Source of the DNA: Escherichia coli
GTDB taxonomy: Bacteria > Pseudomonadota > Gammaproteobacteria > Enterobacterales > Enterobacteriaceae
Assembly (NCBI RefSeq): GCF_048403405.1
Contig: NZ_CP183129.1
Direction: 5' to 3' (one strand)
Length of the DNA: 64,000 nt
Shown: positions 1-64,000 of the stretch, one piece after another
Layout of the letters: the number at the start of each line of letters is the position of its first letter
Numbering within the stretch: the stretch's first letter is position 1
Program-made: the position numbers and the translations under genes
The notes under the pieces: model-generated
What the model was told of the DNA's origin: nothing
The model's database searches: none
The model's input: the letters and a program-made list of their open reading frames with translations, nothing else

Positions 1-120
1 GGCCTGAGCTATGAAGAGATAGCCGCTATCATGGATTGTCCGGTAGGTACGGTGCGTTCACGTATCTTCCGAGCGAGGGAAGCTATTGATAACAAAGTTC
101 AACCGCTTATCAGGCGTTGA
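1..120 (+). CDS. rpoE: RNA polymerase sigma-E factor, C-terminal 39 codons (5'-truncated by window edge)
   Basis: Frame-1 reading frame runs off the 5' edge and ends at TGA 118-120; the tail ...AIMDCPVGTVRSRIFRAREAIDNKVQPLIRR looks like sigma-70-family region 4; rseABC follow immediately. Confidence 0.85.
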   Translation, partial: GLSYEEIAAIMDCPVGTVRSRIFRAREAIDNKVQPLIRR

Positions 121-152
121 CGATAGCGGGATACTGGATAAGGGTATTAGGC

Positions 153-803
153 ATGCAGAAAGAACAACTTTCCGCTTTAATGGATGGCGAAACGCTGGAT
201 AGTGAGCTGCTTAACGAACTGGCTCATAACCCAGAAATGCAGAAAACCTGGGAAAGCTATCACTTAATCCGTGACTCAATGCGGGGTGATACTCCCGAGG
301 TGCTCCATTTCGATATCTCTTCACGCGTGATGGCCGCCATTGAAGAAGAGCCAGTACGTCAACCGGCGACATTGATCCCGGAAGCCCAGCCTGCGCCGCA
401 TCAATGGCAGAAAATGCCATTCTGGCAGAAAGTACGTCCGTGGGCGGCACAGCTTACCCAAATGGGCGTAGCCGCATGCGTATCGCTTGCAGTTATCGTT
501 GGCGTCCAGCACTATAATGGACAATCTGAAACGTCCCAGCAGCCCGAAACGCCGGTATTTAATACACTGCCGATGATGGGTAAAGCCAGCCCGGTAAGCC
601 TGGGAGTACCTTCTGAAGCGACCGCAAACAATGGTCAACAGCAGCAGGTACAGGAGCAGCGTCGTCGCATTAATGCAATGTTGCAGGATTACGAACTGCA
701 ACGCCGACTCCACTCTGAACAGCTTCAGTTTGAGCAGGCGCAAACCCAGCAAGCCGCTGTACAGGTGCCAGGAATTCAAACTTTAGGAACGCAATCGCAG
801 TAA
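153..803 (+). CDS. rseA: anti-sigma-E factor RseA (216 aa)
   Basis: ORF 117..803; the ATG at 153 gives MQKEQLSALMDGETLD...; single central hydrophobic segment; stop overlaps rseB start. Confidence 0.9.
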   Translation: MQKEQLSALMDGETLDSELLNELAHNPEMQKTWESYHLIRDSMRGDTPEVLHFDISSRVMAAIEEEPVRQPATLIPEAQPAPHQWQKMPFWQKVRPWAAQLTQMGVAACVSLAVIVGVQHYNGQSETSQQPETPVFNTLPMMGKASPVSLGVPSEATANNGQQQQVQEQRRRINAMLQDYELQRRLHSEQLQFEQAQTQQAAVQVPGIQTLGTQSQ

Positions 804-1759
804 TGAAGCAACTTTGGTTTGCCATGTCATTAGTGACAGGTAGCCTGTTATTCTCTGCTAACGCCTCGGCCACTCCCGCGTCCGGGGCGTTATTACAGCA
901 GATGAACCTGGCCAGTCAGTCACTGAATTACGAGCTGTCATTCATCAGCATCAATAAACAGGGTGTTGAGTCTCTGCGTTATCGACATGCACGCCTCGAT
1001 AACCGTCCTCTTGCACAATTGTTGCAAATGGATGGCCCGCGCCGGGAAGTGGTACAGCGCGGCAATGAAATCAGCTATTTTGAACCGGGACTTGAACCGT
1101 TCACGCTTAATGGCGATTACATTGTTGATTCTCTACCATCGCTCATCTATACCGATTTCAAACGCCTTTCTCCTTACTACGACTTTATCTCCGTCGGGCG
1201 CACGCGTATTGCTGATCGTCTTTGCGAAGTCATTCGTGTGGTTGCCCGAGATGGTACACGCTACAGCTACATCGTGTGGATGGACACCGAATCGAAATTA
1301 CCGATGCGGGTTGATCTCCTTGATCGCGATGGTGAAACGCTGGAACAATTTCGCGTGATTGCTTTTAATGTCAATCAGGATATCAGCAGCAGTATGCAGA
1401 CGTTGGCGAAGGCAAATTTGCCGCCGTTGCTTTCTGTTCCTGTAGGTGAAAAAGCTAAATTCAGCTGGACGCCAACCTGGTTGCCACAGGGTTTTAGCGA
1501 AGTTTCCAGTAGTCGACGTCCGCTACCGACGATGGACAACATGCCTATCGAATCACGTCTCTATTCCGACGGATTATTCAGCTTTTCGGTAAACGTTAAC
1601 CGCGCTACGCCATCGAGCACCGATCAGATGTTGCGCACCGGACGCAGAACCGTCAGTACAAGCGTACGTGATAACGCCGAAATCACCATTGTCGGTGAAC
1701 TGCCGCCGCAAACGGCGAAACGCATTGCCGAGAATATTAAGTTCGGGGCAGCGCAATGA
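803..1759 (+). CDS. rseB: sigma-E regulatory protein RseB (318 aa, periplasmic, signal peptide)
   Basis: ORF 803..1759 with N-terminal signal sequence MKQLWFAMSLVTGSLLFSANASA; operon position after rseA. Confidence 0.9.
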   Translation: MKQLWFAMSLVTGSLLFSANASATPASGALLQQMNLASQSLNYELSFISINKQGVESLRYRHARLDNRPLAQLLQMDGPRREVVQRGNEISYFEPGLEPFTLNGDYIVDSLPSLIYTDFKRLSPYYDFISVGRTRIADRLCEVIRVVARDGTRYSYIVWMDTESKLPMRVDLLDRDGETLEQFRVIAFNVNQDISSSMQTLAKANLPPLLSVPVGEKAKFSWTPTWLPQGFSEVSSSRRPLPTMDNMPIESRLYSDGLFSFSVNVNRATPSSTDQMLRTGRRTVSTSVRDNAEITIVGELPPQTAKRIAENIKFGAAQ

Positions 1760-2235
1760 TCAAAGAGTGGGCTACCGTCATCTCCTGGGAAAACGGGCAG
1801 GCGCTGGTTAGTTGTGATGTTAAAGCCTCATGCAGCAGCTGCGCTTCACGCGCCGGTTGCGGTAGCCGCGTGTTGAATAAACTTGGCCCGCAAACCACGC
1901 ATACCATTGTCGTACCCTGTGATGAGCCGTTAGTGCCGGGGCAAAAAGTAGAATTAGGAATCGCCGAAGGCAGCCTGCTTAGCTCCGCATTACTGGTTTA
2001 TATGTCGCCGTTGATGGGACTATTCCTCATCGCTTCACTATTTCAGCTACTCTTTGCTTCAGATATTGCAGCATTATGCGGTGCGATTCTCGGTGGCGTT
2101 GGTGGATTCCTGATTGCACGTGGCTGCTCTCGAAAGTTTGCTGCCCGGTCTGAATGGCAACCGATCATCTTAAGCGTGGCCTTGCCGCCTGGCCTTGTGC
2201 GATTTGAAACATCTTCGGAAGACGCGAGCCAGTGA
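1756..2235 (+). CDS. rseC: RseC/SoxR-reducing system membrane protein (159 aa)
   Basis: ORF 1756..2235 overlapping rseB stop (ATGA); Cys cluster CSSCASRAGC and two hydrophobic segments. Confidence 0.85.
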   Translation: MIKEWATVISWENGQALVSCDVKASCSSCASRAGCGSRVLNKLGPQTTHTIVVPCDEPLVPGQKVELGIAEGSLLSSALLVYMSPLMGLFLIASLFQLLFASDIAALCGAILGGVGGFLIARGCSRKFAARSEWQPIILSVALPPGLVRFETSSEDASQ

Positions 2236-2432
2236 TTTCACTGGCTTTGTTGCATTTTGCATAACAAATGCGAGGACGTTTCCAGATACCACAATCCATA
2301 CGGTATGAACATTTCCTCGCCTCAATGTTGTAGTGTAGAATGCGGCGTTTCTATTAATACAGACGTTAAGCTCAGAACAGCGACTTCTAAAAGCCTGGTT
2401 AACCGGGCATTAAGGCACAATAATCATACTTT

Positions 2433-4232
2433 ATGAAGAATATACGTAACTTTTCGATCATAGCTCACATTGACCACGGTAAATCGACGCTGTCTGACCG
2501 TATTATCCAGATCTGCGGTGGCCTGTCTGACCGTGAAATGGAGGCGCAGGTTCTCGATTCCATGGATCTTGAGCGTGAGCGTGGCATTACCATCAAAGCG
2601 CAAAGCGTGACGCTGGACTACAAAGCGTCTGACGGCGAAACCTATCAGCTTAACTTTATCGACACCCCGGGCCACGTTGACTTCTCTTATGAAGTTTCTC
2701 GTTCGCTGGCTGCCTGTGAAGGTGCATTGCTGGTGGTCGACGCCGGGCAGGGCGTAGAAGCGCAAACCCTGGCAAACTGCTACACCGCCATGGAAATGGA
2801 TCTCGAAGTGGTGCCGGTACTGAACAAGATTGACCTGCCGGCAGCCGATCCTGAACGCGTGGCGGAAGAAATTGAAGATATTGTCGGCATCGACGCCACC
2901 GACGCGGTGCGCTGTTCAGCGAAAACCGGCGTTGGCGTACAGGACGTTCTCGAACGTCTGGTGCGCGACATTCCGCCGCCGGAAGGCGATCCGGAAGGCC
3001 CGTTGCAGGCACTCATTATCGACTCCTGGTTCGACAACTACCTGGGCGTTGTTTCACTTATCCGTATTAAAAACGGCACCCTGCGTAAGGGCGACAAAGT
3101 GAAAGTCATGAGTACCGGGCAGACCTATAACGCCGACCGTCTGGGCATCTTCACGCCAAAACAGGTTGACCGTACTGAACTGAAATGCGGCGAAGTAGGC
3201 TGGCTGGTATGTGCGATTAAAGATATCCACGGCGCTCCAGTAGGCGATACCTTAACGCTGGCGCGTAATCCGGCAGAAAAGGCGCTGCCTGGCTTTAAGA
3301 AAGTCAAACCGCAGGTATACGCCGGTCTGTTCCCGGTAAGTTCCGACGACTATGAAGCCTTCCGTGATGCGCTGGGTAAACTCAGCCTGAACGATGCCTC
3401 ACTGTTCTATGAGCCGGAAAGCTCAAGCGCGCTGGGCTTTGGTTTCCGCTGCGGCTTCCTCGGTCTGCTGCACATGGAGATCATCCAGGAACGTCTGGAA
3501 CGTGAATACGATCTGGATCTGATTACCACTGCGCCGACCGTAGTGTATGAAGTTGAAACCACGTCAAGAGAAGTTATCTACGTCGACAGCCCATCCAAGC
3601 TGCCAGCGGTAAATAACATCTACGAACTGCGCGAGCCGATTGCAGAATGTCACATGCTGCTGCCGCAGGCATATCTCGGCAACGTTATTACGCTGTGCGT
3701 AGAAAAACGCGGCGTGCAGACCAATATGGTTTACCACGGTAATCAGGTGGCGCTGACGTACGAGATCCCGATGGCGGAAGTGGTGCTCGATTTCTTCGAT
3801 CGCCTGAAATCTACCTCGCGTGGTTATGCGTCTCTGGATTACAACTTCAAACGCTTCCAGGCGTCCGACATGGTACGTGTAGACGTATTAATCAACGGTG
3901 AACGTGTTGATGCGCTGGCGTTGATCACCCACCGTGATAATTCGCAAAACCGCGGTCGCGAGCTGGTGGAGAAGATGAAAGATCTAATCCCACGCCAGCA
4001 GTTTGATATCGCTATTCAGGCAGCGATTGGTACGCACATCATTGCGCGCTCCACCGTGAAACAGCTGCGTAAAAACGTACTGGCTAAATGTTATGGCGGC
4101 GATATCAGCCGTAAGAAAAAGCTGCTGCAGAAGCAGAAAGAAGGTAAGAAACGCATGAAGCAGATCGGTAACGTCGAGCTGCCGCAGGAAGCGTTCCTCG
4201 CCATTCTGCACGTCGGCAAAGACAACAAATAA
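2433..4232 (+). CDS. lepA: translation elongation factor 4 (LepA), 599 aa
   Basis: GTPase motifs [17 protein letters not shown] and NKID at the N-terminus; length and context upstream of lepB. Confidence 0.95.
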
Positions 4233-4247
4233 CCCTTAGGAGTTGGC

Positions 4248-5222
4248 ATGGCGAATATGTTTGCCCTGATTCTGGTGATTGCCACACTAGTGACGGGCAT
4301 TTTATGGTGCGTGGATAAATTCTTTTTCGCACCTAAACGGCGGGAACGTCAGGCAGCGGCGCAGGCGGCTGCCGGTGACTCACTGGATAAAGCAACACTG
4401 AAAAAGGTTGCGCCGAAGCCTGGCTGGCTGGAAACCGGTGCTTCTGTTTTTCCGGTGCTGGCTATCGTATTGATTGTGCGTTCGTTTATTTATGAACCGT
4501 TCCAGATCCCGTCAGGTTCGATGATGCCGACTCTGTTAATCGGTGATTTTATTCTGGTAGAGAAGTTTGCTTATGGCATTAAAGATCCTATCTACCAGAA
4601 AACGCTGATCGAAACCGGTCATCCGAAACGCGGCGATATCGTGGTCTTTAAATATCCGGAAGATCCAAAGCTTGATTACATCAAGCGCGCGGTGGGTTTA
4701 CCGGGCGATAAAGTCACTTACGATCCGGTCTCAAAAGAGCTGACGATTCAACCGGGATGCAGTTCCGGCCAGGCGTGTGAAAACGCGCTGCCGGTCACCT
4801 ACTCAAACGTGGAACCGAGCGATTTCGTTCAGACCTTCTCACGCCGTAATGGTGGGGAAGCGACCAGCGGATTCTTTGAAGTGCCGAAAAACGAAACCAA
4901 AGAAAATGGAATTCGTCTTTCCGAGCGTAAAGAGACACTGGGTGATGTGACGCACCGCATTCTGACAGTGCCGATTGCGCAGGATCAGGTGGGGATGTAT
5001 TACCAGCAGCCAGGGCAACAACTGGCAACCTGGATTGTTCCTCCGGGACAATACTTCATGATGGGTGACAACCGCGACAACAGCGCGGACAGCCGTTACT
5101 GGGGCTTTGTGCCGGAAGCGAATCTGGTCGGTCGGGCAACGGCTATCTGGATGAGCTTCGATAAGCAAGAAGGCGAATGGCCGACAGGTGTGCGCTTAAG
5201 TCGCATTGGCGGCATCCATTAA
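4248..5222 (+). CDS. lepB: signal peptidase I (324 aa)
   Basis: ORF 4248..5222; two N-terminal transmembrane segments; catalytic-Ser box SGSMMPTL; C-terminal GDNRDNSADSRYWGFV box. Confidence 0.95.
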   Translation: MANMFALILVIATLVTGILWCVDKFFFAPKRRERQAAAQAAAGDSLDKATLKKVAPKPGWLETGASVFPVLAIVLIVRSFIYEPFQIPSGSMMPTLLIGDFILVEKFAYGIKDPIYQKTLIETGHPKRGDIVVFKYPEDPKLDYIKRAVGLPGDKVTYDPVSKELTIQPGCSSGQACENALPVTYSNVEPSDFVQTFSRRNGGEATSGFFEVPKNETKENGIRLSERKETLGDVTHRILTVPIAQDQVGMYYQQPGQQLATWIVPPGQYFMMGDNRDNSADSRYWGFVPEANLVGRATAIWMSFDKQEGEWPTGVRLSRIGGIH

Positions 5223-5234
5223 TAGCCCATCTTC

Positions 5235-5276
5235 ATTCACGTTGTCGCCGTTATGGCGACAACGTGAATTATTTAT
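5235..5276 (+). terminator. intrinsic terminator downstream of lepB
   Basis: 15-bp inverted repeat attcacgttgtcgcc / ggcgacaacgtgaat (5235-5249 / 5255-5269) followed by an AT-rich tract. Confidence 0.5.
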
Positions 5277-5367
5277 GAGATAAATCTCCCGTGGCTAACG
5301 ACATCCCCCGTCGTTGTGTATAGAATATTCCCCCGAAGTTTAAGGTTGGCACCTCCAGGTTGCCACG

Positions 5368-5461
5368 GCACACGAAACAGCGTTGGTCCCCATATACCGG
5401 TAAACTGAAACTGCAGCGAAGCAGTTAGCAGAACCATGTATATCAGGTCTGTTTCGTGTGC
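5368..5461 (+). promoter_or_regulatory. rnc leader long-range stem (candidate RNase III autoregulatory processing hairpin)
   Basis: Perfect 13-bp inverted repeat gcacacgaaacag (5368-5380) / ctgtttcgtgtgc (5449-5461) in the 5' UTR ending about 35 nt upstream of the rnc ATG. Confidence 0.45.
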
Positions 5462-5464
5462 TGA

Positions 5465-7077
<1,613 letters not shown>

Positions 7078-7088
7078 GAGTAACTCCG

Positions 7089-7817
7089 ATGGAAGGCTGG
7101 CAGCGCGCATTTGTCCTGCATAGTCGCCCGTGGAGCGAAACCAGCCTGATGCTGGACGTCTTCACGGAGGAATCGGGTCGCGTGCGTCTGGTTGCCAAAG
7201 GCGCACGCTCTAAACGCTCTACTCTGAAAGGTGCATTACAGCCTTTCACCCCTCTCTTGCTACGTTTCGGCGGGCGTGGCGAAGTCAAAACGCTGCGCAG
7301 TGCTGAAGCCGTCTCGCTGGCGCTGCCATTAAGCGGTATCACGCTTTACAGCGGTCTGTACATCAACGAACTTCTCTCCCGCGTACTGGAATACGAGACG
7401 CGCTTCTCTGAACTCTTTTTCGATTACTTGCACTGCATTCAGTCTCTTGCAGGTGCCACTGGTACGCCAGAACCCGCGCTGCGCCGCTTTGAACTGGCAC
7501 TGCTCGGGCATCTGGGCTATGGCGTCAATTTTACCCATTGTGCGGGTAGCGGCGAGCCGGTAGATGACACCATGACGTATCGTTATCGCGAAGAAAAAGG
7601 GTTTATCGCAAGCGTCGTTATCGACAATAAAACGTTCACCGGAAGGCAGTTAAAAGCGTTAAACGCGCGGGAATTTCCTGACGCAGACACACTGCGCGCC
7701 GCGAAACGCTTTACCCGCATGGCGCTTAAGCCGTATCTTGGCGGTAAACCATTAAAGAGCAGGGAACTGTTCCGGCAGTTTATGCCTAAGCGAACGGTGA
7801 AAACACATTATGAATGA
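7089..7817 (+). CDS. recO: DNA repair protein RecO (242 aa)
   Basis: ORF 7089..7817; conserved position between era and pdxJ. Confidence 0.9.
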
Positions 7818-7828
7818 TGAGGATTGTC

Positions 7829-8560
7829 ATGGCTGAATTACTGTTAGGCGTCAACATTGACCATATTGCAACGCTGCGTAACGCACGCGGTACTGCTTAC
7901 CCGGATCCGGTGCAGGCGGCGTTTATTGCTGAGCAGGCGGGAGCGGACGGCATTACCGTGCATTTACGTGAAGATCGCCGCCACATTACTGACCGTGATG
8001 TGCGCATCCTGCGTCAGACGCTGGATACCCGCATGAATCTGGAGATGGCGGTGACCGAAGAGATGCTGGCGATCGCCGTTGAGACGAAGCCACATTTTTG
8101 CTGTCTGGTACCGGAAAAGCGTCAGGAAGTAACAACCGAAGGCGGCCTGGACGTCGCAGGGCAGCGTGACAAAATGCGCGATGCCTGTAAACGTCTGGCG
8201 GAGGCCGGGATCCAGGTTTCTCTGTTTATCGACGCCGATGAAGGGCAGATCAAAGCTGCGGCAGAGGTTGGCGCACCGTTTATCGAGATCCACACCGGTT
8301 GCTATGCTGATGCCAAAACTGACGCCGAACAGGCGCAAGAGCTGGCGCGTATCGCCAAAGCCGCGACCTTTGCCGCTAGTCTCGGTCTGAAAGTTAACGC
8401 TGGTCACGGTCTGACCTATCACAACGTGAAAGCTATTGCCGCCATCCCTGAGATGCATGAACTGAATATCGGTCATGCCATTATTGGTCGTGCAGTGATG
8501 ACCGGACTGAAAGATGCGGTGGCAGAAATGAAGCGTTTGATGCTGGAAGCGCGTGGCTAA
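7829..8560 (+). CDS. pdxJ: pyridoxine 5'-phosphate synthase PdxJ (243 aa)
   Basis: ORF 7814..8560; the ATG at 7829 gives [21 protein letters not shown]... Confidence 0.9.
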
Positions 8561-8940
8561 TGGCAATATTAGGTTTAGGTACGGATATTGTGGAGATCGC
8601 TCGCATTGAAGCGGTGATCACCCGATCCGGTGAGCGCCTGGCACGCCGCGTATTAAGCGATAACGAATGGGAAATTTGGAAAACGCACCACCAGCCGGTG
8701 CGTTTTCTGGCGAAACGCTTTGCCGTAAAAGAAGCCGCAGCAAAAGCGTTTGGCACCGGGATCCGCAATGGTCTGGCGTTTAATCAGTTTGAAGTATTTA
8801 ACGATGAGCTTGGTAAGCCACGGCTGCGACTGTGGGGCGAGGCATTAAAACTGGCGGAAAAGCTCGGCGTTGTAAATATGCATGTAACGCTGGCAGATGA
8901 ACGCCACTATGCTTGCGCCACGGTAATTATTGAAAGTTAA
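8560..8940 (+). CDS. acpS: holo-[acyl-carrier-protein] synthase (126 aa)
   Basis: ORF 8560..8940 overlapping the pdxJ stop; [16 protein letters not shown]... 4'-phosphopantetheinyl transferase fold. Confidence 0.9.
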
Positions 8941-8959
8941 AATAATACCGTTCTCTTTA

Positions 8960-9038
8960 AAAAGTAAAACCCCCGAACTGGTAAGGAACAGGGGGTTTAC
9001 TTTACAACTTTAATTTTGTGCAGCACGCACCCTCAACA
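8960..9038 (-). ncRNA. ohsC: OhsC-like antitoxin sRNA (approximate boundaries)
   Basis: Minus strand: -10-like CATAAT (9050..9045), then hairpin 8998..8966 with a U-tract; contains the reverse complement of 9018-9039, which matches the shoB 5' UTR. Confidence 0.5.
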
Positions 9039-9359
9039 AGAGCGATTATGGATCAGGGCGGTTATCTTTTACAAGCAACTTGCAATCTTTAGCATAAAAA
9101 CTCGAGCCTTTACGAAGAAAACAATATTGATGGAAAGATTAACGTGACCGCCAATTCGGAAGTACATTAAAATTGGCTTCGTTATTGGCGATTTTGCTGT
9201 GCTTTATACCATGCCACAGAATTCCCCCATTGAAACGAGTGGTGTCGTCAAAGCTCTGGTGTGGAGTGCAGCATGCACCCTCAATAACTCGCACGTTCAG
9301 TTTTGGGGAGATGTAAGGGCTAATCTGAACGGCTGCATTCCTTGTTTAAGGAAAAACGA

Positions 9360-9440
9360 ATGACTGATTGCCGATACCTTATTAAACGGGTCATCAAAAT
9401 CATCATTGCTGTTTTACAGCTGATCCTTCTGTTCTTATAA
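9360..9440 (+). CDS. shoB: small hydrophobic type I toxin ShoB (26 aa)
   Basis: ATG 9360 preceded by AAGGAAAAACGA; encodes MTDCRYLIKRVIKIIIAVLQLILLFL; too short for the ORF track; lies in the acpS-yfhL spacer. Confidence 0.7.
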   Translation: MTDCRYLIKRVIKIIIAVLQLILLFL

Positions 9441-9457
9441 CATAAGGAAACGTACTT

Positions 9458-9496
9458 AAGGCGCGTCAGGTTAACCAGCCAGGCGCGCCTTTAATA
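9458..9496 (+). terminator. intrinsic terminator downstream of shoB
   Basis: Inverted repeat aaggcgcg...cgcgcctt followed by an AT/T-rich tract. Confidence 0.4.
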
Positions 9497-9634
9497 ATTA
9501 TAAATAAGTGCTTATACAGATAGTGTTATCATTCATGAAATAATTGATATTTATGATCACATCACGAAAATAAATATAAGAACCTGAAGGCTCACACTAT
9601 AAAGTCAACAATAGTCTACTCCAGGAGCAGAATA

Positions 9635-9931
<297 letters not shown>

Positions 9932-9950
9932 TTATACGCGCATTCTTTAC

Positions 9951-10799
9951 TCAGACCAGTTTTTTCACCAGCGCTTCACTGTGACGAATACGTTCTGGAG
10001 CCAGTTCCAGATCCTGCTGAATCAGCGCAATGAACAGCAAATCCGTTAACATTCCCTGCGCGTGACAAGCAGAGATTGAAGCACTGTTTGTCGCTTGTTC
10101 TTCGGCAATGGTATACAGGCAATGAGAAGCACGCTGTTGCAGGGCATTCGGAGTAAAGCCGGTAATCGCCAGCACTTTTCCGCCCACTCGCAGCATCTCA
10201 TCTGCCGCCAGGTTTAACTCGCGTCGTACACCGGTGTAAGAAATGGCTAATAACAGATCGTCAGGGGACGACGCCTGTACGGTAGCGAGTAGCGCATGCA
10301 TATCGCGCACTGCGGCAGCATTGAAGCCAATCTTCATCAGCTTCCAGGCAAAGTTTTGCGCCACCAGACCCGAAGCGCCAATACCGGTCAGAATTATCCG
10401 CCGCGCAGAGCGCAACATTGTTACGCATTCATGCAGTTTCTCTTCACTATTAACGTTTAGCGTTGCGTACATAGCGGCAGTATTTTCTTTAATCAGTTTT
10501 TCGCCGACCAGCCGTAACGGATCATCACCGCGGATTTGGTTATGAATGGGCACGGAGGGCGATTCCGGCTGGCTTGCCAGCGCTTCACTCAACGCCAACT
10601 TAAGCGCCGGAAAACCTTTATAGCCGAGTTTTTGCGCGAACTTCACGACGCTGGACTGACTGACTCCGGCTTCGTTGGCCAGTTGCTGAGAGCTTAAATG
10701 GCGCGCCGTATCAGGTTGTAGCAGCAGATAATCCGCCAGTTTTTTATCACTCTGGGCAAGCCCCTGGTAACGCTGACGGATACGAAGTAAGCCGTTCAT
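9951..10799 (-). CDS. yfhH: RpiR/MurR-family transcriptional regulator, HTH + SIS domain (282 aa)
   Basis: ORF 9951..10871; internal ATG giving MNGLLRIRQRYQGL...; N-terminal HTH, C-terminal sugar-isomerase-like domain. Confidence 0.8.
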   Translation of the reverse strand: MNGLLRIRQRYQGLAQSDKKLADYLLLQPDTARHLSSQQLANEAGVSQSSVVKFAQKLGYKGFPALKLALSEALASQPESPSVPIHNQIRGDDPLRLVGEKLIKENTAAMYATLNVNSEEKLHECVTMLRSARRIILTGIGASGLVAQNFAWKLMKIGFNAAAVRDMHALLATVQASSPDDLLLAISYTGVRRELNLAADEMLRVGGKVLAITGFTPNALQQRASHCLYTIAEEQATNSASISACHAQGMLTDLLFIALIQQDLELAPERIRHSEALVKKLV

Positions 10800-11007
10800 A
10801 TCTTTCCTCGCGATGAAATAGTGGCGACAACAGGCAATATGAGACAAACGCGAGTGAATTTTATATTCCATTGCCGCTAATTTCCATGAATTAAAAATTC
10901 CAGTTAGCCATGATGCGGTCGATTGTTGCCGGAAAAGTGATGATCTATCTGTTAGGCTATGTAGTAGCGAAAATTAATCAGGATGTTTCAGTCCAGAGGA
11001 GTATGGT

Positions 11008-11643
11008 TTGGCAACTCACGAGCGTCGTGTGGTGTTTTTTGACTTAGATGGAACATTGCATCAGCAGGATATGTTCGGCAGTTTTTTGCGTTATTTACTG
11101 CGGCGCCAACCGCTGAATGCGTTGCTTGTCCTGCCGTTGTTGCCGATCATAGCCATTGCGTTATTGATAAAAGGCCGTGCGGCACGCTGGCCGATGAGTC
11201 TGCTTCTGTGGGGATGCACTTTTGGTCACAATGAAGCGCGTTTGCAGGCGTTGCAGGCCGATTTCGTACGCTGGTTTCGTGACAATGTTACCGCCTTTCC
11301 GCTGGTTCAGGAGCGATTAACCACCTACCTGTTAAGTTCCGATGCTGATATCTGGTTGATTACCGGCTCTCCGCAGCCGCTGGTTGAAGCGGTTTATTTC
11401 GATACGCCCTGGCTGCCGCGGGTTAATCTTATCGCCAGTCAGATTCAGCGTGGCTATGGTGGTTGGGTATTGACGATGCGTTGCCTCGGGCATGAGAAGG
11501 TCGCGCAACTGGAGCGTAAAATCGGCACGCCACTGCGGTTGTACAGTGGCTATAGCGACAGTAATCAGGACAACCCGCTGCTTTATTTCTGTCAGCATCG
11601 TTGGCGAGTAACCCCGCGCGGTGAACTCCAGCAACTGGAATAG
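11008..11643 (+). CDS. pgpC: phosphatidylglycerophosphatase C, HAD-like (211 aa)
   Basis: HAD motif I FFDLDGTL near the N-terminus followed by hydrophobic segments. Confidence 0.85.
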   Translation: MATHERRVVFFDLDGTLHQQDMFGSFLRYLLRRQPLNALLVLPLLPIIAIALLIKGRAARWPMSLLLWGCTFGHNEARLQALQADFVRWFRDNVTAFPLVQERLTTYLLSSDADIWLITGSPQPLVEAVYFDTPWLPRVNLIASQIQRGYGGWVLTMRCLGHEKVAQLERKIGTPLRLYSGYSDSNQDNPLLYFCQHRWRVTPRGELQQLE

Positions 11644-11655
11644 AGTAAAGCATAG

Positions 11656-13757
<2,102 letters not shown>

Positions 13758-13922
13758 TTAGTTAATTCTCTGTGTCGTGCGCGTCCCAGCTTGAAAAAAC
13801 GTAATAATAGTGAAAGGTTTACTCATAAATGAGCGGCATTTTGCGTAAACCTGCGCCAGTTGGCAACTTATTACAGCCATTGGCGGCACGCGTTGCTAAT
13901 TCGCGATGGTGATTTTATTTCC

Positions 13923-13938
13923 ACGCAAACGGTTTCGT
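13923..13938 (+). promoter_or_regulatory. PurR operator (pur box) in the purL control region
   Basis: ACGCAAACGGTTTCGT matches the 16-bp pur box palindrome, about 80 bp upstream of the purL ATG. Confidence 0.5.
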
Positions 13939-14014
13939 CAGCGCATCAGATTCTTTATAATGACGCCCGTTTCCCCCCCTTGGGTACACCGAAAGCTTAG
14001 AAGACGAGAGACTT

Positions 14015-17000
14015 ATGATGGAAATTCTGCGTGGTTCGCCTGCATTGTCGGCATTCCGAATCAACAAACTGCTGGCACGTTTTCAGGCTGCCAGGCTCCC
14101 GGTTCACACTATTTACGCCGAGTATGTCCATTTTGCTGACCTCAATGCGCCGTTAAACGATGATGAGCACGCACAACTTGAACGCCTGCTGAAATATGGC
14201 CCGGCACTCGCCAGCCACGCCCCGCAAGGCAAACTCCTGCTGGTGACCCCGCGTCCTGGCACCATCTCTCCCTGGTCTTCGAAAGCGACCGATATTGCCC
14301 ATAACTGCGGGCTGCAACAGGTAAACCGTCTTGAGCGCGGCGTGGCTTACTATATAGAAGCCGGTACGCTGACCAATGAACAATGGCAGCAGGTTACCGC
14401 TGAACTGCACGACCGCATGATGGAAACGGTCTTTTTTGCTTTAGATGATGCAGAGCAGCTGTTTGCACACCATCAACCGACTCCGGTCACCAGCGTTGAT
14501 TTGCTGGGGTTGGGCCGTCAGGCGCTAATCGACGCTAACCTGCGTCTTGGCCTGGCACTGGCGGAAGATGAAATTGACTATTTGCAGGATGCTTTCACAA
14601 AGCTTGGTCGTAACCCGAACGACATCGAACTGTATATGTTTGCCCAGGCGAACTCCGAGCACTGCCGCCACAAAATTTTTAACGCCGACTGGGTTATCGA
14701 TGGTGAACAGCAGCCGAAATCGCTGTTTAAGATGATCAAAAACACCTTCGAAACTACGCCGGATCACGTTCTCTCTGCTTATAAAGATAACGCCGCCGTC
14801 ATGGAAGGGTCTGAAGTGGGCCGCTACTTTGCTGACCACGAAACGGGCCGCTACGATTTCCATCAGGAACCGGCGCATATTCTGATGAAAGTTGAAACCC
14901 ACAACCACCCGACGGCGATTTCTCCGTGGCCGGGCGCGGCGACCGGTTCCGGCGGTGAAATCCGCGATGAAGGTGCCACCGGACGCGGCGCGAAGCCGAA
15001 AGCTGGTTTGGTTGGTTTCTCCGTTTCCAACCTGCGAATTCCTGGCTTCGAACAGCCGTGGGAAGAAGATTTCGGTAAGCCTGAGCGCATTGTCACCGCG
15101 CTGGACATCATGACCGAAGGCCCGCTGGGTGGCGCGGCATTTAACAACGAATTTGGTCGTCCGGCACTGAACGGCTACTTCCGTACTTATGAAGAAAAAG
15201 TGAACAGCCACAATGGCGAAGAGCTGCGCGGTTATCACAAACCGATCATGCTGGCGGGCGGGATCGGCAACATTCGTGCCGATCACGTACAAAAAGGCGA
15301 GATCAACGTTGGTGCGAAGCTGGTCGTTCTCGGCGGCCCGGCAATGAACATCGGTCTTGGCGGCGGCGCGGCGTCTTCCATGGCGTCTGGTCAGTCTGAT
15401 GCCGACCTCGACTTCGCTTCCGTACAGCGCGACAACCCGGAGATGGAGCGTCGCTGCCAGGAAGTGATCGACCGTTGCTGGCAGCTTGGTGATGCCAACC
15501 CAATCCTGTTTATCCACGACGTTGGCGCAGGCGGTCTTTCTAACGCCATGCCGGAACTGGTGAGCGACGGCGGGCGCGGCGGTAAATTCGAACTGCGCGA
15601 TATCCTGAGCGACGAACCGGGCATGAGCCCGCTGGAAATCTGGTGTAACGAATCCCAGGAACGCTACGTGCTGGCGGTTGCTGCCGATCAGTTACCGCTG
15701 TTTGACGAACTGTGTAAGCGTGAGCGCGCGCCATACGCGGTGATTGGTGAAGCGACCGAAGAACTGCATCTTTCTTTGCACGATCGTCATTTTGATAATC
15801 AGCCGATCGATCTGCCGCTGGACGTCCTGCTTGGTAAAACGCCGAAGATGACCCGCGAAGTACAAACGCTGAAAGCGAAGGGTGATGCGCTGGTTCGTGA
15901 AGGGATTACCATTGCTGACGCGGTGAAACGCGTGCTGCACCTGCCGACCGTGGCGGAGAAAACTTTCCTGGTGACCATTGGTGACCGCAGCGTAACCGGC
16001 ATGGTAGCGCGCGATCAGATGGTGGGTCCGTGGCAGGTGCCGGTCGCTAACTGCGCGGTCACTACCGCCAGCCTCGATAGCTACTACGGCGAAGCGATGG
16101 CGATTGGCGAGCGTGCGCCGGTTGCGCTGCTGGATTTCGCCGCCTCTGCCCGTCTGGCGGTCGGTGAAGCGTTAACCAATATTGCCGCAACACAGATTGG
16201 CGATATCAAACGCATTAAACTTTCCGCCAACTGGATGGCGGCGGCAGGCCACCCTGGTGAAGATGCGGGCCTGTATGAAGCCGTTAAAGCTGTGGGCGAA
16301 GAACTTTGTCCGGCGCTGGGCCTGACGATCCCGGTGGGTAAAGACTCTATGTCGATGAAAACCCGCTGGCAGGAAGGTAACGAAGAGCGCGAAATGACGT
16401 CGCCGCTGTCGCTGGTGATTTCTGCATTTGCCCGCGTGGAAGATGTGCGTCACACCATCACGCCGCAGCTTTCTACCGAAGATAACGCATTACTGCTGAT
16501 TGAACTGGGCAAAGGCAATAACGCGCTGGGCGCAACGGCGCTGGCGCAGGTTTATCGTCAGCTTGGCGACAAACCGGCAGATGTACGCGATGTCGCGCAA
16601 CTGAAAGGTTTCTATGACGCGGTTCAGGCGCTGGTAGCACAGTGTAAGCTGCTCGCGTACCACGACCGCTCTGATGGCGGCCTGCTGGTAACGCTGGCGG
16701 AAATGGCCTTTGCTGGTCATTGCGGCATTGACGCGGATATCGCCACTCTGGGTGACGATCGCCTGGCGGCGTTGTTTAACGAAGAACTGGGTGCGGTGAT
16801 TCAGGTTCGTGCCGCTGACCGTGAAGCAGTTGAAGCGGTACTGGCACAGCATGGGCTTGCGGATTGCGTCCATTATGTTGGGCAGGCGGTTTCCGGTGAC
16901 CGTTTTGTGATTACCGCCAACGGGCAGACTGTATTCAGCGAAAGCCGCACCACGTTGCGTGTCTGGTGGGCAGAAACTACCTGGCAGATGCAGCGCCTGC

Positions 17001-17902
17001 GTGACAACCCGGAGTGTGCCGACCAGGAGCACCAGGCGAAATCAAACGACGCCGATCCGGGCCTGAATGTAAAACTGTCGTTCGATATCAACGAAGATGT
17101 GGCAGCACCGTATATTGCCACTGGCGCACGTCCGAAAGTTGCTGTGCTGCGTGAGCAGGGCGTGAACTCGCATGTTGAAATGGCGGCAGCTTTCCACCGT
17201 GCAGGCTTCGATGCTATCGACGTGCATATGAGCGACCTGCTGGCTGGACGCACGGGCCTGGAGGATTTCCACGCCCTGGTCGCGTGCGGTGGTTTCTCCT
17301 ACGGTGATGTGCTGGGTGCCGGTGAAGGTTGGGCGAAGTCTATCCTGTTCAATGACCGTGTACGCGATGAGTTTGCAACCTTCTTCCATCGTCCGCAAAC
17401 GCTGGCGCTGGGGGTATGTAACGGTTGCCAGATGATGTCTAACCTGCGCGAACTGATCCCAGGTAGTGAGTTGTGGCCACGTTTTGTGCGTAACACCTCC
17501 GATCGCTTTGAAGCGCGTTTCAGCCTGGTTGAAGTGACCCAAAGCCCGTCACTGCTATTGCAGGGGATGGTGGGCTCGCAAATGCCGATTGCTGTGTCTC
17601 ACGGTGAAGGGCGTGTGGAAGTGCGTGATGCGGCGCATCTGGCGGCACTGGAAAGCAAAGGGCTGGTGGCACTGCGCTATGTCGATAACTTCGGCAAAGT
17701 CACTGAAACCTACCCGGCTAACCCGAACGGTTCTCCGAACGGTATTACGGCGGTCACGACTGAAAGTGGTCGAGTCACCATTATGATGCCGCACCCGGAA
17801 CGTGTTTTCCGTACTGTCAGCAACTCCTGGCATCCGGAAAACTGGGGCGAGGATGGGCCGTGGATGCGTATTTTCCGCAATGCACGTAAGCAGTTGGGGT
17901 AA
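14015..17902 (+). CDS. purL: phosphoribosylformylglycinamidine synthase (1295 aa)
   Basis: Large single ORF; C-terminal glutamine amidotransferase domain with catalytic Cys in GVCNGCQMM. Confidence 0.95.
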
Positions 17903-17960
17903 GCCGTCAACCCATTGGTTTTGCAGCCGGATGAGGCATTAAGCACCAACTACTATTATA

Positions 17961-17985
17961 AGCTCCCAACTTCGGGAGCTTTTTT
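17961..17985 (+). terminator. purL intrinsic terminator
   Basis: agctccc-aacttc-gggagct hairpin followed by TTTTT. Confidence 0.6.
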
Positions 17986-17986
17986 G

Positions 17987-18100
17987 TGTCTGTAAATCAC
18001 GACAATGGGTGGTTTGCCGTGTCGCTTTCTGGCGACATTTAACTCATTGATTTTAATATTATCTAATAAGTTTATCTTAAGTTGTCTCTTTTTAGCGACA
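17987..18100 (+). promoter_or_regulatory. three GlrR-type activator sites (TGTC-N10-GACA) upstream of glmY
   Basis: TGTCtgtaaatcacGACA (17987-18004), TGTCgctttctggcGACA (18020-18037) and TGTCtctttttagcGACA (18083-18100). Confidence 0.6.
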
Positions 18101-18189
18101 CAGTGGCTGATTTACATTCAAATAGCGAAGAAGCCATAAATCCCTCAAAGCAGCATATAATCAGTACGTTACCAAACTATTTTCTTTAT

Positions 18190-18209
18190 TGGCACAGTTA
18201 CTGCATAAT
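18190..18209 (+). promoter_or_regulatory. glmY promoter with overlapping sigma-54 (-24/-12) and sigma-70 (-10) elements
   Basis: TGGCAC-agtta-CTGCA (18190-18205) matches the sigma-54 consensus TGGCAC-N5-TTGCA; CATAAT at 18204-18209; +1 predicted near 18217. Confidence 0.6.
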
Positions 18210-18216
18210 AGTAACC

Positions 18217-18400
18217 AGTGGCTCATTCACCGACTTATGTCAGCCCCTTCGGGACGTGCTACATAAAATACGAATGACGCACAACAAGGTGCCTGCCGTC
18301 CAACTTCTGATATCAGCGTAGCTATATCAACCATCGGGCGAAACGTCGAGTTAGGCACCGCCTTATTCCATAACAAAGCCGGGTAATTCCCGGCTTTGTT
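18217..18400 (+). ncRNA. glmY: GlmY small RNA (184 nt)
   Basis: Begins AGTGGCTCATTCACCGACTTATGTCAGCCCC; ends with hairpin aaagccggg-taatt-cccggcttt (18375-18397) plus a U-tract; lies between purL and glrK. Confidence 0.85.
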
Positions 18401-18458
18401 GTATCTGAACTTCCCCTCGGTTAGCATCAGGCTATTCGCGTCTGACGAGAGTAACACC

Positions 18459-19886
18459 TTGAAACGCTGGCCCGTTTTTCCCCGCTCATTACGACAACTG
18501 GTAATGCTGGCATTTTTGCTGATTCTGCTGCCCCTGTTGGTGCTGGCATGGCAAGCCTGGCAAAGCCTGAATGCACTTAGCGATCAGGCAGCGCTGGTTA
18601 ACCGCACTACGCTTATTGATGCCCGGCGCAGTGAAGCGATGACCAACGCGGCACTGGAGATGGAGCGCAGCTACCGTCAGTACTGCGTGCTGGACGACCC
18701 TACGCTTGCGAAGGTTTATCAAAGCCAGCGCAAGCGTTACAGCGAAATGCTTGATGCCCACGCAGGCGTGCTGCCGGACGATAAACTCTACCAGGCATTA
18801 CGTCAGGATTTGAACAATCTGGCTCAACTTCAGTGTAACAACAGTGGTCCTGATGCCGCCGCCGCCGCGCGTCTTGAAGCCTTTGCCAGTGCCAATACCG
18901 AAATGGTGCAGGCCACGCGCACAGTAGTGTTCTCTCGTGGGCAGCAACTTCAGCGTGAAATCGCCGAACGTGGGCAATATTTTGGTTGGCAATCGCTGGT
19001 GCTATTTCTGGTGAGTCTGGTGATGGTGCTACTTTTCACGAGGATGATTATCGGTCCGGTGAAAAATATCGAGCGCATGATCAACCGGCTGGGGGAAGGG
19101 CGTTCTCTGGGCAATAGTGTCTCGTTCAGTGGACCGAGCGAGTTACGCTCGGTTGGGCAACGTATTCTTTGGTTAAGTGAGCGCCTGTCATGGCTGGAAT
19201 CCCAACGCCATCAATTTTTAAGACATTTATCTCATGAATTAAAAACGCCACTGGCGAGTATGCGCGAGGGCACTGAATTACTGGCTGACCAGGTTGTCGG
19301 GCCGCTTACGCCAGAGCAAAAAGAGGTGGTGAGCATTCTTGATAGCAGCAGCCGCAATTTGCAAAAGTTGATCGAACAACTGCTTGATTACAACCGTAAA
19401 CAGGCGGACGGTGCGGTGGAACTGGAGAATGTTGAGTTAGCGCCACTGGTGGAAATGGTGGTTTCTGCTCATAGCCTGCCCGCGCGGGCTAAAATGATGC
19501 ATACCGATGTCGATCTCAAAGCAACAGCTTGCCTGGCGGAGCCAATGCTGCTGATGAGCGTACTGGATAATCTTTACTCCAATGCGGTGCACTACGGGGC
19601 TGAATCCGGTAACATTTGCCTTCGCAGCAGTTTACATGGCGCGCGGGTTTATATTGATGTCATCAATACAGGAACACCCATTCCGCAAGAGGAACGCGCC
19701 ATGATCTTCGAACCCTTTTTTCAGGGAAGCCACCAGCGAAAAGGGGCGGTGAAGGGCAGCGGTCTGGGATTAAGCATTGCCAGGGATTGTATTCGCCGTA
19801 TGCAAGGGGAACTGTATCTGGTCGACGAGAGCGGGCAAGACGTTTGCTTCCGCATTGAATTGCCGTCGTCGAAAAACACGAAATAA
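18459..19886 (+). CDS. glrK: sensor histidine kinase GlrK (475 aa, TTG start)
   Basis: ORF 18396..19886; the in-frame TTG at 18459 gives (M)KRWPVFPRSLRQ...; two transmembrane segments; H-box LSHELKTPL; HATPase domain. Confidence 0.85.
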   Translation: MKRWPVFPRSLRQLVMLAFLLILLPLLVLAWQAWQSLNALSDQAALVNRTTLIDARRSEAMTNAALEMERSYRQYCVLDDPTLAKVYQSQRKRYSEMLDAHAGVLPDDKLYQALRQDLNNLAQLQCNNSGPDAAAAARLEAFASANTEMVQATRTVVFSRGQQLQREIAERGQYFGWQSLVLFLVSLVMVLLFTRMIIGPVKNIERMINRLGEGRSLGNSVSFSGPSELRSVGQRILWLSERLSWLESQRHQFLRHLSHELKTPLASMREGTELLADQVVGPLTPEQKEVVSILDSSSRNLQKLIEQLLDYNRKQADGAVELENVELAPLVEMVVSAHSLPARAKMMHTDVDLKATACLAEPMLLMSVLDNLYSNAVHYGAESGNICLRSSLHGARVYIDVINTGTPIPQEERAMIFEPFFQGSHQRKGAVKGSGLGLSIARDCIRRMQGELYLVDESGQDVCFRIELPSSKNTK

Positions 19887-20050
19887 TGCTAACAGCCTAT
19901 CCCATCAGGCTATTTTATTTGCCAGTTTGGCCCTGGGCAGTGCTCGAAATCCTCACGTACGACATGTACGCTCCGGTTTCTCCGCGCTGTCCATGTCCAG
20001 ACTGTCTGTAACAATTACGCCCACTGGGAAAGGCGCTAAGTCTGGTGAAT

Positions 20051-20764
20051 ATGCGACACATTTTTCAACGATTATTGCCCCGACGGCTGTGGCTGGCAGG
20101 GCTGCCATGTCTGGCATTGCTGGGTTGTGTGCAGAGTCACAATAAACCAGCCATTGATACGCCAGCAGAAGAAAAAATTCCGGTTTATCAACTGGCTGAC
20201 TATCTTTCTACTGAATGTAGCGACATCTGGGCGCTGCAAGGTAAATCAACCGAAACCAATCCGCTTTACTGGCTGCGGGCGATGGATTGTGCTGATCGTT
20301 TAATGCCTGCGCAGTCGCGTCAGCAAGCTCGCCAATATGACGACGGCAGCTGGCAAAAGACCTTTAAACAAGGGATTTTGCTCGCCGACGCCAAAATTAC
20401 GCCGTATGAGCGCCGCCAGCTGGTCGCGCGCATTGATGCGCTAAGTACCGAGATCCCGGCACAGGTTCGCCCTCTGTATCAACTCTGGCGCGACGGTCAG
20501 GCGCTGCAACTGCAACTGGCGGAAGAGCGCCAACGCTACGGCAAACTCCAGCAATCCAGCGACAGCGAGCTGGATACATTGCGCCAGCAACATCACGTTC
20601 TACAGCAGCAACTGGAACTCACCACCCGCAAGCTGGAAAACCTGACCGATATTGAACGCCAGCTCTCGACCCGCAAACCGGCTGGAAATTTCTCGCCGGA
20701 TACGCCGCACGAGGGTGAAAAGCCCGCGCCATCCATCCATGAGGTCACTCCTGATGAGCCATAA
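20051..20764 (+). CDS. qseG: outer-membrane lipoprotein QseG (237 aa)
   Basis: Signal peptide with lipobox LALLGC; coiled-coil rich C-terminus; sits between the kinase and regulator genes. Confidence 0.8.
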   Translation: MRHIFQRLLPRRLWLAGLPCLALLGCVQSHNKPAIDTPAEEKIPVYQLADYLSTECSDIWALQGKSTETNPLYWLRAMDCADRLMPAQSRQQARQYDDGSWQKTFKQGILLADAKITPYERRQLVARIDALSTEIPAQVRPLYQLWRDGQALQLQLAEERQRYGKLQQSSDSELDTLRQQHHVLQQQLELTTRKLENLTDIERQLSTRKPAGNFSPDTPHEGEKPAPSIHEVTPDEP

Positions 20765-22088
20765 ACCTGCGCATTTATTATTGGTCGATGACGATCCGGG
20801 ATTGCTGAAACTGCTTGGCCTGCGCCTGATCAGCGAAGGCTACAGTGTGGTCACGGCGGAAAGTGGCGCTGAAGGATTACGGGTACTGAATCGCGAAAAA
20901 GTAGATTTAGTTATCAGCGACCTGCGGATGGATGAAATGGACGGTATGCAGCTGTTTGCTGAAATTCAGAAAGTGCAGCCTGGAATGCCAGTAATTATTC
21001 TTACCGCGCATGGTTCTATTCCCGATGCCGTTGCTGCAACACAGCAGGGAGTGTTCAGTTTCCTCACCAAGCCTGTCGATAAAGACGCGCTATATCAGGC
21101 AATTGACGATGCGCTGGAACAATCCGCGCCAGCCACCGATGAACGCTGGCGCGAGGCGATTGTCACCCGCAGCCCGCTGATGCTGCGTTTGCTGGAACAG
21201 GCGCGGCTGGTGGCGCAATCAGACGTCAGCGTTTTGATTAATGGCCAGAGCGGCACCGGGAAAGAGATTTTCGCCCAGGCTATCCACAACGCCAGCCCGC
21301 GTAACAGCAAGCCGTTTATTGCTATTAACTGTGGTGCATTGCCCGAGCAATTGCTGGAGTCGGAACTGTTTGGTCATGCGCGTGGCGCGTTTACTGGCGC
21401 TGTCAGCAATCGCGAAGGTTTATTCCAGGCGGCGGAAGGCGGTACGCTATTTCTCGATGAGATTGGCGATATGCCCGCACCGTTGCAGGTTAAACTGCTG
21501 CGCGTGTTGCAGGAGCGTAAAGTGCGCCCGCTGGGCAGTAACCGCGATATTGATATCGACGTGCGGATTATTTCTGCCACTCACCGCGACCTGCCAAAAG
21601 CGATGGCGCGCGGGGAATTCCGCGAAGATCTCTATTACCGCCTCAACGTTGTCAGCCTGAAAATTCCGGCACTGGCGGAGCGTACAGAAGACATTCCGCT
21701 ACTGGCAAATCACCTGTTGCGCCAGGCGGCAGAGCGACATAAACCGTTTGTCCGCGCGTTCTCCACCGATGCGATGAAACGCCTGATGACCGCGAGCTGG
21801 CCGGGTAATGTGCGCCAGTTGGTCAACGTGATTGAACAGTGCGTGGCGCTGACCTCATCTCCGGTGATTAGCGATGCATTAGTAGAGCAGGCGCTGGAGG
21901 GCGAAAACACGGCGCTGCCAACCTTTGTTGAAGCACGTAATCAGTTTGAACTCAACTATTTGCGTAAGCTGCTGCAAATCACCAAAGGCAACGTCACCCA
22001 CGCGGCGAGAATGGCGGGGCGCAACCGGACAGAATTTTATAAACTGCTTTCCCGACACGAGCTGGATGCAAACGATTTCAAGGAATGA
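20754..22088 (+). CDS. glrR: sigma-54-dependent response regulator GlrR (444 aa)
   Basis: Receiver LLVDDD; AAA+ Walker A GQSGTGKE; sigma-54 contact motif GAFTGA; C-terminal HTH; 11-nt overlap with qseG. Confidence 0.9.
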
Positions 22089-22112
22089 ATTGGCGTTATG
22101 TGTTACGTTTAG

Positions 22113-22487
<375 letters not shown>

Positions 22488-22500
22488 ACCGCGTCAAGGA

Positions 22501-22524
22501 TTGCCGGATGTTTCCATCCGGCAA
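22501..22524. terminator. bidirectional hairpin between convergent glnB and hmp
   Basis: ttgccggatg-tttc-catccggcaa perfect 10-bp stem. Confidence 0.5.
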
Positions 22525-22531
22525 CATCAAA

Positions 22532-23722
22532 TCACAGCACCTTATGCGGACCAAAGCATTCGTAATGAATGTTTTCCTGCTTCACGCCCAGATCCACTAA
22601 CTGTTTCGCGGCAAACTGCATGAAGCCAACCGGGCCGCAGAGATAGAACTGCATTGTCGGATCGCTGAACGCACCTTCCAGTTTGCTCAAATCCATCAGA
22701 CCTTCGCTATCAAACTGACCTTTAGAGCGATCGGCTTCGCTCGGCTGACGATACCAGGTGTGCGCGGTAAAGCGCGGCAGTGACAGCCCCAGTTCCTTAA
22801 CTTCATCAGCAAAGGCGTGAACATCGCCATTTTCTGCCGCATGGAACCAGTTCACTTGTGCTGTGTGGCCTGCTTTTGCCAGTGTGTCGAGCATTGCCAG
22901 CATTGGCGTTTGGCCGACACCAGCAGAGATTAACGTCACCGGCGTGTCATCTGCGACAGCCATAAAGAAATCACCTGCCGGAGCGACCAGTTTCACGACA
23001 TCGCCAACATTGGCGTGATTGTGCAGCCAGTTGGATACCTGCCCACCCTCTTCGCGTTTCACCGCAATACGATAGCCTTTGCCATCCGGTTTGCGAGTCA
23101 AAGAGTACTGACGAATTTCCTGATGCGGGAAACCTTCCGGCTTCAGCCAGACGCCGAGATATTGCCCTGGACGGTATTCTGCCACTGCGCCACCGTCGAC
23201 CGGCTCCAGTTCGAAGCTGGTGATAAGCGCGCTGCGCGGTGTTTTAGCCACAATGCGGAAATCGCGAGTACCTTCCCAGCCACCGGCTTTGCTGGCGTTT
23301 TCGTTATAGATTTCCGCCTCGCGATTGATAAATACATTAGCCAGTACGCCATAGGCTTTACCCCATGCGTCCAGCACTTCCTGGCCCGGGCTGAACATTT
23401 CGTCCAGCGTCGCCAACAGGTGTTCACCGACAATGTTGTACTGTTCCGGTTTGATCTGGAAACTGGTGTGCTTCTGCGCGATTTTTTCTACCGCTGGCAG
23501 CAGCGCAGGCAGGTTTTCAATATTACTGGCGTAGGCGGCAATGGCGTTAAACAGGGCTTCACGTTGATCGCCATTACGCTGGTTACTCATGTTAAAAATT
23601 TCTTTGAGTTCTGGGTTATGAGTAAACATACGGTCGTAGAAATGGGCGGTTAACTTTGGCCCTGTTTCCACCAGTAAAGGGATGGTGGCTTTTACTGTAG
23701 CGATGGTTTGAGCGTCAAGCAT
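22532..23722 (-). CDS. hmp: flavohemoglobin / nitric oxide dioxygenase (396 aa)
   Basis: N-terminal globin domain followed by FAD- and NAD-binding reductase domains. Confidence 0.95.
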
Positions 23723-23749
23723 ATGGTCTTCCTTTTTTTTGCATCTTAA

Positions 23750-23772
23750 TTGATGTATCTCAAATACATCTT
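23750..23772. promoter_or_regulatory. NsrR-type operator overlapping the hmp promoter
   Basis: Near-palindrome ttgatgtatctcaaatacatctt (read on the hmp strand: AAGATGTATTTGAGATACATCAA), 28 bp upstream of the hmp start. Confidence 0.55.
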
Positions 23773-23916
23773 ATAAAAAATAGCCCTGCAATGTAAATGG
23801 TTCTTTGGTGTTTTTCAGAAAGAATGTGATGAAGTGAAAAATTTGCATCACAAACCTGAAAAGAAATCCGTTTCCGGTTGCAAGCTCTTTATTCTCCAAA
23901 GCCTTGCGCAGCCTGA

Positions 23917-23932
23917 AGGTAATCGTTTGCGT
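23917..23932 (+). promoter_or_regulatory. possible PurR half-operator upstream of glyA
   Basis: aggtaatCGTTTGCGT: the right half matches the pur box, the left half is weak. Confidence 0.3.
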
Positions 23933-24050
23933 AAATTCCTTTGTCAAGACCTGTTATCGCACAATGATTCGGTTATACTGTTCGCCGTTGTCCAACAGGA
24001 CCGCCTATAAAGGCCAAAAATTTTATTGTTAGCTGAGTCAGGAGATGCGG

Positions 24051-25304
24051 ATGTTAAAGCGTGAAATGAACATTGCCGATTATGATGCCGAACTGTGGCA
24101 GGCTATGGAGCAGGAAAAAGTACGTCAGGAAGAGCACATCGAACTGATCGCCTCCGAAAACTACACCAGCCCGCGCGTAATGCAGGCGCAGGGTTCTCAG
24201 CTGACCAACAAATATGCTGAAGGTTATCCGGGCAAACGCTACTACGGCGGTTGCGAGTATGTTGATATCGTTGAACAACTGGCGATCGATCGTGCGAAAG
24301 AACTGTTCGGCGCTGACTACGCTAACGTCCAGCCGCACTCCGGCTCCCAGGCTAACTTTGCGGTGTACACCGCGCTGCTGGAACCAGGCGATACCGTTCT
24401 GGGTATGAACCTGGCGCATGGCGGTCACCTGACTCACGGTTCTCCGGTTAACTTCTCCGGTAAACTGTATAACATCGTTCCTTACGGTATCGATGCTACC
24501 GGTCATATCGACTACGCCGATCTGGAAAAACAAGCCAAAGAACACAAACCGAAAATGATTATCGGTGGCTTCTCTGCATATTCCGGCGTGGTGGACTGGG
24601 CGAAAATGCGTGAAATCGCTGACAGCATCGGTGCTTACCTGTTCGTTGATATGGCGCACGTTGCGGGCCTGGTTGCTGCTGGCGTTTACCCGAACCCAGT
24701 TCCTCATGCTCACGTTGTTACTACCACCACTCACAAAACCCTGGCGGGTCCGCGCGGTGGCCTGATCCTGGCGAAAGGTGGTAGCGAAGAGCTGTACAAA
24801 AAACTGAACTCTGCCGTTTTCCCTGGTGGTCAGGGCGGTCCGTTGATGCACGTAATCGCCGGTAAAGCGGTTGCTCTGAAAGAAGCGATGGAGCCTGAGT
24901 TCAAAACTTACCAGCAGCAGGTCGCGAAAAACGCCAAAGCGATGGTAGAAGTGTTCCTGGAACGCGGCTACAAAGTGGTTTCTGGTGGTACTGATAACCA
25001 CCTGTTCCTGGTTGATCTGGTTGATAAAAACCTGACTGGTAAAGAAGCTGACGCCGCTCTGGGCCGTGCTAACATCACCGTTAACAAAAACAGCGTACCG
25101 AACGATCCGAAGAGCCCGTTTGTGACCTCCGGTATTCGCGTGGGTACTCCGGCGATTACCCGTCGTAGCTTTAAAGAAGCCGAAGCGAAAGAACTGGCTG
25201 GCTGGATGTGTGACGTGCTGGACAGCATCAATGATGAAGCGGTTATTGAGCGCATCAAAGGTAAAGTTCTCGACATCTGTGCACGTTACCCGGTTTACGC
25301 ATAA
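24051..25304 (+). CDS. glyA: serine hydroxymethyltransferase (417 aa)
   Basis: PLP-lysine motif [13 protein letters not shown]; start chosen at [12 protein letters not shown]. Confidence 0.95.
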
Positions 25305-25328
25305 GCGAAACGGTTAATCTGTTGAAAA

Positions 25329-25350
25329 AAGGCTTCCTTCGGGAAGCCTT
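25329..25350. terminator. bidirectional hairpin between convergent glyA and yphH
   Basis: aaggcttcc-ttcg-ggaagcctt preceded by an A-run and followed by tct. Confidence 0.55.
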
Positions 25351-25367
25351 TCTACGTTATCGCGCCA

Positions 25368-26567
25368 TCAAATCTGTCGTAACTGCGCCTCAACATACAA
25401 ATAGCCAATCCCCAGCACCTGTTGTGCGCGGCTTAATTGCCCAAAGCCAATTTTCGTCTCTTTCACGCTCGGTCCTTCGTCGCGGTCGAACGGGTTAAAT
25501 CCCGTCTGGCGAATAATGGTATTAAGCCAGTGCTCACCAAAGGCACAACTGCGACCGTACAACCAAATCTGATTAATATTGAGGATGTTGAGGAAGTTAT
25601 ACAGACTCAAACCAATGGCATTGGCAGAGCGATCAACCCAGCTGGTGATCCACGGTTCTCCACTCTGCCAGGCAGCGATTAACTGCGCTGTTGTCAGTTT
25701 TTCAGGATCAAGCTGAGTATTAACCGGTTGTGATTTTAGCCATACCCGCGCCTGTTTTTTTAATGCGCTTAACGAGGCGACGGTTTCCAGGCAACCATAA
25801 CGTCCGCAGTCGCAGACGACGCCATCCGGATTAACGATGGTGTGACCAATCTGTCCGCTACCATACAAACAGCCGCGATAAATTTGCTCGTTAATCACGA
25901 ACGACGAGCCAATGCCGTAATCAACGTTGATCACGCAGAAATCCCGTTCCTGCGAATTATTTTGCCATTTCTCCGCCAGCGCCAGCATCACGCAGTCATT
26001 ATCGACCATCACCCGAATGCCGAGCTTCTCTTCCAGCAGATACTTTACCTCAACCGGCGTTGTCCACGGCGCTTGCGGCATGGTTTGCGACACGCCGGTC
26101 ACCGGATCAACCTGACCGTGGATTGCCAGCGCCAGGTTGATGGTACGGTCCGGCCACAATTTACGGTGGCGATGCCAGCATTTTTCGATTTCGGACAGCA
26201 GCGCCTGCGGCGTCGGTGCATCAATCTGTAAATACTCAAATTCACCTTTCGGACTTAAACAGGCGTTAGCGACCTGACACTCAATACTGGTGGGCGTCAC
26301 GTTCAGGCACAGCGTCCAGTCACCTTCCGGCGCAATCAGCCATGTACCGCTACTATGCCCGCGCGTCTGGCTTTCATCGTCGATATTCACCACCCGTTTT
26401 TCGCTTTCCAGTTCCTGCAAAATATTACTGACCGCCGGAATCGAAATTTGCGCCAGCCGGGCCAGGGTTGATTTATTGGCGCGCTTTTGCCGGTACAGCA
26501 GTTCCAGAATCACGCATTTGTTATGGTGGCGAATCTGTTGATTATTAATGCAGGCTCTCATCTTCAC
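25368..26567 (-). CDS. yphH: ROK-family (NagC/Mlc-like) transcriptional regulator (399 aa)
   Basis: N-terminal HTH; ROK zinc motif CDCGRYGCLE; divergent from yphG. Confidence 0.85.
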   Translation of the reverse strand: MKMRACINNQQIRHHNKCVILELLYRQKRANKSTLARLAQISIPAVSNILQELESEKRVVNIDDESQTRGHSSGTWLIAPEGDWTLCLNVTPTSIECQVANACLSPKGEFEYLQIDAPTPQALLSEIEKCWHRHRKLWPDRTINLALAIHGQVDPVTGVSQTMPQAPWTTPVEVKYLLEEKLGIRVMVDNDCVMLALAEKWQNNSQERDFCVINVDYGIGSSFVINEQIYRGCLYGSGQIGHTIVNPDGVVCDCGRYGCLETVASLSALKKQARVWLKSQPVNTQLDPEKLTTAQLIAAWQSGEPWITSWVDRSANAIGLSLYNFLNILNINQIWLYGRSCAFGEHWLNTIIRQTGFNPFDRDEGPSVKETKIGFGQLSRAQQVLGIGYLYVEAQLRQI

Positions 26568-26678
26568 TAAACCTTGTTTAGTTAATTGCGTGATTATTCC
26601 GCGAAAACATTGCCAGATTGTTCAATACACTGCCACAAATCTTTTAATTCAGTATGTCTTGTTAATATTGAGGGCACC

Positions 26679-29600
26679 ATGACTCCAGTAAAAGTGTGGC
26701 AAGAGCGCGTTGAGATCCCGACCTATGAAACCGGGCCGCAGGATATACATCCCATGTTCCTGGAAAATCGCGTTTATCAGGGATCGTCCGGCGCGGTTTA
26801 TCCCTACGGCGTGACCGATACGCTGAGCGAGCAGAAAACCCTGAAATCCTGGCAGGCGGTGTGGCTGGAAAACGACTACATCAAAGTGATGATCCTGCCG
26901 GAACTGGGCGGTCGGGTGCATCGCGCGTGGGATAAAGTGAAACAGCGCGATTTTGTCTATCACAATGAAGTCATTAAACCGGCGCTGGTGGGGCTGCTGG
27001 GACCGTGGATCTCCGGCGGGATTGAGTTTAACTGGCCGCAACACCATCGCCCGACCACCTTTATGCCCGTTGATTTCACCCTCGAAGCCCATGAAGACGG
27101 CGCACAGACGGTGTGGGTAGGCGAAACGGAGCCGATGCATGGTTTACAGGTGATGACAGGTTTCACCCTGCGTCCTGACCGGGCGGCGCTGGAAATCGCC
27201 AGCCGCGTCTATAACGGCAACGCCACGCCGCGTCATTTCTTGTGGTGGGCCAACCCGGCAGTGAAAGGGGGTGAAGGGCATCAGAGCGTTTTCCCACCGG
27301 ATGTGACTGCGGTGTTTGATCACGGCAAACGGGCCGTCTCTGCTTTCCCCATCGCCACCGGCACTTACTACAAAGTGGACTACTCCGCTGGAGTGGACAT
27401 TTCTCGCTATAAAAATGTGCCTGTTCCAACCTCATATATGGCTGAAAAATCACAGTACGATTTTGTTGGCGCGTGGTGTCACGATGAAGATGGCGGTTTG
27501 CTGCACGTTGCCAACCACCATATTGCGCCAGGTAAAAAACAGTGGAGTTGGGGACACAGTGAATTTGGCCAGGCGTGGGATAAGAGTCTGACCGACAATA
27601 ACGGCCCGTATATCGAACTGATGACCGGTATTTTTGCCGATAACCAGCCTGATTTTACCTGGCTTGATGCGTACGAAGAGAAGCGTTTCGAGCAGTATTT
27701 CCTGCCTTATCATTCTCTGGGCATGGTGCAAAATGCCTCCCGCGATGCGGTGATAAAACTCCAGCGTAGTGAGCGGGGGATTGAGTGGGGGCTGTATGCC
27801 ATCTCTCCGTTGAAAGGATACCGTCTGGCGATCCGCGAAATCGGCAAATGCAACGCGTTACTCGATGATGCCGTGGCCCTGACACCAGCGACCGCCATCC
27901 AGGGCGTGTTGCACGGTATCAATCCTGACAGACTGACCATTGAACTCTCCGATGCCGACGGCAATATTGTACTGAGTTATCAGGAACATCAGCCGCAAGA
28001 GTTGCCGTTGCCGGACGTCGCCAAAGCGCCACTGGCAGCACAAGACATTACCAGTACAGATGAAGCCTGGTTTATCGGTCAGCATCTGGAGCAATATCAT
28101 CACGCCAGCCGTTCACCGTTCGATTACTACCTGCGCGGCGTGGCGCTGGATCCGCTGGATTATCGCTGTAACCTGGCGCTGGCGATGCTGGAATATAACC
28201 GCGCCGATTTCCCGCAAGCGGTGGCGTATGCCACTCAGGCGCTGAAACGCGCACATGCGCTGAACAAAAATCCGCAGTGCGGACAGGCGAGTTTGATTCG
28301 CGCCAGTGCTTACGAACGTCAGGGACAATATCAACAAGCCGAAGAGGATTTCTGGCGTGCGGTCTGGAGCGGCAACAGTAAAGCCGGAGGCTATTATGGT
28401 CTGGCACGACTGGCGGCGCGTAATGGTAACTTCGACGCGGGTCTGGATTTTTGCCAACAAAGTCTTCGCGCCTGCCCAACCAATCAGGAAGTGCTTTGCC
28501 TGCATAATCTGCTGCTGGTGTTAAGTGGTCGTCAGGACAACGCGCGTTTGCAGCGCGAGAAACTGCTGCGCGATTATCCGCTGAACGCCACTCTGTGGTG
28601 GCTGAACTGGTTCGATGGTCGTAGCGAATCAGCTCTCGCGCAGTGGCGCGGTCTGTGTCAGGGACGCGACGTTAACGCCCTGATGACCGCCGGGCAACTG
28701 ATTAACTGGGGAATGCCCACCCTGGCGGCAGAGATGCTGAACGCACTGGACTGCCAGCGCACGCTGCCGCTTTACCTGCAAGCCAGCTTGCTGCCGAAAG
28801 CCGAACGTGGCGAACTGGTCGCAAAAGCCATTGATGTCTTCCCGCAGTTTGTCCGTTTCCCGAATACGCTGGAAGAAGTGGCGGCGCTGGAGAGTATTGA
28901 AGAGTGCTGGTTTGCCCGTCATTTATTGGCCTGCTTCTACTACAACAAGCGTAGCTACGGCAAAGCCATTGCCTTATGGCAACGTTGCGTAGAGATGTCG
29001 CCGGAGTTTGCCGACGGCTGGCGCGGGTTAGCGATCCATGCGTGGAATAAGCAACACGATTATGAGCTGGCCGCGCGTTATCTTGATAATGCTTATCAGC
29101 TTGCGCCGCAGGATGCACGTCTGCTTTTCGAACGGGATTTGCTGGATAAGTTAAGTGGAGCCACACCGGAGAAACGACTGGCGCGTCTGGAAAATAATCT
29201 GGAAATTGCGCTGAAACGCGACGACATGACCGCAGAACTGCTCAATTTGTGGCATCTCACGGGTCAGGCAGACAAAGCGGCGGACATTCTCGCCACGCGC
29301 AAATTCCACCCGTGGGAAGGCGGGGAAGGGAAGATCACCAGTCAGTTTATCCTCAACCAGTTATTACGCGCCTGGCAGCATCTTGATGCCAGAGAGCCGC
29401 AGCAGGCCAGCGAACTGCTTCATGCCGCGCTGCATTATCCGGAGAATTTAAGCGAAGGCCGTTTACCGGGGCAAACTGATAACGACATCTGGTTCTGGCA
29501 GGCGATATGCGCCAACGCGCAGGGCGATGAAACTGAAGCGACGCGTTGTTTACGTCTGGCGGCGACTGGCGATCGCACCATTAACATTCACAGTTATTAC

Positions 29601-29960
29601 AACGATCAGCCGGTTGATTATCTCTTCTGGCAAGGAATGGCGCTGCGACTGCTGGGTGAACAGCAAACCGCACAGCAACTGTTTAGTGAAATGAAACAGT
29701 GGGCGCAAGAGATGGCGAAAACCAGTATTGAGGCGGATTTCTTTGCTGTTTCACAACCTGACCTGTTATCGCTGTATGGCGATTTACAACAGCAGCATAA
29801 AGAAAAATGCCTGATGGTGGCGATGCTGGCGTCCGCGGGACTCGGGGAGGTTGCGCACTATGAATCTGCTCGCGCTGAATTGACGGCGATTAATCCGGCC
29901 TGGCCGAAAGCGGCATTATTCACCACTGTGATGCCTTTTATTTTTAACCGCGTTCACTAA
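26679..29960 (+). CDS. yphG: large uncharacterised protein with a C-terminal TPR-like repeat region (1093 aa from ATG 26679; 1124 aa if ATG 26586 is used)
   Basis: ORF 26586..29960; the 26679 ATG has GAGGG 6 nt upstream and leaves room for divergent promoters; no signal peptide or transmembrane segment seen. Confidence 0.8.
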   Translation: MTPVKVWQERVEIPTYETGPQDIHPMFLENRVYQGSSGAVYPYGVTDTLSEQKTLKSWQAVWLENDYIKVMILPELGGRVHRAWDKVKQRDFVYHNEVIKPALVGLLGPWISGGIEFNWPQHHRPTTFMPVDFTLEAHEDGAQTVWVGETEPMHGLQVMTGFTLRPDRAALEIASRVYNGNATPRHFLWWANPAVKGGEGHQSVFPPDVTAVFDHGKRAVSAFPIATGTYYKVDYSAGVDISRYKNVPVPTSYMAEKSQYDFVGAWCHDEDGGLLHVANHHIAPGKKQWSWGHSEFGQAWDKSLTDNNGPYIELMTGIFADNQPDFTWLDAYEEKRFEQYFLPYHSLGMVQNASRDAVIKLQRSERGIEWGLYAISPLKGYRLAIREIGKCNALLDDAVALTPATAIQGVLHGINPDRLTIELSDADGNIVLSYQEHQPQELPLPDVAKAPLAAQDITSTDEAWFIGQHLEQYHHASRSPFDYYLRGVALDPLDYRCNLALAMLEYNRADFPQAVAYATQALKRAHALNKNPQCGQASLIRASAYERQGQYQQAEEDFWRAVWSGNSKAGGYYGLARLAARNGNFDAGLDFCQQSLRACPTNQEVLCLHNLLLVLSGRQDNARLQREKLLRDYPLNATLWWLNWFDGRSESALAQWRGLCQGRDVNALMTAGQLINWGMPTLAAEMLNALDCQRTLPLYLQASLLPKAERGELVAKAIDVFPQFVRFPNTLEEVAALESIEECWFARHLLACFYYNKRSYGKAIALWQRCVEMSPEFADGWRGLAIHAWNKQHDYELAARYLDNAYQLAPQDARLLFERDLLDKLSGATPEKRLARLENNLEIALKRDDMTAELLNLWHLTGQADKAADILATRKFHPWEGGEGKITSQFILNQLLRAWQHLDAREPQQASELLHAALHYPENLSEGRLPGQTDNDIWFWQAICANAQGDETEATRCLRLAATGDRTINIHSYYNDQPVDYLFWQGMALRLLGEQQTAQQLFSEMKQWAQEMAKTSIEADFFAVSQPDLLSLYGDLQQQHKEKCLMVAMLASAGLGEVAHYESARAELTAINPAWPKAALFTTVMPFIFNRVH

Positions 29961-30056
29961 ACCCTATTAACTGTAATATTTGAGCGGCACGCGCTGCCGC
30001 TCATCACAAAATAATTAGAATAAGCCGTTGTAAATAAAAACCCTACAGGAGGCACT

Positions 30057-31040
30057 ATGCCTAAAAAAATGAGAACAACCCGTAATCTATTATTAATGGC
30101 TACGCTATTAGGTAGCGCTCTATTTGCCAGGGCAGCGGATAAAGAAATGACCATTGGTGCAATATACCTTGATACCCAGGGATATTACGCTGGCGTGCGT
30201 CAGGGCGTTCAGGATGCGGCAAAAGATTCTTCAGTACAGGTACAGTTAATTGAAACTAACGCCCAGGGCGATATTTCGAAAGAAAGTACTTTTGTAGATA
30301 CCCTCGTGGCGCGTAATGTCGATGCCATTATTTTATCGGCAGTATCTGAAAATGGCAGTAGCCGTACCGTTCGTCGCGCCAGTGAAGCGGGTATTCCGGT
30401 GATTTGCTACAACACCTGTATTAATCAAAAGGGTGTCGATAAATATGTCTCGGCATATCTGGTTGGTGACCCGCTGGAATTTGGTAAAAAACTGGGTAAC
30501 GCTGCCGCCGATTATTTTATTGCCAACAAAATTGACCAGCCGAAAATTGCCGTCATCAATTGCGAAGCCTTTGAAGTTTGTGTGCAACGACGTAAAGGGT
30601 TTGAAGAAGTATTAAAAGCCCGCGTTCCCGGCGCGCAAATTGTCGCTAATCAGGAAGGGACTGTTTTAGATAAAGCGATTTCCGTTGGTGAAAAACTAAT
30701 TATCTCCACGTCGGATCTCAACGCCATTATGGGGGAATCGGGCGGTGCGACACTCGGCGCGGTAAAAGCGGTACGTAATCAAAATCAGGCCGGAAAAATT
30801 GCTGTTTTCGGTTCGGATATGACCACTGAAATTGCTCAGGAGCTGGAAAACAATCAGGTGCTGAAAGCGGTGGTGGATATTTCCGGTAAGAAAATGGGCA
30901 ATGCTGTTTTCGCGCAAACTTTGAAGGTTATCAATAAACAAGCCGACGGTGAAAAAGTGATTCAGGTGCCAATCGATCTCTATACCAAAACGGAAGACGG
31001 TAAACAGTGGCTGGCAACGCACGTTGATGGTCTGCCCTAA
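30057..31040 (+). CDS. yphF: ABC transporter periplasmic sugar-binding protein (327 aa)
   Basis: Signal peptide MPKKMRTTRNLLLMATLLGSALFARA; type I periplasmic binding fold; SD AGGAGG upstream. Confidence 0.85.
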   Translation: MPKKMRTTRNLLLMATLLGSALFARAADKEMTIGAIYLDTQGYYAGVRQGVQDAAKDSSVQVQLIETNAQGDISKESTFVDTLVARNVDAIILSAVSENGSSRTVRRASEAGIPVICYNTCINQKGVDKYVSAYLVGDPLEFGKKLGNAAADYFIANKIDQPKIAVINCEAFEVCVQRRKGFEEVLKARVPGAQIVANQEGTVLDKAISVGEKLIISTSDLNAIMGESGGATLGAVKAVRNQNQAGKIAVFGSDMTTEIAQELENNQVLKAVVDISGKKMGNAVFAQTLKVINKQADGEKVIQVPIDLYTKTEDGKQWLATHVDGLP

Positions 31041-31062
31041 TCGCTGATTCGCAGAGGTCCCT

Positions 31063-32574
31063 ATGTTCACGGCAACAGAGGCAGTCCCGGTAGCAAAAGT
31101 GGTGGCAGGAAATAAGCGTTATCCCGGCGTCGTTGCGTTGGATAACGTTAACTTCACGCTCAATAAAGGCGAAGTTCGTGCGCTGTTAGGCAAAAACGGC
31201 GCGGGCAAATCGACCCTCATTCGAATGCTTACCGGCAGTGAACGTCCGGATAGCGGTGATATCTGGATTGGCGAGACGCGACTGGAAGGTGACGAAGCTA
31301 CGTTGACTCGCCGTGCCGCTGAACTGGGGGTTCGTGCGGTTTATCAGGAGTTAAGTCTGGTGGAGGGACTGACGGTGGCGGAAAACCTCTGCCTCGGTCA
31401 GTGGCCCCGCCGCAACGGCATGATTGATTACCTGCAAATGGCGCAGGATGCCCAACGTTGCTTACAGGCGCTGGGCGTTGACGTTAGCCCTGAACAACTT
31501 GTTTCAACGCTAAGCCCGGCACAAAAGCAACTGGTGGAAATTGCGCGGGTGATGAAGGGCGAGCCGCGCGTGGTCATTCTTGATGAACCTACCAGTTCGC
31601 TTGCCAGTGCGGAAGTTGAACTGGTGATCAGTGCGGTTAAAAAGATGTCGGCACTGGGCGTGGCGGTGATTTATGTCAGCCACCGGATGGAAGAAATCCG
31701 CCGCATTGCCTCCTGTGCCACCGTTATGCGCGATGGTCAGGTGGCGGGCGATGTGATGCTCGAAAACACCTCCACGCATCATATTGTGTCGCTAATGCTC
31801 GGGCGCGATCACGTTGATATTGCGCCGGTTGCCCCTCAGGAAATTGTCGATCAGGCTGTGCTGGTAGTCCGTGCGTTACGCCATAAGCCCAAGCTGGAGG
31901 ATATCAGCTTTACGCTACGTCGTGGCGAAGTACTCGGCATTGCTGGCCTGCTGGGGGCAGGGCGCAGTGAATTGCTGAAGGCGATTGTTGGGCTGGAGAC
32001 GTATGAACAGGGCGAAATTGTTATCAACGGCGAGAAAATCACGCGCCCCGATTACGGCGACATGCTGAAACGCGGCATTGGCTATACGCCAGAAAACCGC
32101 AAAGAAGCGGGGATCATTCCCTGGCTGGGCGTTGACGAAAATACAGTGCTGACCAATCGGCAAAAAATCAGCGCCAACGGTGTGCTGCAATGGTCCACCA
32201 TCCGCCGCCTGACCGAAGAGGTGATGCAGCGGATGACGGTCAAGGCCGCCAGTAGCGAAACGCCCATCGGCACGCTTTCTGGCGGCAATCAGCAAAAAGT
32301 GGTGATCGGTCGTTGGGTCTATGCCGCCAGCCAGATTTTGTTGCTCGACGAGCCAACGCGTGGCGTCGATATCGAAGCCAAACAGCAGATTTACCGTATT
32401 GTCCGCGAGCTGGCTGCCGAAGGAAAAAGTGTGGTGTTTATCTCCAGTGAAGTGGAGGAGTTGCCGCTGGTGTGTGACCGCATCCTGTTATTACAGCACG
32501 GTACGTTCTCGCAGGAGTTTCACTCGCCGGTCAATGTGGATGAGCTGATGTCCGCCATTCTGTCTGTGCACTGA
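31063..32574 (+). CDS. yphE: sugar ABC transporter ATP-binding protein, duplicated ABC domains (503 aa)
   Basis: Walker A GKNGAGKST, a second ABC domain and signature LSGGNQQK. Confidence 0.9.
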   Translation: MFTATEAVPVAKVVAGNKRYPGVVALDNVNFTLNKGEVRALLGKNGAGKSTLIRMLTGSERPDSGDIWIGETRLEGDEATLTRRAAELGVRAVYQELSLVEGLTVAENLCLGQWPRRNGMIDYLQMAQDAQRCLQALGVDVSPEQLVSTLSPAQKQLVEIARVMKGEPRVVILDEPTSSLASAEVELVISAVKKMSALGVAVIYVSHRMEEIRRIASCATVMRDGQVAGDVMLENTSTHHIVSLMLGRDHVDIAPVAPQEIVDQAVLVVRALRHKPKLEDISFTLRRGEVLGIAGLLGAGRSELLKAIVGLETYEQGEIVINGEKITRPDYGDMLKRGIGYTPENRKEAGIIPWLGVDENTVLTNRQKISANGVLQWSTIRRLTEEVMQRMTVKAASSETPIGTLSGGNQQKVVIGRWVYAASQILLLDEPTRGVDIEAKQQIYRIVRELAAEGKSVVFISSEVEELPLVCDRILLLQHGTFSQEFHSPVNVDELMSAILSVH

Positions 32575-32598
32575 TGAATTTTACCGAGGAACCTGAAG

Positions 32599-33597
32599 AT
32601 GTCTGCTTCGTCATTACCATTGCCGCAGGGCAAGAGCGTCTCGCTCAAACAATTTGTCAGTCGCCATATTAATGAGATCGGTTTGCTGGTGGTGATCGCC
32701 ATTCTTTATCTGGTCTTCTCTCTGAACGCGCCGGGTTTTATCTCATTGAATAACCAGATGAACGTGCTGCGCGATGCCGCCACCATTGGGATTGCCGCCT
32801 GGGCGATGACGCTGATTATTATCTCCGGAGAAATTGATGTCAGCGTTGGGCCGATGGTGGCTTTTGTCTCGGTGTGCCTGGCATTTTTGCTGCAATTTGA
32901 AGTTCCGCTGGCGATAGCTTGTCTGCTGGTGTTGCTGTTAGGCGCGCTGATGGGAACGCTGGCCGGGGTGCTGCGCGGCGTGTTTAACGTGCCAAGTTTT
33001 GTTGCCACGCTGGGTTTATGGAGCGCCCTGCGCGGAATGGGGCTGTTTATGACGAACGCCTTGCCAGTGCCGATTGACGAAAACGAAGTGCTGGACTGGC
33101 TGGGGGGACAATTTCTCGGTGTGCCGGTATCCGCGCTGATCATGATGGTGTTGTTTGCGCTGTTTGTGTTCATCAGCCGCAAAACCGCCTTCGGGCGCTC
33201 GGTTTTTGCTGTTGGCGGTAATGCCACTGCAGCACAGTTGTGCGGTATTAACGTTCGTCGGGTACGCATTCTTATTTTTACCCTTTCGGGATTATTAGCG
33301 GCGGTGACCGGCATTTTGTTGGCGGCGCGCCTCGGTTCCGGTAACGCAGGTGCCGCAAACGGTCTGGAGTTTGACGTCATCGCCGCGGTCGTGGTTGGCG
33401 GTACGGCGCTTTCCGGTGGTCGCGGCTCGTTGTTCGGTACGCTGCTTGGCGTACTGGTGATTACGCTAATCGGTAACGGTCTGGTGCTGCTCGGGATTAA
33501 CTCCTTTTTCCAGCAGGTGGTGCGCGGCGTCATCATCGTGGTGGCGGTGCTGGCGAATATCTTGCTGACTCAGCGAAGCAGTAAAGCGAAACGCTAA
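32599..33597 (+). CDS. yphD: sugar ABC transporter permease (332 aa)
   Basis: Polytopic hydrophobic protein of the RbsC/AraH-like permease type immediately after yphE. Confidence 0.85.
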   Translation: MSASSLPLPQGKSVSLKQFVSRHINEIGLLVVIAILYLVFSLNAPGFISLNNQMNVLRDAATIGIAAWAMTLIIISGEIDVSVGPMVAFVSVCLAFLLQFEVPLAIACLLVLLLGALMGTLAGVLRGVFNVPSFVATLGLWSALRGMGLFMTNALPVPIDENEVLDWLGGQFLGVPVSALIMMVLFALFVFISRKTAFGRSVFAVGGNATAAQLCGINVRRVRILIFTLSGLLAAVTGILLAARLGSGNAGAANGLEFDVIAAVVVGGTALSGGRGSLFGTLLGVLVITLIGNGLVLLGINSFFQQVVRGVIIVVAVLANILLTQRSSKAKR

Positions 33598-33662
33598 ACC
33601 TTAACGCCCCTGGCGCGGGTGCGGCAGGGATGAAAATTAATCGTATTGTTAATGAGGGATTT

Positions 33663-34724
33663 ATGAAAACGATGCTGGCAGCTTATTTACCAGGAAATTC
33701 GACCGTCGATCTGCGGGAAGTTGCGGTGCCGACGCCGGGGATTAACCAGGTACTGATCAAAATGAAATCCTCCGGGATTTGCGGAAGTGATGTCCACTAT
33801 ATCTATCATCAACACCGTGCCACGGCAGCGGCACCCGATAAACCGTTATACCAGGGATTTATCAACGGTCATGAACCGTGCGGGCAAATTGTGGAGATGG
33901 GGCAAGGCTGCCGCCATTTTAAAGAGGGCGACCGCGTGCTGGTGTATCACATTTCTGGCTGTGGTTTTTGCCCGAACTGCCGCCGCGGCTTTCCTATCTC
34001 TTGTACTGGCAAAGGAAAAGCGGCTTACGGCTGGCAGCGTGACGGCGGCCATGCTGAATACCTGCTGGCGGAAGAAAAAGATCTGATCCTGCTCCCGGAC
34101 GCGCTGAGCTATGAAGATGGTGCGTTTATCAGTTGCGGCGTTGGTACAGCGTATGAAGGGATTTTGCGCGGCGAAGTTTCCGGCAGTGATAACGTGCTGG
34201 TGGTCGGTCTGGGGCCGGTCGGCATGATGGCGATGATGCTGGCGAAAGGTCGCGGTGCAAAACGGATCATCGGCGTTGATATGCTGCCGGAACGTCTGGC
34301 GATGGCGAAACAGTTAGGGGTGATGGATCACGGCTATTTAGCAACCACCGAAGGTCTGCCGCAGATTATCGCCGAACTCACCCACGGTGGCGCGGATGTT
34401 GCGCTCGATTGTTCCGGTAATGCCGCAGGTCGCTTACTGGCGTTGCAATCCACTGCTGACTGGGGACGGGTGGTTTACATCGGAGAAACCGGAAAAGTGG
34501 AGTTCGAGGTTAGCGCCGATCTGATGCATCATCAACGGCGGATTATTGGCTCCTGGGTAACCAGTTTGTTCCATATGGAAAAATGTGCCCACGATTTGAC
34601 TGACTGGAAACTGTGGCCGCGTAATGCCATTACCCATCGCTTCACGCTGGAACAGGCAGGAGATGCCTATGCGCTGATGGCGAGCGGTAAATGCGGGAAA
34701 GTTGTGATTAACTTCCCGGATTAA
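33663..34724 (+). CDS. yphC: Zn-dependent alcohol/polyol dehydrogenase family protein (353 aa)
   Basis: GHEPCG zinc-ligand motif and Rossmann GLGPVG; start chosen at MKTMLAAYLPG. Confidence 0.85.
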   Translation: MKTMLAAYLPGNSTVDLREVAVPTPGINQVLIKMKSSGICGSDVHYIYHQHRATAAAPDKPLYQGFINGHEPCGQIVEMGQGCRHFKEGDRVLVYHISGCGFCPNCRRGFPISCTGKGKAAYGWQRDGGHAEYLLAEEKDLILLPDALSYEDGAFISCGVGTAYEGILRGEVSGSDNVLVVGLGPVGMMAMMLAKGRGAKRIIGVDMLPERLAMAKQLGVMDHGYLATTEGLPQIIAELTHGGADVALDCSGNAAGRLLALQSTADWGRVVYIGETGKVEFEVSADLMHHQRRIIGSWVTSLFHMEKCAHDLTDWKLWPRNAITHRFTLEQAGDAYALMASGKCGKVVINFPD

Positions 34725-34735
34725 GGAGTCAGCGG

Positions 34736-35608
34736 ATGACCATCTATACGTTATCTCACGGGCCGCTAGAGCTGGACGTTTCTGACCGGGGCGGCGTCAT
34801 CGAAGGCTTCTGGCGTGACGCGACGCCGCTCTTACGTCCCGGTAAAAAAAGCGGTGTGGCAACCGATGCCTCTTGTTTTCCGCTGGTGCCGTTTGCAAAC
34901 CGGGTGAGCGGCAATCGTTTTGTCTGGCAGGGGCGTGAGTATCAACTGCAACCGAATGTTGAGTGGGATGCGCACTATCTGCACGGCGACGGCTGGCTGG
35001 GGCAGTGGCAATGTGTCTCGCGCAGCGAAGATAGCTTGTGTCTGGTGTATGAACATCGCAGCGGTGTTTATCACTATCGGGTAAGTCAGGCGTTTCATTT
35101 AACGGCAGATACGCTGACGGTGACGCTCTCTGTCACCAATCAAGGGGCAGAGACGCTGCCATTTGGTACCGGCTGGCATCCTTATTTTCCGTTGTCACCA
35201 CAAACGCGGATTCAGGCGCAGGCGAGCGGTTACTGGCTGGAGCGGGAGCAGTGGCTGGCGGGTGAGTTTTGCGAGCAGCTACCGCAGGAACTGGATTTCA
35301 ACCAGCTCGCGCCGTTGCCGCGCCAGTGGGTGAACAATGGTTTTGCCGGATGGAATGGTCAGGCTCGCATCGAGCAGCCGCAGGAGGGTTATGCCATCAT
35401 CATGGAAACGACGCCACCTGCACCATGTTATTTCATCTTTGTTTCCGACCCGGCGTTTGATAAAGGATATGCGTTTGATTTCTTCTGTCTGGAACCGATG
35501 AGCCATGCGCCGGATGACCATCATCGCCCGGAAGGTGGTGATCTCATTGCGCTTGCACCAGGGGAATCAACAACTTCAGAGATGTCGTTGCGGGTTGCGT
35601 TACTGTAA
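34736..35608 (+). CDS. yphB: aldose 1-epimerase (mutarotase)-like protein (290 aa)
   Basis: ORF 34736..35608 with conserved His/Glu pattern of the aldose-epimerase superfamily. Confidence 0.8.
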   Translation: MTIYTLSHGPLELDVSDRGGVIEGFWRDATPLLRPGKKSGVATDASCFPLVPFANRVSGNRFVWQGREYQLQPNVEWDAHYLHGDGWLGQWQCVSRSEDSLCLVYEHRSGVYHYRVSQAFHLTADTLTVTLSVTNQGAETLPFGTGWHPYFPLSPQTRIQAQASGYWLEREQWLAGEFCEQLPQELDFNQLAPLPRQWVNNGFAGWNGQARIEQPQEGYAIIMETTPPAPCYFIFVSDPAFDKGYAFDFFCLEPMSHAPDDHHRPEGGDLIALAPGESTTSEMSLRVALL

Positions 35609-35617
35609 TTTATAAAA

Positions 35618-35649
35618 TGCCGGATAAGGCGTTCACGCCGCATCCGGCA
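35618..35649. repeat. REP element between convergent yphB and yphA
   Basis: tgccggataaggcgttcacgccgcatccggca, a canonical REP palindrome. Confidence 0.6.
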
Positions 35650-35655
35650 TCTTTC

Positions 35656-36078
35656 CTAACGCCGATCGAGAGAAATCGCCCCCGGCCCGGTAATTGCCAA
35701 CAGCAGGAATGCGCCAGCGATACTGACATTCTTCCAGAAATTAATCATATTTGGCCCAACCGCATCGCCGGTCATATCCCAGTAATGGTGACCAATCACC
35801 GCCGTACCCAGCGTGTAGAAAATAAACAGCACCGCCAGCGGACGGGTGAAAAAGCCAAGCACGATTAATATCGCGGCGGGCACTTCCATAACTACCGCAA
35901 TAATCGCTGCCAGCATCGGCATTGGCGCGCCCAGCGAGGCCATATATTGGACCGTACCGTCAAAACCCATCATTTTGGGAAAACCAAAAATAATGAAAAT
36001 TAAGACCACGGCGATACGGGCAATTAATAACAAAACGGGGCGTGCAGCACCAAAATCAAAATAACGTAGTGAGTTCAT
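35656..36078 (-). CDS. yphA: DoxX-family inner membrane protein (140 aa)
   Basis: ORF 35656..36150; start at [10 protein letters not shown]; four hydrophobic helices. Confidence 0.8.
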
Positions 36079-36174
36079 AACCAATCCCTTTGCAAGATAA
36101 TGTGATTTAAACGTAATACACACTCTTGCACCTCGCCACGCCCCAGGCATTGAGATATTCGCTAATTATCCTGG

Positions 36175-37386
<1,212 letters not shown>

Positions 37387-38199
37387 TTAAAGATCCAGCC
37401 CAGCCGCTACGTGGCGAATGCCGCGAATCGCTAAACCCGCATCAGCGTTGATCATCACACCGCTTAATGCGCGATTATTGCGCCGCGATGCCAACATCAC
37501 ATACGGACCCGTAAAATCCGCCGGTTGCGGGAAAAATTGCAGCGGTAAAATGGCGGCAATTTTCTCCGGCGTCAGAGACTGCATTATCGAGGTTTCACTT
37601 TGCCCGAGCGCCTGTGGGCCGCGCAGGTCGCTGGCCATACCACACGGGCCGACGCCATTCACCCGCACTTTCGGTGCCAGTTCATAAGCCAGTTGGCGAA
37701 TAAGTCCGGTTGCGGCATGTTTACTGGCGGTGTACAGCGGGCCACCGCCGCCGGGATACCAGGCGGCATTTGACAGTGTGAAAATCATGCTGCCTTCACT
37801 GGCGATTAACGCCGGAGCGCAGGCTTTTGCGCCCAGCAGGTAACCGAGTACGTTGACGTTAAACAGCTCGTGGAAGCCAGTTTCGAGCGTCTCTGCGGGA
37901 GTATTAACCAGTGAGGCATTGTGATCCCAGATGCCCGCATTGCCGATAAAACAATCCAGCTTGCCAGAACGAGTCAGGATCTGATCGACCGCGCGTTGAT
38001 AATCGGCATAGCAGGTCACGTTACCTTCCACCGCCAGAATATGTTCGCCAAATCGCTGACGCAGACTGGCGACTTTTGCCGCCGACAGTTCCAGCGTGGC
38101 AACCTGCGCGCCTTCTTCGATAAATCGCTCGACCAGCGCCAGGCCTAATCCCGATCCGCCGCCGGTAATAAAGATGGACTCGTTATGCAGATCGCTCAT
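37387..38199 (-). CDS. hcaB: cis-dihydrodiol dehydrogenase, SDR family (270 aa)
   Basis: Cofactor motif TGGGSGLG; SDR fold. Confidence 0.9.
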
Positions 38200-38515
38200 G
38201 GCTGCGCCTCCGGTAAGTCGATGAAGATGTCACCACCTTCAACGTGTACTGGATAAGTGGTTAGCGGATCGGTGGCGGGCAGGCATAACGCTTTCCCCGT
38301 TTTCAGGCAAAAACTGGCGGCGTGCAGCGGGCACTCCACCGTGGCGTCATCTTCCAGATACCCTTCTGACATCGACGCATTACCATGGCTGCAACGATCG
38401 TTAATGGCATAAAACTCGCCGCCTACGTTGAACAGGGCGATGACGGGCGAGGTATCGATCCGGAGAGCCTCACCCTCCGGCACATCCGCAACGGGACACG
38501 CATAAATTCGATTCA

Positions 38516-38516
<1 letters not shown>
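38196..38516 (-). CDS. hcaC: Rieske [2Fe-2S] ferredoxin subunit (106 aa)
   Basis: Rieske motifs CSHGNA and CPLHAASF. Confidence 0.9.
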
Positions 38517-40428
<1,912 letters not shown>

Positions 40429-40527
40429 CTATTTTTGTGCCATAAGGATGTTGCTGGTTGGTTGCTAATATGTGAAATAGTTAATTTCTACCAGCTGAGA
40501 CGTTTTTTCGATAACAAGGGGAAGGTG

Positions 40528-41418
40528 ATGGAACTACGGCATTTACGCTATTTCGTCGCAGTGGCGCAGGCACTGAACTTTACCCGTGCGGCGGAAAAAC
40601 TGCATACCTCACAGCCTTCGTTAAGCAGCCAGATCCGCGATCTTGAAAACTGTGTCGGTGTTCCGTTGCTGGTGAGGGATAAGCGCAAAGTCGCGTTGAC
40701 GGCGGCGGGAGAATGTTTTCTCCAGGACGCGCTGGCAATCCTCGAACAAGCGGAAAATGCCAAATTACGGGCGCGGAAAATTGTTCAGGAAGACAGACAA
40801 TTAACCATTGGCTTTGTGCCATCGGCGGAAGTGAATTTACTGCCAAAAGTATTACCGATGTTTCGTCTCAGACAGCCAGACACCTTAATTGAGCTGGTGA
40901 GTTTAATCACCACGGAACAGGAAGAAAAAATTCGCCGTGGTGAACTCGACGTCGGCTTAATGCGCCATCCTGTTTATAGCCCGGAGATTGATTATCTGGA
41001 GCTTTTTGACGAACCATTAGTGGTGGTGTTACCGGTTGATCACCCTTTAGCACATGAAAAAGAGATCACCGCCGCGCAACTGGATGGCGTGAATTTCGTC
41101 AGTACTGATCCTGCGTATTCCGGTTCGCTTGCGCCGATCGTTAAAGCGTGGTTTGCGCAAGAAAACAGCCAGCCAAATATCGTCCAGGTAGCAACGAATA
41201 TTCTGGTGACCATGAATCTGGTGGGGATGGGGCTGGGCGTCACTTTGATACCCGGTTATATGAATAATTTTAATACCGGCCAGGTGGTATTTCGACCCAT
41301 TGCCGGAAATGTGCCTTCCATTGCTTTACTGATGGCGTGGAAGAAAGGGGAGATGAAGCCGGCATTACGCGATTTCATCGCCATTGTGCAGGAACGTTTG
41401 GCAAGCGTAACGGCATAA
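40528..41418 (+). CDS. hcaR: LysR-family transcriptional activator of the hca operon (296 aa)
   Basis: ORF 40435..41418; start at MELRHLRYFVAVAQ (LysR HTH); divergent from hcaE. Confidence 0.9.
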   Translation: MELRHLRYFVAVAQALNFTRAAEKLHTSQPSLSSQIRDLENCVGVPLLVRDKRKVALTAAGECFLQDALAILEQAENAKLRARKIVQEDRQLTIGFVPSAEVNLLPKVLPMFRLRQPDTLIELVSLITTEQEEKIRRGELDVGLMRHPVYSPEIDYLELFDEPLVVVLPVDHPLAHEKEITAAQLDGVNFVSTDPAYSGSLAPIVKAWFAQENSQPNIVQVATNILVTMNLVGMGLGVTLIPGYMNNFNTGQVVFRPIAGNVPSIALLMAWKKGEMKPALRDFIAIVQERLASVTA

Positions 41419-41577
41419 TTACGCATTATTTTTGCAACATGCGTCGCGGATCGCAGTTTTTTAGTGCTTGTGAACTGGTGTTACAGACATCGGGAAGCAG
41501 GCTCGAATATTCTTATTTTTCAACTTGCACCAACATTCGATTAACCCCAGACTAACGCCTCCTGATGGGAGGGACTC

Positions 41578-42717
41578 ATGGTTTTGCAATCCACGCGCTG
41601 GTTGGCGCTCGGCTATTTCACATACTTTTTTAGTTACGGCATTTTTCTACCTTTCTGGAGCGTCTGGCTTAAAGGGATTGGTTTAACGCCAGAAACCATC
41701 GGCCTGTTATTGGGGGCAGGTCTGGTTGCCCGTTTTCTCGGGAGTTTGCTCATCGCGCCCCGCGTCAGCGATCCTTCTCGCCTGATTTCCGCCTTGCGCG
41801 TGCTGGCACTGCTGACACTTCTCTTTGCTGTCGCCTTCTGGGCGGGGGCGCACGTAGCGTGGCTGATGCTGGTGATGATTGGCTTTAACCTCTTTTTCTC
41901 ACCGCTGGTACCGTTGACCGATGCACTGGCGAATACGTGGCAAAAGCAGTTCCCGCTTGATTACGGCAAAGTGCGACTGTGGGGCTCGGTGGCGTTTGTC
42001 ATTGGCTCGGCGCTGACGGGCAAACTGGTCACTATGTTTGATTATCGGGTGATCCTCGCGCTGTTGACGTTGGGCGTGGCATCCATGCTGCTCGGCTTTC
42101 TCATCCGTCCGACGATTCAGCCACAAGGGGCAAGCCGCCAGCAGGAGAGCACCGGTTGGTCAGCGTGGTTGGCGCTGGTTCGCCAGAACTGGCGCTTTCT
42201 GGCCTGCGTTTGTTTATTGCAGGGGGCGCATGCGGCCTATTACGGTTTTAGCGCCATTTACTGGCAGGCCGCTGGCTACTCGGCCTCGGCGGTGGGCTAT
42301 TTGTGGTCGCTGGGCGTGGTGGCGGAAGTCATTATCTTTGCGCTGAGTAATAAACTTTTCCGCCGTTGTAGTGCACGCGATATGCTGTTGATCTCAGCGA
42401 TTTGCGGCGTAGTGCGCTGGGGCATTATGGGAGCAACTACGGCGTTGCCGTGGTTGATAGTGGTGCAAATTCTGCATTGTGGCACCTTCACGGTCTGCCA
42501 CCTGGCCGCCATGCGCTATATTGCCGCTCGCCAGGGTAGCGAAGTCATCCGTTTACAGGCGGTTTACTCTGCCGTCGCGATGGGCGGCAGTATCGCGATC
42601 ATGACCGTTTTCGCCGGTTTCCTGTATCAATATCTGGGCCACGGCGTGTTCTGGGTGATGGCGCTGGTGGCGCTTCCGGCAATGTTTTTGCGCCCGAAAG
42701 TTGTTCCCTCATGCTGA
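41578..42717 (+). CDS. hcaT: MFS transporter, putative 3-phenylpropionate permease (379 aa)
   Basis: 12-helix hydrophobic profile. Confidence 0.85.
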   Translation: MVLQSTRWLALGYFTYFFSYGIFLPFWSVWLKGIGLTPETIGLLLGAGLVARFLGSLLIAPRVSDPSRLISALRVLALLTLLFAVAFWAGAHVAWLMLVMIGFNLFFSPLVPLTDALANTWQKQFPLDYGKVRLWGSVAFVIGSALTGKLVTMFDYRVILALLTLGVASMLLGFLIRPTIQPQGASRQQESTGWSAWLALVRQNWRFLACVCLLQGAHAAYYGFSAIYWQAAGYSASAVGYLWSLGVVAEVIIFALSNKLFRRCSARDMLLISAICGVVRWGIMGATTALPWLIVVQILHCGTFTVCHLAAMRYIAARQGSEVIRLQAVYSAVAMGGSIAIMTVFAGFLYQYLGHGVFWVMALVALPAMFLRPKVVPSC

Positions 42718-43989
42718 TTCGAGCATTTTGCGGATCTGCTCCTGTTGATGTGTTGTCAACGTCAGGTCCGTATAGATCAGCGGTGGTGAAAAGAGCGGTA
42801 ACGGCATAGTATAAGGAGCAATAATCAGTGCCGCGCTGCGCGGAGCGCCTGTCTGCAAAAATGCCTTTACCGACATATGTTTAATATTGAGCGGCAGTAA
42901 CGTTAGTTCGCGTAGCTGCTGCTCAATCTGCGCTTCTCGCTCGCTATCATTCCCGGTCAGTAGAATAATCTGTTTCTCATGCAGGTCGTTTTCCTGCATT
43001 AGCCAGGCACCGAAAATCACCGCGACCAGACCGCTTTCCTCATCAGAAAGATGGACGCCGTATTCACTTTCAAATCCGGCCAGCGCCGCGCGGGTGGTGC
43101 GCACCAGGCGTGGATACAGGCGGGCGAACTCTTCCGGCAGGGTGTTATCAATACCGATGGCAAACAAACTGCGATTTAACGCCTGGGCGAGGTGGGTATA
43201 AAGCTGATCGCATAACCCCTGTTCATCATAAAAACGAACATTTCCCAGCTCACGAAAATGGTTTACCAGACGTTTGATAGACTTACGCAGTTGTCTGTCC
43301 CGCTGATGCGCATCCCGCAGTGGATCGGGAACCCGCAACATGGAAAAAAGTAATGCCATAAACAGTGGCTCATCAGGCGGTACAGGCTGGAGCGCCCGAC
43401 GCTGCCAGTGGCGTCCAATTTCCTGCGCTACCTGAAATTCAAGGCAGGATTCCGCCCAGCGACGTTGGAGCGGATTAAACTGAGGCGTAATTCCAGCGTG
43501 GTGTTGCAGCAAACAATATTGCAGATACAGACACAGGAAATGAATATCGCGCGTTTCAAAGCGTTTTTGCAGCCGTCGGGAGCAGAGATTCACTAACGCT
43601 TGTAGATTGGTATCGTCGTAAAAGTTACGCGCAATTCCGCGCCGCTTCAGTTCACTCTTCAGGGCGGGGGTGAAATGGCTGGTAATAAATGACGGACATA
43701 GACGGAAACCACGTCGTAGCCAGTGAAATAAACACAAACGTTGGTTAAGCACTGTACCTTCAACCCGGTAGCTACCGTCATAACCAGTAGTCAGTGTGAG
43801 TTGATGATAGCGCAGGATCTCACGTCCTGTTTCGCTGATATCAAGACTGGCAATATCATCATCCACACCATTAAGCTCGCTGAAAGTTGCCGTGGTGGCG
43901 GTCAACCCCGGCTGAAAGAGTGTCAGCAAGATCTGGCAGCGGCGCTGGGGAGCCGAAAGGACAGATGGTGGAGCAAGCGTAGGCATCAT
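42709..43989 (-). CDS. csiE: stationary-phase inducible protein CsiE (426 aa)
   Basis: ORF 42709..44010; start at MMPTLAPPSVLSAPQRR; 3' end overlaps hcaT by 9 nt. Confidence 0.8.
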   Translation of the reverse strand: MMPTLAPPSVLSAPQRRCQILLTLFQPGLTATTATFSELNGVDDDIASLDISETGREILRYHQLTLTTGYDGSYRVEGTVLNQRLCLFHWLRRGFRLCPSFITSHFTPALKSELKRRGIARNFYDDTNLQALVNLCSRRLQKRFETRDIHFLCLYLQYCLLQHHAGITPQFNPLQRRWAESCLEFQVAQEIGRHWQRRALQPVPPDEPLFMALLFSMLRVPDPLRDAHQRDRQLRKSIKRLVNHFRELGNVRFYDEQGLCDQLYTHLAQALNRSLFAIGIDNTLPEEFARLYPRLVRTTRAALAGFESEYGVHLSDEESGLVAVIFGAWLMQENDLHEKQIILLTGNDSEREAQIEQQLRELTLLPLNIKHMSVKAFLQTGAPRSAALIIAPYTMPLPLFSPPLIYTDLTLTTHQQEQIRKMLESA

Positions 43990-44179
43990 CTGTAGATCTC
44001 CCATAAGCATAATTGATAAGAATAGCTAAAGTTTGCTCATGGAAATGGCGAAGGGAATGCTAATCATCAGAAATGTTGGCAAGCGTCACAGAATTTTTCT
44101 CATCTTAAACTGTTCTGACCAGTGGATTAGCATGTCTTAAGGTGGTTTTGTGAATGATTATCGTGCTAGCGATCATGGG

Positions 44180-45034
44180 TTAGTTCTGCGGATTCAACGC
44201 GCTAAGGATAAAATCCACCATCTGTTCGCGATAAACATCGCCGTGACGATCGGAAAAAGCATCAATGTGTTCGCCATCCGGGATTAGGATCAACCGTTTT
44301 GGCTCTTTTGCCAGGCTATACAACTTTTCGCTGTGCTGCCATGGGATAACGTGATCAGCTTTACCGTGAATCAGTAAAAGCGGGATCGGGCTGACGCTGG
44401 CGATGTAATTTTCGCCGCTGTAACTCTCATCAAGTAAGTAGCCACTGCCGGGGATCATCTGGTTGGCGATGGTCGCATAAGAGGCAAATGTGGAGTCGAG
44501 GATCACCGCACGTATGCCTTCACGATCACCCTGACCAATAACATCCAGAATATTCGCCCCGCCAATACTCTGCCCGAACAGCACCAGCCGTTGTGGGTTT
44601 ACATCACTGCGATGGCGCACCACATTGATGGCACTTTGCGTATCGTCCAGCAATCCGGCCTGGGACGGCGTGCCTTTTGATTTACCAAACCCGCGATAAT
44701 CAAACATAAAAACGTTGAAATTACGCTCGGGTAACCAACTGACCAGCGGCCAGTGGGCGGACATATTTCCGGCATTGCCGTGAGCATGAATAATGGTGGC
44801 AATGGCATTTTCAGCGGGGCCAGTTGCAGAAGGGATAAACCAACCATGTAGGCGAGTGCCATCTTTAGCGGTGAATTCTACTGATTCGGCTGACCAGGGA
44901 TCGGGGCCGTAGATTTTGTCGTCAGGGTAATAGAAAAAATTGATGGCGATGCGCGGTATTAAATAAATGCAGAAGGCAACAACAAAGAGAATAAACAGAA
45001 TTTTGAGAACGCGTTTGTTCACTGGCAGCGCCAT
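44180..45034 (-). CDS. yfhR: alpha/beta-hydrolase family protein (284 aa)
   Basis: N-terminal membrane anchor; nucleophile elbow GQSIGG; start at MALPVNKRV. Confidence 0.8.
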   Translation of the reverse strand: MALPVNKRVLKILFILFVVAFCIYLIPRIAINFFYYPDDKIYGPDPWSAESVEFTAKDGTRLHGWFIPSATGPAENAIATIIHAHGNAGNMSAHWPLVSWLPERNFNVFMFDYRGFGKSKGTPSQAGLLDDTQSAINVVRHRSDVNPQRLVLFGQSIGGANILDVIGQGDREGIRAVILDSTFASYATIANQMIPGSGYLLDESYSGENYIASVSPIPLLLIHGKADHVIPWQHSEKLYSLAKEPKRLILIPDGEHIDAFSDRHGDVYREQMVDFILSALNPQN

Positions 45035-45178
45035 AACCTTTCCTTGCGACTTCTTTATCATCCATTAATCGGGGAAAGATGGTGGGAGAGTGGCGAAAGA
45101 AAGTAAAGCGGTGAGGAAGTATTTCGGAATAGCGCCTGAAAGGCGAGGGCGGGTGAGTGACATCACCCGCCAGAGTCA

Positions 45179-45982
45179 TTAACGCTTCAGGGCGTCGCTT
45201 AACTCGTCACGCATGTTCGCCAGCATGGCTTTAACAACGCGCGGGTTACCAGCAACGATGTTACCGGTCAGCATGTAGTTATGACCACCGGTGAAGTCGC
45301 TGACGATGCCGCCCGCTTCACGAACCAGCAGCTCGCCTGCCGCGAAATCCCACGGACGCAGACCGATTTCAAAGAAACCGTCAACGCGACCCGCAGCAAC
45401 GTAAGCCAGATCCAGCGCCGCAGAACCGGTACGACGGAAGTCTGCACATTCGTTGAACAGTTTGCCGACGATGTTGATGTAGGTGGTGGCGTACTGTTTT
45501 GCTTTGAACGGGAAGCCGGTCGCCAGAATAGTACCGTCGAGATCGCGAGCGGTGCTGCCGCGCAGACGGTAGCCGTTCAGCTGTGCGCCCTGACCGCGAG
45601 TGGCGGTGAACAGTTCGTTACGCATAGGATCGTAAACCACAGCAACTTCAGTGCGGCCTTTGATACGAACGGCGATAGATACCGCGAAGTGCGGCAGACG
45701 TTTGATAAAGTTGGTAGTGCCATCCAGTGGATCGATAACCCATTGAACATCCTGATCAGTACCTTCAAGTTCACCGCTTTCTTCGGTGATGATGGTGTGC
45801 TGTGGGTAAGATTTACGAATCGTGTCGATAATCACCGCTTCGGCAGCTTTATCTACGTTGGTCACGAAGTCGTTACTGCCTTTCTGGCTCGCTTCTACAG
45901 CGTCCGGGGTTTCATAGTTTTTGGCAATTAAATTACCCGCCTTGCGCGCTGCGCGCACGGCGATGTTCAGCATCGGATGCAT
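45179..45982 (-). CDS. suhB: inositol-1-monophosphatase (267 aa)
   Basis: IMPase motifs WVIDPLDGTTNF and WDFAAG. Confidence 0.9.
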   Translation of the reverse strand: MHPMLNIAVRAARKAGNLIAKNYETPDAVEASQKGSNDFVTNVDKAAEAVIIDTIRKSYPQHTIITEESGELEGTDQDVQWVIDPLDGTTNFIKRLPHFAVSIAVRIKGRTEVAVVYDPMRNELFTATRGQGAQLNGYRLRGSTARDLDGTILATGFPFKAKQYATTYINIVGKLFNECADFRRTGSAALDLAYVAAGRVDGFFEIGLRPWDFAAGELLVREAGGIVSDFTGGHNYMLTGNIVAGNPRVVKAMLANMRDELSDALKR

Positions 45983-46100
45983 CGGTCTCTCTCACTGGAT
46001 GTTAAAGAACGGGAAAACGGCGCAGAGTATAGCAGCGAGATCGGCATCTGTCTTCGTTTTATGATAAGATGCGCGAATAATCTTTAGACGAAGAAAGACA

Positions 46101-46841
46101 ATGCTGCAAAATATTCGAATTGTGCTGGTGGAGACGTCACACACCGGCAATATGGGTTCTGTTGCCCGTGCCATGAAAACAATGGGATTAACCAATCTGT
46201 GGCTGGTTAATCCACTGGTGAAACCTGACTCCCAGGCGATTGCCCTGGCTGCAGGGGCCAGCGATGTGATTGGTAATGCTCATATCGTCGATACGCTCGA
46301 CGAAGCGTTAGCCGGTTGTAGCCTGGTGGTGGGCACCAGCGCACGCTCCCGCACGCTGCCGTGGCCGATGCTCGACCCGCGCGAATGCGGTCTGAAAAGC
46401 GTCGCTGAAGCGGCAAATACCCCGGTGGCGCTGGTTTTTGGTCGCGAGCGCGTCGGCTTGACCAATGAAGAGTTGCAGAAATGCCATTATCATGTCGCGA
46501 TTGCCGCTAACCCGGAATACAGTTCGCTGAACCTGGCGATGGCGGTTCAGGTTATTGCCTATGAAGTGCGCATGGCCTGGCTGGCAACTCAGGAAAATGG
46601 CGAACAAGTCGAGCATGAAGAGACGCCGTATCCGCTGGTCGATGATCTGGAGCGTTTTTATGGTCATCTGGAACAAACGCTGCTGGCAACCGGTTTTATT
46701 CGTGAAAACCATCCGGGGCAGGTGATGAATAAATTGCGCCGTCTGTTTACCCGTGCGCGCCCGGAAAGCCAGGAATTGAATATCCTGCGCGGCATTCTGG
46801 CTTCTATAGAGCAGCAGAATAAAGGTAATAAGGCCGAATAA
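46101..46841 (+). CDS. trmJ: tRNA (cytidine/uridine-2'-O)-methyltransferase TrmJ (246 aa)
   Basis: SpoU-class methyltransferase; divergent from suhB and upstream of iscR. Confidence 0.9.
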
Positions 46842-46847
46842 CAGTGG

Positions 46848-46935
<88 letters not shown>

Positions 46936-46977
46936 CAGGTACAAACGCCACGATAAAAAAATGGCACTGAAGGTTAA

Positions 46978-47027
46978 ATACCCGACTAAATCAGTCAAGT
47001 AAATAGTTGACCAATTTACTCGGGAAT
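46978..47027 (+). promoter_or_regulatory. candidate IscR type-1 binding sites in the iscR promoter
   Basis: ATACCCGACTAAATCAGTCAAGTAAAT fits ATASYYGACTRwwwYAGTCRRSTAT; a second weaker site AATAGTTGACCAATTTACTCGGGAAT is adjacent. Confidence 0.4.
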
Positions 47028-47110
47028 GTCAGACTTGACCCTGCTATGCAATACCCCCACTTTTACAATAAAAAACCCCGGGCAGGGGCGAGTTTGAGGT
47101 GAAGTAAGAC

Positions 47111-47599
47111 ATGAGACTGACATCTAAAGGGCGCTATGCCGTGACCGCAATGCTTGACGTTGCGCTCAACTCTGAAGCGGGCCCGGTACCGTTGGCTGAT
47201 ATTTCCGAACGTCAGGGAATTTCCCTTTCTTATCTGGAACAACTGTTTTCCCGTCTGCGTAAAAATGGTCTGGTTTCCAGCGTACGTGGACCAGGCGGTG
47301 GTTATCTGTTAGGCAAAGATGCCAGCAGCATCGCCGTTGGCGAAGTGATTAGCGCCGTTGACGAATCTGTAGATGCCACCCGTTGTCAGGGTAAAGGCGG
47401 CTGCCAGGGCGGCGATAAATGCCTGACCCACGCGCTGTGGCGTGATTTGAGCGACCGTCTCACCGGTTTTCTCAACAACATTACTTTAGGCGAACTGGTT
47501 AATAACCAGGAAGTGCTGGATGTGTCTGGTCGTCAGCATACTCACGACGCGCCACGCACCCGCACACAAGACGCGATCGACGTTAAGTTACGCGCTTAA
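47111..47599 (+). CDS. iscR: Fe-S cluster regulator IscR, Rrf2 family (162 aa)
   Basis: N-terminal HTH; cluster-ligand cysteines ([13 protein letters not shown]). Confidence 0.95.
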
Positions 47600-47710
47600 T
47601 AAAAAGTATTCAGAATCAGGCCGGAGTGTTTAACACTCCGTAAACACGGTCGTACATCCAGCCGGTAGCCTGGTTCCTTGCATTGAGTGATGTACGGAGT
47701 TTATAGAGCA

Positions 47711-48925
47711 ATGAAATTACCGATTTATCTCGACTACTCCGCAACCACGCCGGTGGACCCGCGTGTTGCCGAGAAAATGATGCAGTTTATGACGATGGAC
47801 GGAACCTTTGGTAACCCGGCCTCCCGTTCTCACCGTTTCGGCTGGCAGGCTGAAGAAGCGGTAGATATCGCCCGTAATCAGATTGCCGAACTGGTCGGCG
47901 CTGACCCGCGTGAAATCGTCTTTACCTCTGGTGCAACCGAATCTGACAACCTGGCGATCAAAGGTGCAGCCAACTTTTATCAGAAAAAAGGCAAGCACAT
48001 CATCACCAGTAAAACCGAACACAAAGCGGTACTGGATACCTGCCGTCAGCTGGAGCGCGAAGGTTTCGAAGTCACCTACCTGGCACCGCAGCGTAATGGC
48101 ATTATCGACCTGAAAGAACTGGAAGCAGCGATGCGTGACGACACCATCCTCGTTTCCATCATGCACGTAAATAACGAAATCGGCGTGGTGCAGGATATCG
48201 CGGCTATCGGCGAAATGTGCCGTGCTCGCGGCATTATCTATCACGTTGATGCAACCCAGAGCGTGGGCAAACTGCCTATCGACCTGAGCCAGTTGAAAGT
48301 TGACCTGATGTCATTCTCCGGTCACAAAATCTATGGCCCGAAAGGGATCGGTGCGCTGTATGTGCGTCGTAAACCGCGCGTACGCATCGAAGCGCAAATG
48401 CACGGCGGCGGTCACGAGCGCGGTATGCGTTCCGGCACTCTGCCTGTTCACCAGATCGTTGGTATGGGCGAAGCCTATCGCATCGCAAAAGAAGAGATGG
48501 CGACCGAGATGGAACGTCTGCGCGGCCTGCGTAACCGTCTGTGGAACGGCATCAAAGATATCGAAGAAGTTTACCTGAACGGTGACCTGGAACACGGCGC
48601 GCCGAACATTCTCAACGTCAGCTTCAACTACGTTGAAGGTGAGTCGCTGATTATGGCGCTGAAAGACCTCGCGGTTTCTTCAGGTTCCGCCTGTACGTCA
48701 GCAAGCCTCGAACCGTCCTACGTGCTGCGCGCGCTGGGGCTGAACGACGAGCTGGCACATAGCTCTATCCGTTTCTCTTTAGGTCGTTTTACTACTGAAG
48801 AAGAGATCGACTACACCATCGAGTTAGTTCGTAAATCCATCGGTCGTCTGCGTGACCTTTCTCCGCTGTGGGAAATGTACAAGCAGGGCGTGGATCTGAA
48901 CAGCATCGAATGGGCACATCATTAA
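47711..48925 (+). CDS. iscS: cysteine desulfurase IscS (404 aa)
   Basis: PLP motif [10 protein letters not shown] and active-site loop SSGSACTS; start at [19 protein letters not shown]. Confidence 0.95.
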
Positions 48926-48952
48926 TCGGTATCGGAATCAGGAGAATTTATA

Positions 48953-49339
48953 ATGGCTTACAGCGAAAAAGTTATCGACCATTACGAGAATCCGCGTAAC
49001 GTGGGTTCTTTTGACAACAACGACGAGAACGTCGGCAGCGGCATGGTGGGTGCACCGGCCTGTGGCGACGTGATGAAGTTGCAGATTAAAGTCAACGATG
49101 AAGGTATCATTGAAGACGCGCGTTTTAAAACTTACGGCTGCGGTTCTGCTATCGCTTCCAGCTCCCTGGTCACCGAATGGGTGAAAGGGAAGTCTCTCGA
49201 CGAAGCGCAGGCGATCAAAAACACCGATATTGCTGAAGAACTTGAACTGCCGCCGGTGAAAATTCACTGTTCTATTCTGGCAGAAGACGCGATCAAAGCC
49301 GCCATTGCGGACTATAAAAGCAAACGTGAAGCAAAATAA
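48953..49339 (+). CDS. iscU: Fe-S scaffold protein IscU (128 aa)
   Basis: Motifs CGDVMKL, GCGSAIASS and LPPVKIHCS. Confidence 0.95.
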   Translation: MAYSEKVIDHYENPRNVGSFDNNDENVGSGMVGAPACGDVMKLQIKVNDEGIIEDARFKTYGCGSAIASSSLVTEWVKGKSLDEAQAIKNTDIAEELELPPVKIHCSILAEDAIKAAIADYKSKREAK

Positions 49340-49355
49340 GAGTTGAGGTTTGGTT

Positions 49356-49679
49356 ATGTCGATTACACTGAGCGACAGTGCAGCAGCGCGAGTAAATACC
49401 TTTCTGGCTAACCGTGGCAAAGGGTTTGGCCTGCGTCTGGGCGTGAGAACCTCCGGATGTTCAGGTATGGCTTATGTACTGGAATTTGTTGACGAACCGA
49501 CGCCGGAAGACATCGTGTTTGAAGACAAAGGCGTGAAAGTCGTGGTCGATGGCAAAAGCCTGCAATTTCTGGACGGTACGCAGCTGGACTTCGTAAAAGA
49601 AGGCCTGAACGAAGGGTTTAAATTCACCAACCCGAACGTTAAAGATGAGTGTGGTTGCGGCGAAAGCTTCCACGTTTGA
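49356..49679 (+). CDS. iscA: Fe-S A-type carrier IscA (107 aa)
   Basis: C-terminal CGCGESF; start at [13 protein letters not shown]. Confidence 0.9.
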
Positions 49680-49774
49680 TGCGCATACCGATAACCCCAC
49701 CGTGGTCGCCTGCGCGTGGGGTTTGTTTTACCTGATTCGCCGTTATCGCGGCGGATCGCAGCCCTGAGAATGTT

Positions 49775-50290
49775 ATGGATTACTTCACCCTCTTTGGCTT
49801 GCCTGCCCGTTATCAACTCGATACCCAGGCGCTGAGCCTGCGTTTTCAGGATCTACAACGTCAGTATCATCCTGATAAATTCGCCAGCGGAAGCCAGGCG
49901 GAACAACTCGCCGCCGTACAGCAATCTGCAACCATTAACCAGGCCTGGCAAACGCTGCGTCATCCGTTAATGCGCGCGGAATATTTGCTTTCTTTGCACG
50001 GTTTTGATCTCGCCAGCGAGCAGCATACTGTGCGCGATACCGCGTTCCTGATGGAACAGCTGGAGCTGCGCGAAGAACTGGACGAGATCGAACAAGCGAA
50101 AGATGAAGCGCGGCTGGAAAGCTTTATCAAACGTGTGAAAAAGATGTTTGATACCCGCCATCAGTTGATGGTTGAACAGTTAGACAACGAGACGTGGGAC
50201 GCGGCGGCGGATACCGTGCGTAAGCTGCGTTTTCTCGATAAACTGCGAAGCAGTGCCGAACAACTCGAAGAAAAACTGCTCGATTTTTAA
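49775..50290 (+). CDS. hscB: co-chaperone HscB, J-domain (171 aa)
   Basis: J-domain HPD tripeptide (QYHPDKF). Confidence 0.9.
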
Positions 50291-50306
50291 TTTCTGGAAG
50301 CTAAAC

Positions 50307-52157
50307 ATGGCCTTATTACAAATTAGTGAACCTGGTTTGAGTGCTGCGCCGCATCAGCGTCGTCTGGCGGCCGGTATTGACCTGGGCACAACCAACTCGC
50401 TGGTGGCGACAGTGCGCAGCGGTCAGGCCGAAACGTTAGCCGACCATGAAGGCCGTCACCTGCTGCCGTCTGTTGTTCACTATCAACAGCAAGGGCATTC
50501 GGTGGGTTATGACGCGCGTACTAACGCCGCGCTCGACACCGCCAACACCATTAGTTCTGTTAAACGCCTGATGGGGCGCTCGCTGGCTGATATCCAGCAA
50601 CGCTATCCGCATCTGCCTTATCAATTCCAGGCCAGCGAAAACGGCCTGCCGATGATTGAAACGGCGGCGGGGCTGCTGAACCCGGTGCGCGTTTCTGCGG
50701 ACATCCTCAAAGCACTGGCGGCGCGGGCAACTGAAGCCCTGGCAGGCGAGCTGGATGGTGTCGTTATCACCGTTCCGGCGTACTTTGACGATGCCCAGCG
50801 TCAGGGCACCAAAGACGCGGCGCGTCTGGCGGGGTTGCATGTTCTGCGCTTACTTAACGAACCGACTGCTGCGGCTATCGCCTACGGGCTGGATTCCGGT
50901 CAGGAAGGCGTGATCGCCGTTTATGACCTCGGTGGCGGGACGTTTGATATTTCCATTCTGCGCTTAAGTCGCGGCGTGTTTGAAGTGCTGGCAACCGGCG
51001 GTGATTCCGCGCTCGGCGGCGATGATTTCGACCATCTGCTGGCGGATTACATTCGCGAGCAGGCGGGCATTCCTGATCGTAGCGATAACCGCGTTCAGCG
51101 TGAACTGCTGGATGCCGCCATTGCAGCCAAAATCGCGCTGAGCGATGCGGACTCCGTGACTGTGAATGTTGCGGGCTGGCAGGGCGAAATCAGCCGTGAA
51201 CAATTCAACGAACTGATCGCGCCACTGGTAAAACGAACCTTGCTGGCTTGTCGTCGCGCGCTGAAAGACGCTGGCGTAGAAGCTGATGAAGTGCTGGAAG
51301 TGGTGATGGTTGGCGGTTCTACTCGCGTGCCGCTGGTGCGTGAACGAGTAGGCGAATTTTTCGGTCGTCCACCGCTGACTTCTATCGACCCGGATAAAGT
51401 CGTCGCTATTGGCGCGGCGATTCAGGCGGATATTCTGGTGGGTAACAAGCCGGACAGCGAAATGCTGTTGCTGGATGTGATCCCGCTGTCGCTGGGCCTC
51501 GAAACGATGGGCGGCCTGGTGGAGAAAGTGATTCCGCGTAATACCACTATTCCGGTGGCGCGCGCTCAGGATTTCACCACCTTTAAAGATGGTCAGACGG
51601 CGATGTCTATCCATGTAATGCAGGGTGAGCGCGAACTGGTGCAGGACTGCCGCTCGTTGGCGCGTTTTGCGCTTCGTGGTATTCCGGCGCTACCGGCTGG
51701 CGGCGCGCATATTCGCGTGACGTTCCAGGTCGATGCCGACGGTCTTTTGAGCGTGACGGCGATGGAGAAATCCACCGGCGTTGAGGCGTCTATTCAGGTC
51801 AAACCTTCTTATGGCCTGACCGACAGCGAAATCGCTTCGATGATCAAAGACTCAATGAGCTATGCCGAGCAGGACGTAAAAGCCCGTATGCTGGCAGAAC
51901 AAAAAGTAGAAGCGGCGCGTGTGCTGGAAAGTCTGCACGGCGCGCTGGCTGCTGATGCCGCGCTGTTAAGCACCGCAGAGCGTCAGGTCATTGACGATGC
52001 TGCCGCTCACCTGAGTGAAGTGGCGCAGGGCGATGATGTTGACGCTATCGAACAAGCGATTAAAAACGTAGACAAACAAACCCAGGATTTCGCCGCTCGC
52101 CGCATGGACCAGTCGGTTCGTCGTGCGCTGAAAGGCCATTCCGTGGACGAGGTTTAA
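50307..52157 (+). CDS. hscA: Hsp70-type chaperone HscA (616 aa)
   Basis: Hsp70 signature GIDLGTTNS; start at [10 protein letters not shown]. Confidence 0.95.
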
Positions 52158-52158
52158 T

Positions 52159-52494
52159 ATGCCAAAGATTGTTATTTTGCCTCATCAGGATCTCTGCCCT
52201 GATGGCGCTGTTCTGGAAGCGAATAGTGGTGAAACCATTCTCGACGTTGCGCTGCGTAACGGTATCGAGATTGAACACGCCTGTGAAAAATCCTGTGCTT
52301 GCACCACCTGCCACTGCATCGTTCGCGAAGGTTTTGACTCGCTGCCGGAAAGCTCAGAGCAGGAAGACGACATGCTGGACAAAGCCTGGGGACTGGAGCC
52401 GGAAAGCCGTTTAAGCTGCCAGGCGCGCGTTACCGACGAAGATTTAGTGGTCGAAATCCCGCGTTACACTATCAACCATGCGCGTGAGCATTAA
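52159..52494 (+). CDS. fdx: [2Fe-2S] ferredoxin (111 aa)
   Basis: Cysteine motif [12 protein letters not shown]. Confidence 0.95.
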
Positions 52495-52505
52495 CAGAGG
52501 TTAGT

Positions 52506-52706
52506 ATGGGACTTAAGTGGACCGATAGCCGCGAAATTGGCGAAGCACTGTACGATGCGTATCCCGATCTTGATCCGAAAACGGTTCGATTCACCGATAT
52601 GCATCAGTGGATTTGCGATCTGGAAGATTTCGACGACGACCCGCAGGCATCTAACGAAAAAATCCTCGAAGCGATTTTGTTAGTCTGGCTTGACGAAGCC
52701 GAGTGA
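52506..52706 (+). CDS. iscX: IscX (66 aa, acidic)
   Basis: Small acidic ORF immediately after fdx. Confidence 0.85.
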
Positions 52707-52950
52707 TTTCCCCGTCATGCTTCACGCCGCAGATGCGTTGGCTGCGCTCGTTCACCCCAGTCACATAGTTATCTATGCTCCTGGGGCTTCACTCACTTGC
52801 CGCGTGATTCGGCCTTTTGGCCTCACCCCTCCGGGGCCAGCGCAAGCGCTGTTCAAAACGCAATGCGTTTTGTCCTGCAACGCGAATCATTTAGCGGAAA
52901 AATCCTGGGGCTGCCAACTGGCGGCCCTTTTACAAAGAAGGATAACTAAA

Positions 52951-54234
52951 ATGACAGAAGCGATGAAGATTACCCTCTCTACCCAACCTGCCGACGCGCG
53001 CTGGGGAGAAAAAGCGACTTACAGCATTAATAATGATGGCATTACCCTGCATTTGAACGGGGCAGACGATCTGGGGCTGATCCAGCGTGCGGCGCGCAAG
53101 ATTGACGGTCTGGGCATCAAGCATGTTCAGTTAAGCGGTGAAGGCTGGGATGCGGATCGCTGCTGGGCATTCTGGCAAGGTTACAAAGCCCCGAAAGGCA
53201 CGCGTAAAGTGGAGTGGCCGGATCTGGACGATGCCCAGCGCCAGGAACTGGATAACCGCCTGATGATCATCGACTGGGTGCGTGACACCATCAACGCACC
53301 GGCGGAAGAACTGGGGCCATCGCAACTGGCACAGCGTGCTGTTGATCTGATCAGCAATGTCGCGGGCGATCGTGTGACTTACCGGATCACCAAAGGCGAA
53401 GATCTGCGTGATCAAGGTTATATGGGGCTGCACACGGTCGGACGCGGTTCAGAACGTTCTCCGGTATTGCTGGCGCTGGATTACAACCCAACTGGCGATA
53501 AAGAAGCGCCAGTGTACGCGTGCCTGGTTGGTAAAGGCATCACCTTTGATTCCGGCGGCTACAGCATCAAACAGACCGCATTTATGGACTCGATGAAGTC
53601 GGACATGGGCGGCGCGGCAACGGTTACCGGGGCGCTGGCATTTGCCATTACGCGCGGACTGAACAAGCGCGTGAAGCTGTTCCTCTGCTGTGCGGATAGC
53701 CTGATTAGCGGCAATGCGTTCAAGCTGGGCGATATCATCACCTATCGCAACGGTAAAAAAGTTGAAGTGATGAACACTGATGCCGAAGGGCGTCTGGTGC
53801 TGGCCGATGGCCTGATTGATGCCAGTGCGCAGAAACCGGAACTGATCATTGATGCGGCGACCCTCACCGGGGCGGCGAAAACTGCGCTGGGTAATGATTA
53901 TCACGCGCTGTTCAGTTTTGACGATGCGCTTGCCGGTCGCTTGCTGGCGAGTGCCGCGCAGGAGAATGAACCGTTCTGGCGTCTGCCGCTGGCGGAGTTC
54001 CACCGCAGCCAGCTGCCGTCTAACTTTGCGGAACTGAACAATACCGGAAGCGCGGCGTATCCGGCAGGCGCGAGCACGGCGGCGGGCTTCCTGTCGCATT
54101 TTGTTGAGAACTATCAGCAAGGCTGGCTGCATATCGACTGCTCGGCGACTTACCGTAAAGCGCCGGTTGAACAGTGGTCTGCGGGCGCGACCGGGCTAGG
54201 TGTGCGCACGATTGCTAATCTGTTAACGGCGTAA
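52951..54234 (+). CDS. pepB: peptidase B, M17 leucyl-aminopeptidase family (427 aa)
   Basis: ORF 52690..54234; start at MTEAMKITL with SD AAGAAGGA; M17 motif NTDAEGRL. Confidence 0.9.
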
Positions 54235-54244
54235 ACGTCTTATT

Positions 54245-54320
54245 TGGCCTACAAAATTGCGAAAATCCAATAGATTGCGAATCCCTTGTAGGCCTGATAA
54301 GCGTAGCGCATCAGGCACTT
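54245..54320. repeat. REP/BIME-like palindromic repeats between pepB and sseB
   Basis: ggcctacaa...ttgtaggcc 9-bp inverted repeat enclosing duplicated attgcgaa, followed by REP-like gtaggcctgataagcgtagcgcatcaggca. Confidence 0.5.
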
Positions 54321-54352
54321 GTGCCCCGAACGTTGAATGAATTGTGGTTCTT

Positions 54353-55129
54353 ATGTCCGAAACAAAAAACGAACTTGAAGATCTGCTGGAAAAAGCAGCA
54401 ACCGAACCGGCGCACCGCCCGGCCTTTTTCCGTACGCTACTGGAATCCACCGTCTGGGTGCCGGGTACGGCGGCGCAGGGCGAGGCTGTGGTTGAAGATA
54501 GCGCGCTTGATTTACAGCACTGGGAAAAAGAAGACGGCACCAGCGTCATTCCTTTTTTTACCTCGTTAGAAGCACTTCAACAGGCGGTTGAAGACGAACA
54601 GGCATTTGTCGTAATGCCCGTTCGCACATTGTTTGAGATGACCCTTGGCGAAACGCTCTTCCTTAATGCCAAACTGCCGACCGGTAAAGAATTTATGCCG
54701 CGTGAAATCAGTTTGTTGATTGGTGAAGAAGGAAATCCGCTGAGCAGCCAGGAAGTACTGGAGGGCGGTGAATCGCTGATATTATCGGAAGTCGCAGAGC
54801 CACCAGCACAAATGATTGATTCACTCACCACCTTATTTAAAACTATTAAGCCGGTGAAGCGTGCTTTTATTTGTTCAATTAAAGAGAACGAAGAGACACA
54901 GCCTAATTTACTTATTGGCATTGAAGCCGATGGTGATATCGAAGAAATTATTCAGGCGGCGGGAAGTGTAGCGACCGATACATTACCTGGCGATGAACCC
55001 ATCGATATTTGTCAGGTGAAAAAAGGGGAAAAAGGAATTAGCCACTTTATTACCGAACATATTGCGCCATTCTATGAACGTCGCTGGGGTGGCTTTTTGC
55101 GTGACTTTAAACAGAACCGGATAATCTAA
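54353..55129 (+). CDS. sseB: SseB, enhancer of serine sensitivity (258 aa)
   Basis: ORF 54344..55129; start at MSETKNELEDLLEKA. Confidence 0.85.
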   Translation: MSETKNELEDLLEKAATEPAHRPAFFRTLLESTVWVPGTAAQGEAVVEDSALDLQHWEKEDGTSVIPFFTSLEALQQAVEDEQAFVVMPVRTLFEMTLGETLFLNAKLPTGKEFMPREISLLIGEEGNPLSSQEVLEGGESLILSEVAEPPAQMIDSLTTLFKTIKPVKRAFICSIKENEETQPNLLIGIEADGDIEEIIQAAGSVATDTLPGDEPIDICQVKKGEKGISHFITEHIAPFYERRWGGFLRDFKQNRII

Positions 55130-55134
55130 AATAT

Positions 55135-55152
55135 GCCGCCCCAAAGGGCGGC
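55135..55152. terminator. hairpin shared by sseB (+) and the convergent ryfA-like RNA (-)
   Basis: gccgccc-caaa-gggcggc; on the minus strand the stem is followed by AUAUUUUAGAUU. Confidence 0.55.
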
Positions 55153-55160
55153 ATTCGGGC

Positions 55161-55298
55161 TTACTTGCTGCTCTGAAGTTTGTTAACCACCAGTAAATTG
55201 TTACCGGAGAGACTCCGGTTATTATTTACCTCGGTTAACAGCGCACCAGAAACAATAAGTACGATACAAAAGCACCGTATCTTCATTGTGCGGTCCAT
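55161..55298 (-). CDS. candidate small hydrophobic (TimP/type I toxin-like) protein, 45 aa (41 aa from second ATG at 55286)
   Basis: Manual translation: MDRTMKIRCFCIVLIVSGALLTEVNNNRSLSGNNLLVVNKLQSSK; in-frame TGA five codons upstream of the first ATG; no obvious SD; too short for the ORF track. Confidence 0.4.
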   Translation of the reverse strand: MDRTMKIRCFCIVLIVSGALLTEVNNNRSLSGNNLLVVNKLQSSK

Positions 55299-55505
55299 GC
55301 GAAGACCGCATCACGACAGCACCACTGGCGATATTGCCGCGATAGCAAGCGCTGAGACGCGCTTGCCCTAACGGTCGCGGAACATCCTTTCCTTGAGCCA
55401 GCGCCCGCTTGCGAGACGGCGGAAAGGGCCGGTGTCGATAATACGCTAAATAAACAATGATTACTCTCTTTCGCTTGACAAAAAGAGAGTTACTGGCGAG
55501 TATTG

Positions 55506-55606
55506 TGTCCGCTGAGACGCGCTTGCATTACTACGGTAATACAATCTGCTGGAAAGGCCGCGAACCAAACCAGCAACAAATAACCGCCTGATTTTGGCGG
55601 TTTTTT
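55506..55606 (+). ncRNA. candidate antitoxin-type sRNA, module 1 (approximate)
   Basis: TTGACA (55475-55480)-18 bp-AGTATT, then about 100 nt ending in aaccgcc-tgatttt-ggcggtt + TTTTTT (55582-55606); nt 55510-55526 are perfectly complementary to the minus-strand RNA at 55350-55366. Confidence 0.45.
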
Positions 55607-55784
55607 GTTGCTTAAAGAAAGTGAATTTACATGTTTAAGTAATATCTTTTACCGGTTAGTATTTTTAATATTGAGCGGGATTTGTTTATATTTGTCTGAA
55701 TTCGGACTGATAAGCCAAATGAATTCAAAATCTATCCTTTTTTATCTACTTGACATCGTTGATGCATAAAGCGAGTATTGAGTA

Positions 55785-55871
55785 GACGAGATACACTTGC
55801 AGTAATACAACCTGCTGGAAAGGCCGCGAACCAGACCAGCAATAAAAAACCGCCAAATTCGGCGGTTTTTT
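55785..55871 (+). ncRNA. candidate sRNA, module 2, paralog of module 1 (approximate)
   Basis: TTGACA (55750-55755)-18 bp-AGTATT, then a shared core ctgctggaaaggccgcgaacca-accagcaa and terminator ccgcc-aaattc-ggcgg + TTTTTT (55850-55871); lacks the 17-nt complementary box. Confidence 0.4.
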
Positions 55872-55887
55872 ATTGCCTGTAAAAAGC

Positions 55888-56733
55888 TTATTTCAATGGC
55901 TCAACCGGTAAATCTGCCCGTGCGCCCCATTCACTCCATGCGCCGTCGTACAGTTTCACGTTTGGCACATCAAGTGTCGCGAGTGCCAACAAAACCACGG
56001 CTGCCGTTACACCAGAGCCGCAGCTGACGATAATCGGTTTGTCATAGCTGACGCCGCGACCAAAAAATATCGCATCCAGTTCATCGGTCGTTTTTAGTTC
56101 GCCTTCGCGCACCAGTTCCGTCCACGGAACGTTCAATGCACCGGGAATATGTCCGCGACGTAAACCTGGGCGAGGTTCATCAACTTCTGCGTTAAAACGT
56201 GCAGCCGGGCGGGCATCAATAATTTGCGCCGTATTTTCATGGCTTGCCAATAACACATCGGTGACTTTCACCACGGCTTCAGGATTAAACGTGGCGTTAA
56301 ACTCTCCTTCCGGCAGCTCTACTGCACCTTCTTCTAACAGCAGATCATCGCGCTGCCAGCCTGCAAGTCCACCCCCCAGAATCGACACTTTCTCTACACC
56401 AAAGGTGCGCAGCATCCACCATGCTCGTGGGGCTGAGAAAAGATTACCTTCGTCATAGACAATCAGGTGCTTATCCTGGTTAACGCCTAATTCACGCATC
56501 GCCACGGCGAACGTTTCCGGGCGCGGCAGCATGTGCGGAAGCGGGGAAGTGTGATCAGAAAGCGCTTCGATATCAAAAAACACTGCGCCGGGAATATGTC
56601 CATTCAGATACTCCTGAGCAACGTTACGATCTTCCTGTCCAGGCGACGCCATGCGGGCATCAATAATCTGAATTTCCGGGTCATCAATATGTTCGGCGAG
56701 CCAGTCGGCTCCTACAAACCATGTCGTGGACAT
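55888..56733 (-). CDS. sseA: 3-mercaptopyruvate sulfurtransferase, tandem rhodanese domains (281 aa)
   Basis: ORF 55888..56892; start at MSTTWFVGADWL; active-site Cys loop CGSGVTA. Confidence 0.9.
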   Translation of the reverse strand: MSTTWFVGADWLAEHIDDPEIQIIDARMASPGQEDRNVAQEYLNGHIPGAVFFDIEALSDHTSPLPHMLPRPETFAVAMRELGVNQDKHLIVYDEGNLFSAPRAWWMLRTFGVEKVSILGGGLAGWQRDDLLLEEGAVELPEGEFNATFNPEAVVKVTDVLLASHENTAQIIDARPAARFNAEVDEPRPGLRRGHIPGALNVPWTELVREGELKTTDELDAIFFGRGVSYDKPIIVSCGSGVTAAVVLLALATLDVPNVKLYDGAWSEWGARADLPVEPLK

Positions 56734-56939
56734 AGGCATCTCCATTTTTGCCGGGGTTAGGCTAAATTGTCGGATGTTTAGTGAAAGGCGACAAGCAAAA
56801 GAGGCTGATTTGGCTGTCTGAGCCACAATTCTCACTAAAATTCGGATTGTATGGGCGTGATACTGAATTACATAACGTAAATTCTCACGCATAATAATTA
56901 TTCGACGTTGCTAACGGGCCATTGTGGCAGGGATGAAAA

Positions 56940-59900
56940 ATGAAAAAGTTACGCGTAGCCGCCTGCATGCTAATGCTGGCGCTGGCAGGGTGCGACAACA
57001 ACGATAACGCGCCAACAGCGGTGAAAAAAGATGCGCCTTCTGAAGTTACTAAAGCGGCTTCTTCAGAAAACGTGAGTTCAGCAAAACTTTCCGCGCCGGA
57101 GCGACAAAAACTGGCCCAACAGAGTGCCGGTAAGGCGCTGACATTGCTGGATCTCTCTGAAGTTCAACTTGATGGCGCAGCCACGCTGGTGCTGACGTTC
57201 TCCATTCCTCTCGACCCGGATCAGGATTTCTCACGCGTTATCCATGTCGTCGATAAGAAAAGCGGCAAAGTGGATGGTGCCTGGGAGCTGTCAGATAATC
57301 TTAAAGAGTTGCGTTTACGCCACCTCGAACCGAAACGTGATTTGATCGTCACTATTGGCAAGGAGGTCAAAGCACTCAACAACGCAACCTTCAGTAAAGA
57401 TTACGAAAAAACTATAACTACCCGCGATATCCAACCCAGCGTCGGTTTTGCCAGCCGTGGTTCGTTGTTACCTGGTAAAGTTATTGAAGGGCTGCCGGTA
57501 ATGGCGCTCAACGTTAACAATGTTGATGTTAACTTCTTCCGTGTGAAGCCCGAATCTCTGCCTGCATTCATTAGCCAATGGGAATACCGCAATTCGCTGG
57601 CGAACTGGCAGTCTGAAAAACTGCTGCAGATGGCGGATCTGGTTTATACCGGACGGTTTGATCTCAATCCTGCGCGTAACACCCGTGAAAAATTATTGCT
57701 GCCGCTGGGCGATATCAAACCGCTTCAGCAGGCAGGCGTGTATCTGGCTGTGATGAATCAGGCTGGGCGTTACGATTACAGTAATCCCGCGACGCTGTTT
57801 ACGTTAAGTGATATCGGCGTTTCAGCTCACCGTTATCACAATCGTCTGGATATCTTTACCCAAAGTCTGGAAAACGGCGCGGCCCAGCAAGGAATAGAAG
57901 TCTCTTTATTAAATGAGAAAGGGCAGACTCTGACTCAGGCAACCAGTGATGCTCAGGGGCATGTGCAGCTGGAAAATGATAAAAACGCGGCATTACTGCT
58001 GGCGCGTAAAGACGGTCAGACAACGCTACTCGATTTAAAACTTCCGGCGCTGGACTTAGCAGAATTTAACATTGCTGGCGCGCCAGGCTATAGCAAACAG
58101 TTTTTCATGTTTGGCCCGCGCGATCTTTATCGCCCTGGTGAAACAGTCATCCTCAATGGTTTATTGCGTGATGCAGATGGAAAAGCATTGCCCGATCAAC
58201 CCATCAAGTTAGACGTGATTAAACCCGACGGGCAGATACTCAGGAGCGTCGTTAGTCAGCCGGAGAATGGCCTCTACCACTTTACCTGGCCACTCGATAG
58301 CAATGCGGCAACCGGTATGTGGCATATTCGTGCTAACACGGGCGATAACCAGTACCGGATGTGGGATTTCCACGTCGAAGATTTTATGCCAGAGCGCATG
58401 GCGCTGAATCTGACTGGTGAGAAAACCCCGCTAACGCCGAAAGATGAAGTGAGATTTTCCGTGGTGGGGTACTACCTGTATGGTGCGCCTGCTAATGGTA
58501 ATACTTTGCAAGGGCAACTTTTCCTGCGCCCACTGCGTGAAGCTGTGTCAGCCTTACCTGGTTTCGAATTCGGCGATATAGCTGCCGAAAATCTTTCCCG
58601 CACGCTGGATGAAGTTCAGTTGACGCTGGATGATAAAGGGCGTGGCGAAGTTTCTACAGAAAGCCAGTGGAAGGAAACGCATTCCCCATTACAGGTTATT
58701 TTCCAGGGTAGTTTGTTGGAATCGGGCGGTCGCCCGGTGACGCGCCGCGCTGAGCAGGCTATCTGGCCTGCCGATGCATTGCCGGGGATCCGTCCGCAGT
58801 TCGCCTCGAAATCGGTTTACGATTATCGCACTGACAGCACGGTGAAACAGCCCATTGTTGATGAAGGCAGTAACGCCGCTTTTGACATCGTTTATAGCGA
58901 TGCGCAAGGCGTGAAAAAAGCCGTGTCGGGCTTGCAGGTGCGCCTGATTCGCGAACGCCGCGATTACTACTGGAACTGGTCAGAAGATGAAGGCTGGCAA
59001 TCACAGTTTGATCAAAAAGATCTGATTGAAAATGAACAAACTCTGGATCTGAAAGCGGACGAAACCGGCAAGGTCAGTTTCCCGGTAGAGTGGGGCGCTT
59101 ATCGTCTGGAAGTCAAAGCGCCGAATGAAGCGGTCAGTAGTGTGCGTTTCTGGGCTGGCTATAGCTGGCAGGACAACAGCGACGGTAGCGGCGCAGTGCG
59201 TCCGGACCGTGTCACGCTGAAACTGGATAAAGCCAGTTATCGCCCGGGCGACACCATTAAGTTGCATATCGCCGCGCCAACGGCGGGTAAAGGTTATGCG
59301 ATGGTCGAGTCCAGTGAAGGGCCGCTGTGGTGGCAAGAGATTGATGTTCCGGCTCAAGGGCTGGATCTGACGATTCCGGTCGATAAAACCTGGAATCGTC
59401 ATGATTTGTATTTAAGTACGCTGGTGGTACGTCCTGGCGATAAATCTCGCTCTGCGACGCCAAAACGCGCAGTTGGGGTGTTGCATCTGCCGCTTGGCGA
59501 TGAAAACCGTCGTCTCGATCTGGCGCTGGAAACCCCCACCAAAATGCGCCCCAATCAGCCATTAACCGTGAAAATTAAAGCCAGCAATAAAAATGGTGAG
59601 ATGCCAAAACAGGTGAATGTGCTGGTGTCTGCCGTTGATAGCGGTGTGCTGAATATTACTGATTACGTTACCCCCGATCCGTGGCAGGCGTTCTTTGGTC
59701 AGAAACGCTATGGTGCAGACATTTACGATATTTACGGTCAGGTCATTGAAGGTCAGGGGCGTCTGGCAGCTCTGCGTTTTGGTGGCGATGGTGATGAGCT
59801 GAAACGTGGTGGTAAACCGCCGGTCAATCACGTCAATATTGTCGCGCAGCAGGCGCTGCCGGTAACGCTCAACGAACAGGGCGAAGGCTCGGTTACACTG

Positions 59901-61901
59901 CCGATTGGCGATTTTAACGGTGAATTGCGCGTCATGGCGCAAGCCTGGACGGCAGATGACTTCGGTAGCAACGAAAGCAAAGTGATAGTTGCCGCACCGG
60001 TGATTGCTGAACTGAACATGCCGCGCTTTATGGCGAGTGGCGATACCTCGCGTCTGACGCTGGATATCACTAATCTTACCGATAAACCGCAAAAACTGAA
60101 CGTTGCCCTGACCGCCAGTGGTTTGCTTGAACTGGTCAGCGTTTCACCCGCAGCCGTTGAATTAGCGCCAGGTGTGCGTACTACGCTGTTTATCCCGGTG
60201 CGAGCATTGCCGGGTTATGGCGATGGAGAAATTCAGGCCACCATTAGCGGGTTAGCGTTACCGGGTGAAACCGTTGCCGATCAGCATAAGCAGTGGAAAA
60301 TCGGCGTCCGTCCGGCGTTCCCGGCACAAACGGTTAATTACGGTACGGCGTTACAGCCTGGTGAGACATGGGCGATTCCGGCGGATGGATTGCAAAACTT
60401 CTCGCCTGTTACGCTGGAAGGGCAATTGTTGTTGAGCGGCAAACCACCGCTGAACATCGCACATTATATCAAAGAGTTAAAAGCGTATCCGTACGGGTGT
60501 CTTGAGCAAACCGCCAGCGGCCTGTTCCCGTCACTTTATACCAACGCAGCCCAACTGCAGGCGTTGGGCATCAAAGGCGACAGTGATGAGAAACGCCGTG
60601 CATCGGTCGATATCGGCGTTTCCCGTTTGCTGCAAATGCAACGTGATAACGGCGGCTTTGCGCTGTGGGATAAAAACGGTGACGAAGAGTACTGGCTGAC
60701 GGCTTACGTGATGGATTTCCTGGTCCGCGCAGGTGAGCAGGGGTACAGCGTGCCGACAGACGTCATTAACCGGGGAAATGAGCGTCTGCTGCGCTATTTA
60801 CAAGATCCGGGCATGATGTCGATCCCGTACGCGGATAATCTCAAAGCCAGTAAATTCGCCGTACAGTCTTACGCTGCGCTGGTGCTGGCCCGTCAGCAAA
60901 AAGCTCCACTGGGTGCGCTGCGTGAAATCTGGGAGCATCGTGCAGATGCCGCTTCTGGTTTACCGCTGCTGCAACTTGGCGTTGCGCTGAAAACCATGGG
61001 TGATGCGACGCGTGGTGAAGAAGCAATTGCGTTGGCGCTGAAAACGCCGCGTAATAGTGATGAGCGGATATGGCTGGGTGATTACGGTAGTCCACTGCGC
61101 GACAACGCGTTGATGCTCTCCTTGCTGGAAGAAAATAAACTGCTACCCGATGAGCAGAACACTTTGCTGAACACGCTTTCGCAGCAGGCATTTGGTGAAC
61201 GCTGGCTATCGACCCAGGAAAGCAACGCGTTGTTCCTGGCTGCCCGTACGATTCAGGATTTACCGGGTAAATGGCAGGCGCAAACCTCTTTCTCAGCTGA
61301 GCCGCTGACAGGCGAGAAAACGCTAAACAGCAATCTGAATAGCGATCAACTTGCCACCTTGCAGGTGACCAACAGTGGCGATCAGCCGTTATGGCTGCGT
61401 GTGGATGCCAGCGGTTATCCGCAATCCGCACCTTTACCGGCGAACAATGTGCTGCAAATCGAGCGTCATATTCTTGGTACTGATGGTAAGAGTAAATCGC
61501 TGGACTCGTTACGTAGCGGCGATCTGGTGCTGGTCTGGTTGCAGGTAAAAGCCAGTAACAGCGTGCCGGATGCGTTAGTCGTGGATCTGCTGCCTGCGGG
61601 TCTGGAACTGGAAAACCAGAATCTGGCGAACGGTAGCGCCAGCCTGGAGCAAAGTGGTGGCGAAGTGCAAAACTTACTGAACCAGATGCAGCAGGCGAGC
61701 ATTAAGCACATTGAGTTCCGTGATGATCGCTTTGTGGCGGCGGTTGCCGTTGATGAATACCAACCGGTAACGCTGGTGTATCTGGCGCGGGCGGTGACGC
61801 CGGGAACGTATCAGGTACCGCAACCGATGGTGGAATCAATGTATGTTCCCCAATGGCGGGCGACCGGCGCGGCTGAAGATTTGCTGATTGTCAGACCGTA
61901 A
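56940..61901 (+). CDS. yfhM: alpha-2-macroglobulin-family lipoprotein (1653 aa)
   Basis: Lipoprotein signal MKKLRVAACMLMLALAGC; thioester motif CLEQ (YGCLEQTAS); stop abuts pbpC start. Confidence 0.95.
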   Translation: MKKLRVAACMLMLALAGCDNNDNAPTAVKKDAPSEVTKAASSENVSSAKLSAPERQKLAQQSAGKALTLLDLSEVQLDGAATLVLTFSIPLDPDQDFSRVIHVVDKKSGKVDGAWELSDNLKELRLRHLEPKRDLIVTIGKEVKALNNATFSKDYEKTITTRDIQPSVGFASRGSLLPGKVIEGLPVMALNVNNVDVNFFRVKPESLPAFISQWEYRNSLANWQSEKLLQMADLVYTGRFDLNPARNTREKLLLPLGDIKPLQQAGVYLAVMNQAGRYDYSNPATLFTLSDIGVSAHRYHNRLDIFTQSLENGAAQQGIEVSLLNEKGQTLTQATSDAQGHVQLENDKNAALLLARKDGQTTLLDLKLPALDLAEFNIAGAPGYSKQFFMFGPRDLYRPGETVILNGLLRDADGKALPDQPIKLDVIKPDGQILRSVVSQPENGLYHFTWPLDSNAATGMWHIRANTGDNQYRMWDFHVEDFMPERMALNLTGEKTPLTPKDEVRFSVVGYYLYGAPANGNTLQGQLFLRPLREAVSALPGFEFGDIAAENLSRTLDEVQLTLDDKGRGEVSTESQWKETHSPLQVIFQGSLLESGGRPVTRRAEQAIWPADALPGIRPQFASKSVYDYRTDSTVKQPIVDEGSNAAFDIVYSDAQGVKKAVSGLQVRLIRERRDYYWNWSEDEGWQSQFDQKDLIENEQTLDLKADETGKVSFPVEWGAYRLEVKAPNEAVSSVRFWAGYSWQDNSDGSGAVRPDRVTLKLDKASYRPGDTIKLHIAAPTAGKGYAMVESSEGPLWWQEIDVPAQGLDLTIPVDKTWNRHDLYLSTLVVRPGDKSRSATPKRAVGVLHLPLGDENRRLDLALETPTKMRPNQPLTVKIKASNKNGEMPKQVNVLVSAVDSGVLNITDYVTPDPWQAFFGQKRYGADIYDIYGQVIEGQGRLAALRFGGDGDELKRGGKPPVNHVNIVAQQALPVTLNEQGEGSVTLPIGDFNGELRVMAQAWTADDFGSNESKVIVAAPVIAELNMPRFMASGDTSRLTLDITNLTDKPQKLNVALTASGLLELVSVSPAAVELAPGVRTTLFIPVRALPGYGDGEIQATISGLALPGETVADQHKQWKIGVRPAFPAQTVNYGTALQPGETWAIPADGLQNFSPVTLEGQLLLSGKPPLNIAHYIKELKAYPYGCLEQTASGLFPSLYTNAAQLQALGIKGDSDEKRRASVDIGVSRLLQMQRDNGGFALWDKNGDEEYWLTAYVMDFLVRAGEQGYSVPTDVINRGNERLLRYLQDPGMMSIPYADNLKASKFAVQSYAALVLARQQKAPLGALREIWEHRADAASGLPLLQLGVALKTMGDATRGEEAIALALKTPRNSDERIWLGDYGSPLRDNALMLSLLEENKLLPDEQNTLLNTLSQQAFGERWLSTQESNALFLAARTIQDLPGKWQAQTSFSAEPLTGEKTLNSNLNSDQLATLQVTNSGDQPLWLRVDASGYPQSAPLPANNVLQIERHILGTDGKSKSLDSLRSGDLVLVWLQVKASNSVPDALVVDLLPAGLELENQNLANGSASLEQSGGEVQNLLNQMQQASIKHIEFRDDRFVAAVAVDEYQPVTLVYLARAVTPGTYQVPQPMVESMYVPQWRATGAAEDLLIVRP

Positions 61902-64000
61902 ATGCCTCGCTTGTTAACCAAACGCGGCTGCTGGATAACGCTGGCAGCTGCGCCATTTCTCCTTTTTCTTGCAGCGTGGGGAGCAGATAAACTCTGGCCT
62001 CTACCGCTGCATGAAGTCAATCCCGCACGAGTGGTTGTGGCGCAGGATGGGACGCCGCTCTGGCGCTTTGCCGATGCGGAAGGCATCTGGCGTTATCCGG
62101 TAACAATCGAAGATGTTTCTCCACGTTACCTTGAAGCGCTGATCAATTATGAAGATCGCTGGTTCTGGAAGCATCCGGGGGTGAATCCATTCTCGGTGGC
62201 GCGCGCAGCATGGCAAGATCTCACTTCGGGAAGGGTTATTTCCGGTGGCAGCACGCTCACTATGCAGGTTGCTCGTCTGCTTGATCCTCACCCCAAAACA
62301 TTTGGCGGCAAAATTCGCCAGCTCTGGCGCGCGTTGCAACTGGAGTGGCATCTGTCTAAGCGTGAAATTCTTATCTTGTATCTTAACCGCGCTCCGTTTG
62401 GCGGTACGTTGCAGGGGATCGGTGCGGCAAGTTGGGCTTATCTCGGAAAATCGCCTGCGAATTTAAGCTATTCCGAGGCGGCAATGCTGGCGGTGTTACC
62501 GCAAGCGCCCAGCCGTCTTCGCCCGGATCGTTGGCCGGAGCGTGCCGAAGCCGCGCGTAATAAAGTGCTCGAACGGATGGCTGCGCAAGGTGTGTGGTCC
62601 CGTGAGCAGGTAAAAGAGTCAAGGGAAGAACCCATCTGGCTGGCACCCCGACAAATGCCGCAACTGGCACCGCTGTTTTCGCGCATGATGCTCGGTAAAA
62701 GCAAAAGCGACAAAATCGTTACTACGCTGGATGCCGGTCTTCAACGACGTCTGGAAGAACTGGCGCAAAACTGGAAAGGACGATTGCCGGCGCGCAGCTC
62801 ACTGGCGATGATCGTGGTTGATCATACCGATATGTGTGTTCGCGGCTGGGTGGGATCGGTAGATCTCAACGATGATTCACGCTTTGGTCATGTTGATATG
62901 GTCAATGCGATCCGATCGCCAGGATCGGTGCTCAAACCGTTTGTTTATGGTCTGGCGCTGGATGAAGGCTTGATCCACCCGGCATCACTGCTGCAAGACG
63001 TCCCCCGGCGCACCGGTGATTATCGACCAGGTAACTTTGATAGCGGTTTTCATGGCCCGATCAGCATGAGCGAGGCGCTGGTGCGCTCGCTGAATTTACC
63101 AGCTGTGCAGGTGCTGGAAGCCTATGGACCGAAACGGTTTGCAGCAAAATTACGCAATGTTGGATTGCCGTTGTATCTGCCCAACGGCGCTGCGCCGAAT
63201 CTTTCGCTCATTCTCGGCGGCGCTGGTGCAAAACTGGGGGATATGGCGGCGGCCTATACCGCGTTTGCTCGCCACGGCAAGGCAGGTAAATTGCGCTTAC
63301 AGCCTGACGATCCGCTGCTTGAACGGCCTTTAATGTCGTCGGGGGCGGCGTGGATCATTCGCCGGATTATGGCTGATGAAGCGCAACCCTTACCGGATAG
63401 TGCCTTGCCGCGCGTCGCCCCACTGGCATGGAAAACGGGCACCAGCTATGGCTATCGTGATGCCTGGGCGATTGGGGTTAACGCTCGCTATGTTATTGGG
63501 ATCTGGACTGGCAGACCGGACGGCACGCCCGTTGTTGGTCAGTTTGGCTTTGCCAGTGCCGTACCATTGTTGAATCAGGTCAATAATATCTTACTGTCGC
63601 GCAGTGCGAATCTGCCGGAAGACCCGCGCCCGAACTCAGTCACTCGTGGCGTTATCTGCTGGCCAGGCGGACAGTCTTTGCCGGAAGGTGACGGTAACTG
63701 TCGCCGCCGCCTGGCAACCTGGCTGCTGGACGGGAGTCAGCCGCCAACTCTATTACTGCCGGAGCAGGAAGGCATTAATGGCATTCGTTTCCCCATCTGG
63801 CTGGATGAAAACGGCAAACGTGTTGCCGCTGATTGCCCTCAGGCGCGACAAGAAATGATAAATGTCTGGCCGCTACCGCTGGAACCCTGGTTGCCCGCAT
63901 CAGAACGCCGCGCTGTGCGCTTACCACCGGCCTCGACAATTTGCCCGCCATACGGTCACGATGCACAACTCCCACTGCAGCTGACAGGTGTTCGCGATGG
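61902..64000 (+). CDS. pbpC: penicillin-binding protein 1C, N-terminal about 700 codons (3'-truncated by window edge)
   Basis: Starts MPRLLTKRGCWITLAAAPFLLFLAAW; glycosyltransferase motifs (EDRWFWKHPGVN; RFGGTLQGIG); reading frame open to the window end. Confidence 0.9.
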   Translation, partial: MPRLLTKRGCWITLAAAPFLLFLAAWGADKLWPLPLHEVNPARVVVAQDGTPLWRFADAEGIWRYPVTIEDVSPRYLEALINYEDRWFWKHPGVNPFSVARAAWQDLTSGRVISGGSTLTMQVARLLDPHPKTFGGKIRQLWRALQLEWHLSKREILILYLNRAPFGGTLQGIGAASWAYLGKSPANLSYSEAAMLAVLPQAPSRLRPDRWPERAEAARNKVLERMAAQGVWSREQVKESREEPIWLAPRQMPQLAPLFSRMMLGKSKSDKIVTTLDAGLQRRLEELAQNWKGRLPARSSLAMIVVDHTDMCVRGWVGSVDLNDDSRFGHVDMVNAIRSPGSVLKPFVYGLALDEGLIHPASLLQDVPRRTGDYRPGNFDSGFHGPISMSEALVRSLNLPAVQVLEAYGPKRFAAKLRNVGLPLYLPNGAAPNLSLILGGAGAKLGDMAAAYTAFARHGKAGKLRLQPDDPLLERPLMSSGAAWIIRRIMADEAQPLPDSALPRVAPLAWKTGTSYGYRDAWAIGVNARYVIGIWTGRPDGTPVVGQFGFASAVPLLNQVNNILLSRSANLPEDPRPNSVTRGVICWPGGQSLPEGDGNCRRRLATWLLDGSQPPTLLLPEQEGINGIRFPIWLDENGKRVAADCPQARQEMINVWPLPLEPWLPASERRAVRLPPASTICPPYGHDAQLPLQLTGVRD

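Follow-up and report, generated by a model that had tools for sequence, protein, structure and literature searches.

A 13-bp inverted repeat in the rnc leader of Escherichia coli is part of the lower helix of rncO stem-loop II

The window, a 64,000-nt stretch of the E. coli contig NZ_CP183129.1, carries the gene order lepA-lepB-rnc-era-recO, in which rnc (5495–6175, + strand) encodes the 226-aa RNase III and is followed downstream by era (6172–7077) and recO (7089–7817). Within window region 4900–5900 the spacer between lepB and rnc measured 272 nt. Just 3′ of the lepB stop codon this spacer contains a hairpin on the + strand (5235–5269) with a perfect 15-bp stem and a 5-nt loop followed by a T-run, and this terminator-like structure, separate from rncO, would delimit the rnc transcription unit on its upstream side. 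A promoter-like sequence, ACGACA-17 nt-TAGAAT (5298–5326, + strand), was recognized by consensus match only; its −10 element ends 9 nt before the transcript start. Of 5426 complete E. coli genomes, 5425 contained the 361-nt spacer region, beneath annotated lepB and rnc.

An Rfam scan identified rncO (RF00552) directly upstream of rnc and on the same strand, at 5335–5549, with a score of 258.8 bits (gathering threshold 43; E = 3e-61) and a match which ran end to end over model positions 1–214. The entire element therefore comprises the 160-nt 5′-UTR and the first 55 nt of rnc, which is the gene under its control. Model position 1 falls on 5335, consistent with published constructs, of which one places the beginning of the rnc transcript at −160, counted from the start codon (PMC4191395), and another takes nt 1–160 as the rnc UTR (PMC10037077). 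Leader nucleotide numbers given below count 5335 as transcript +1. The leader at 5291–5500 was identical to that of K-12 strain C600, and the K-12 rncO and the element in the window share the same sequence, site, strand and layout of three stem-loops, with no difference in the window. This is thus a known element, the long-described rncO operator curated in Rfam, and reportedly it was described in E. coli K-12 by Bardwell et al. 1989 and by Matsunaga, Simons and Simons 1996. Since rncO has been characterized since 1989–1996 and is curated, its rediscovery in this E. coli window adds nothing new in itself.

The Rfam structure line and the minimum free energy (MFE) and centroid folds gave three stem-loops on the + strand, I, II and III, with II as the long central one and the sole long hairpin of the 160-nt UTR. 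Stem-loop I (5347–5365) has 7 bp and a one-base bulge, and stem-loop III (5515–5534), with 8 bp and the loop AACG, lies in the first codons of rnc; both are drawn from the Rfam structure line. The lower helix of stem II is formed by a 15-nt 5′ strand (5366–5380) and a 15-nt 3′ strand (5449–5463). Above it the MFE folds placed a 2 × 2 internal loop and a short helix, with CG and UUGG(U) on the 5′ side (5381–5387) and (A)UCAG and GU on the 3′ side (5442–5448). The pairs of this short helix were kept in 73–77 of 77 leaders, and the Rfam drawing differs slightly at this point. The apical arm of stem II occupies 5388–5441, and behind the hairpin an AU-rich, unpaired 3′ leader (5464–5494, AAUUGUUGACGCAUUUAUUUAUUGGUAUCGC) reaches to the start codon.

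The initial annotation had reported a perfect 13-bp inverted repeat enclosing about 68 nt just upstream of the rnc start and had expected this to be where RNase III acts to autoregulate rnc-era-recO. The coordinates, complementarity and spacing proved exact: the repeat finder returned arms of 13 nt each, GCACACGAAACAG (5368–5380) and CTGTTTCGTGTGC (5449–5461), which are 100% complementary and 68 nt apart, and 33 nt separate the end of the right arm from the rnc ATG at 5495. The repeat is part of the lower helix of the central stem-loop II of rncO. Folding added two pairs at its base, C5366-G5463 and G5367.U5462, to give the 15-bp helix 5366–5380/5449–5463, which was reproduced by MFE and centroid folds both of the whole leader and of the isolated hairpin. 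The isolated hairpin (5366–5463) had a folding energy of −40.9 kcal/mol, with z = −5.5 relative to shuffles. The opposite strand in the window was slightly more stable, −45.4 compared with −40.9 kcal/mol, and strand asymmetry is therefore non-discriminating here. The window contained three perfect inverted repeats with arms of 13 bp or more and a loop of 3–100 nt, as against a mean of 0.12 per dinucleotide shuffle, but because 11.5% of the dinucleotide-shuffled windows contained at least one such repeat, the bare 13-bp repeat is only mildly improbable. We regard the repeat as real because of the z score of the fold together with the full-length Rfam match and the conservation in 78 distinct leaders. 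A further perfect 13-bp inverted repeat was seen at 55839–55876 (GCAATAAAAAACC/GGTTTTTTATTGC, 12-nt loop) and has a terminator-like look.

For the comparative analysis 80 rnc loci of other Enterobacteriaceae were gathered with the RNase III protein as query, so that the leaders were not pre-selected, and nine distant Enterobacterales loci were taken from protein matches (Photorhabdus, Xenorhabdus, Proteus, three Serratia, Symbiopectobacterium, Sodalis and Limnobaculum). The rncO model matched end to end in all 20 Enterobacteriaceae genera tested, with 151–231 bits, and in all nine distant loci, with scores from 154 down to 43.5 bits. Among the 78 distinct leaders standard pairs were found in 92.7% of cells, compared with 32–47% when the 3′ partners were slid by 1–3 columns. 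The covariation score was 0.133 as against at most 0.076 in the controls, and none of 500 shuffles reached the observed values. Each of the three helices was paired in 87–95% of cells, and 13 of their 34 pairs had changed on both sides. Comparison for compensatory changes, which the initial annotation had proposed as a check, thus supported the structure as a whole, and within the repeat this support comes from two pairs. One is nt 45/116, which is C-G in 35 leaders and A-U in 33, and the other is nt 41/120, with A-U in 60, C-G in three and G-C in one. Most pairs of the repeat are uninformative on pairing either way because they vary little or not at all. Support from covariation was strong for stem I, where five of seven pairs had changed on both sides and pairing was held largely through compensatory change. 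Stem-loop III was paired in 92% of cells, a value which is confounded by the region being coding.

Within Enterobacteriaceae the lower stem of stem-loop II was 94.8% identical to E. coli. Stem I came to 65% and the four-fold synonymous sites of rnc to 59%, so that the constraint on the lower helix acts on its sequence and goes beyond what pairing would require. Lack of conservation of the stem had been named as evidence against the initial annotation; the stem is in fact among the best-conserved parts of the leader. The segment 5464–5494 was likewise about 94% identical across Enterobacteriaceae, a figure which refers to alignment columns 171–228 and so includes the first ~20 nt of rnc. Atlantibacter, Siccibacter and Franconibacter have A.C mismatches in the stem, and Morganellaceae and Serratia have A.G or A.A. 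Fixed mismatches of the lower helix occur in loci outside Enterobacteriaceae (L081–L083, L085 and L088): where GCAAACG stands opposite CGUGUGC or CGUAUGC, repeat pair 4 is A.G or A.A, and at repeat pair 8 Serratia marcescens and Symbiopectobacterium have A.C, whereas Morganellaceae show a compensatory change from A-U to C-G.

The conserved core of stem-loop II consists of the 15-bp helix, the 2 × 2 internal loop (CG/GU) and a 4-bp helix (UUGG/UCAG), and a core of 15 bp, 2 × 2 loop and 4–5 bp was kept in all Enterobacteriaceae leaders. The segment above it differed widely in size. In most genera, including Enterobacter, Kluyvera, Lelliottia, Atlantibacter, Siccibacter and Trabulsiella, and also in K. 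oxytoca, a loop of 5–10 nt sits on top of the core, giving a hairpin of 47–52 nt. Escherichia, Salmonella and most Citrobacter carry an extra arm which brings the hairpin to 88–104 nt, the Raoultella hairpin measures 120–122 nt, and size classes vary even inside Citrobacter and Kosakonia. The arms of the outgroups enclose 25–44 nt, so the short form is probably ancestral, and the E. coli-type apical arm looks, from the leader sequences, like a lineage-specific expansion. The lower 15 bp and the four pairs directly above them did not differ among 18 leaders from Escherichia, Citrobacter and Salmonella. The fifth pair of the upper helix in these leaders was G.U in 15, A-U in two and U.G in one, and the enclosed segment was heavily diverged, with a small helix and terminal hairpin kept through compensatory changes. 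Across species the arms of the repeat stay paired despite an enclosed segment of 17–92 nt, and the apical part of stem II is much more variable than in the E. coli-centred picture of rncO. The right arm started 46–47 nt 5′ of the rnc ATG in all Enterobacteriaceae loci, and the left arm lay anywhere from −76 to −151.

According to previous studies, the 5′-UTR of the RNase III message contains a hairpin, described as long or as irregular, which the enzyme itself cleaves, and this cleavage yields a new, unstructured 5′-monophosphate end which is recognized by RNase E (PMC3867540; PMC10582724; PMC5371410). The cut rnc-era message decays faster, and abundant substrates titrate the scarce enzyme and so relieve the repression (PMC3867540; PMC5371410; PMC10582724; PMC8708148). 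A hybrid guide RNA which carried rnc leader nt 1–129 was cleaved by RNase III in vivo (PMC10037077). These nucleotides correspond to 5335–5463 in the window and end exactly on the last paired base of stem II. With the full-length rncO match and the placement of the repeat in the lower helix of stem-loop II, the expectation of an RNase III autoregulatory site at this locus is supported. We put the probability at about 0.93 that the repeat is the base of rncO stem-loop II serving as the RNase III-cleaved leader operator of the rnc-era-recO mRNA, where the cleavage itself is taken from the literature.

The mechanism, with its cleavage and decay steps taken from these studies, would begin on the transcript from 5335, where the two arms would pair to form the 98-nt irregular hairpin 5366–5463. 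RNase III, the product of the downstream gene, would bind and cleave this hairpin, and the cut would strip the structured 5′ end and leave a 5′-monophosphorylated, largely unpaired leader open to attack by RNase E. Faster decay of the mRNA would then lower the output of RNase III, Era and RecO. While rRNA precursors or other abundant substrates keep RNase III busy, fewer leaders would be cut and expression would go up. The segment 5464–5494 would probably be the stretch exposed to RNase E after the cut, and probably also the ribosome-binding region. In this way rncO determines how much of the global RNA-processing regulator RNase III a cell contains, and through the shared transcript also how much of the essential GTPase Era and of RecO.

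An RNase III substrate has a minimum of ~11 bp and in its idealized form has 22 bp, cut at the centre, with an internal loop possible (PMC3867540). Stem I, with 7 bp, is under this minimum, and the conserved core of stem-loop II (~21 helical positions, counting 15 bp, the 2 × 2 loop and 4 bp) fits the size of the idealized substrate. From this geometry and the need for an unstructured downstream product, we infer that the cut may fall within or next to the GAAAC/GUUUC stretch of the repeat, around the middle of the ~21-position core. The E. coli helix goes on above the repeat, so that other double-stranded targets exist, and RNase III could instead cut the apical arm at 5388–5441 while the repeat merely holds the arms together as part of a passive 5′ stabilizer or spacer. 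We consider this unlikely. Most genera are without the apical arm and have a hairpin of only 47–52 nt, but they still match rncO and still have the lower stem, and if autoregulation is conserved in these arm-less genera the target must be in the conserved core. A cut above the 15-bp helix would moreover leave a product which is still tightly paired, contrary to the "unstructured 5′-end" (PMC3867540). Finally, the near-invariance of the lower stem in sequence, 95% as against 65% in stem I, which is kept by covariation alone, suggests recognition beyond pairing.

A further possibility, which we offer tentatively and hold at less than even odds when its three parts are taken together, is that the operator on which RNase III acts was ancestrally, and can be, just a core of ~47 nt (the 15-bp helix, the 2 × 2 loop, the 4-bp helix and a small loop). 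The 54-nt apical arm of E. coli would then be a lineage-specific add-on which was repeatedly gained, lost or resized and which tunes the set-point of autoregulation, and the near-invariant lower helix (95% as against 59% at neutral sites) might encode a sub-maximal reactivity towards RNase III through its base-pair content. What the comparison adds to the known operator is modest, namely a lower helix conserved in sequence and an apical arm which is evolutionarily disposable, and these two features narrow down where recognition and cleavage must occur.

The phage T7 R1.1-type signals are irregular hairpins of ~20 bp with an internal loop, and the rncO core is of that size and shape. In these signals the base-pair content of the proximal and distal boxes sets the reactivity (PMC3867540; PMC1540722). 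They mature or stabilize phage mRNAs and do not act as a feedback operator, and they are without sequence similarity to rncO. The rpsO-pnp leader, which is involved in the autoregulation of pnp, resembles the rnc leader in having a long hairpin whose cleavage by RNase III speeds decay of the downstream message (PMC5371410). It belongs to another gene and has another sequence, and feedback there is exerted by PNPase on the leader cut by RNase III, whereas the product under control in rnc is the very enzyme which makes the cut. In the rne 5′-UTR a ribonuclease also controls the decay of its own mRNA by way of a structured 5′-UTR (PMC3997798), but RNase E is single-strand-specific and the structure and family differ from those of rncO.

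A strong, G+C-containing hairpin between two genes could also be an intrinsic terminator or attenuator which blocks read-through from lepB or ends rnc transcripts early. The stem has no T-run behind 5463, where the following sequence is AATTGTTGACGC, the rnc transcript begins upstream of the hairpin, and a terminator scan of this interval returned only the lepB hairpin at 5235–5269 and none at stem II. A terminator or attenuator is thus highly improbable and effectively refuted.

Equally improbable is that the arms form a DNA palindrome, acting as an operator for a dimeric protein or as a recombination site without any RNA structure. In favour of such a site, both arms are nearly invariant, symmetric changes in its half-sites would mimic covariation, and in the window both strands fold about equally well. 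The arm spacing, however, varies five-fold among species (17–92 bp), which is incompatible with a fixed protein-DNA geometry, and pairing kept at variable spacing is consistent with an RNA hairpin, not with a DNA site whose geometry is fixed. Only on the + strand, moreover, is the helix lengthened by conserved G.U wobbles; 56 sequences have G.U at nt 33/128, and further wobbles occur at 49/112 and 52/109. The + strand was the more stable one in 66 of 77 leaders, the window itself not being among them, and the rncO model scored 258.8 bits on the + strand compared with 23.9 bits on the − strand. The minus-strand match, sub-threshold with its 23.9 bits, was rejected as the mirror image of a near-palindromic hairpin.

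A functionless chance repeat, for which the frequency of such repeats in shuffled windows could be cited, is refuted by conservation, with compensatory change, across Enterobacterales, far above the neutral benchmark, and by the full-length match to a curated family, and we give this explanation practically no weight.

A leader peptide was also considered and rejected, since the open reading frames of the leader on the + strand have just 20–30 codons and the ATG of the candidate at 5436–5498 is absent outside Escherichia. This 20-codon upstream reading frame (+ strand) has its ATG in the apical arm of stem II, and its stop codon TGA and the rnc start share the sequence ATGA. Its own ATG is missing in Citrobacter, in Salmonella and in the short-form leaders, and the reading frame is for this reason probably meaningless.

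Several minor observations were made in the relatives and in database entries. A contig labelled Chryseobacterium sp. 18061 (CACSKA010000009.1) has an Enterobacter-like lepB-rnc region, with RNase III at 97% identity and a short-form rncO, and probably the assembly is contaminated or carries the wrong label. In a Klebsiella oxytoca locus (L075, 3109–3200) Rfam reported AaHKsRNA22 (RF02902) where recO begins, with 48.5 bits, above its threshold of 39.8; no match to this family was found by the Rfam scan in E. coli window region 4000–7500, and the K. oxytoca match is probably a false positive in coding sequence. The Limnobaculum locus (L086, Budviciaceae), whose rncO match of 43.5 bits is right at the threshold, has an extra ORF of 186 aa between rnc and era (2264–2824) which breaks the usual overlapping junction and has no Pfam match. 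Many database entries for RNase III (P0007–P0015) are 282–283 aa long and extend 56–57 residues further at the N terminus than the 226-aa protein; these look like start-codon misannotations, with calls which start inside the leader and read through rncO.

Follow-up and report, generated by a model that had tools for sequence, protein, structure and literature searches.

The spacer between acpS and yfhL of Escherichia coli, located at positions 8959-9496 of the 64-kb stretch of DNA analyzed here (the window), contains a small open reading frame and two copies of a 22-nt sequence. It raises the questions of whether these elements constitute a toxin-antitoxin pair and of how an RNA made from one copy of the repeat could control a gene preceded by the other. 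The flanking genes, acpS (8560-8940, plus strand) and yfhL (9635-9895, minus strand), are those recognized in an earlier reading of the nucleotide sequence alone (the sequence-only reading). That reading had also taken the 26-amino acid hydrophobic peptide encoded in the spacer as the toxin ShoB, and the comparisons confirmed it. The coding sequence occupies positions 9360-9440 of the plus strand (stop codon at 9438-9440), with its ATG at 9360, not 9361, and its product, MTDCRYLIKRVIKIIIAVLQLILLFL, matches K-12 ShoB and the RefSeq protein WP_000128776.1 at every residue; the sole nucleotide difference from the K-12 coding sequence is synonymous. Because neither Pfam nor NCBIfam includes an HMM for this 26-aa peptide, ShoB was identified by direct sequence comparison. 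Strains matching the window at 100% over a 751-nt query around the locus have this open reading frame annotated in RefSeq as "type I toxin-antitoxin system toxin ShoB". The same query matched 5,425 of the 5,426 complete E. coli genomes, and the locus was chromosomal every time. The good Shine-Dalgarno (SD) sequence noticed earlier in front of the open reading frame is AAGGAA at 9348-9353 (plus strand).

The second gene of the pair lies on the minus strand. The Rfam model RF02495 (ohsC_RNA) matched in its full length (1-77) at 8961-9037 with 99.2 bits (gathering threshold, 50), and the antitoxin small RNA OhsC was assigned to 8959-9037, with its 5' end at the G opposite C9037 and a length of 77 nt in Rfam and 79 nt in K-12. 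The short minus-strand RNA of about 60-80 nt anticipated by the sequence-only reading thus corresponds to an RNA annotated as 77-79 nt. The homologous acpS-yfhL spacer of K-12 MG1655 is annotated with the ncRNA ohsC (b4608, 79 nt), which begins with GTTGAGGGTGCATGCTGCAC, and the CDS shoB (b4687), both at positions homologous to those of the window. Alignment of the two spacers showed 95% identity overall and about 98% over ohsC, the shoB leader and the coding sequence. As indicated by the annotation of an identical strain, that of K-12 and the K-12 alignment, ohsC and shoB are divergent and about 320 nt apart in the spacer. The order acpS-ohsC-shoB-yfhL, the ShoB protein, the promoter hexamers, the SD and the gene spacing are the same in K-12 and the window, the leaders share about 98% identity, and the structure of OhsC fits RF02495. 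The differences consist of a T in K-12 at position 9026, where the window has a C, two substitutions in the OhsC terminator stem that create a bulge in the window, a few changes in the spacer of the ohsC promoter, and a strong divergence 3' of the shoB terminator. The open reading frame, the Rfam model, the synteny, the orientation, the promoters and the complementarity of the sRNA 5' end to the leader are all features of the ShoB-OhsC family that were found here. Given the RF02495 match together with the RefSeq and K-12 annotations in the same synteny, the locus is the E. coli chromosomal shoB-ohsC type I toxin-antitoxin pair and the ortholog of the K-12 locus, formerly named ryfB/ryfC (Fozo et al. 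2008). The locus, the sRNA, the pairing site and the toxin are already known; they were described in 2005-2008 and are included in Rfam, EcoCyc and RefSeq.

Consensus scans identified a sigma-70 promoter for shoB, GTGACC-18-TAAAAT, at 9144-9173 (plus strand), with a predicted start at about 9180, and one for ohsC, TTGTAA-18-CATAAT, at 9045-9074 (minus strand). The same hexamers are listed in Table 2 of a population survey covering more than 2,000 genomes of E. coli, which reports conservation above 99% for the open reading frame, the ribosome binding site (RBS) and the promoters, and of 100% for the RBS AAGGAA (PMC11264685). The locus has been reported as CpxR-regulated (PMC9600279), with the CpxR boxes CB1 and CB2 in the divergent promoter region (PMC9600279, PMC11264685). 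A simple terminator scan missed both terminator hairpins owing to its limits on loop size and T-run, and they were found through inverted repeats and folds. The shoB hairpin, followed by UUUAAUAAUU, is located at 9458-9494 (plus strand). The OhsC hairpin, a G+C-rich inverted repeat at 8961-9003 identified from the OhsC fold and the Rfam and K-12 alignments, is probably a bidirectional terminator shared with acpS. In the window, its stem has one bulged U, and the Rfam alignment shows two non-canonical marks. With transcript ends for the window strain taken from the K-12 annotation and the consensus scans, the shoB mRNA is predicted to be about 315 nt long (start at about 9180, end of the hairpin at about 9494) with a 180-nt leader, in comparison with a published full-length transcript of about 320 nt (PMC5397157); the 77-79 nt predicted for OhsC likewise fit the short RNA that has been published. 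Transcripts of 320 and 280 nt have been described, of which the processed one is the only translated form as judged by reporter activity (PMC5397157), and a second 5' end was placed 41 nt downstream of the longest one (PMC5066626). In K-12, cells that overproduce ShoB suffer membrane depolarization and die, and synthesis of the toxin is repressed by OhsC (PMC5397157, PMC8309996). A frame at 9199-9363, open in all haplotypes and ending in a TGA that overlaps the shoB ATG, was considered as a leader peptide of the mok or tisA kind. It is probably non-coding, since its start codons lack an SD and the substitutions between haplotypes that were examined by eye on its translations are all nonsynonymous.

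The sequence that connects both genes is the 22-nt repeat. As the sequence-only reading had noted, one copy, GTGCAGCACGCACCCTCAACAA, is at 9018-9039 and the other, GTGCAGCATGCACCCTCAATAA, is at 9266-9287, and they are identical at 20 of 22 positions. No other copy was found in the 64-kb window on either strand allowing up to three mismatches, and the chance expectation for such a repeat was 0.00 in 100 dinucleotide shuffles. Duplications can produce direct repeats, and the arrangement could in principle be a functionless fossil of one of them next to a small open reading frame that arose by chance. This explanation is as good as dead: the RF02495 match, the occurrence of the locus in 5,425 of 5,426 genomes, the conservation of the open reading frame, RBS and promoters above 99% (PMC11264685) and the concerted change of one block in both copies (see below) stand against it, and the toxicity and repression published for K-12 have already refuted it.

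The first copy of the repeat covers the 5' end of OhsC (nucleotides 1-20, GUUGAGGGUGCGUGCUGCAC, at 9018-9037 on the minus strand) and the second is in the 5' untranslated region of shoB (9266-9285, plus strand). The leader site proposed by the sequence-only reading, 75-94 nt upstream of the ATG, held, and the extent of the pairing was corrected from 22 to 20 bp because OhsC starts at 9037, leaving 9038-9039 upstream of the sRNA. Nucleotides 1-20 of OhsC form with 9285-9266 a duplex of 20 contiguous pairs, 18 Watson-Crick and two G-U, in which the longest perfect run is 10 bp. Both C/T differences between the copies become G-U pairs, as proposed: one is the terminal G1-U and the other the internal G12-U, which is specific to the window allele (G12 lies opposite C9026). 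The T of K-12 at position 9026 specifies A12 instead, with an A-U pair, and yields the complementarity of 19 nt that a citing paper gives for K-12, between the shoB 5' untranslated region and the beginning of OhsC (PMC3919570). In the window, this perfect match of 19 nt is converted into 10 bp, a G-U pair and 8 bp. The published pairing region therefore falls on the 22-nt repeat. When OhsC nucleotides 1-20 were compared with 60-nt tiles from both strands of the entire window, their best partner, setting aside the complementary strand of ohsC itself, was the leader site, with a predicted energy of -39.7 against -29.9 for the next one. Predictions with whole-length OhsC and the full mRNA generated long spurious helices beyond nucleotide 20 and were not used.

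The central wobble and the bulged terminator stem could mean that the window allele is a partly disabled antitoxin, in which lower OhsC activity or stability would leave ShoB less repressed. In its favor, the longest stretch of perfect pairing is 10 bp in place of the 19 bp of K-12, the terminator hairpin of OhsC contains one bulge that K-12 lacks, and a few mismatches are enough to abolish repression in the zor-orz systems (PMC3919570). Nonetheless, this explanation is improbable. The predicted duplex energy is almost the same in the window and K-12 (-38.8 vs -39.2 kcal/mol), the promoter elements, the SD and the open reading frame are intact, and the allele, fixed in 505 complete genomes, also occurs in the representative of another Escherichia species (L009). 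In addition, the O157-type allele, which has a true U-U mismatch, is found in about 1,593 genomes. The G12-U wobble is predicted to be nearly neutral, and the window carries a minority natural variant with a harmless-looking central G-U wobble.

What the two genes are, where the complementarity lies and how it co-varies among strains follow directly from the present analysis or the literature, and the next question is how binding at this place would silence shoB. Direct occlusion of the RBS is excluded by the distance of the target from the ATG, 75-94 nt. Folding of the leader pointed to a different possibility. In the minimum free energy (MFE) folds obtained for the leaders of the window, K-12 and O157, element 1 (9195-9211, plus strand), in the 5' part of the full-length mRNA, is predicted to pair with 9257-9273 in a 17-bp helix of -24.2 kcal/mol, which masks that half of the target of OhsC that does not vary. 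Divergent systems with an antitoxin directed at the 5' untranslated region (tisB/istR-1, zorO/orzO, dinQ/agrB) have a long structured leader in which the 5' end masks the antitoxin target or the element that activates the RBS until processing relieves it, and in shoB this feature is a prediction from the MFE folds. In the predicted folds, the SD AAGGAA pairs with UUCCUU in a small hairpin, and the AUG is also base-paired. A 10-nt element located 5' of the SD, GCUGCAUUCC at 9332-9341 (plus strand), includes the anti-SD and has an alternative partner, GGAGUGCAGC at 9263-9272, with which it is predicted to form a 10-bp helix of -16.7 kcal/mol. The predicted energies of the leader duplexes are then -24.2 (elements 1 and 2), -16.7 (2 and 3) and -5.0 kcal/mol (3 and 4). 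The published processing, which takes away 41 nt from the 5' end, would remove element 1. When the helix between elements 2 and 3 was enforced in the RNA starting at +41, the SD was open at a cost of 2.0 kcal/mol over the MFE (-82.2 vs -84.2 kcal/mol); the SD was still closed in the unconstrained MFE fold of this RNA. Blocking 9266-9285, which mimics bound OhsC, led to a predicted fold with the SD closed.

A four-element leader with a switch between "mutually exclusive structures", similar to that of dinQ, was suggested for shoB by Kristiansen et al. (PMC5066626), and the folds are consistent with this proposal. In the full-length mRNA, 9195-9211 would pair with 9257-9273 and the anti-SD (9337-9342) would close the SD. 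Once about 41 nt have been removed, pairing of 9263-9272 with 9332-9341 could free the SD. Binding of OhsC to 9266-9285 would return the anti-SD to the SD, and the OhsC:shoB duplex would be a substrate that RNase III cleaves. A leader switch of the dinQ type followed by RNase III cleavage is the most likely mechanism, and a shoB-ohsC pair with pairing of OhsC to the leader and a switch inferred from the folds is almost certainly the best overall explanation of the locus. The resemblance to dinQ-agrB includes a divergent sRNA whose 5' end pairs with a long toxin 5' untranslated region, a primary transcript that is inert and becomes active after the removal of about 41-44 nt, and a four-element leader, predicted here for shoB, in which mutually exclusive helices open or close the SD (PMC5066626). 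The two systems differ in that their sequences and toxins are unrelated, in that agrB pairs over 34 nt and OhsC over 20, and in that the shoB switch is a prediction.

A serious rival to the switch, with which it can hold together, would be competition for a ribosome standby site as described for IstR-1: a single-stranded region around 9266-9285 would be required for loading 30S subunits onto the structured RBS, and OhsC would compete for it, with no refolding of the anti-SD. In every form of the mRNA, the predicted folds leave the SD and the AUG base-paired, and the shoB target, about 75-94 nt upstream of the AUG, recalls the location of the standby site of tisB, at about 100 nt (PMC7708055). 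Furthermore, the predicted probability that the target is unpaired is higher in the +40 form (0.46) than in the full-length mRNA (0.32), and a standby mechanism was proposed for shoB in reviews (PMC5397157, PMC4147584). The tisB-istR-1 pair is like shoB-ohsC in its divergent genes, in about 20 nt of complementarity situated about 100 nt 5' of a sequestered RBS, in a processed mRNA as the translated form and in the cleavage of the duplex by RNase III. It differs in that tisB is controlled by LexA and has a demonstrated standby site with a pseudoknot, whereas in shoB a standby site is only proposed and the regulation reported is by CpxR (PMC9600279). However, competition for a standby site by itself leaves the 10-bp complementarity between 9263-9272 and 9332-9341 with no explanation, and we regard it as possible but rather doubtful.

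Another alternative is that OhsC acts mainly through destruction of the mRNA, with RNase III cleavage inactivating shoB and no direct effect on initiation. Duplexes of about 20 bp are within the range of RNase III, and the length of the OhsC duplex, about 20 bp, fits this enzyme. An RNase III cleavage site was found in vivo in the region of the putative shoB/OhsC duplex (PMC6212723). This site agrees also with the last step of the dinQ-like switch. Destruction as the main effect is unlikely, since a cut at least 75 nt upstream of the AUG spares the RBS and the coding sequence and would need a further step, and dinQ/agrB and bsrG/SR4 are still repressed without RNase III (PMC5066626).

The comparison of strains added a different kind of evidence on the pairing. 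An alignment of K-12, O157:H7 TW14359, NC101, ST648 and others showed two deep haplotypes of the spacer. In the K-12/window type, the ohsC side reads GTGCAGCA(T/C)-GCACCCT-CAAC and the shoB leader side reads GTGCAGCAT-GCACCCT-CAAT; in the O157/NC101/ST648 type, they read GTGCAGCAC-ACGATTC-CAAC and GTGCAGCAC-TCGATTC-CAAT, respectively. In each copy, seven positions within one 8-nt block differ between the haplotypes, and five of them change identically in both copies despite the 248 nt that separate these. The flanks show no variation in the leader copy. Five of the 20 pairs of the helix are changed on both sides, in comparison with zero to one compensatory pairs in controls with a slid register. 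Pair 12 forms a series of A-U in K-12, G-U in the window and G-C in the O157 type. In the O157 type, whose helix contains one internal U-U mismatch, the cognate duplex has a predicted energy of -32.0 kcal/mol. Duplexes between an OhsC of one type and a leader of the other are predicted at -17 to -21 kcal/mol vs -32 to -39 kcal/mol for the cognate ones. The distribution of the changes is in line with the switch model. Under it, the near invariance of GTGCAGCA is expected because it is part of three alternative helices, and the block downstream is free to co-vary because its only partner is OhsC. The helix between elements 2 and 3 itself cannot be tested by co-variation because both elements are without variation in the sequences examined. 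An exact pattern of the architecture, applied to species-representative contigs, returned three representatives, all of the K-12/window type, and no further co-variation. Neither E. albertii nor E. fergusonii was among them, either because the exact pattern missed them or because they are without the locus.

The frequency of each combination was determined by megablast of the 5,426 complete genomes, a non-random sample, with synthetic 64-nt queries consisting of a 32-nt ohsC block and a 32-nt leader block. Since an exact 28-mer is needed, a match identifies an exact allele, and a coverage of at least 80% indicates both blocks in one genome. The K-12 ohsC was found with the K-12/window leader in 2,997 genomes plus 19 split loci (about 3,016), the window ohsC with the same leader in 505 genomes, and the O-type ohsC with the O-type leader in 1,592 genomes plus one split locus (about 1,593). 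About 94% of the complete E. coli genomes therefore have one of three cognate combinations, and about 30% have the internal U-U mismatch. Two cross-combinations were surveyed: the K-12 ohsC with the O-type leader was found in no genome, and the O-type ohsC with the K-12/window leader in one, that of Z1323CEC0015, a clean recombinant whose breakpoint falls between the promoters of ohsC and shoB.

The co-variation of the block probably results from a single evolutionary event. Linkage alone would hold the combinations together, because the sites are only 248 nt apart. Gene conversion between the copies could explain the concerted change, since the sites are direct repeats at this distance. A tentative reading of the data, which could be right but is slightly more likely to be wrong, is that this single-copy type I toxin-antitoxin locus has allelic specificity classes in E. 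coli, K-12/window and O157/B2, possibly generated by gene conversion, that the window allele is a wobble intermediate, its G-U being the middle state of the A-U/G-U/G-C series at pair 12, and that the recombinant Z1323CEC0015 is a natural case of an uncoupled toxin. The K-12/window and O157/B2 classes may lack cross-repression. The zorO-orzO and zorP-orzP pairs of O157:H7 are precedents in that they are divergent, with an 18-nt seed at the 5' end of the sRNA directed at the toxin 5' untranslated region, and small differences in the seed set the target specificity between variants, a property that shoB-ohsC may share. Nevertheless, the zor classes are tandem paralogues in one genome, while those of shoB-ohsC are alleles of a single-copy locus across strains.

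What is new is mild and confined to the allele series and the concerted change of the block, and its value is modest, as a natural experiment on the antisense pairing that a type I antitoxin needs. Three cognate classes are available for such a comparison, with a perfect 19-mer (K-12), a central G-U (window) and a central U-U (O157), and the natural allele pairs are ready material on seed requirements and cross-repression. The survey mentioned above noted variation in the locus and stated that the sufficiency of the pairing "cannot yet be said", and a pairing analysis was not found in its supplement as far as that was accessible (PMC11264685). The near absence of mismatched combinations, among the two tested, bears on this question. 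The other approximately 6% of the genomes have further point variants or no exact block match. About 105 genomes form a class with a single mismatch, and in the one example fetched, DETEC-E1070, it is a G-to-T change at the first base of the target, the sole change seen in the otherwise almost invariant GTGCAGCA. The strain FCI29 has a 1-nt insertion in the target, a singleton that is a private mutation or an assembly error.

The acpS-yfhL spacer splits into two deep haplotypes, one shared by K-12 and the window and the other by the O157, NC101 and ST648 loci (L003, L004 and L005, respectively). A 7-nt block in the region where OhsC pairs with the shoB leader (9018-9037 and 9266-9285) differs in a concerted manner in ohsC and in the leader, which results in five compensatory pairs in the OhsC:shoB-leader duplex. 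An internal U-U mismatch is present in the O157-type duplex. Among 5,426 complete E. coli genomes, the K-12 type accounted for about 56%, the O157 type for about 29% and the window type, with a G-U at pair 12, for about 9%.

A mismatched ohsC/leader pair was found in only one of these 5,426 genomes, that of strain Z1323CEC0015 (L011, NZ_CP148423.1; locus positions ~700-990), where the O157-type ohsC and its promoter are fused to a shoB promoter and leader of the K-12 type. In this strain, the OhsC:shoB duplex is predicted at only about -19 kcal/mol, and Z1323CEC0015 may represent a naturally occurring case of an uncoupled toxin. Strain DETEC-E1070 (L012, NZ_CP116191.1) has an O157-type leader with a G-to-T substitution at target base 1 (TTGCAGCAC…), and the distal C-G pair is consequently lost; the single-mismatch class to which it belongs includes about 105 genomes.

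The 5'-end of the full-length shoB mRNA (9195-9211) is complementary over 17 bp to 9257-9273, a region that spans the OhsC target's invariant half. A 10-bp complementarity also links this region to the anti-SD element (9332-9341). These complementarities fit a switch like that of dinQ-agrB, in which mutually exclusive leader helices open or close the SD, and they also fit published data in which the shoB mRNA is processed 41 nt past its longest 5'-end. The leader also contains a reading frame on the plus strand (9199-9363), which starts at GTG 9199 (54 codons) or ATG 9211 (50 codons), is uninterrupted in all haplotypes and is closed by a TGA overlapping the start codon of shoB (ATGA). This frame was considered as a coding leader peptide. 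Since no SD was found upstream of either start and the inter-haplotype substitutions inspected by eye were all nonsynonymous, it is probably non-coding.

Within the intergenic region, variation is greatest in the spacer and -35 region of the ohsC promoter (9040-9075). The -35 is TTGTAC in the O157 type, replacing TTGTAA, a difference that matches the published 67%/33% split. The variability at 9040-9075 also agrees with that of the CpxR box CB2, which is reported to overlap the ohsC -35. Compared to K-12, the OhsC terminator stem (8961-9003) has two substitutions (…CAGGGGGTTTAC in the window, …CGGGGGTTTTAC in K-12) that produce a bulged U, and strains that combine the window's OhsC 5' allele with a K-12-like terminator stem exist, as in locus L006. 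The differences from K-12 in the shoB terminator stem (9458-9491) are a wobble, an A-A mismatch and a compensatory change of pair 9462-9487 (C-G against T-A). The AT-rich stretch from this terminator to the yfhL stop codon (9497-9634) shares about 60% identity with K-12, against at least 95% in its flanks, and is, at the sequence level, a local hypervariable segment.

Elsewhere in the window, Rfam matched ryfA (RF00126, 309 bits) adjoining IS128 (RF00125, 179 bits) at 55128-55741 on the minus strand. Because in Salmonella a small toxin, TimP, which TimR represses, is reported to be the product of the ryfA locus (PMC7667032), this may be a second toxin/sRNA-type locus. Other matches above the gathering score were AsrC (1720-2551, minus strand) and, on the plus strand, rncO (5335-5549), GlmY (18217-18364) and the iscRS stability element (47600-47709). 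AaHKsRNA22 (52808-52880, minus strand) was a weak match, with 45.3 bits against a gathering score of 39.8.

Follow-up and report, generated by a model that had tools for sequence, protein, structure and literature searches.

The closest described counterpart of the locus analysed here is glmY of E. coli K-12, whose +1 and footprints were reportedly mapped by Reichenbach in 2009, in work cited here through the same group's later papers. The dual promoter of glmY, its GlrR sites, its dependence on IHF and the independent glrK-qseG-glrR operon have been known since 2009 (see also Göpel & Görke 2018). In K-12, glmY transcription depends on GlrR, sigma-54 and IHF; IHF is needed for the sigma-54 promoter, and two IHF sites flank ABS3, one of three activator binding sites (ABS1-3) (PMC3045617). 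ABS2 is essential and ABS1 dispensable in E. coli (PMC3045617); ABS3 is also published as essential. The sigma-70 promoter, whose characterised -10 hexamer is CATAAT, uses the same start nucleotide as the sigma-54 promoter (PMC3045617), and the glmY literature describes it as weak, with "putative -35 sequences" (PMC3045617, PMC4152352). The RNA is 184 nt long as a primary transcript and 148 nt after processing (PMC4152352), and protects GlmZ by serving as a decoy for RapZ (PMC3045617, PMC4152352).

Related arrangements have been described outside E. coli. The glmY promoters of Salmonella, Citrobacter and Enterobacter (groups II/III of Göpel 2011) share the ABS positions, the sigma-54 promoter and the overlapping CATAAT, but their ABS3 usually reads TGTT...GACA (56/77 genomes), and both the N10 spacers and the spacer from ABS3 to the promoter diverge freely. 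The glmY-qseEGF region of Proteus mirabilis matches that of E. coli in gene order and likewise has a sigma-54 promoter dependent on QseF, three QseF sites and IHF sites, but is reported to have neither a terminator after glmY nor a promoter between glmY and qseE, with the result that the sRNA is transcribed together with the two-component genes (PMC8745638); this is the only organism for which such co-transcription has been reported. In contrast, the E. coli locus has a strong terminator as well as an independent promoter, and a Proteus-type operon is not found there. Promoters of the glnAp2/nifH type resemble glmY in having upstream activator sites at a distance of over 100 bp, an IHF bend and the -24 GG / -12 GC elements; E. 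coli glmY differs from them in the number of dyad sites, three where they have two, and in a sigma-70 promoter that overlaps completely and shares the start nucleotide.

The window, 64,000 nucleotides (64 kb) of E. coli DNA, contains what is almost certainly the canonical E. coli glmY dual-promoter locus with a separately transcribed glrK, and the sequence offers nothing against that reading. The elements, the 184-nt glmY, the gap that follows it and the glrK start are base-identical to those of K-12 (Reichenbach, Göpel & Görke 2009; Göpel et al. 2011), and the initial annotation, which had read the locus from the letters and taken it for the dual-promoter architecture of glmY, proves accurate to the base and in agreement with the published promoter. 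Our analysis covers the sequence anatomy, the identity to K-12, the start codon and conservation in about 80 genomes; the comparative set consists of 77-80 Enterobacteriaceae genomes whose contigs were scanned for the glmY-glrK locus, so that denominators are 77, 79 or 80. The features are as follows.

17960-17985, plus strand: purL intrinsic terminator, hairpin 17960-17981 plus T-run, from a terminator scan
17987-18004, no strand assigned: ABS1, GlrR/QseF site TGTCTGTAAATCACGACA, exact match, -230 to -213 from the glmY +1
18020-18037, no strand assigned: ABS2, GlrR/QseF site TGTCGCTTTCTGGCGACA, exact match, -197 to -180
18040-18052, minus strand: IHF consensus site AATCAATGAGTTA between ABS2 and ABS3, exact match to WATCARNNNNTTR
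18083-18100, no strand assigned: ABS3, GlrR/QseF site TGTCTCTTTTTAGCGACA, exact match, -134 to -117
18159-18171, plus strand: IHF consensus site AATCAGTACGTTA between ABS3 and the promoter, exact match to WATCARNNNNTTR
18190-18205, plus strand: sigma-54 promoter TGGCAC-N5-CTGCA, GG at 18191-18192 and GC at 18203-18204
18204-18209, plus strand: sigma-70 -10 hexamer CATAAT, -13 to -8, as read from the letters, overlapping the -12 element of the sigma-54 promoter
18217-18400, plus strand: glmY primary transcript, 184 nt, to which K-12 ncRNA glmY (b4441) aligns exactly
18422-18434, plus strand: inferred core of the qseEGF sigma-70 promoter, -10-like TAGCAT at 18422-18427, start at about 18434
18447-18451, plus strand: Shine-Dalgarno-like GAGAG, 7 nt upstream of the TTG
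18459-19886, plus strand: glrK/qseE, sensor histidine kinase, 475 aa, TTG start, as annotated by PGAP and in K-12
20051-20764, plus strand: qseG, lipoprotein gene, by annotation; NCBIfam equivalog NF007997, 356 bits against a cutoff of 234
20754-22088, plus strand: glrR/qseF, sigma-54-dependent response regulator, by annotation and GlrR equivalog NF011695

The gene order is purL-glmY-glrK(qseE)-qseG-glrR(qseF)-glnB, and the synteny of purL-glmY-glrK-qseG-glrR is the same in K-12 and in an annotated genome identical to this region. The purL reading frame ends at 17902, and its terminator ends 1-2 nt before ABS1. The cognate enhancer-binding regulator is encoded within the glmY locus itself: GlrR scores 980 bits against NF011695 (cutoff 763) and has Response_reg and Sigma54_activat domains. 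The rpoE sigma-54 promoter, the second known QseF target, is absent from the window, which begins inside rseA. The region is 100% identical in six E. coli genomes and present in 5425 of 5426, and the haplotype of this strain is rare, with at least 99% identity over 801 bp in only 39 of the 5425. Compared with K-12 by alignment, 18156-18520 shows zero differences and the regulatory elements named here are all unchanged. From ABS1 to the glrK start there are only eight SNPs, one at 18038 and seven within 18123-18155, all of them in spacers and none in a named element, and the few further differences lie in the purL 3' region and the terminator loop.

Exact TGTC-N10-GACA occurs only three times in the window, at 17987-18004, 18020-18037 and 18083-18100, where 0.86 matches would be expected; these are the positions at which the initial annotation had placed its three activator sites. 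That the palindromes are chance matches, or sites of another regulator (QseB only, for example) and not of GlrR, has a practically negligible probability: at least three matches do fall somewhere in the window in 4 of 100 shuffles, and a review mentions a putative QseB site in the glmY promoter (PMC4152352), but a Poisson estimate puts the chance of three sites within 114 bp at about 1e-6, 77 genomes keep their positions and spacing but not the sequence of the N10 spacers, which varies freely, and GlrR binding and mutational data are already published (PMC3045617, PMC4152352). Assigned to GlrR, the three sites lie at fixed positions (-230/-197/-134). They are not evenly organised, as had been claimed, since successive sites start 33 and 63 bp apart, or about three and six helical turns; this spacing is conserved, the 63 bp between ABS2 and ABS3 being found in 75/77 genomes. 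Both half-sites of ABS1 are perfect at the homologous position in 72/77 genomes, and the glmY'-lacZ fusion of PMC3045617, which spans -238 to +22, includes this site. The half-sites of ABS2 are perfect in 64/77 genomes and have one mismatch in 13/77, and ABS3 at its homologous position is perfect in 13/77, with one mismatch (usually TGTT) in 56/77 and two in 8/77. The fixed ABS spacing, together with the TTG/GTG start of glrK described below, is a modest comparative addition, from about 80 genomes, to what was known of this locus.

The two IHF consensus sites at 18040-18052 and 18159-18171 are probably the published sites flanking ABS3. The first forms a conserved block in the alignment, with no mismatch in 58/77 genomes and one in 18/77. 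Conservation of the second across genera is weaker (no mismatch in 15/77, one in 36/77), and its ATCA...GTTA block is conserved in the alignment. Between ABS3 and this second site lies the stretch 18123-18155 that holds seven of the eight SNPs. It is unconstrained across genera and polymorphic across E. coli, so relaxed constraint would be the simplest reading of the SNP cluster. A TATAAT at 18156-18161 was weighed as a possible additional promoter and dismissed: it lacks a -35, is not conserved and overlaps the IHF-like site.

The sigma-54 promoter is the single exact match to TGGCAC-N5-YTGCW in the window. Its -24/-12 motif is invariant (TGGCAY and NTGCA in 79/79 genomes), and the 17-mer TTGGCACAGTTACTGCA, a K-12 sigma-54 ChIP-seq site assigned to glmY (PMC4591121), occurs identically here. 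As read earlier, the GC of the -12 element overlaps the CATAAT hexamer, with coordinates that are exact, and CATAAT stands at the homologous position in 62/79 genomes. A consensus scan of 17850-18550 reported no sigma-70-type promoter and no good -35 for CATAAT, which fits a weak sigma-70 promoter.

For the RNA itself, K-12 b4441 and the Rfam match both start at 18217, the 5' end previously proposed for GlmY. The Rfam model RF00128 (GlmY_tke1, clan CL00011) covers 18217-18364 with 146 bits against a gathering threshold of 33 (E = 1.7e-33, model positions 1-163), and the processed 148-nt form corresponds to the same interval. The transcript folds into three stem-loops (-64.2 kcal/mol, z = -4.8) and, as had been noted, its 184 nt end 58 nt before glrK, K-12 glmY aligning to 18217-18400 and the TTG lying at 18459. 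Folding clearly shows a GC-rich terminator hairpin of 12 bp at 18372-18400, whose stem carries compensatory changes across genera in the alignment. A simple terminator scan missed this terminator, probably because the T-run is partly drawn into the stem.

Taken with the published work, which is the source for the binding of GlrR and IHF, the common +1, the independent transcription of glrK and the function of GlmY, this anatomy suggests how the locus would operate. GlrR, whose gene lies 2.3 kb downstream, is a sigma-54 enhancer-binding protein, and in its phosphorylated form it would bind the three TGTC-N10-GACA sites; with the intervening DNA bent by IHF, the GlrR oligomer would drive open-complex formation at the sigma-54 promoter. 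The weak sigma-70 promoter would start at the same nucleotide, A18217, and because the +1 is shared, both routes would yield the same 184-nt GlmY. After trimming to 148 nt, GlmY would serve as the RapZ decoy in the GlmY/GlmZ/glmS circuit. The strong hairpin terminator would end GlmY at 18400, and the 58-nt gap would hold a separate weak sigma-70 promoter for glrK (start at about 18434), whose translation would begin at the conserved TTG at 18459.

A separate question is the source of the glrK transcript. The initial annotation had suggested that terminator read-through versus an independent promoter probably sets the level of the kinase and so couples the sRNA to its own regulator, a proposal contradicted by published data from K-12, where it has already been tested and rejected on identical sequence. 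There, qseEGF is driven by a weak sigma-70 promoter of its own, which starts 25 bp before the start codon; RT-PCR finds read-through from glmY to be virtually absent, expression of a qseE'-lacZ fusion is unaffected by deletion of qseF or qseG, and no autoregulation is found (PMC6075780). The operon is likewise described as "transcribed independently" of glmY (PMC3045617). In the present sequence, TAGCAT at 18422-18427 may be the -10 of this promoter; in an alignment of 12 genera the CTCRGTTAGCATC block is conserved in most, Enterobacter and Trabulsiella having substitutions.

The general form of the coupling proposal, that read-through of the glmY terminator supplies a meaningful share of glrK mRNA and feeds back on the kinase, draws on the arrangement of the genes: glmY and glrK share a strand with 58 nt between them, and glmY precedes glrK in 79/79 loci with enough upstream sequence. 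It also draws on Proteus mirabilis, where glmY-qseEGF is reported to be one operon, but co-transcription in that organism has been put down to the absence of a terminator of the kind found here (PMC8745638), and the 12-bp GC-rich hairpin of E. coli is kept by compensatory changes. More directly, in K-12, which is identical over 18156-18520, qseE'-lacZ activity is unchanged when the whole glmY locus is placed upstream (PMC6075780). We therefore regard the coupling model as very unlikely and, for standard conditions, as largely refuted. Literature on EHEC was also considered for glmY-qseE co-transcription, and set aside: the word "cotranscribed" in PMC3903284 refers to espJ-espFu, not to glmY.

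Independently transcribed glrK would begin with a TTG. The reading frame at 18459-19886 is annotated as glrK/qseE in a 100%-identical RefSeq genome and in K-12, and PGAP names the product QseE/GlrK. The protein has HisKA and HATPase_c domains (Pfam), and no NCBIfam equivalog model scored above cutoff for it. The earlier choice of TTG 18459 as the only in-frame start giving the expected N-terminus holds, as codon periodicity begins exactly there as well: variability by codon position is 0.11/0.04/0.375 over codons 1-15 and flat upstream (0.42/0.44/0.40). The N-terminus predicted from this start reads MKRWPVFPRSLRQ.... Residues 7-12 and 14 never vary, although 2-5 synonymous codons are in use for each of them; 77/79 loci have Leu at residue 13, and GAGAG(T) upstream of the start is kept in most of 80 loci.

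Other starts can be read in the same frame, which is open back to a stop at 18384-18386 and includes TTGs at 18396 and 18399, while ATG, the commonest start codon, occurs at 18504 (Met16). Translation from any of these is extremely unlikely. Residue 16 is Met in only 61/79 loci and Thr, Ile or Val elsewhere; the third-position-biased variation starts right after TTG 18459 and is absent upstream; an in-frame stop lies 12-39 nt upstream in many genomes, with no other start codon between; and the two upstream TTGs fall inside the glmY terminator and upstream of the published qseE start site (-25). With TTG 18459 as the start, the codon at this position is TTG in 74/80 loci, GTG in 6/80 and ATG in none.

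A tentative idea, which we hold to be possible but rather doubtful, is that the TTG may be a selected translational throttle and, separately, that the polymorphic spacer 18123-18155 may tune the looping between ABS3 and the promoter; neither proposal was found in the glmY/qseE literature cited here. ATG is one mutation away from the glrK TTG, yet it is absent from 80 loci. QseE was undetectable in a global proteome (PMC6075780), compared with a QseF level of about 36 molecules in a K-12 cell, and the TTG start may contribute to this low abundance of the kinase. If so, a translational throttle and a weak, non-autoregulated promoter would together keep the kinase far below its regulator.

The glmY-glrK feature of this window is real and was accurately placed by the initial annotation, but it has already been described in detail; the reading offered there is right apart from the proposed coupling of the sRNA to the kinase gene. 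The Rfam GlmY model matches 18217-18364 (146 bits versus a gathering score of 33), a length equal to the published 148 nt of processed GlmY, which is cut from a 184-nt RNA and acts as a RapZ decoy (PMC4152352). When the window is aligned to K-12, glmY falls at 18217-18400 and the glrK (qseE) start at TTG 18459, which bears out the claim of a 184-nt RNA ending 58 nt before the kinase gene. Three stem-loops make up the predicted fold of the RNA (-64.2 kcal/mol, z = -4.8), with a 12-bp hairpin (AACAAAGCCGGG/CCCGGCUUUGUU, 18372-18400) at its 3' end. Six complete E. coli genomes match the 801 bp around the feature with 100% identity, and 5425 of the 5426 genomes carry this stretch.

The PGAP annotation of one identical genome lists purL, qseE (18459-19886 in the window), qseG, glrR and glnB; the K-12 record additionally has the ncRNA glmY (b4441, 184 nt). 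The kinase downstream of glmY contains HisKA and HATPase_c domains, the QseG lipoprotein scores above its equivalog cutoff, and GlrR (980 bits versus a cutoff of 763) contains receiver and sigma-54-interaction domains. NZ_CP128875.1, a perfect match across the 801 bp searched, has a PGAP annotation without a glmY ncRNA feature, unlike the K-12 record. Most RefSeq annotations of E. coli silently omit this sRNA. The other Rfam families in the window fit the E. coli rseABC-lepA-rnc...isc...ryfA neighbourhood.

Other Rfam matches in the window (above gathering score)
1720-2551, minus strand, AsrC
5335-5549, plus strand, rncO
8961-9037, minus strand, ohsC
47600-47709, plus strand, iscRS element
52808-52880, minus strand, AaHKsRNA22 (marginal, 45 bits versus 39.8)
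55128-55432, minus strand, ryfA
55564-55741, minus strand, IS128

GlrR attaches to three TGTCN10GACA motifs lying over 100 bp upstream and so turns on the sigma-54 promoter; the second and third activator binding sites (ABS2, ABS3) are essential, ABS1 being dispensable (PMC3045617). A search of all 64 kb finds exactly three perfect TGTC-N10-GACA sites, at 17987, 18020 and 18083 as initially annotated, where dinucleotide shuffles predict 0.86 per window; a Poisson estimate gives about 1e-6 for three within 114 bp. The signal lies in the clustering of perfect sites, since the one-mismatch pattern is not above chance (17 versus 20.6 expected). The sites had been called evenly organised, which is loose, as their start-to-start spacings are 33 bp and then 63 bp (about three and six helical turns). 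In the 17960-18004 region, the purL terminator hairpin and T-run stop 1-2 nt short of ABS1, which puts the distal GlrR site right against the end of the preceding transcription unit; the hairpin loop carries one SNP relative to K-12.

The sigma-54 consensus TGGCAC-N5-YTGCW has a single exact match in the window (18190-18205), and its GC at 18203-18204 is overlapped by CATAAT at 18204-18209, confirming the proposed overlap of the -12 region with a -10 element. In K-12 a weak sigma-70 promoter with this -10 overlaps the sigma-54 promoter and uses the same start nucleotide (PMC3045617; PMC4152352). The 17-mer TTGGCACAGTTACTGCA, identical in the window, belongs to the stronger sigma-54 ChIP-seq sites in an excerpt of the K-12 site table (PMC4591121). 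The sigma-54 promoter cannot do without IHF (PMC3045617), and two exact matches to the IHF consensus flank ABS3, both on blocks conserved between genomes.

Candidate IHF sites
18040-18052, minus strand, exact consensus match
18159-18171, plus strand, exact consensus match

A perfect TATAAT (18156-18161), 56 nt 5' of the glmY +1, overlaps the second of these; no recognisable -35 was found for it, and it is not conserved in other species.

From ABS1 to the glrK start, eight positions differ between the window and K-12, namely 18038 and seven SNPs within 33 bp (18123-18155) between ABS3 and the IHF-like site. All lie outside the named elements, and the two sequences agree throughout 18156-18520. 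Across the 5425 genomes, the 116-nt spacer (18101-18216) is 90 to 100% identical, with 1939 genomes at 90-95%. This patch, polymorphic and set between regulatory elements that are invariant, is most simply explained by relaxed constraint.

A GlrK search of genome contigs yielded 80 loci from Escherichia, Citrobacter, Salmonella, Enterobacter, Kosakonia, Buttiauxella and other genera, and blastn placed glmY in 79 of them.

Conservation of glmY promoter elements (positions relative to glmY +1)
ABS1 (-230): perfect half-sites in 72/77
ABS2 (-197): perfect half-sites in 64/77
ABS3 (-134): perfect half-sites in 13/77, usually TGTT; one mismatch in 56, two in 8
Position of each ABS: -1 to +3 bp relative to E. 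coli
ABS1-ABS2 spacing: 33 bp in 56 and 32 bp in 19 of 75 scored
ABS2-ABS3 spacing: 63 bp in 75/77
TGGCAY and NTGCA: 79/79
CATAAT: 62/79

This comparison independently reproduces the result of Göpel et al. 2011 from 39 genomes (PMC3045617). Outside Escherichia and Salmonella, ABS3 is the least conserved site, despite being essential in K-12. In eight loci (L006, L011, L016, L048, L051, L052, L054 and L056) the search at -134 gave no ABS3 within one mismatch of TGTC-N10-GACA; in L006, Escherichia albertii, the position reads AGTC...GACG.

The homologous glrK start codon is TTG in 74 loci, GTG in six and ATG in none. Averaged for each codon position, variability is 0.11/0.04/0.375 over codons 1-15 and flat (0.42/0.44/0.40) over the 15 triplets 5' of the TTG. 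Residues 7-12 (P-R-S-L-R-Q) and 14 (V) are invariant, each through two to five different synonymous codons, and residue 13 is Leu in 77/79. The next ATG (Met16, 18504) is Met in only 61/79 loci, and many genomes have a stop 12-39 nt 5' of the start with no other start codon between. The in-frame TTGs at 18396 and 18399 lie inside the glmY terminator, 5' of the published qseE transcription start. Translation from TTG 18459, as originally assigned, thus appears well supported at the sequence level. This near-universal TTG/GTG start and the patch at 18123-18155 are the residual points of the analysis, and both are small. Five loci (L066, L069, L073, L077 and L079: two Buttiauxella, Cedecea, Dryocola and one labelled Enterobacter sp.) have an in-frame ATG 9 nt 5' of the conserved TTG (ATGAAGCTATTG), and their kinase may start three residues earlier.

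Direct tests in K-12 contradict the suggestion that terminator read-through versus an independent promoter sets the kinase level, coupling the sRNA to its own regulator (PMC6075780). There, qseEGF is served by a weak sigma-70 promoter of its own, directly 3' of glmY and starting 25 bp before the start codon; the entire glmY locus upstream leaves qseE'-lacZ activity unaltered, and RT-PCR detects virtually no read-through and no autoregulation is seen (PMC6075780). The published start corresponds to ~18434 in the window, with TAGCAT seven nt 5' of it, conserved across most aligned genera. Because the window is identical to K-12 over this stretch, the absence of coupling should transfer to this strain. 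Proteus mirabilis, said to be without the terminator, is the only organism for which co-transcription has been reported (PMC8745638).

L055, L061 and L079 have 390, 410 and 336 nt, respectively, between glmY +1 and the glrK start, versus 241-280 elsewhere, which suggests insertions between the sRNA and kinase genes in these three loci. In L056 (CACSKA010000009.1), titled Chryseobacterium sp. 18061, the glmY-glrK locus is typical of Enterobacteriaceae (82% amino-acid identity), and this assembly is probably contaminated or mislabelled.

Follow-up and report, generated by a model that had tools for sequence, protein, structure and literature searches.

Junctions at which the stop codon of one gene overlaps the next gene's start codon are a substrate of translational coupling. 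Two models describe how such coupling may be achieved, namely re-initiation by the terminating 30S subunit or 70S ribosome, or the unfolding of an inhibitory structure by the translating ribosome, which opens the site to a fresh 30S subunit (PMC12548453). Among five native E. coli gene pairs with a 4-nt overlap (spacing −4) that have been tested, three were strictly coupled, one was coupled to ∼60%, and one was uncoupled (PMC6728339). Coupling drops steeply with distance, is already less efficient at a spacing of −8, and has a predictive range of −8 to +10 (Huber et al. 2023, PMC10666635), while junctions with spacings of −4 or −1 are enriched genome-wide for subunits of complexes (PMC10666635). 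Upon depletion of RRF, the ratios of downstream to upstream ribosome density were unchanged, overlapping pairs included (PMC7538156), evidence against a dominant role of re-initiation in E. coli; these data and the reporter data (PMC6728339, PMC10666635) disagree on the E. coli mechanism. The pair rnc/era is generally accepted to be coupled by re-initiation (review PMC10582724), the underlying studies being, as cited in that review, Ahnn 1986, Chen 1990, Anderson 1996, and Powell 1999.

A second described system bears on the junctions considered here. QseG is required for QseE/QseF signaling, and the qseEGF operon of E. coli has been described (Göpel & Görke 2018, PMC6075780). In Proteus, glmY is co-transcribed with qseE, qseG, and qseF according to a 2022 study of P. 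mirabilis, in which a figure legend refers to a display of intergenic spaces and overlaps in E. coli, in Salmonella, and in Proteus. We rely on this literature for the coupling of rnc/era, for the joint transcription of qseEGF, and for what QseG does; coordinates, annotation, start support, frequency statistics, the comparative series, and the lack of predicted structure come from the present analysis.

Eight overlap junctions in a segment of the E. coli chromosome

The window, i.e., the whole stretch of 64,000 nucleotides that was analyzed, is a segment of the E. coli chromosome extending from rseA to pbpC. Aligned with E. coli strain 4621 (NZ_CP103479.1), the window showed no mismatch across 40,999 nt and two across 24,001 nt, and the gene coordinates used here are those of the RefSeq/PGAP annotation of that strain, transferred to window numbering. 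The annotated gene order begins with rseA, rseB, rseC, lepA, lepB, rnc, era, recO, pdxJ, and acpS; the middle of the window holds purL, qseE, qseG, glrR, glnB, hmpA, and glyA, and the remainder holds yphH-A, hcaDBCFE, hcaR, hcaT, the isc operon, yfhM, and pbpC. Rfam matches comprise GlmY just 5′ of qseE (18217–18364), rncO, an iscRS element, and ryfA, among others.

A first-pass annotation of the sequence had listed eight stop/start overlaps, and each was found at exactly the listed position in the transferred RefSeq annotation, that of qseG and glrR also by direct reading, with all CDSs at these junctions intact. On the plus strand, rseA (153–803) and rseB (803–1759) overlap by one nucleotide (TAATG, 803), rseB and rseC (1756–2235) by four (ATGA, 1756–1759), rnc (5495–6175) and era (6172–7077) likewise by four (ATGA, 6172–6175), this being the pair with coupling reported in the literature, and pdxJ (7829–8560) and acpS (8560–8940) by one (TAATG, 8560). 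On the minus strand, hcaE (39031–40392) and hcaF (38516–39034) overlap by four nucleotides (ATGA, 39031–39034) with a strong Shine-Dalgarno (SD) sequence, CAGGAGGUG, hcaF and hcaC (38196–38516) by one (TGATG, 38516) with a weak SD, and hcaC and hcaB (37387–38199) by four (ATGA, 38196–38199) with the SD CGGAGGC. These seven junctions belong to the canonical class of −4 (NTGA) and −1 (TRATG) overlaps and fall within the −8 to +10 class of stop-start distances, whereas the eighth, the 11-nt overlap of qseG and glrR, lies outside both classes in Escherichia. The operons concerned are rpoE-rseABC, rnc-era-recO/pdxJ-acpS, qseE-qseG-glrR-glnB, and hcaEFCBD. With seven junctions at −4 or −1 and one, longer and in the other reading phase, at −11, a ribosome finishing the upstream gene ends on or beside the next start codon.

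NCBIfam equivalog profiles aligned from residue 1–3 of RseB, RseC, AcpS, HcaF, HcaC, HcaB, and GlrR; profiles for Era begin at residue 7–9, and the first ten codons of era contain no alternative start. Judged from the sequence, the annotated downstream starts at the eight junctions are credible. SD pairing was weak before acpS, hcaC, and rseB (−3.3, −3.1, and −4.2 kcal/mol) and strong before hcaF and hcaB (−11.6 and −9.5 kcal/mol). A literature search for coupling in rseABC and hca found nothing specific. A full-length Rfam match to AsrC, an antisense RNA of the rseC mRNA, was detected on the minus strand (1720–2551; 507 bits), antisense to the rseB/rseC ATGA junction, the whole of rseC, and the beginning of lepA; if expressed in E. 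coli, this RNA would pair across the rseB/rseC junction.

Forty-one co-directional neighbor pairs were counted in the window, and in 18 of them the spacing lies between −20 and +20. Seven of these 18 tight pairs are spaced by exactly −4 or −1, as compared to ∼0.9 expected under uniform spacing (p = 1.3e-5), an excess that is the universal prokaryotic pattern; the commonest spacings in E. coli rank −4 > −1 > −8 (PMC10666635). For the −8 to +6 class there was no enrichment, with 9 of the 41 window pairs (22%) against 707 of 2,987 unidirectional pairs (24%) genome-wide (PMC10666635; p = 1.0). The “chains” of overlapping junctions highlighted in the first-pass annotation are thus all present but typical rather than exceptional, since the window fraction matches that of the genome.

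Several further junctions were observed. Four co-directional pairs have a spacing of +11 nt, namely era/recO (7078–7088), recO/pdxJ (7818–7828), yphC/yphB (34725–34735), and fdx/iscX (52495–52505), and hcaB/hcaD has a spacing of +9; all five agree with an E. coli-specific spacing peak at about +10/11 (PMC10666635). The genes yfhM and pbpC abut with 0 nt between them (TAAATG, 61899–61904) and no detectable SD, and hscA and fdx lie 1 nt apart (52155–52161); both pairs were missing from the first-pass list. In two convergent pairs the 3′ ends of the genes overlap, over 4 nt in tadA/mltF (12201–12204) and over 9 nt in hcaT/csiE (42709–42717).

The qseG/glrR junction and the qseE-qseG spacer

All genes of the system lie on the plus strand. 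The sensor kinase gene qseE (glrK), recognized by annotation and by histidine-kinase families, is the first gene of the operon (18459–19886). It is followed by qseG (yfhG; 20051–20764), which encodes an outer-membrane lipoprotein of 237 aa with the lipobox LLGC (NCBIfam equivalog NF007997, 356 bits, cut-off 234), and by glrR (qseF; 20754–22088), which encodes a sigma-54-dependent response regulator of 444 aa (NCBIfam equivalog NF011695, 980 bits against a cut-off of 763), residues 1–444 of which align to profile positions 2–445. With QseG and GlrR above the curated cut-offs and the kinase-lipoprotein-regulator order 3′ of glmY, the locus was identified as the qseEGF system. A complex of QseG with QseE has reportedly been studied by cryo-EM (2025).

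The 11-nt overlap extends from the glrR ATG (20754–20756) to the qseG TAA (20762–20764) and reads ...CCTG ATG AGC CAT AAA..., the ATG and the TAA being in different frames. Inside qseG, an SD-like GAGGUC (20741–20746) is located 7 nt 5′ of the glrR ATG (9 nt for the GAGG core) and forms a duplex of −6.3 kcal/mol with the anti-SD. K-12 MG1655 and the divergent strain APEC O18 have the same overlap in their annotation. A 5-kb segment spanning the junction was found in 5,425 of 5,426 complete E. coli genomes, with 100% identity in several, and the 66-nt junction region, a single-copy sequence in the same proportion of genomes (5,425/5,426), was matched exactly in only 6 of the 5,425. At about position 20734, just 5′ of the glrR SD, the window strain has catccaTccatgagg as compared to catccaCccatgagg in the K-12 oligonucleotide BG1305; this single base differs from K-12 and most E. 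coli and lies outside the SD and the overlap. Escherichia also has a second in-frame ATG (20739–20741), located 15 nt 5′ of the glrR start in the annotation, and initiation there would lengthen the overlap to 26 nt; this ATG was rejected as the true start, having no SD and no conservation outside Escherichia, while the GlrR profile fits the annotated start.

For comparison, one genome per species with QseG was taken, giving 42 loci from Enterobacteriaceae other than Salmonella and Klebsiella, in 41 of which the stop of qseG and the start of glrR could both be placed. In every one of 42 genomes (the window and 41 species) qseG and glrR overlap. The overlap is 4 nt in 20 genomes (most Enterobacter, Lelliottia, Phytobacter, Silvania, and Kosakonia), 14 nt in 10 (Raoultella, some Enterobacter, and one Kluyvera), 11 nt in 6 (Escherichia only, E. 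albertii included), 1 nt in 4 (Citrobacter and Yokenella), and 8 nt in 2 (Kluyvera). Its length accordingly varies even within Enterobacter and within Kluyvera, and in Citrobacter and Enterobacter the junction takes the canonical short form. A GAGG/GGAG-type SD motif is positioned 4–9 nt 5′ of the glrR ATG in all 42 genomes, and this ATG, with its SD, is the only start conserved across all of them. The GlrR N terminus, which begins M[ST], is conserved, and the QseG tail is variable.

Single-base differences accompany the changes in overlap length. The −14 and −4 forms are set apart by a single missing base immediately 5′ of the ATG (gaagccATGA against gaagcATGA), which shifts the qseG frame such that the −14 form ends at the TAA in CGT AAA. 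Escherichia and Citrobacter likewise differ by one base (GCCATGATG against TCC-TGATG), and in Escherichia a change of glrR codon 3 from CGC to CAT (R3H) creates a TAA in glrR codons 3–4. A frame change of one nucleotide in the variable 3′-terminal part of qseG, together with the TAA supplied by R3H, probably gave rise to the −11 geometry specific to Escherichia. These changes follow the textbook route in which overlaps form by 3′ extension of the upstream gene, with overlaps of 8, 11, and 14 nt classed as “long phase-1” overlaps (Fonseca et al. 2014, PMC3887535). In Citrobacter koseri NCTC10786, the qseG match (about 2501–3244 in the locus) is interrupted by an in-frame stop (2620), with the closest kinase-like ORF ending 674 nt 5′ of the match; either the gene is frameshifted or disrupted, or the assembly contains an indel error.

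The order qseE-qseG-glrR was retained in 40 loci. A kinase-like ORF ends 11–77 nt 5′ of qseG in 35 of these 40, and exactly 17 nt 5′ in 25. In the E. coli window the qseE-qseG spacer measures 164 nt (19887–20050, plus strand), and comparison with relatives indicated that this length is due to an element of ∼147 bp inserted relative to E. albertii. The element is absent from E. albertii and from most of the Enterobacteriaceae compared, which have the 17-nt spacer, and is flanked by a direct repeat of GCTAA. E. coli genomes carry it at 5 sites each (median). Over its full length the element forms one long hairpin (MFE −60.6 kcal/mol, z = −4.4), with none of 200 shuffled sequences as stable, and carries a terminator-like hairpin at its left end (19894–19911). 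A repeat search for terminal inverted repeats in the element returned only an internal 9-nt pair, the 9/10 match between its termini being seen by eye only. Taken together, the element looks like a palindromic intergenic repeat of the MITE/ERIC type within the qseEGF operon. A literature search for the element's name gave no match; a possible identity is the “RSA” family (Blattner 1997).

The first-pass annotation had also proposed that QseG is an integral part of this system, and had taken the overlap as the sign of it. The membership itself is borne out by the genetics and biochemistry in PMC6075780 and by the gene order retained at the loci compared. The overlap speaks to one half of that arrangement, in that the tight junction joins qseG to glrR and, given the 164-nt gap in E. 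coli, not to qseE.

Extent of coupling and alternative explanations

When 100-nt pieces around each junction were folded and their MFE compared with that of shuffled sequences, an approach that can miss long-range masking structures, no significant masking structure was found at any of the eight junctions (z from −1.60 to +0.94). At qseG/glrR, z was +0.69 and the centroid structure was near-empty. The unfolding model thus found no in silico support, consistent with sites open to de novo initiation, and coupling through RNA unfolding was not invoked for any junction. A consensus promoter scan of 17900–22600 found no promoter-like site on the plus strand inside qseG, with total sites not above those in shuffled sequences, and terminator counts over the same interval were likewise not above shuffles, such that both scans are uninformative. 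The overlap leaves no space for a terminator or a promoter between the qseG and glrR CDSs.

The eight junctions are genuine but ordinary co-directional CDS overlaps in well-characterized operons, at which coupling is possible and its degree probably specific to each pair, with glrR probably coupled partially rather than strictly. Coupling at such sites would proceed by re-initiation of the terminating ribosome or through a site kept unfolded for a fresh 30S subunit. At qseG/glrR, the ribosome translating qseG would traverse the GAGG motif and then the AUG, terminating 8 nt downstream of that AUG; synthesis of GlrR would then draw on SD-assisted re-initiation, for which the ribosome moves back a short way, and to a substantial extent also on de novo initiation at the unstructured site. 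Such a mixture, i.e., partial coupling, is the most likely mode for GlrR. The remaining junctions probably range from strongly dependent on the upstream gene to largely independent of it. We infer how, and how strongly, genes are coupled at the seven junctions other than rnc/era, and likewise the split between the two modes at glrR.

Published observations on the qseG/glrR pair bear on this reading. According to proteomics as cited by Göpel & Görke (PMC6075780), cells contain 11 copies of QseG and 36 of QseF; this is not the ratio that strict re-initiation would give, although protein stability confounds the comparison. The same authors constructed a chromosomal qseG-3xFLAG strain (oligonucleotides BG1305/BG1306), in which a tag, a stop codon, and an FRT scar separate qseG codon 237 from the glrR ATG, and which “retained full functionality” for glmY activation (PMC6075780). 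The native overlap is therefore dispensable given an independent ribosome-binding site, and the engineered strain suggests that it is dispensable under laboratory conditions. In that strain, CTAAGGAGGATATTCAT precedes the glrR ATG, which we take to be the built-in ribosome-binding site of the Datsenko-Wanner priming site.

An unlikely alternative holds that the overlaps, and that of 11 nt especially, are neutral by-products of stop and frame changes in a compact genome, with each downstream gene initiating independently at its own SD and the overlap having no regulatory role. Simulations without selection do yield a spectrum in which overlaps of 4 nt exceed those of 1 nt and these exceed longer ones (PMC3887535), the RRF data favor de novo initiation (PMC7538156), and the strain lacking the qseG/glrR overlap is functional (PMC6075780). 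The free variation of overlap length within Enterobacter and Kluyvera, together with an SD that is always present at glrR and an unstructured site, fits as well. However, a spacer between qseG and glrR occurs in 0 of 42 genomes despite single-base routes to a nonsense codon in the QseG tail (GAG, CAA, AAG, and AAA), most of the pairs tested elsewhere were coupled (PMC6728339), and the genome-wide enrichment of −4 and −1 junctions for complex subunits (PMC10666635), which RseA/RseB and HcaE/HcaF fit, is not what by-products would lead one to expect.

The first-pass annotation had asserted tight translational coupling, in its strict form a scheme in which all eight junctions operate by termination-reinitiation and the downstream protein comes only from ribosomes that have finished the upstream gene. 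We consider this quite improbable as a general account. Coupling by re-initiation is documented for rnc/era (PMC10582724); overlap alone does not establish tight coupling, as 3 of 5 tested −4 pairs were strict while one was uncoupled and one stood at ∼60% (PMC6728339), none of the window's pairs being among those five. The overlap geometry and the conservation of the overlapping state of qseG/glrR in 42/42 genomes would suit strict coupling, and the weak SDs at acpS, hcaC, and rseB would favor dependence on the upstream ribosome, but hcaF and hcaB have strong SDs and the sites appear unstructured and accessible. Density ratios that are indifferent to RRF depletion even for overlapping pairs (PMC7538156) also argue against it. 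At qseG/glrR in particular, a spacing of −11 is outside the −8 to +10 class, in which −8 is already less efficient (PMC10666635), reported QseF copies exceed those of QseG, and replacement of the overlap was tolerated (PMC6075780).

A further, comparably doubtful reading, taken as one proposal, is that selection maintains an overlap of qseG and glrR irrespective of its length and phase, and that the hairpin repeat in the E. coli spacer might uncouple expression of the kinase from that of the lipoprotein and regulator. Its first part derives from the persistence of overlap in 42/42 genomes through repeated switches among −1, −4, −8, −11, and −14, with single-base routes to a spacer available. 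If selection were at work, ribosomes terminating 5–11 nt past the AUG would re-initiate backwards efficiently on native mRNA, and the series would show, as a ready-made natural test, how re-initiation depends on distance and on phase. Finally, that some overlaps are annotation artefacts with the true start further downstream is close to negligible: automatic pipelines can choose upstream starts, and the ATG at 20739 makes start choice at glrR nontrivial, but equivalog profiles fit from residue 1–3 in 7 of 8 downstream proteins, the exception, Era (residue 7–9), has no alternative start in its first ten codons, and the glrR ATG is conserved with its SD in 42/42 genomes, while ATG 20739 is neither conserved nor preceded by an SD.

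For partial, pair-specific coupling as the preferred reading, the practical caution is that an overlap predicts coupling only probabilistically. The biology inferred in the first-pass annotation is either published or a generic expectation, and in that respect matters little.

Comparison with described systems

Nothing in the eight junctions departs from known kinds, and the finding is thus already known: the junctions are in RefSeq, and both rnc/era coupling and the operon context are published. The rnc-era junction (6172–6175) is identical to that of the published coupling, without any difference, and our finding re-describes a known case. All seven short junctions share their geometry with the −4 and −1 “spatially coupled” pairs hyfHI, astDB, ydbH/ynbE, menDH, and bioBF (Huber et al. 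2019/2023; review Brown & Wade 2025), with the SD inside the upstream ORF and a location within operons; the frequent pairing of complex subunits in that class is matched by RseA/RseB and HcaE/HcaF.

The qseE-qseG-glrR locus has the same genes in the same order, with glmY 5′ and glnB 3′, as the published qseE-qseG-qseF (glrK-yfhG-glrR) “three-component system” (Reading et al.; Göpel & Görke 2018). Coupling at the junction is absent from the discussion in the accounts examined, and the variation of overlap length across genera is a small addition made here. What is mildly new is this qseG/glrR length series, together with the repeat insertion in the E. coli spacer. Like the overlaps in the model of Fonseca et al. 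(2014), the −8, −11, and −14 forms of qseG/glrR stand one nucleotide of frame change from a −4 or −1 form and end at the first available stop inside glrR. Unlike that class, the same junction occurs in both phases among close relatives, which makes it a convenient natural series, and one that could serve researchers of re-initiation as a small natural experiment.

Follow-up and report, generated by a model that had tools for sequence, protein, structure and literature searches.

The spacer between the divergent genes hmp and glyA of Escherichia coli has been studied since the 1990s, and NsrR, FNR, MetR and PurR share this one short region. The closest described counterpart of the locus analysed here is the glyA-hmp intergenic region of E. 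coli K-12 MG1655 (b2551-b2552, NC_000913.3 2685508-2685834), which has the same locus, gene order and regulatory boxes and is 99% identical. For NsrR, the core consensus gATGyAT-N5-ATrCATc has been published, together with the prediction of the hmp site by Rodionov et al. (PMC1274295). NsrR ChIP-seq in strain CFT073 gave a modestly enriched peak (3.8-fold) between glyA and hmp, whose summit is 34 bp away from the start codon of hmp; the peak was assigned to TTGATGTATCTCAAATGCATCTT (PMC5320621). The hmp site of Salmonella, AAGATGCATTTGATATACATCAT, is gel-shifted by NsrR in a NO-sensitive manner, and the 11-mer consensus quoted in the same work is AAGATGTATTT (PMC10783083). Attack of NO on the iron-sulfur cluster frees NsrR (PMC2884951, PMC10783083). 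Repression of hmp by FNR is cited in two papers (PMC2884951, PMC1274295), and the FNR site has been described as restricted to E. coli and Salmonella (PMC1274295). MetR is reported to have two tandem sites in the hmp-glyA spacer (PMC5002191) and, with homocysteine, to activate glyA and repress hmp (PMC5002191, PMC4239095). For PurR, the motif ACGNAAACGTTTGCNT has been reported, and 44% of the PurR motifs are located between the -35 and the -10 (PMC3159470). The glyA PurR site is given as 'confirmed' in RegulonDB, where this term means at least two independent, cross-validated types of strong evidence from among footprinting, site mutation and validated ChIP-chip (PMC3548332).

The divergent locus and its lineage

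The window, which is the whole stretch of 64,000 nucleotides analysed here, shows the gene order purL-qseE-qseG-glrR-glnB-hmp<>glyA-yphH-yphG, which is also annotated for K-12 MG1655 and TUM14771, with glnB and glrR upstream and the ROK-family gene yphH downstream of the hmp<>glyA pair. The hmp gene, which encodes the NO-inducible flavohemoprotein (NO dioxygenase) of 396 aa, occupies positions 22532..23722 of the minus strand, with its ATG at 23722-23720; its product matches NCBIfam NF009805 at full length with 626 bits, and the gene is annotated as hmp or hmpA in K-12 and TUM14771. The glyA gene, which encodes a serine hydroxymethyltransferase of 417 aa (NCBIfam NF000586, 675 bits), occupies positions 24051..25304 of the plus strand, with the start annotated in K-12 and TUM14771. 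The initial annotation had placed a 328-bp spacer (23723-24050) between hmp and glyA: its length agrees with the hmp ATG at 23722 and the glyA start at 24051, and both gene identities are borne out by the NCBIfam matches and by the annotation of K-12 and TUM14771. The ORF finder chose an in-frame ATG at 24045, which precedes the annotated start of glyA by two codons and would give 419 aa. Since this ATG abuts the glyA Shine-Dalgarno sequence AGGAG (24040..24044, plus strand, 97% conserved), the start at 24051 is the plausible one.

The spacer is found as a single copy in 5425 of 5426 complete E. coli genomes. Three differences separate it from that of K-12: one additional T in the T-run at 23733-40, an A in place of a G at 23766 and a C in place of a T at 23909. 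The T-run belongs to the 5' leader of hmp (23733-23740) and contains eight T in the window and seven in K-12; homopolymers typically vary in length in this way. Only six complete E. coli genomes (TUM14771, 4621, MS 69-1, OX030728, GN02461 and TUM1226) match the fragment of the window between 12000 and 36000 with 100% identity; for more than 5,400 other E. coli genomes, the identity is at most 98.7%. Because this 24-kb stretch matches perfectly in six genomes only, the window comes from a rare and fairly divergent lineage of E. coli. A search of 23400-24400 against Rfam gave no true match; the one miRNA found, at E = 0.72, lies far under the gathering score.

For the phylogenetic footprint, a scan with Hmp gave 80 Enterobacteriaceae loci with 81-98% protein identity. 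Of these loci plus K-12 and TUM14771, 80 show a divergent glyA, with spacers ranging from 272 to 346 bp. Addition of the window spacer and removal of an identical copy left an alignment set of 80 distinct hmp<>glyA spacers, in which conservation falls in discrete islands. On the hmp side, these are the promoter-side arm of the NsrR site with the -10, the hmp -35 (100%, as TGTAAA) and a block containing both MetR-type boxes. On the glyA side, they comprise the hexamers TTGTCA and TATACT, the Shine-Dalgarno sequence of glyA and, with no variation at all, the right half of the PurR box.

The NsrR operator and the predicted hmp promoter

The 23-mer TTGATGTATCTCAAATACATCTT at 23750-23772 is the NsrR operator published for hmp; it is located upstream of the ATG of this gene, at a distance of 27 bp. 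On the hmp strand (minus) it reads AAGATGTATTT-G-AGATACATCAA, an inverted repeat of 11-1-11 architecture, in keeping with the two inverted AAGATGYATTT arms, 1 bp apart, that define an NsrR site. The site assigned in CFT073, TTGATGTATCTCAAATGCATCTT, is found at the same position and shares 22 of the 23 bases, differing by a G at 23766 where the window has A, and the orthologous site of Salmonella Typhimurium, bound by NsrR and released by NO, differs from that of the window at four positions. The promoter-side arm of the window is identical to the 11-mer consensus AAGATGTATTT (11/11), and the distal arm matches it at 8/11. With up to three mismatches to AAGATGYATTTNAAATRCATCTT on either strand, 23750-23772 is the sole match in the 64 kb, and none of 100 shuffles contained one. 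In a symmetrised matrix, built from the 11-1-11 sites of the CFT073 ChIP-seq with hmp left out, the same 23-mer ranks first in the window with 17.3 bits, the runner-up reaching 12.9 bits; this score was reached by 11 of 500 windows and by 76 of 20000 spacers after shuffling. The claim of an NsrR-type site at this position is therefore upheld by the matrix rank, by the sole consensus match and by the published hmp site. Comparison with published binding data also favours it: the NsrR ChIP-seq peak falls in the glyA-hmp spacer, in a strain carrying G at 23766. The summit of that peak is apparently located roughly 70-85 bp from the box, a distance within the resolution of ChIP-seq, although such a peak is no footprint.

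The symmetry of the site had been overstated. The palindrome is where it had been placed, but it is not near-perfect, with just 8 of 11 arm pairs complementary; its perfect core is GATGTAT-N5-ATACATC (23752-58 and 23764-70). The window contains 118 23-mers that reach 8/11 pairing, 40% of shuffled spacers hold one, and four other 7-bp inverted repeats are found within the same 470 bp. Since palindromes this good are common in the window and in shuffled spacers, symmetry alone proves nothing, and palindromicity was discarded as evidence for the operator. The perfect palindrome of the ytfE operator, AAGATGCATTTAAAATGCATCTT, shares with the hmp site the 11-1-11 architecture and the half-site family, but it has the best score of the regulon (ln P -25.1 versus -18.2 for hmp), whereas the distal arm of hmp, TTGATGTATCT, is degenerate and doubles as an FNR box.

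Across the family, the 23-mer is kept with up to three mismatches in 75 of the 80 spacers. The E. coli site has three mismatches to the consensus versus one or two in most relatives, which places it among the weaker members. The segment AAATGCATCTTAT, formed by the promoter-side arm and ATCTTAT, hardly varies among the 80 spacers, and conservation of the site between genera exceeds what a -10 alone would need. Two further observations concern its surroundings. A third NsrR-like half-site, AAGATGCAAAA, is located on the minus strand at 23737-23747, between the operator and the Shine-Dalgarno sequence of hmp; it is poorly kept outside Escherichia and is entered as 'hmp (19)' in the CFT073 ChIP-seq table (PMC5320621). 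The spacer of a Buttiauxella MAG, of 343 bp, shows a tandem duplication, GATGCATTTAATATGCATCTTTTAATGCATCTTAT, in the NsrR region, which creates an extra ATGCATCTT arm.

Position 23766 carries a minority variant of the operator: the window has A where K-12 and CFT073 have G. Read on the hmp strand, position 7 of the half-site on the promoter side is T and not C, so that AAGATGCATTT becomes AAGATGTATTT. The 7-bp core is a perfect palindrome because of this change, and the A at 23766 explains why the site looked near-perfect in the initial annotation. In exact counts of 69-mers, the version of the window is found in 133 of 5389 genomes and that of K-12 in 5154 of 5418, so that about 2.5% of the complete genomes of E. 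coli carry A. The genomes sharing the 69-mer of the window include UTI89, APEC O1, S88, IHE3034 and NU14, which belong to the ST95 extraintestinal-pathogen lineage. Membership of the window in the UTI89/APEC O1 group was considered and ruled out by the identity of at most 98.7% beyond the six matching genomes. The same A is also found in nine other Enterobacteriaceae loci, several of Citrobacter among them.

The change from G to A is expected to be neutral for hmp control, because the consensus allows either pyrimidine at position 7, given as Y (PMC1274295), and the matrix score shifts by just 0.7 bit between the two bases. The alternative that survives best accepts the region as known but holds that this change measurably alters hmp control in the lineages carrying A, either through NsrR affinity or through promoter strength, the base being located at about -5, in the stretch from the -10 to the start. 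Its appeal is that the change affects the stronger of the two half-sites, that of the promoter side, which it converts into AAGATGTATTT, and completes the symmetry of the 7-bp core; A is also the minority allele. The pyrimidine allowed by the consensus and the small score shift weigh against it, as does the natural occurrence of the same base in the nine other loci, which suggests that it is tolerated, and such an effect is considered rather unlikely.

A candidate hmp promoter was located by a promoter scan. It shows a predicted -10, TAAGAT on the hmp strand (23768..23773, minus), contained in the nearly invariant ATCTTAT of the 80 spacers, and a predicted -35, TTTACA on the hmp strand (23792..23797, minus). 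The two hexamers are 18 bp apart in the window, with a predicted start near 23761, and 17 or 18 bp apart in 74 of the 76 spacers in which both were found. The published FNR box, which presumably spans about -2 to +11 of hmp, agrees with this start. Downstream, a putative Shine-Dalgarno sequence, GGAAG on the hmp strand (23728..23732, minus), has columns conserved at 70-99% in the 80 spacers. The NsrR operator overlaps five of the six bases of the predicted -10 and is centred on the predicted start (about 23761), in agreement with the earlier claim that the palindrome overlaps the hmp promoter region.

An FNR-like box, TTGATGTATCTCAA, which had been absent from the initial annotation, is located at 23750..23763, overlapping the promoter-distal half of the NsrR site and spanning the predicted hmp start. 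It has one mismatch to TTGAT-N4-ATCAA. This near match and the FNR repression of hmp cited in PMC2884951 and PMC1274295 could be taken to mean that the palindrome is essentially an FNR operator, its likeness to NsrR sites being secondary. However, the FNR pattern is only mildly enriched in the window (five matches versus 2.1 expected), and the box is kept with up to one mismatch in just 12 of the 80 spacers, versus 75 for the NsrR 23-mer with up to three. This lineage-restricted retention agrees with the published restriction to E. coli and Salmonella. Furthermore, the FNR box does not include AAATGCATCTT, the arm with the highest conservation, and Rodionov et al. reached the same view against the FNR reading (PMC1274295). 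A primary FNR operator is thus highly improbable, and the NsrR and FNR sites coexist and are not competing explanations. That the palindrome is a chance feature of an AT-rich promoter, having no regulator of its own, is barely credible and already contradicted: 8/11 palindromes and other 7-bp inverted repeats are common here, as counted above, but the NsrR consensus match is unique in the 64 kb and ranks first with the matrix, the site is conserved across genera beyond the requirement of a -10, and it has an NsrR ChIP-seq peak with a published assignment (PMC5320621).

The putative MetR boxes, the PurR operator and the predicted glyA promoter

The published MetR sites were placed at two conserved boxes in the middle of the spacer, which had been left without coordinates in the initial annotation. 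The putative MetR-type box A, TGAAAAATTTGCA (23835..23847), is nearer to hmp, belongs to the conserved block and shows one mismatch to TGAA-N5-TTCA. The putative box B, TGAAAAGAAATCC (23857..23869), is nearer to glyA and 22 bp from box A; its segment CTGAAAAGAAATCC shows almost no variation across the 80 spacers, and the box has two or three mismatches to the MetR consensus. A scan of the window with this consensus gave 26 matches versus 26.7 expected, which is the chance frequency, and the calling of MetR boxes from the pattern alone was discarded for this reason; the placement consequently relies on conservation and on the literature. A perfect 7-bp inverted repeat, TGTGATG...CATCACA (23825-23831 and 23846-23852), flanks box A. 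Its symmetry is probably incidental, since the right arm, GCATCACAAACC, is the only one conserved across species.

The PurR operator of glyA, AGGTAATCGTTTGCGT, is located at 23917..23932, where a PurR half-site had been proposed. The position stands, but the element is a full 16-bp box, with 13 of 16 bases matching ACGCAAACGTTTGCGT and the central CG at 23924-25. The scan of the window with the PurR consensus gave only two matches, the glyA box and the purL operator at 13923-38, and both precede genes of the PurR regulon. However, shuffling gave at least two matches in 19 of 100 windows, so that little weight can be put on the pattern by itself. The known purL operator, ACGCAAACGGTTTCGT (13923-13938), acts as an internal positive control of the scan and has in common with the glyA box the 16-bp LacI-family layout and the central CG. 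The purL box shows two mismatches, precedes the purL start (ATG 14015/14018) by about 80 bp and adjoins a downstream TATAAT. Compared with the pur operators, the two halves of the glyA box are unequal: the right one is perfect and the left one (AGGTAAT) weak. All 80 spacers have the right half, CGTTTGCGTAAA, unchanged, whereas the left half varies (AGGTAAT, AGCCAAT, AGGTAAA and AGGAAAA). The glyA box also differs from the motifs between a -35 and a -10 in its location, as the core promoter is downstream of it. A conserved block without assigned regulator, AAAGCCTTGCG (23897-23908), precedes the PurR box.

The glyA promoter had been expected in the same 328-bp spacer, and a candidate -10, TATACT, was found there at 23974..23979 on the plus strand, conserved at 99%. 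It is most likely the glyA -10, with a predicted start near 23985-23987 and a leader of about 65 nt. The promoter proposed by the scan, TTGTCA-16 bp-AATGAT with the second hexamer at 23963-68, was discarded as the main one: AATGAT varies freely, whereas TATACT is 99% conserved. The hexamer TTGTCA (23941..23946, plus strand) is conserved and -35-like but is 27 bp upstream of the conserved -10, and its role is uncertain. It forms part of a conserved block, TTGTCAAGACCTGTTATC (23941-23962), without assigned regulator, in which it is a good -35-like hexamer.

Proposed operation of the spacer and possible significance of the variant

The region is read as the E. coli hmp-glyA divergent control region, working as published, with a probability of about 93%. 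The gene identities, the motifs and their statistics, the conservation, the spacing and the identity with the published locus come from the present analysis; all the elements named in the initial annotation are already in the literature and in RegulonDB. Its proposal that NO-responsive and one-carbon/purine control are packed into one short spacer finds support in the motifs, in their conservation and in published work.

In the proposed mechanism, which takes protein occupancy and regulatory direction from the literature, the spacer would contain two back-to-back sigma-70 promoters with predicted starts about 225 bp apart: that of hmp near 23761, directed leftwards, and that of glyA near 23986, directed rightwards. 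Holo-NsrR, a dimer of the Rrf2 family with an iron-sulfur cluster, would bind the 11-1-11 operator at 23750-23772, and since this operator sits on the hmp -10 and start, bound NsrR would block RNA polymerase sterically. Nitric oxide would nitrosylate the cluster, so that NsrR leaves and hmp is derepressed. The FNR box at 23750-23763, present in Escherichia and its nearest relatives, would use the same DNA to add anaerobic repression, also relieved by NO. The two boxes for MetR, a LysR-type regulator, in the middle of the spacer would serve both genes: with homocysteine, glyA would be activated and hmp held down. PurR with hypoxanthine or guanine would bind 23917-23932, immediately ahead of the core promoter of glyA, and lower the transcription of this gene.

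The sites were located to the base from sequence alone, which makes the locus a positive control for the scan, and the analysis corrects two points of the initial annotation, the quality of the palindrome, which had been overstated, and the PurR element, which had been understated. It also records a polymorphism within the NsrR operator that is shared by common lineages and that may bear on hmp control. If the less likely reading of this polymorphism were true, the variant at 23766 would retune NsrR repression or the basal strength of the hmp promoter, and hence nitric-oxide tolerance, and this would cover both the genomes with the A allele, such as UTI89 and APEC O1, and the rare lineage of the window.

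Follow-up and report, generated by a model that had tools for sequence, protein, structure and literature searches.

The yph locus of Escherichia coli as a candidate YphH-repressed regulon for galactose-configured sugars

Introduction

The closest described systems to the Escherichia coli yph genes are the NagC and Mlc regulons, whose ROK repressors control the nag and pts/mal genes, the CUT2 sugar importers, the GalM family of mutarotases, and the De Ley-Doudoroff loci for oxidative D-galactose breakdown in Aquitalea, Rhizobium and Agrobacterium, in which dgoD, dgoA, lactonase and SDR genes lie beside a transporter, with a GntR regulator. Sulfogalactonate and other 6-substituted galactonates may also be among the substrates of DgoD-like enzymes (PMC12421959). 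For YphG, the nearest structure is PDB 5CD6 (BDI_1685 of Parabacteroides distasonis), a structural-genomics 'TPR-domain containing protein' whose deposited name gives no function. YphH has been described as an uncharacterised ROK repressor in whose group the linker motif defining NagC/Mlc operator choice is not conserved (PMC4288165), and a list of E. coli transcription factors whose function is not known includes it (PMC9308461). The yph cluster itself is already known, and what is new here is a testable functional assignment; literature searches on DUF5107 or yphG gave no functional work.

Organisation and conservation of the locus

The window analysed is a stretch of 64,000 nucleotides of an E. 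coli chromosome (NZ_CP183129.1). From the ORF listing and from RefSeq, which annotates an E. coli chromosome identical to this one, positions 25368-36078 were recognised as the region yphH-yphA, with the following features:

25368 to 26561, minus strand: yphH, ROK-family repressor (RefSeq annotation and profile matches)
26679 to 29960, plus strand: yphG, cytoplasmic protein of 1093 aa with DUF5107 and TPR regions
30057 to 31040, plus strand: yphF, periplasmic CUT2-type sugar-binding protein
31063 to 32574, plus strand: yphE, duplicated ABC ATPase
32599 to 33597, plus strand: yphD, ABC permease
33630 to 34724, plus strand: yphC, Zn-dependent MDR dehydrogenase (RefSeq start, 33630)
34736 to 35608, plus strand: yphB, small aldose 1-epimerase
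35617 to 35650, no strand assigned: REP-like hairpin between the convergent yphB and yphA
35656 to 36078, minus strand: yphA, DoxX membrane protein

An earlier note, made from the sequence alone, had regarded the cluster as intact rather than a decayed remnant, and all eight frames were indeed found to be open and full length. The plus-strand block that it counted as seven genes has six (yphG, F, E, D, C and B), and the yphH-yphG spacer that it placed at 26568-26678 ends where stated but begins at 26562 when the annotated yphH ATG is used. Its family calls (ROK, TPR, binding protein/ATPase/permease, Zn dehydrogenase, mutarotase-like and DoxX) were correct, and together with the layout they support its description of a ROK regulator divergent from a block for sugar uptake, anomer conversion and oxidation. 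The note had also called the cluster one with no assigned substrate and the least functionally explained block in the window, in agreement with which none of the eight proteins reached a curated NCBIfam equivalog cut-off and the searched literature assigns none to the yph genes.

The yph stretch was found in 5,425 of 5,426 complete E. coli genomes, at least 80% of it being kept in 5,370. A long TTG-started ORF at 26586 was rejected as the yphG start. For yphC, position 33663, from which the homologues align, is a more likely start than 33630. The hairpin at 35617-35650 has a fold energy of -22.9 kcal/mol and is presumably a REP element, going by the REP consensus.

YphH and its predicted operators

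YphH is placed by its sequence matches in the ROK family, as a paralogue of NagC and Mlc: its translation contains CDCGRYGC, the zinc motif of ROK proteins, its orthologues are annotated with Pfam ROK, and HTH_24 matched weakly on fragments of one frameshifted orthologue. NagC and Mlc gave its best matches; equivalence to either was rejected, as the scores were 110 bits against NagC (residues 118-342; cut-off, 650) and 107 bits against Mlc (residues 9-334; cut-off, 530). The following elements were noted in the two spacers:

26563 to 26587, plus strand: box 1, predicted YphH operator TTCACTAAACCTTGTTTAGTTAATT, beside the yphH start
26586 to 26593, plus strand: block TTGCGTGA, directly 3' of box 1, near-invariant in 15 aligned spacers
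26626 to 26631, plus strand: TACACT, a -10-like hexamer (TAnACT) for yphG, in the conserved block TA.ACTGcCa
26648 to 26670, plus strand: box 2, weaker related box TTCAGTATGTCTTGTTAATATTG, just 5' of the yphG ribosome-binding site
29953 to 29977, plus strand: box 3, predicted YphH operator TTCACTAAACCCTATTAACTGTAAT, at the yphG/yphF junction upstream of yphF
29981 to 30003, plus strand: GC-rich hairpin GAGCGGCAC-gcgct-GCCGCTCA, between box 3 and yphF

Box 1 contains the inverted repeat ACTAAAC-N3-GTTTAGT. It is kept beside the start of yphH in various genera of Gammaproteobacteria, Aeromonas among them. With a position weight matrix (PWM) built from 13 non-Escherichia sites, and thus containing no Escherichia site, box 3 scored 33.0 and box 1 scored 27.7, while the next best site on either strand of the 64 kb scored 12.8 and the maximum over 200 shuffles was 20.3. 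Across 1.65 Mb of loci, matches scoring at least 16 were found almost only in ROK-YphG spacers and at YphG-YphF junctions, together with one Citrobacter site upstream of a GPH symporter and GH36 operon. Box 2, the direct-repeat partner of box 1 at a distance of 85 nt, fell below the PWM threshold; its block TTcA.T.T...TTgTT.A is conserved in the spacer alignment.

Part of box 3 coincides with the stop codon of yphG and with a TAATAT -10-like element. The 33 nt that span the box are the same in 5,036 of 5,414 E. coli genomes (93%). Equivalents occur at the yphG/yphF junction in three comparison loci (L005, L008 and L009) and at the MFS/yphF junction in Serratia, with no strong box upstream of yphF in two others (L006 and L007). 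A simple promoter scan returned no consensus sigma-70 promoter in either spacer, and TACACT may be the yphG -10 element. The TTGCGTGA block, considered as a CRP site, matched poorly by inspection. The hairpin downstream of box 3 has an RNA fold energy of -16.0 kcal/mol and no U-tract.

The finding, in silico, of a common conserved operator-like box upstream of both yphG and yphF supports the co-regulation whose absence the earlier note had named as refuting it, and the conserved boxes at 26563 and 29953 lend in-silico support to the predicted repression by YphH. YphH resembles NagC and Mlc in domain layout, in the placement of its gene divergently from its target genes (in the Gammaproteobacterial loci with a yphH gene, it nearly always diverges from yphG), and in a predicted operator that is palindromic, AT-rich and about 23 to 25 bp long. 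NagC uses operator pairs for looping, and the pair of boxes in the yphH-yphG spacer, separated by about 85 nt, resembles these. Unlike in the NagC and Mlc regulons, however, the candidate targets are unrelated to amino sugars or the PTS, and the operator sequence differs from that of the predicted YphH boxes.

Transporter, mutarotase and dehydrogenase

YphFED has the layout of a CUT2 importer, with a binding protein, a single two-domain ATPase and a BPD_transp_2-type permease, and its orthologues carry Pfam Peripla_BP_4, two ABC_tran and BPD_transp_2 domains. By NCBIfam it resembles the Ara, Xyl, Als, Mgl and Rbs systems. Identity with a named system (Ara, Xyl, Als, Mgl, Rbs, Ytf or Lsr) was rejected, as all scores were below the curated cut-offs: YphF matched AlsB, MglB, LsrB and the rhizopine binding protein best, at 50 to 60 bits (far below cut-off), YphE scored 454 bits for AraG, 433 for XylG and 411 for MglA, and YphD scored 227 for RbsC and 221 for AraH. 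The best solved match to YphF was PDB 5HSG.

YphB is an aldose 1-epimerase, judging by its fold and active-site residues. Its best solved match, PDB 3NRE (E 4.9e-202, residues 1-288), is the structure of E. coli K-12 b2544, and His83, His148 and Glu253 of its active site are invariant in 13 family members. YphC scored 172 bits for Tdh and 170 for IolM, both below cut-off, and its PDB neighbours are alcohol, xylitol, threonine and sorbitol dehydrogenases.

Gene neighbourhoods and the likely substrate

Gene order in other genomes suggests that the yph locus is a mosaic of a yphH-yphG core joined to a yphFEDCB cassette. In Serratia quinivorans the order is ROK | YphG-MFS-YphF-E-D-C-B. The usual content in the remaining Enterobacterales and in Aeromonas and Photobacterium is ROK, YphG and MFS together with a mutarotase that shares only about 30% identity with YphB. 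The YphG and porter pair is conserved in Bacteroidota, where it adjoins galactosidases. Among 82 YphG loci from several phyla, a sugar-porter MFS gene was present in 58, usually adjacent and on the same strand. The other neighbours were BT4151-like GH2 beta-galactosidases (24 loci), GalM (10 loci), GH36 alpha-galactosidase (9 loci), GH97 alpha-galactosidase (6 loci) and GalA/GalB-like GH2 enzymes (4 loci), and in one Bacteroidota locus YphG adjoins a galactokinase. The partner regulators differ, being ROK in Gammaproteobacteria and AraC elsewhere. yphA was present in 7 of the 82 loci, and in five of these it lies between glyA and yphH, not after yphB; it is probably only a neighbour, and its membership of the system is doubtful.

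Orthologues of the cassette were also found in De Ley-Doudoroff loci that lack YphG. In Aquitalea, YphF, YphC and YphB orthologues lie beside a galactonate dehydratase (649 bits; cut-off, 311), a KDPGal aldolase (285 bits; cut-off, 207), an SDR and an SGL-family lactonase, and the Rhizobium/Agrobacterium operon includes a galactonate dehydratase (729 bits; cut-off, 311) and a GMC oxidoreductase, with an SDR also in Agrobacterium. The loci share orthologous YphF, YphE and YphD components with E. coli, the YphF orthologues (57 to 69% identity) heading the operons linked to galactonate catabolism. Their YphB-type mutarotases are 45% (Rhizobium) and 55% (Aquitalea) identical to YphB, and YphC is 83% identical to the Aquitalea enzyme encoded beside dgoD, dgoA and the lactonase. 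In contrast, E. coli has YphH and YphG in place of dgoD, dgoA, lactonase, SDR and the GntR regulator, and no galactonate dehydratase, KDGal kinase or KDPGal aldolase is encoded between positions 23000 and 38500 of the window. The E. coli dgo genes lie elsewhere on the chromosome.

As the YphG neighbours and the YphF/C/B orthologue loci without YphG are two independent lines, the substrate appears to be of the galactose type. The earlier note had called the substrate not evident; it can now be narrowed to galactose-configured sugars. With moderate confidence, we therefore read yph as a YphH-repressed regulon for such a sugar (D-galactose, a close relative or a small galactoside), assembled from two evolutionary modules.

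The Aquitalea context fits YphC as a candidate galactose 1-dehydrogenase. Against oxidation at C1, its nearest characterised relatives are polyol, threonine and alcohol dehydrogenases rather than sugar 1-dehydrogenases, and the true galactose 1-dehydrogenase of the Aquitalea and Agrobacterium loci could be their SDR, leaving YphC another role. An unlikely alternative builds on this: the imported compound would be a polyol or another non-galactose sugar (galactitol, L-arabinose or D-fucose) and YphC a polyol or secondary-alcohol dehydrogenase, whose aldose or ketose product would be handled by YphB and housekeeping pathways such as Leloir, with no galactonate route in E. coli. It is favoured by the similarity of YphC to IolM and to the threonine, xylitol and sorbitol dehydrogenases; CUT2 transporters carry polyols as well as sugars, and the glucose 1-dehydrogenase-type SDR could perform C1 oxidation with YphC or the GMC enzyme one step upstream. 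However, a mutarotase adjoins YphC or the GMC enzyme in every version of the locus, as is typical of anomer-specific aldose 1-dehydrogenases, and the galactosidases and GalM on the YphG side point to galactose itself. A further point against the main reading is that galK mutants of E. coli are not known to grow on galactose; therefore any oxidative route must be silent, or specific for another sugar.

Domain structure and possible roles of YphG

Residues 1-345 of YphG (DUF5107) form a beta-sandwich of the mutarotase fold, residues 350-435 a small beta domain, and residues 460-1092 a TPR superhelix of about 630 residues that carries the conserved loops F-x-P-W-E-G-G-E-G and P-x-N-L-G-E-G. PDB 5CD6, at 575 to 580 residues, is about half the length of YphG, and its 544 aligned residues fall short of the C-terminal TPR region. 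No sequence-level match was obtained between YphG and the GalM or YphB profiles, and NCBIfam, Pfam and PDB returned no named GH or PL family for it. Compared with the GalM family, of which YphB is a member, YphG retains the first His and the conserved Glu, the latter in a GPYxELM motif. It differs in the extra beta domain and the superhelix, and in an invariant Asn192 in place of the second catalytic His. By chained profile alignment (95% and 94% probability, from sequence profiles and not superposed coordinates), Asn192 aligns with His162 of the f20 family and thence with His148 of YphB.

The YphG family comprises 3,940 clusters in a 50%-identity library, the first 480 residues are 54 to 57% identical across phyla, and the invariant polar residues are His122/123, Asn192, His215, Glu313 and Lys286/287. 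Because of this identity, family size and set of polar residues, YphG looks like a widespread enzyme. Its context of galactosidase and polysaccharide utilisation loci makes a GH or PL role a candidate, and distant DUF5107 clades have signal peptides and are sited in polysaccharide utilisation loci.

YphG might instead be a scaffold or sensor, its pocket binding galactose and its TPR region contacting the transporter or regulator so as to tune uptake or induction. The loss of the second catalytic His to an invariant Asn, the length of true TPR, a protein-protein interaction fold, and the position of yphG directly beside a transporter gene across phyla would all suit such a role. We nevertheless consider it quite improbable, as the identity over 480 residues and the many invariant polar residues are more typical of catalysis, the partner regulators differ between ROK and AraC, and the signal-peptide clades better fit a carbohydrate-active enzyme. 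Less credible still is a second, large galactose mutarotase: the conserved first His and GPYxELM Glu agree with it, but Asn192 occupies the place of a catalytic His, and the size of the protein and its TPR loop motifs would be left unexplained. Redundancy with YphB is also unlikely because a separate small mutarotase (YphB, GalM or f20 family) almost always co-occurs with YphG.

A proposed galactose-type regulon

Returning to the YphH-repressed regulon for a galactose-configured sugar, we infer its biochemical steps, the repression and the identity of the sugar from the gene content, folds, conservation, cis-element statistics and neighbourhood associations observed. The first module would be yphH-yphG, to which other Gammaproteobacteria add an MFS sugar porter and a small mutarotase, and the second the yphFEDCB cassette with its own YphH-controlled promoter. 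YphH would bind 26563-26587, with a weaker partner at 26648-26670, and 29953-29977, keeping yphG and yphFEDCB repressed until it is itself bound by the sugar or one of its derivatives. YphFED would then import the sugar, YphB equilibrate its anomers and YphC oxidise it, most likely at C1, to galactonolactone and galactonate, which would feed the dgo pathway. YphG, with its non-canonical mutarotase-fold domain and TPR superhelix, would act in the cytoplasm on the same sugar family; our best guess is that its starting material is a small galactoside or an alternative ring form, from which free galactose is liberated or formed anew.

A further reading, more tentative, holds jointly that DUF5107/YphG is a new carbohydrate-active enzyme family and that E. 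coli carries a latent, YphH-repressed YphB/YphC route from galactose to D-galactonate. The catalytic domain would be a modified mutarotase fold with Asn for the catalytic His, clamped by the TPR superhelix, which would contribute conserved acidic loops. The substrates would be galactose-configured, in the cytoplasm for the YphG clade and in the periplasm for the signal-peptide clades in polysaccharide utilisation loci.

That yph is merely a cryptic leftover, never induced and with no current physiological role after loss of the MFS porter, is very improbable: E. coli does lack the porter that accompanies YphG in 58 of the 82 loci, and the searched literature names neither a phenotype nor an inducer, but the frames are intact, the locus is retained in 5,370 to 5,425 of the 5,426 genomes, the operator-like box at the junction is identical in 93% of genomes, and the ABC cassette provides a transporter in the porter's place.

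The yph genes are among those of E. coli that still lack a function, yet almost every strain retains them. A galactose-type substrate and likely YphH operators turn an open-ended problem into a few assays. The very large YphG family is conserved in organisms as distant as E. coli, Bacteroides of the gut and Paenibacillus of the soil, and its links are consistently with the breakdown of galactosides; its reaction, once found, would fill a gap in how many bacteria, including those of the gut, process galactose-containing glycans.

Organization and conservation of the yph cluster in E. coli

The yphH-yphA cluster is a real feature that is already annotated as uncharacterised. The ORF list and the RefSeq annotation of an identical chromosome agreed on eight intact genes, flanked by glyA on the upstream side and hcaD on the downstream side. 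The intact frames and the family assignments claimed in the earlier note were thereby upheld, the latter by profile and structure matches, but its plus-strand block of seven genes contains six.

Genes of the yph cluster (window coordinates, strand, product; ORF list and RefSeq)
25368-26561, minus: yphH, ROK regulator
26679-29960, plus: yphG, DUF5107 and TPR protein
30057-31040, plus: yphF, binding protein of the CUT2-type ABC importer YphFED
31063-32574, plus: yphE, duplicated ATPase of the same importer
32599-33597, plus: yphD, permease of the same importer
33630-34724, plus: yphC, Zn-dependent MDR dehydrogenase
34736-35608, plus: yphB, aldose 1-epimerase
35656-36078, minus: yphA, DoxX protein

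None of the eight proteins reached a curated NCBIfam equivalog cut-off, and literature searches for the yph genes, DUF5107, PF17128, b2549, BDI_1685, 5CD6 and yphH ChIP-exo found no functional study. Matches to the names yphC, yphB and yphF were mostly to unrelated Bacillus, Helicobacter or Chlamydia genes, DUF5107 was mentioned in a single paper, on another subject, and yphG appeared only as a Klebsiella PCR marker and as an entry in an expression list. In 2014, YphH was counted as a third ROK repressor in E. coli, still uncharacterised (PMC4288165), and in 2022 it was listed among transcription factors without known function (PMC9308461). The best solved match of YphB is 3NRE, a structural-genomics entry for the E. 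coli K-12 b2544 protein, and the sole solved relative of YphG, 5CD6, was deposited without a stated function.

All but one of 5426 complete E. coli genomes (5425) matched the 10.7-kb stretch (25368-36078), and 5370 matched at least 80% of its length. Only six of the 5425 were at least 99% identical to the window across the cluster, all six being 100% identical, while nearly all others shared 95-99% identity; the source strain is thus apparently a member of a sparsely sampled lineage. The yphC start is ambiguous (33630-33665), as RefSeq uses the ATG at 33630 (364 amino acids) while the ATG at 33663 fits the 83%-identical Aquitalea homologue and the 353-amino-acid Enterobacterales orthologues. 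The convergent genes yphB and yphA are separated by 47 nt, which are taken up by a REP-like palindrome, GCCGGATAAGGCGTTCACGCCGCATCCGGC (35617-35650; folding energy, -22.9 kcal/mol). Comparison of the window copy of yphA (35656-36078) with loci L007, L008, L012, L024 and L003 placed the gene between glyA and yphH in several Enterobacterales and 3' of yphB in Escherichia, including E. albertii; one of the two, the cluster or yphA, must therefore have changed its position with respect to glyA. YphA is probably only a neighbour of the system. In two long-contig enterobacterial assemblies (L002 and L003), the whole glnB-hmp-glyA-yph region was split into many short ORFs, which resemble frameshifts introduced during assembly more than genuine pseudogenes.

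YphG, the conserved core of the system, has neighbours that include predicted galactosidases

Residues 1-480 of YphG share 54-57% identity with homologues in Bacteroidota, Paenibacillus, Clostridia and others, and the full-length protein is approximately 40% identical. The family comprises 3940 clusters in a 50%-identity library, and nearly all complete sequences among the best matches are approximately 1100 residues long. To survey its neighbourhoods, 80 genome loci and three others were fetched, ORFs were called and neighbouring proteins were clustered, with counts expressed out of 82 loci.

Protein families found beside YphG (number of 82 loci)
Sugar-porter MFS (TIGR00879; XylE-like), usually adjacent on the same strand: 58
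AraC regulator, mostly on the opposite strand: 50
BT4151-like GH2 beta-galactosidase: 24
GalM: 10
GH36 alpha-galactosidase: 9
Sulfatases: 8
GH97 alpha-galactosidase: 6
GalA/GalB-like GH2: 4
GH95: 4

A galactokinase and a sodium:solute symporter also adjoin YphG in one Bacteroidota locus, and searches of NCBIfam or the PDB with three unannotated neighbour families (f34, f36 and f30) gave no match. Among the 82 loci, only those of Gammaproteobacteria carried the ROK regulator (16) or a YphB-like mutarotase (18), and there the common layout is ROK / YphG - MFS - mutarotase. In Firmicutes the partner of YphG is f20, a family of small mutarotase-like proteins of approximately 320 amino acids that had no match in NCBIfam and is encoded beside YphG in six loci, from Paenibacillus and Ruminiclostridium (L067:13318-14292 and five more). 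E. coli YphG lacks a signal peptide; more distant clades of DUF5107-TPR proteins carry one and lie in polysaccharide utilisation loci (L089:10001-13303 and the JGI contig of P0231), one encoding SusC/D, GH16, Pel9A-like beta-helix proteins and sulfatases, and the other GH36, GalM and a sugar porter.

YphG is predicted to have a mutarotase fold with an altered active site

An initial AF2 model of residues 1-480, based on a 20-sequence alignment, was poor (pLDDT 60) and was superseded by a confident full-length model from 101 sequences (pLDDT 96; pTM 0.94), in which a beta-sandwich (1-345) precedes a small beta domain (350-435), the rest of the chain being made up of helical repeats. Alignments revealed invariant or near-invariant polar residues (His122, His123, Arg124, Asn192, His215, Lys286, Lys287 and Glu313) and two conserved loop motifs in the helical part, F-x-P-W-E-G-G-E-G and P-x-N-L-G-E-G (loops at about 876-884 and 921-927). 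His122, His123, Asn192 and Glu313 would line the predicted pocket. Direct profile comparison of DUF5107 with YphB or GalM gave no match. The f20 family, which is remotely related to DUF5107 as well as to YphB, served as a bridge for active-site mapping, and only this chained route worked (DUF5107-f20, 95% probability; f20-YphB, 94%). In the chain, His123 aligns with the first mutarotase histidine and the invariant Asn192 with the second, catalytic one; YphG is therefore predicted to adopt a mutarotase fold but not to be a canonical mutarotase.

The yph locus has a mosaic make-up, and relatives of its cassette lie beside galactonate genes

Among the 82 loci, yphFED and yphC were found only in Escherichia and a few relatives, and Serratia quinivorans carries both types of transporter (ROK / YphG-MFS-YphF-E-D-C-B). 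Mutarotases encoded in yphF-like operons of Rhizobium and Aquitalea share 45% and 55% identity, respectively, with E. coli YphB; the mutarotase of the MFS-type clusters shares only 26-35% with these. The locus in E. coli is thus of mosaic composition. The gene order in Rhizobium and Agrobacterium is GntR / binding protein - ATPase - permease - mutarotase - GMC oxidoreductase - galactonate dehydratase (729 bits; cut-off, 311), followed in Agrobacterium by an SDR. In Aquitalea, a yphFEDCB-like operon (identities: YphC, 83%; YphF, 69%; YphB, 55%) is convergent with genes for galactonate dehydratase (649; cut-off, 311), KDPGal aldolase (285; cut-off, 207), an SDR and an SGL-family lactonase. These loci, which are independent of the YphG neighbourhoods, also point to D-galactose or a very close analogue. 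DgoD-like enzymes have been proposed for sulfogalactonate too (PMC12421959), a caveat on the galactose reading; the Aquitalea aldolase, however, is of the phospho-type.

Candidate YphH operators precede yphG and yphF

The yphH-yphG spacer contains a 10-3-10 inverted repeat (26563-26585) and, at a distance of 85 nt, a box related to it. Alignment of the spacer across Gammaproteobacterial genera, as far as Aeromonas, revealed four conserved elements: two boxes, the tail behind the first, and a -10-like hexamer, TAnACT.

Predicted elements of the two spacers
26563-26587: box 1, 25 nt, beside the yphH start, consensus TTnACTAAACyyyGTTwACTGTATT
26586-26593: TTGCGTGA, immediately behind box 1, nearly invariant across genera between Escherichia and Aeromonas
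26648-26670: box 2, weaker, 5' of the yphG ribosome-binding site
29953-29977: junction box
29981-30003: GC hairpin between the junction box and yphF

A position weight matrix built from 13 non-Escherichia sites scored 27.7 at 26563. It scored higher, 33.0, at 29953, an unsought site that overlaps the yphG stop codon, 80 nt 5' of yphF. The next-best score in the 64-kb window was 12.8, and 200 shuffles gave a mean maximum of 11.1 and a peak of 20.3. Across 1.65 Mb of fetched loci, matches of at least 16 fell almost exclusively in ROK/YphG spacers, in YphG/YphF junctions and, in one Citrobacter, 5' of a GPH symporter and GH36 alpha-galactosidase operon adjoining the ROK gene; none was found in loci lacking a ROK gene. 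The Serratia boxes scored 31.4 (ROK/YphG) and 25.1 (MFS/YphF), the latter followed by ATGCGTGA, a recurrence of TTGCGTGA. By inspection, TTGCGTGA was a poor match to a CRP site. Of 5414 E. coli genomes, 5036 carried exactly the same 33 nt around the junction box, and a BLAST search of E. coli genomes for further copies, a method insensitive to degenerate sites, returned the junction site alone.

The Citrobacter operon (Citrobacter sp. FP75, L019:7125-8650; upstream box, 20.5) encodes a GPH-family glycoside symporter, and in Photobacterium pectinilyticum (L022) a GPH symporter and a GH2 enzyme lie beside the ROK gene with no box at threshold; together they suggest that the YphH regulon can include galactoside uptake.

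From these sites we infer separate promoters for yphG and yphFEDCB, both under the control of YphH. The co-regulation expected in the earlier note is thus supported by predicted boxes before both yphG and yphF, but the arrangement points to two transcription units instead of a single one. A generic promoter and terminator scan of the two spacers gave no signal exceeding shuffles, and the hairpin (-16 kcal/mol; no U-tract) could be a processing, stability or pause element.

Proposed function of the yph system

The sequence evidence narrows the probable substrate to galactose-configured sugars, in keeping with the earlier reading of a sugar or polyol uptake and catabolism cluster, and the biochemical steps are all proposals. 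YphH would repress both promoters and be released on binding a galactose-type sugar or a derivative of it, YphFED would import the sugar and YphB would equilibrate its anomers. YphC would then oxidise it, most likely at C1, to galactonolactone and hence galactonate for the dgo pathway. This last route is tentative: the sequence neighbours of YphC are polyol and alcohol dehydrogenases, and the Aquitalea and Agrobacterium loci also hold an SDR that could be the 1-dehydrogenase.

YphG would act in the cytoplasm on the same sugar family. A role as a lactonase was rejected because YphG mostly occurs without any dehydrogenase. A sensor or scaffold, with which the loss of the catalytic histidine might be reconciled, is a less likely alternative; the favoured reading is an enzyme that produces free galactose, its substrate being either a small galactoside or another ring form, because YphG has both a transporter and a small mutarotase as partners in three phyla, has secreted relatives in polysaccharide utilisation loci and has lost the catalytic histidine. 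New here are the narrowed substrate range, the evidence that the locus arose as a mosaic, a pair of statistically strong candidate operators for YphH and the description of YphG as a non-canonical mutarotase-fold and TPR protein from a very large family without assigned function. YphG might represent a new carbohydrate-active enzyme family.
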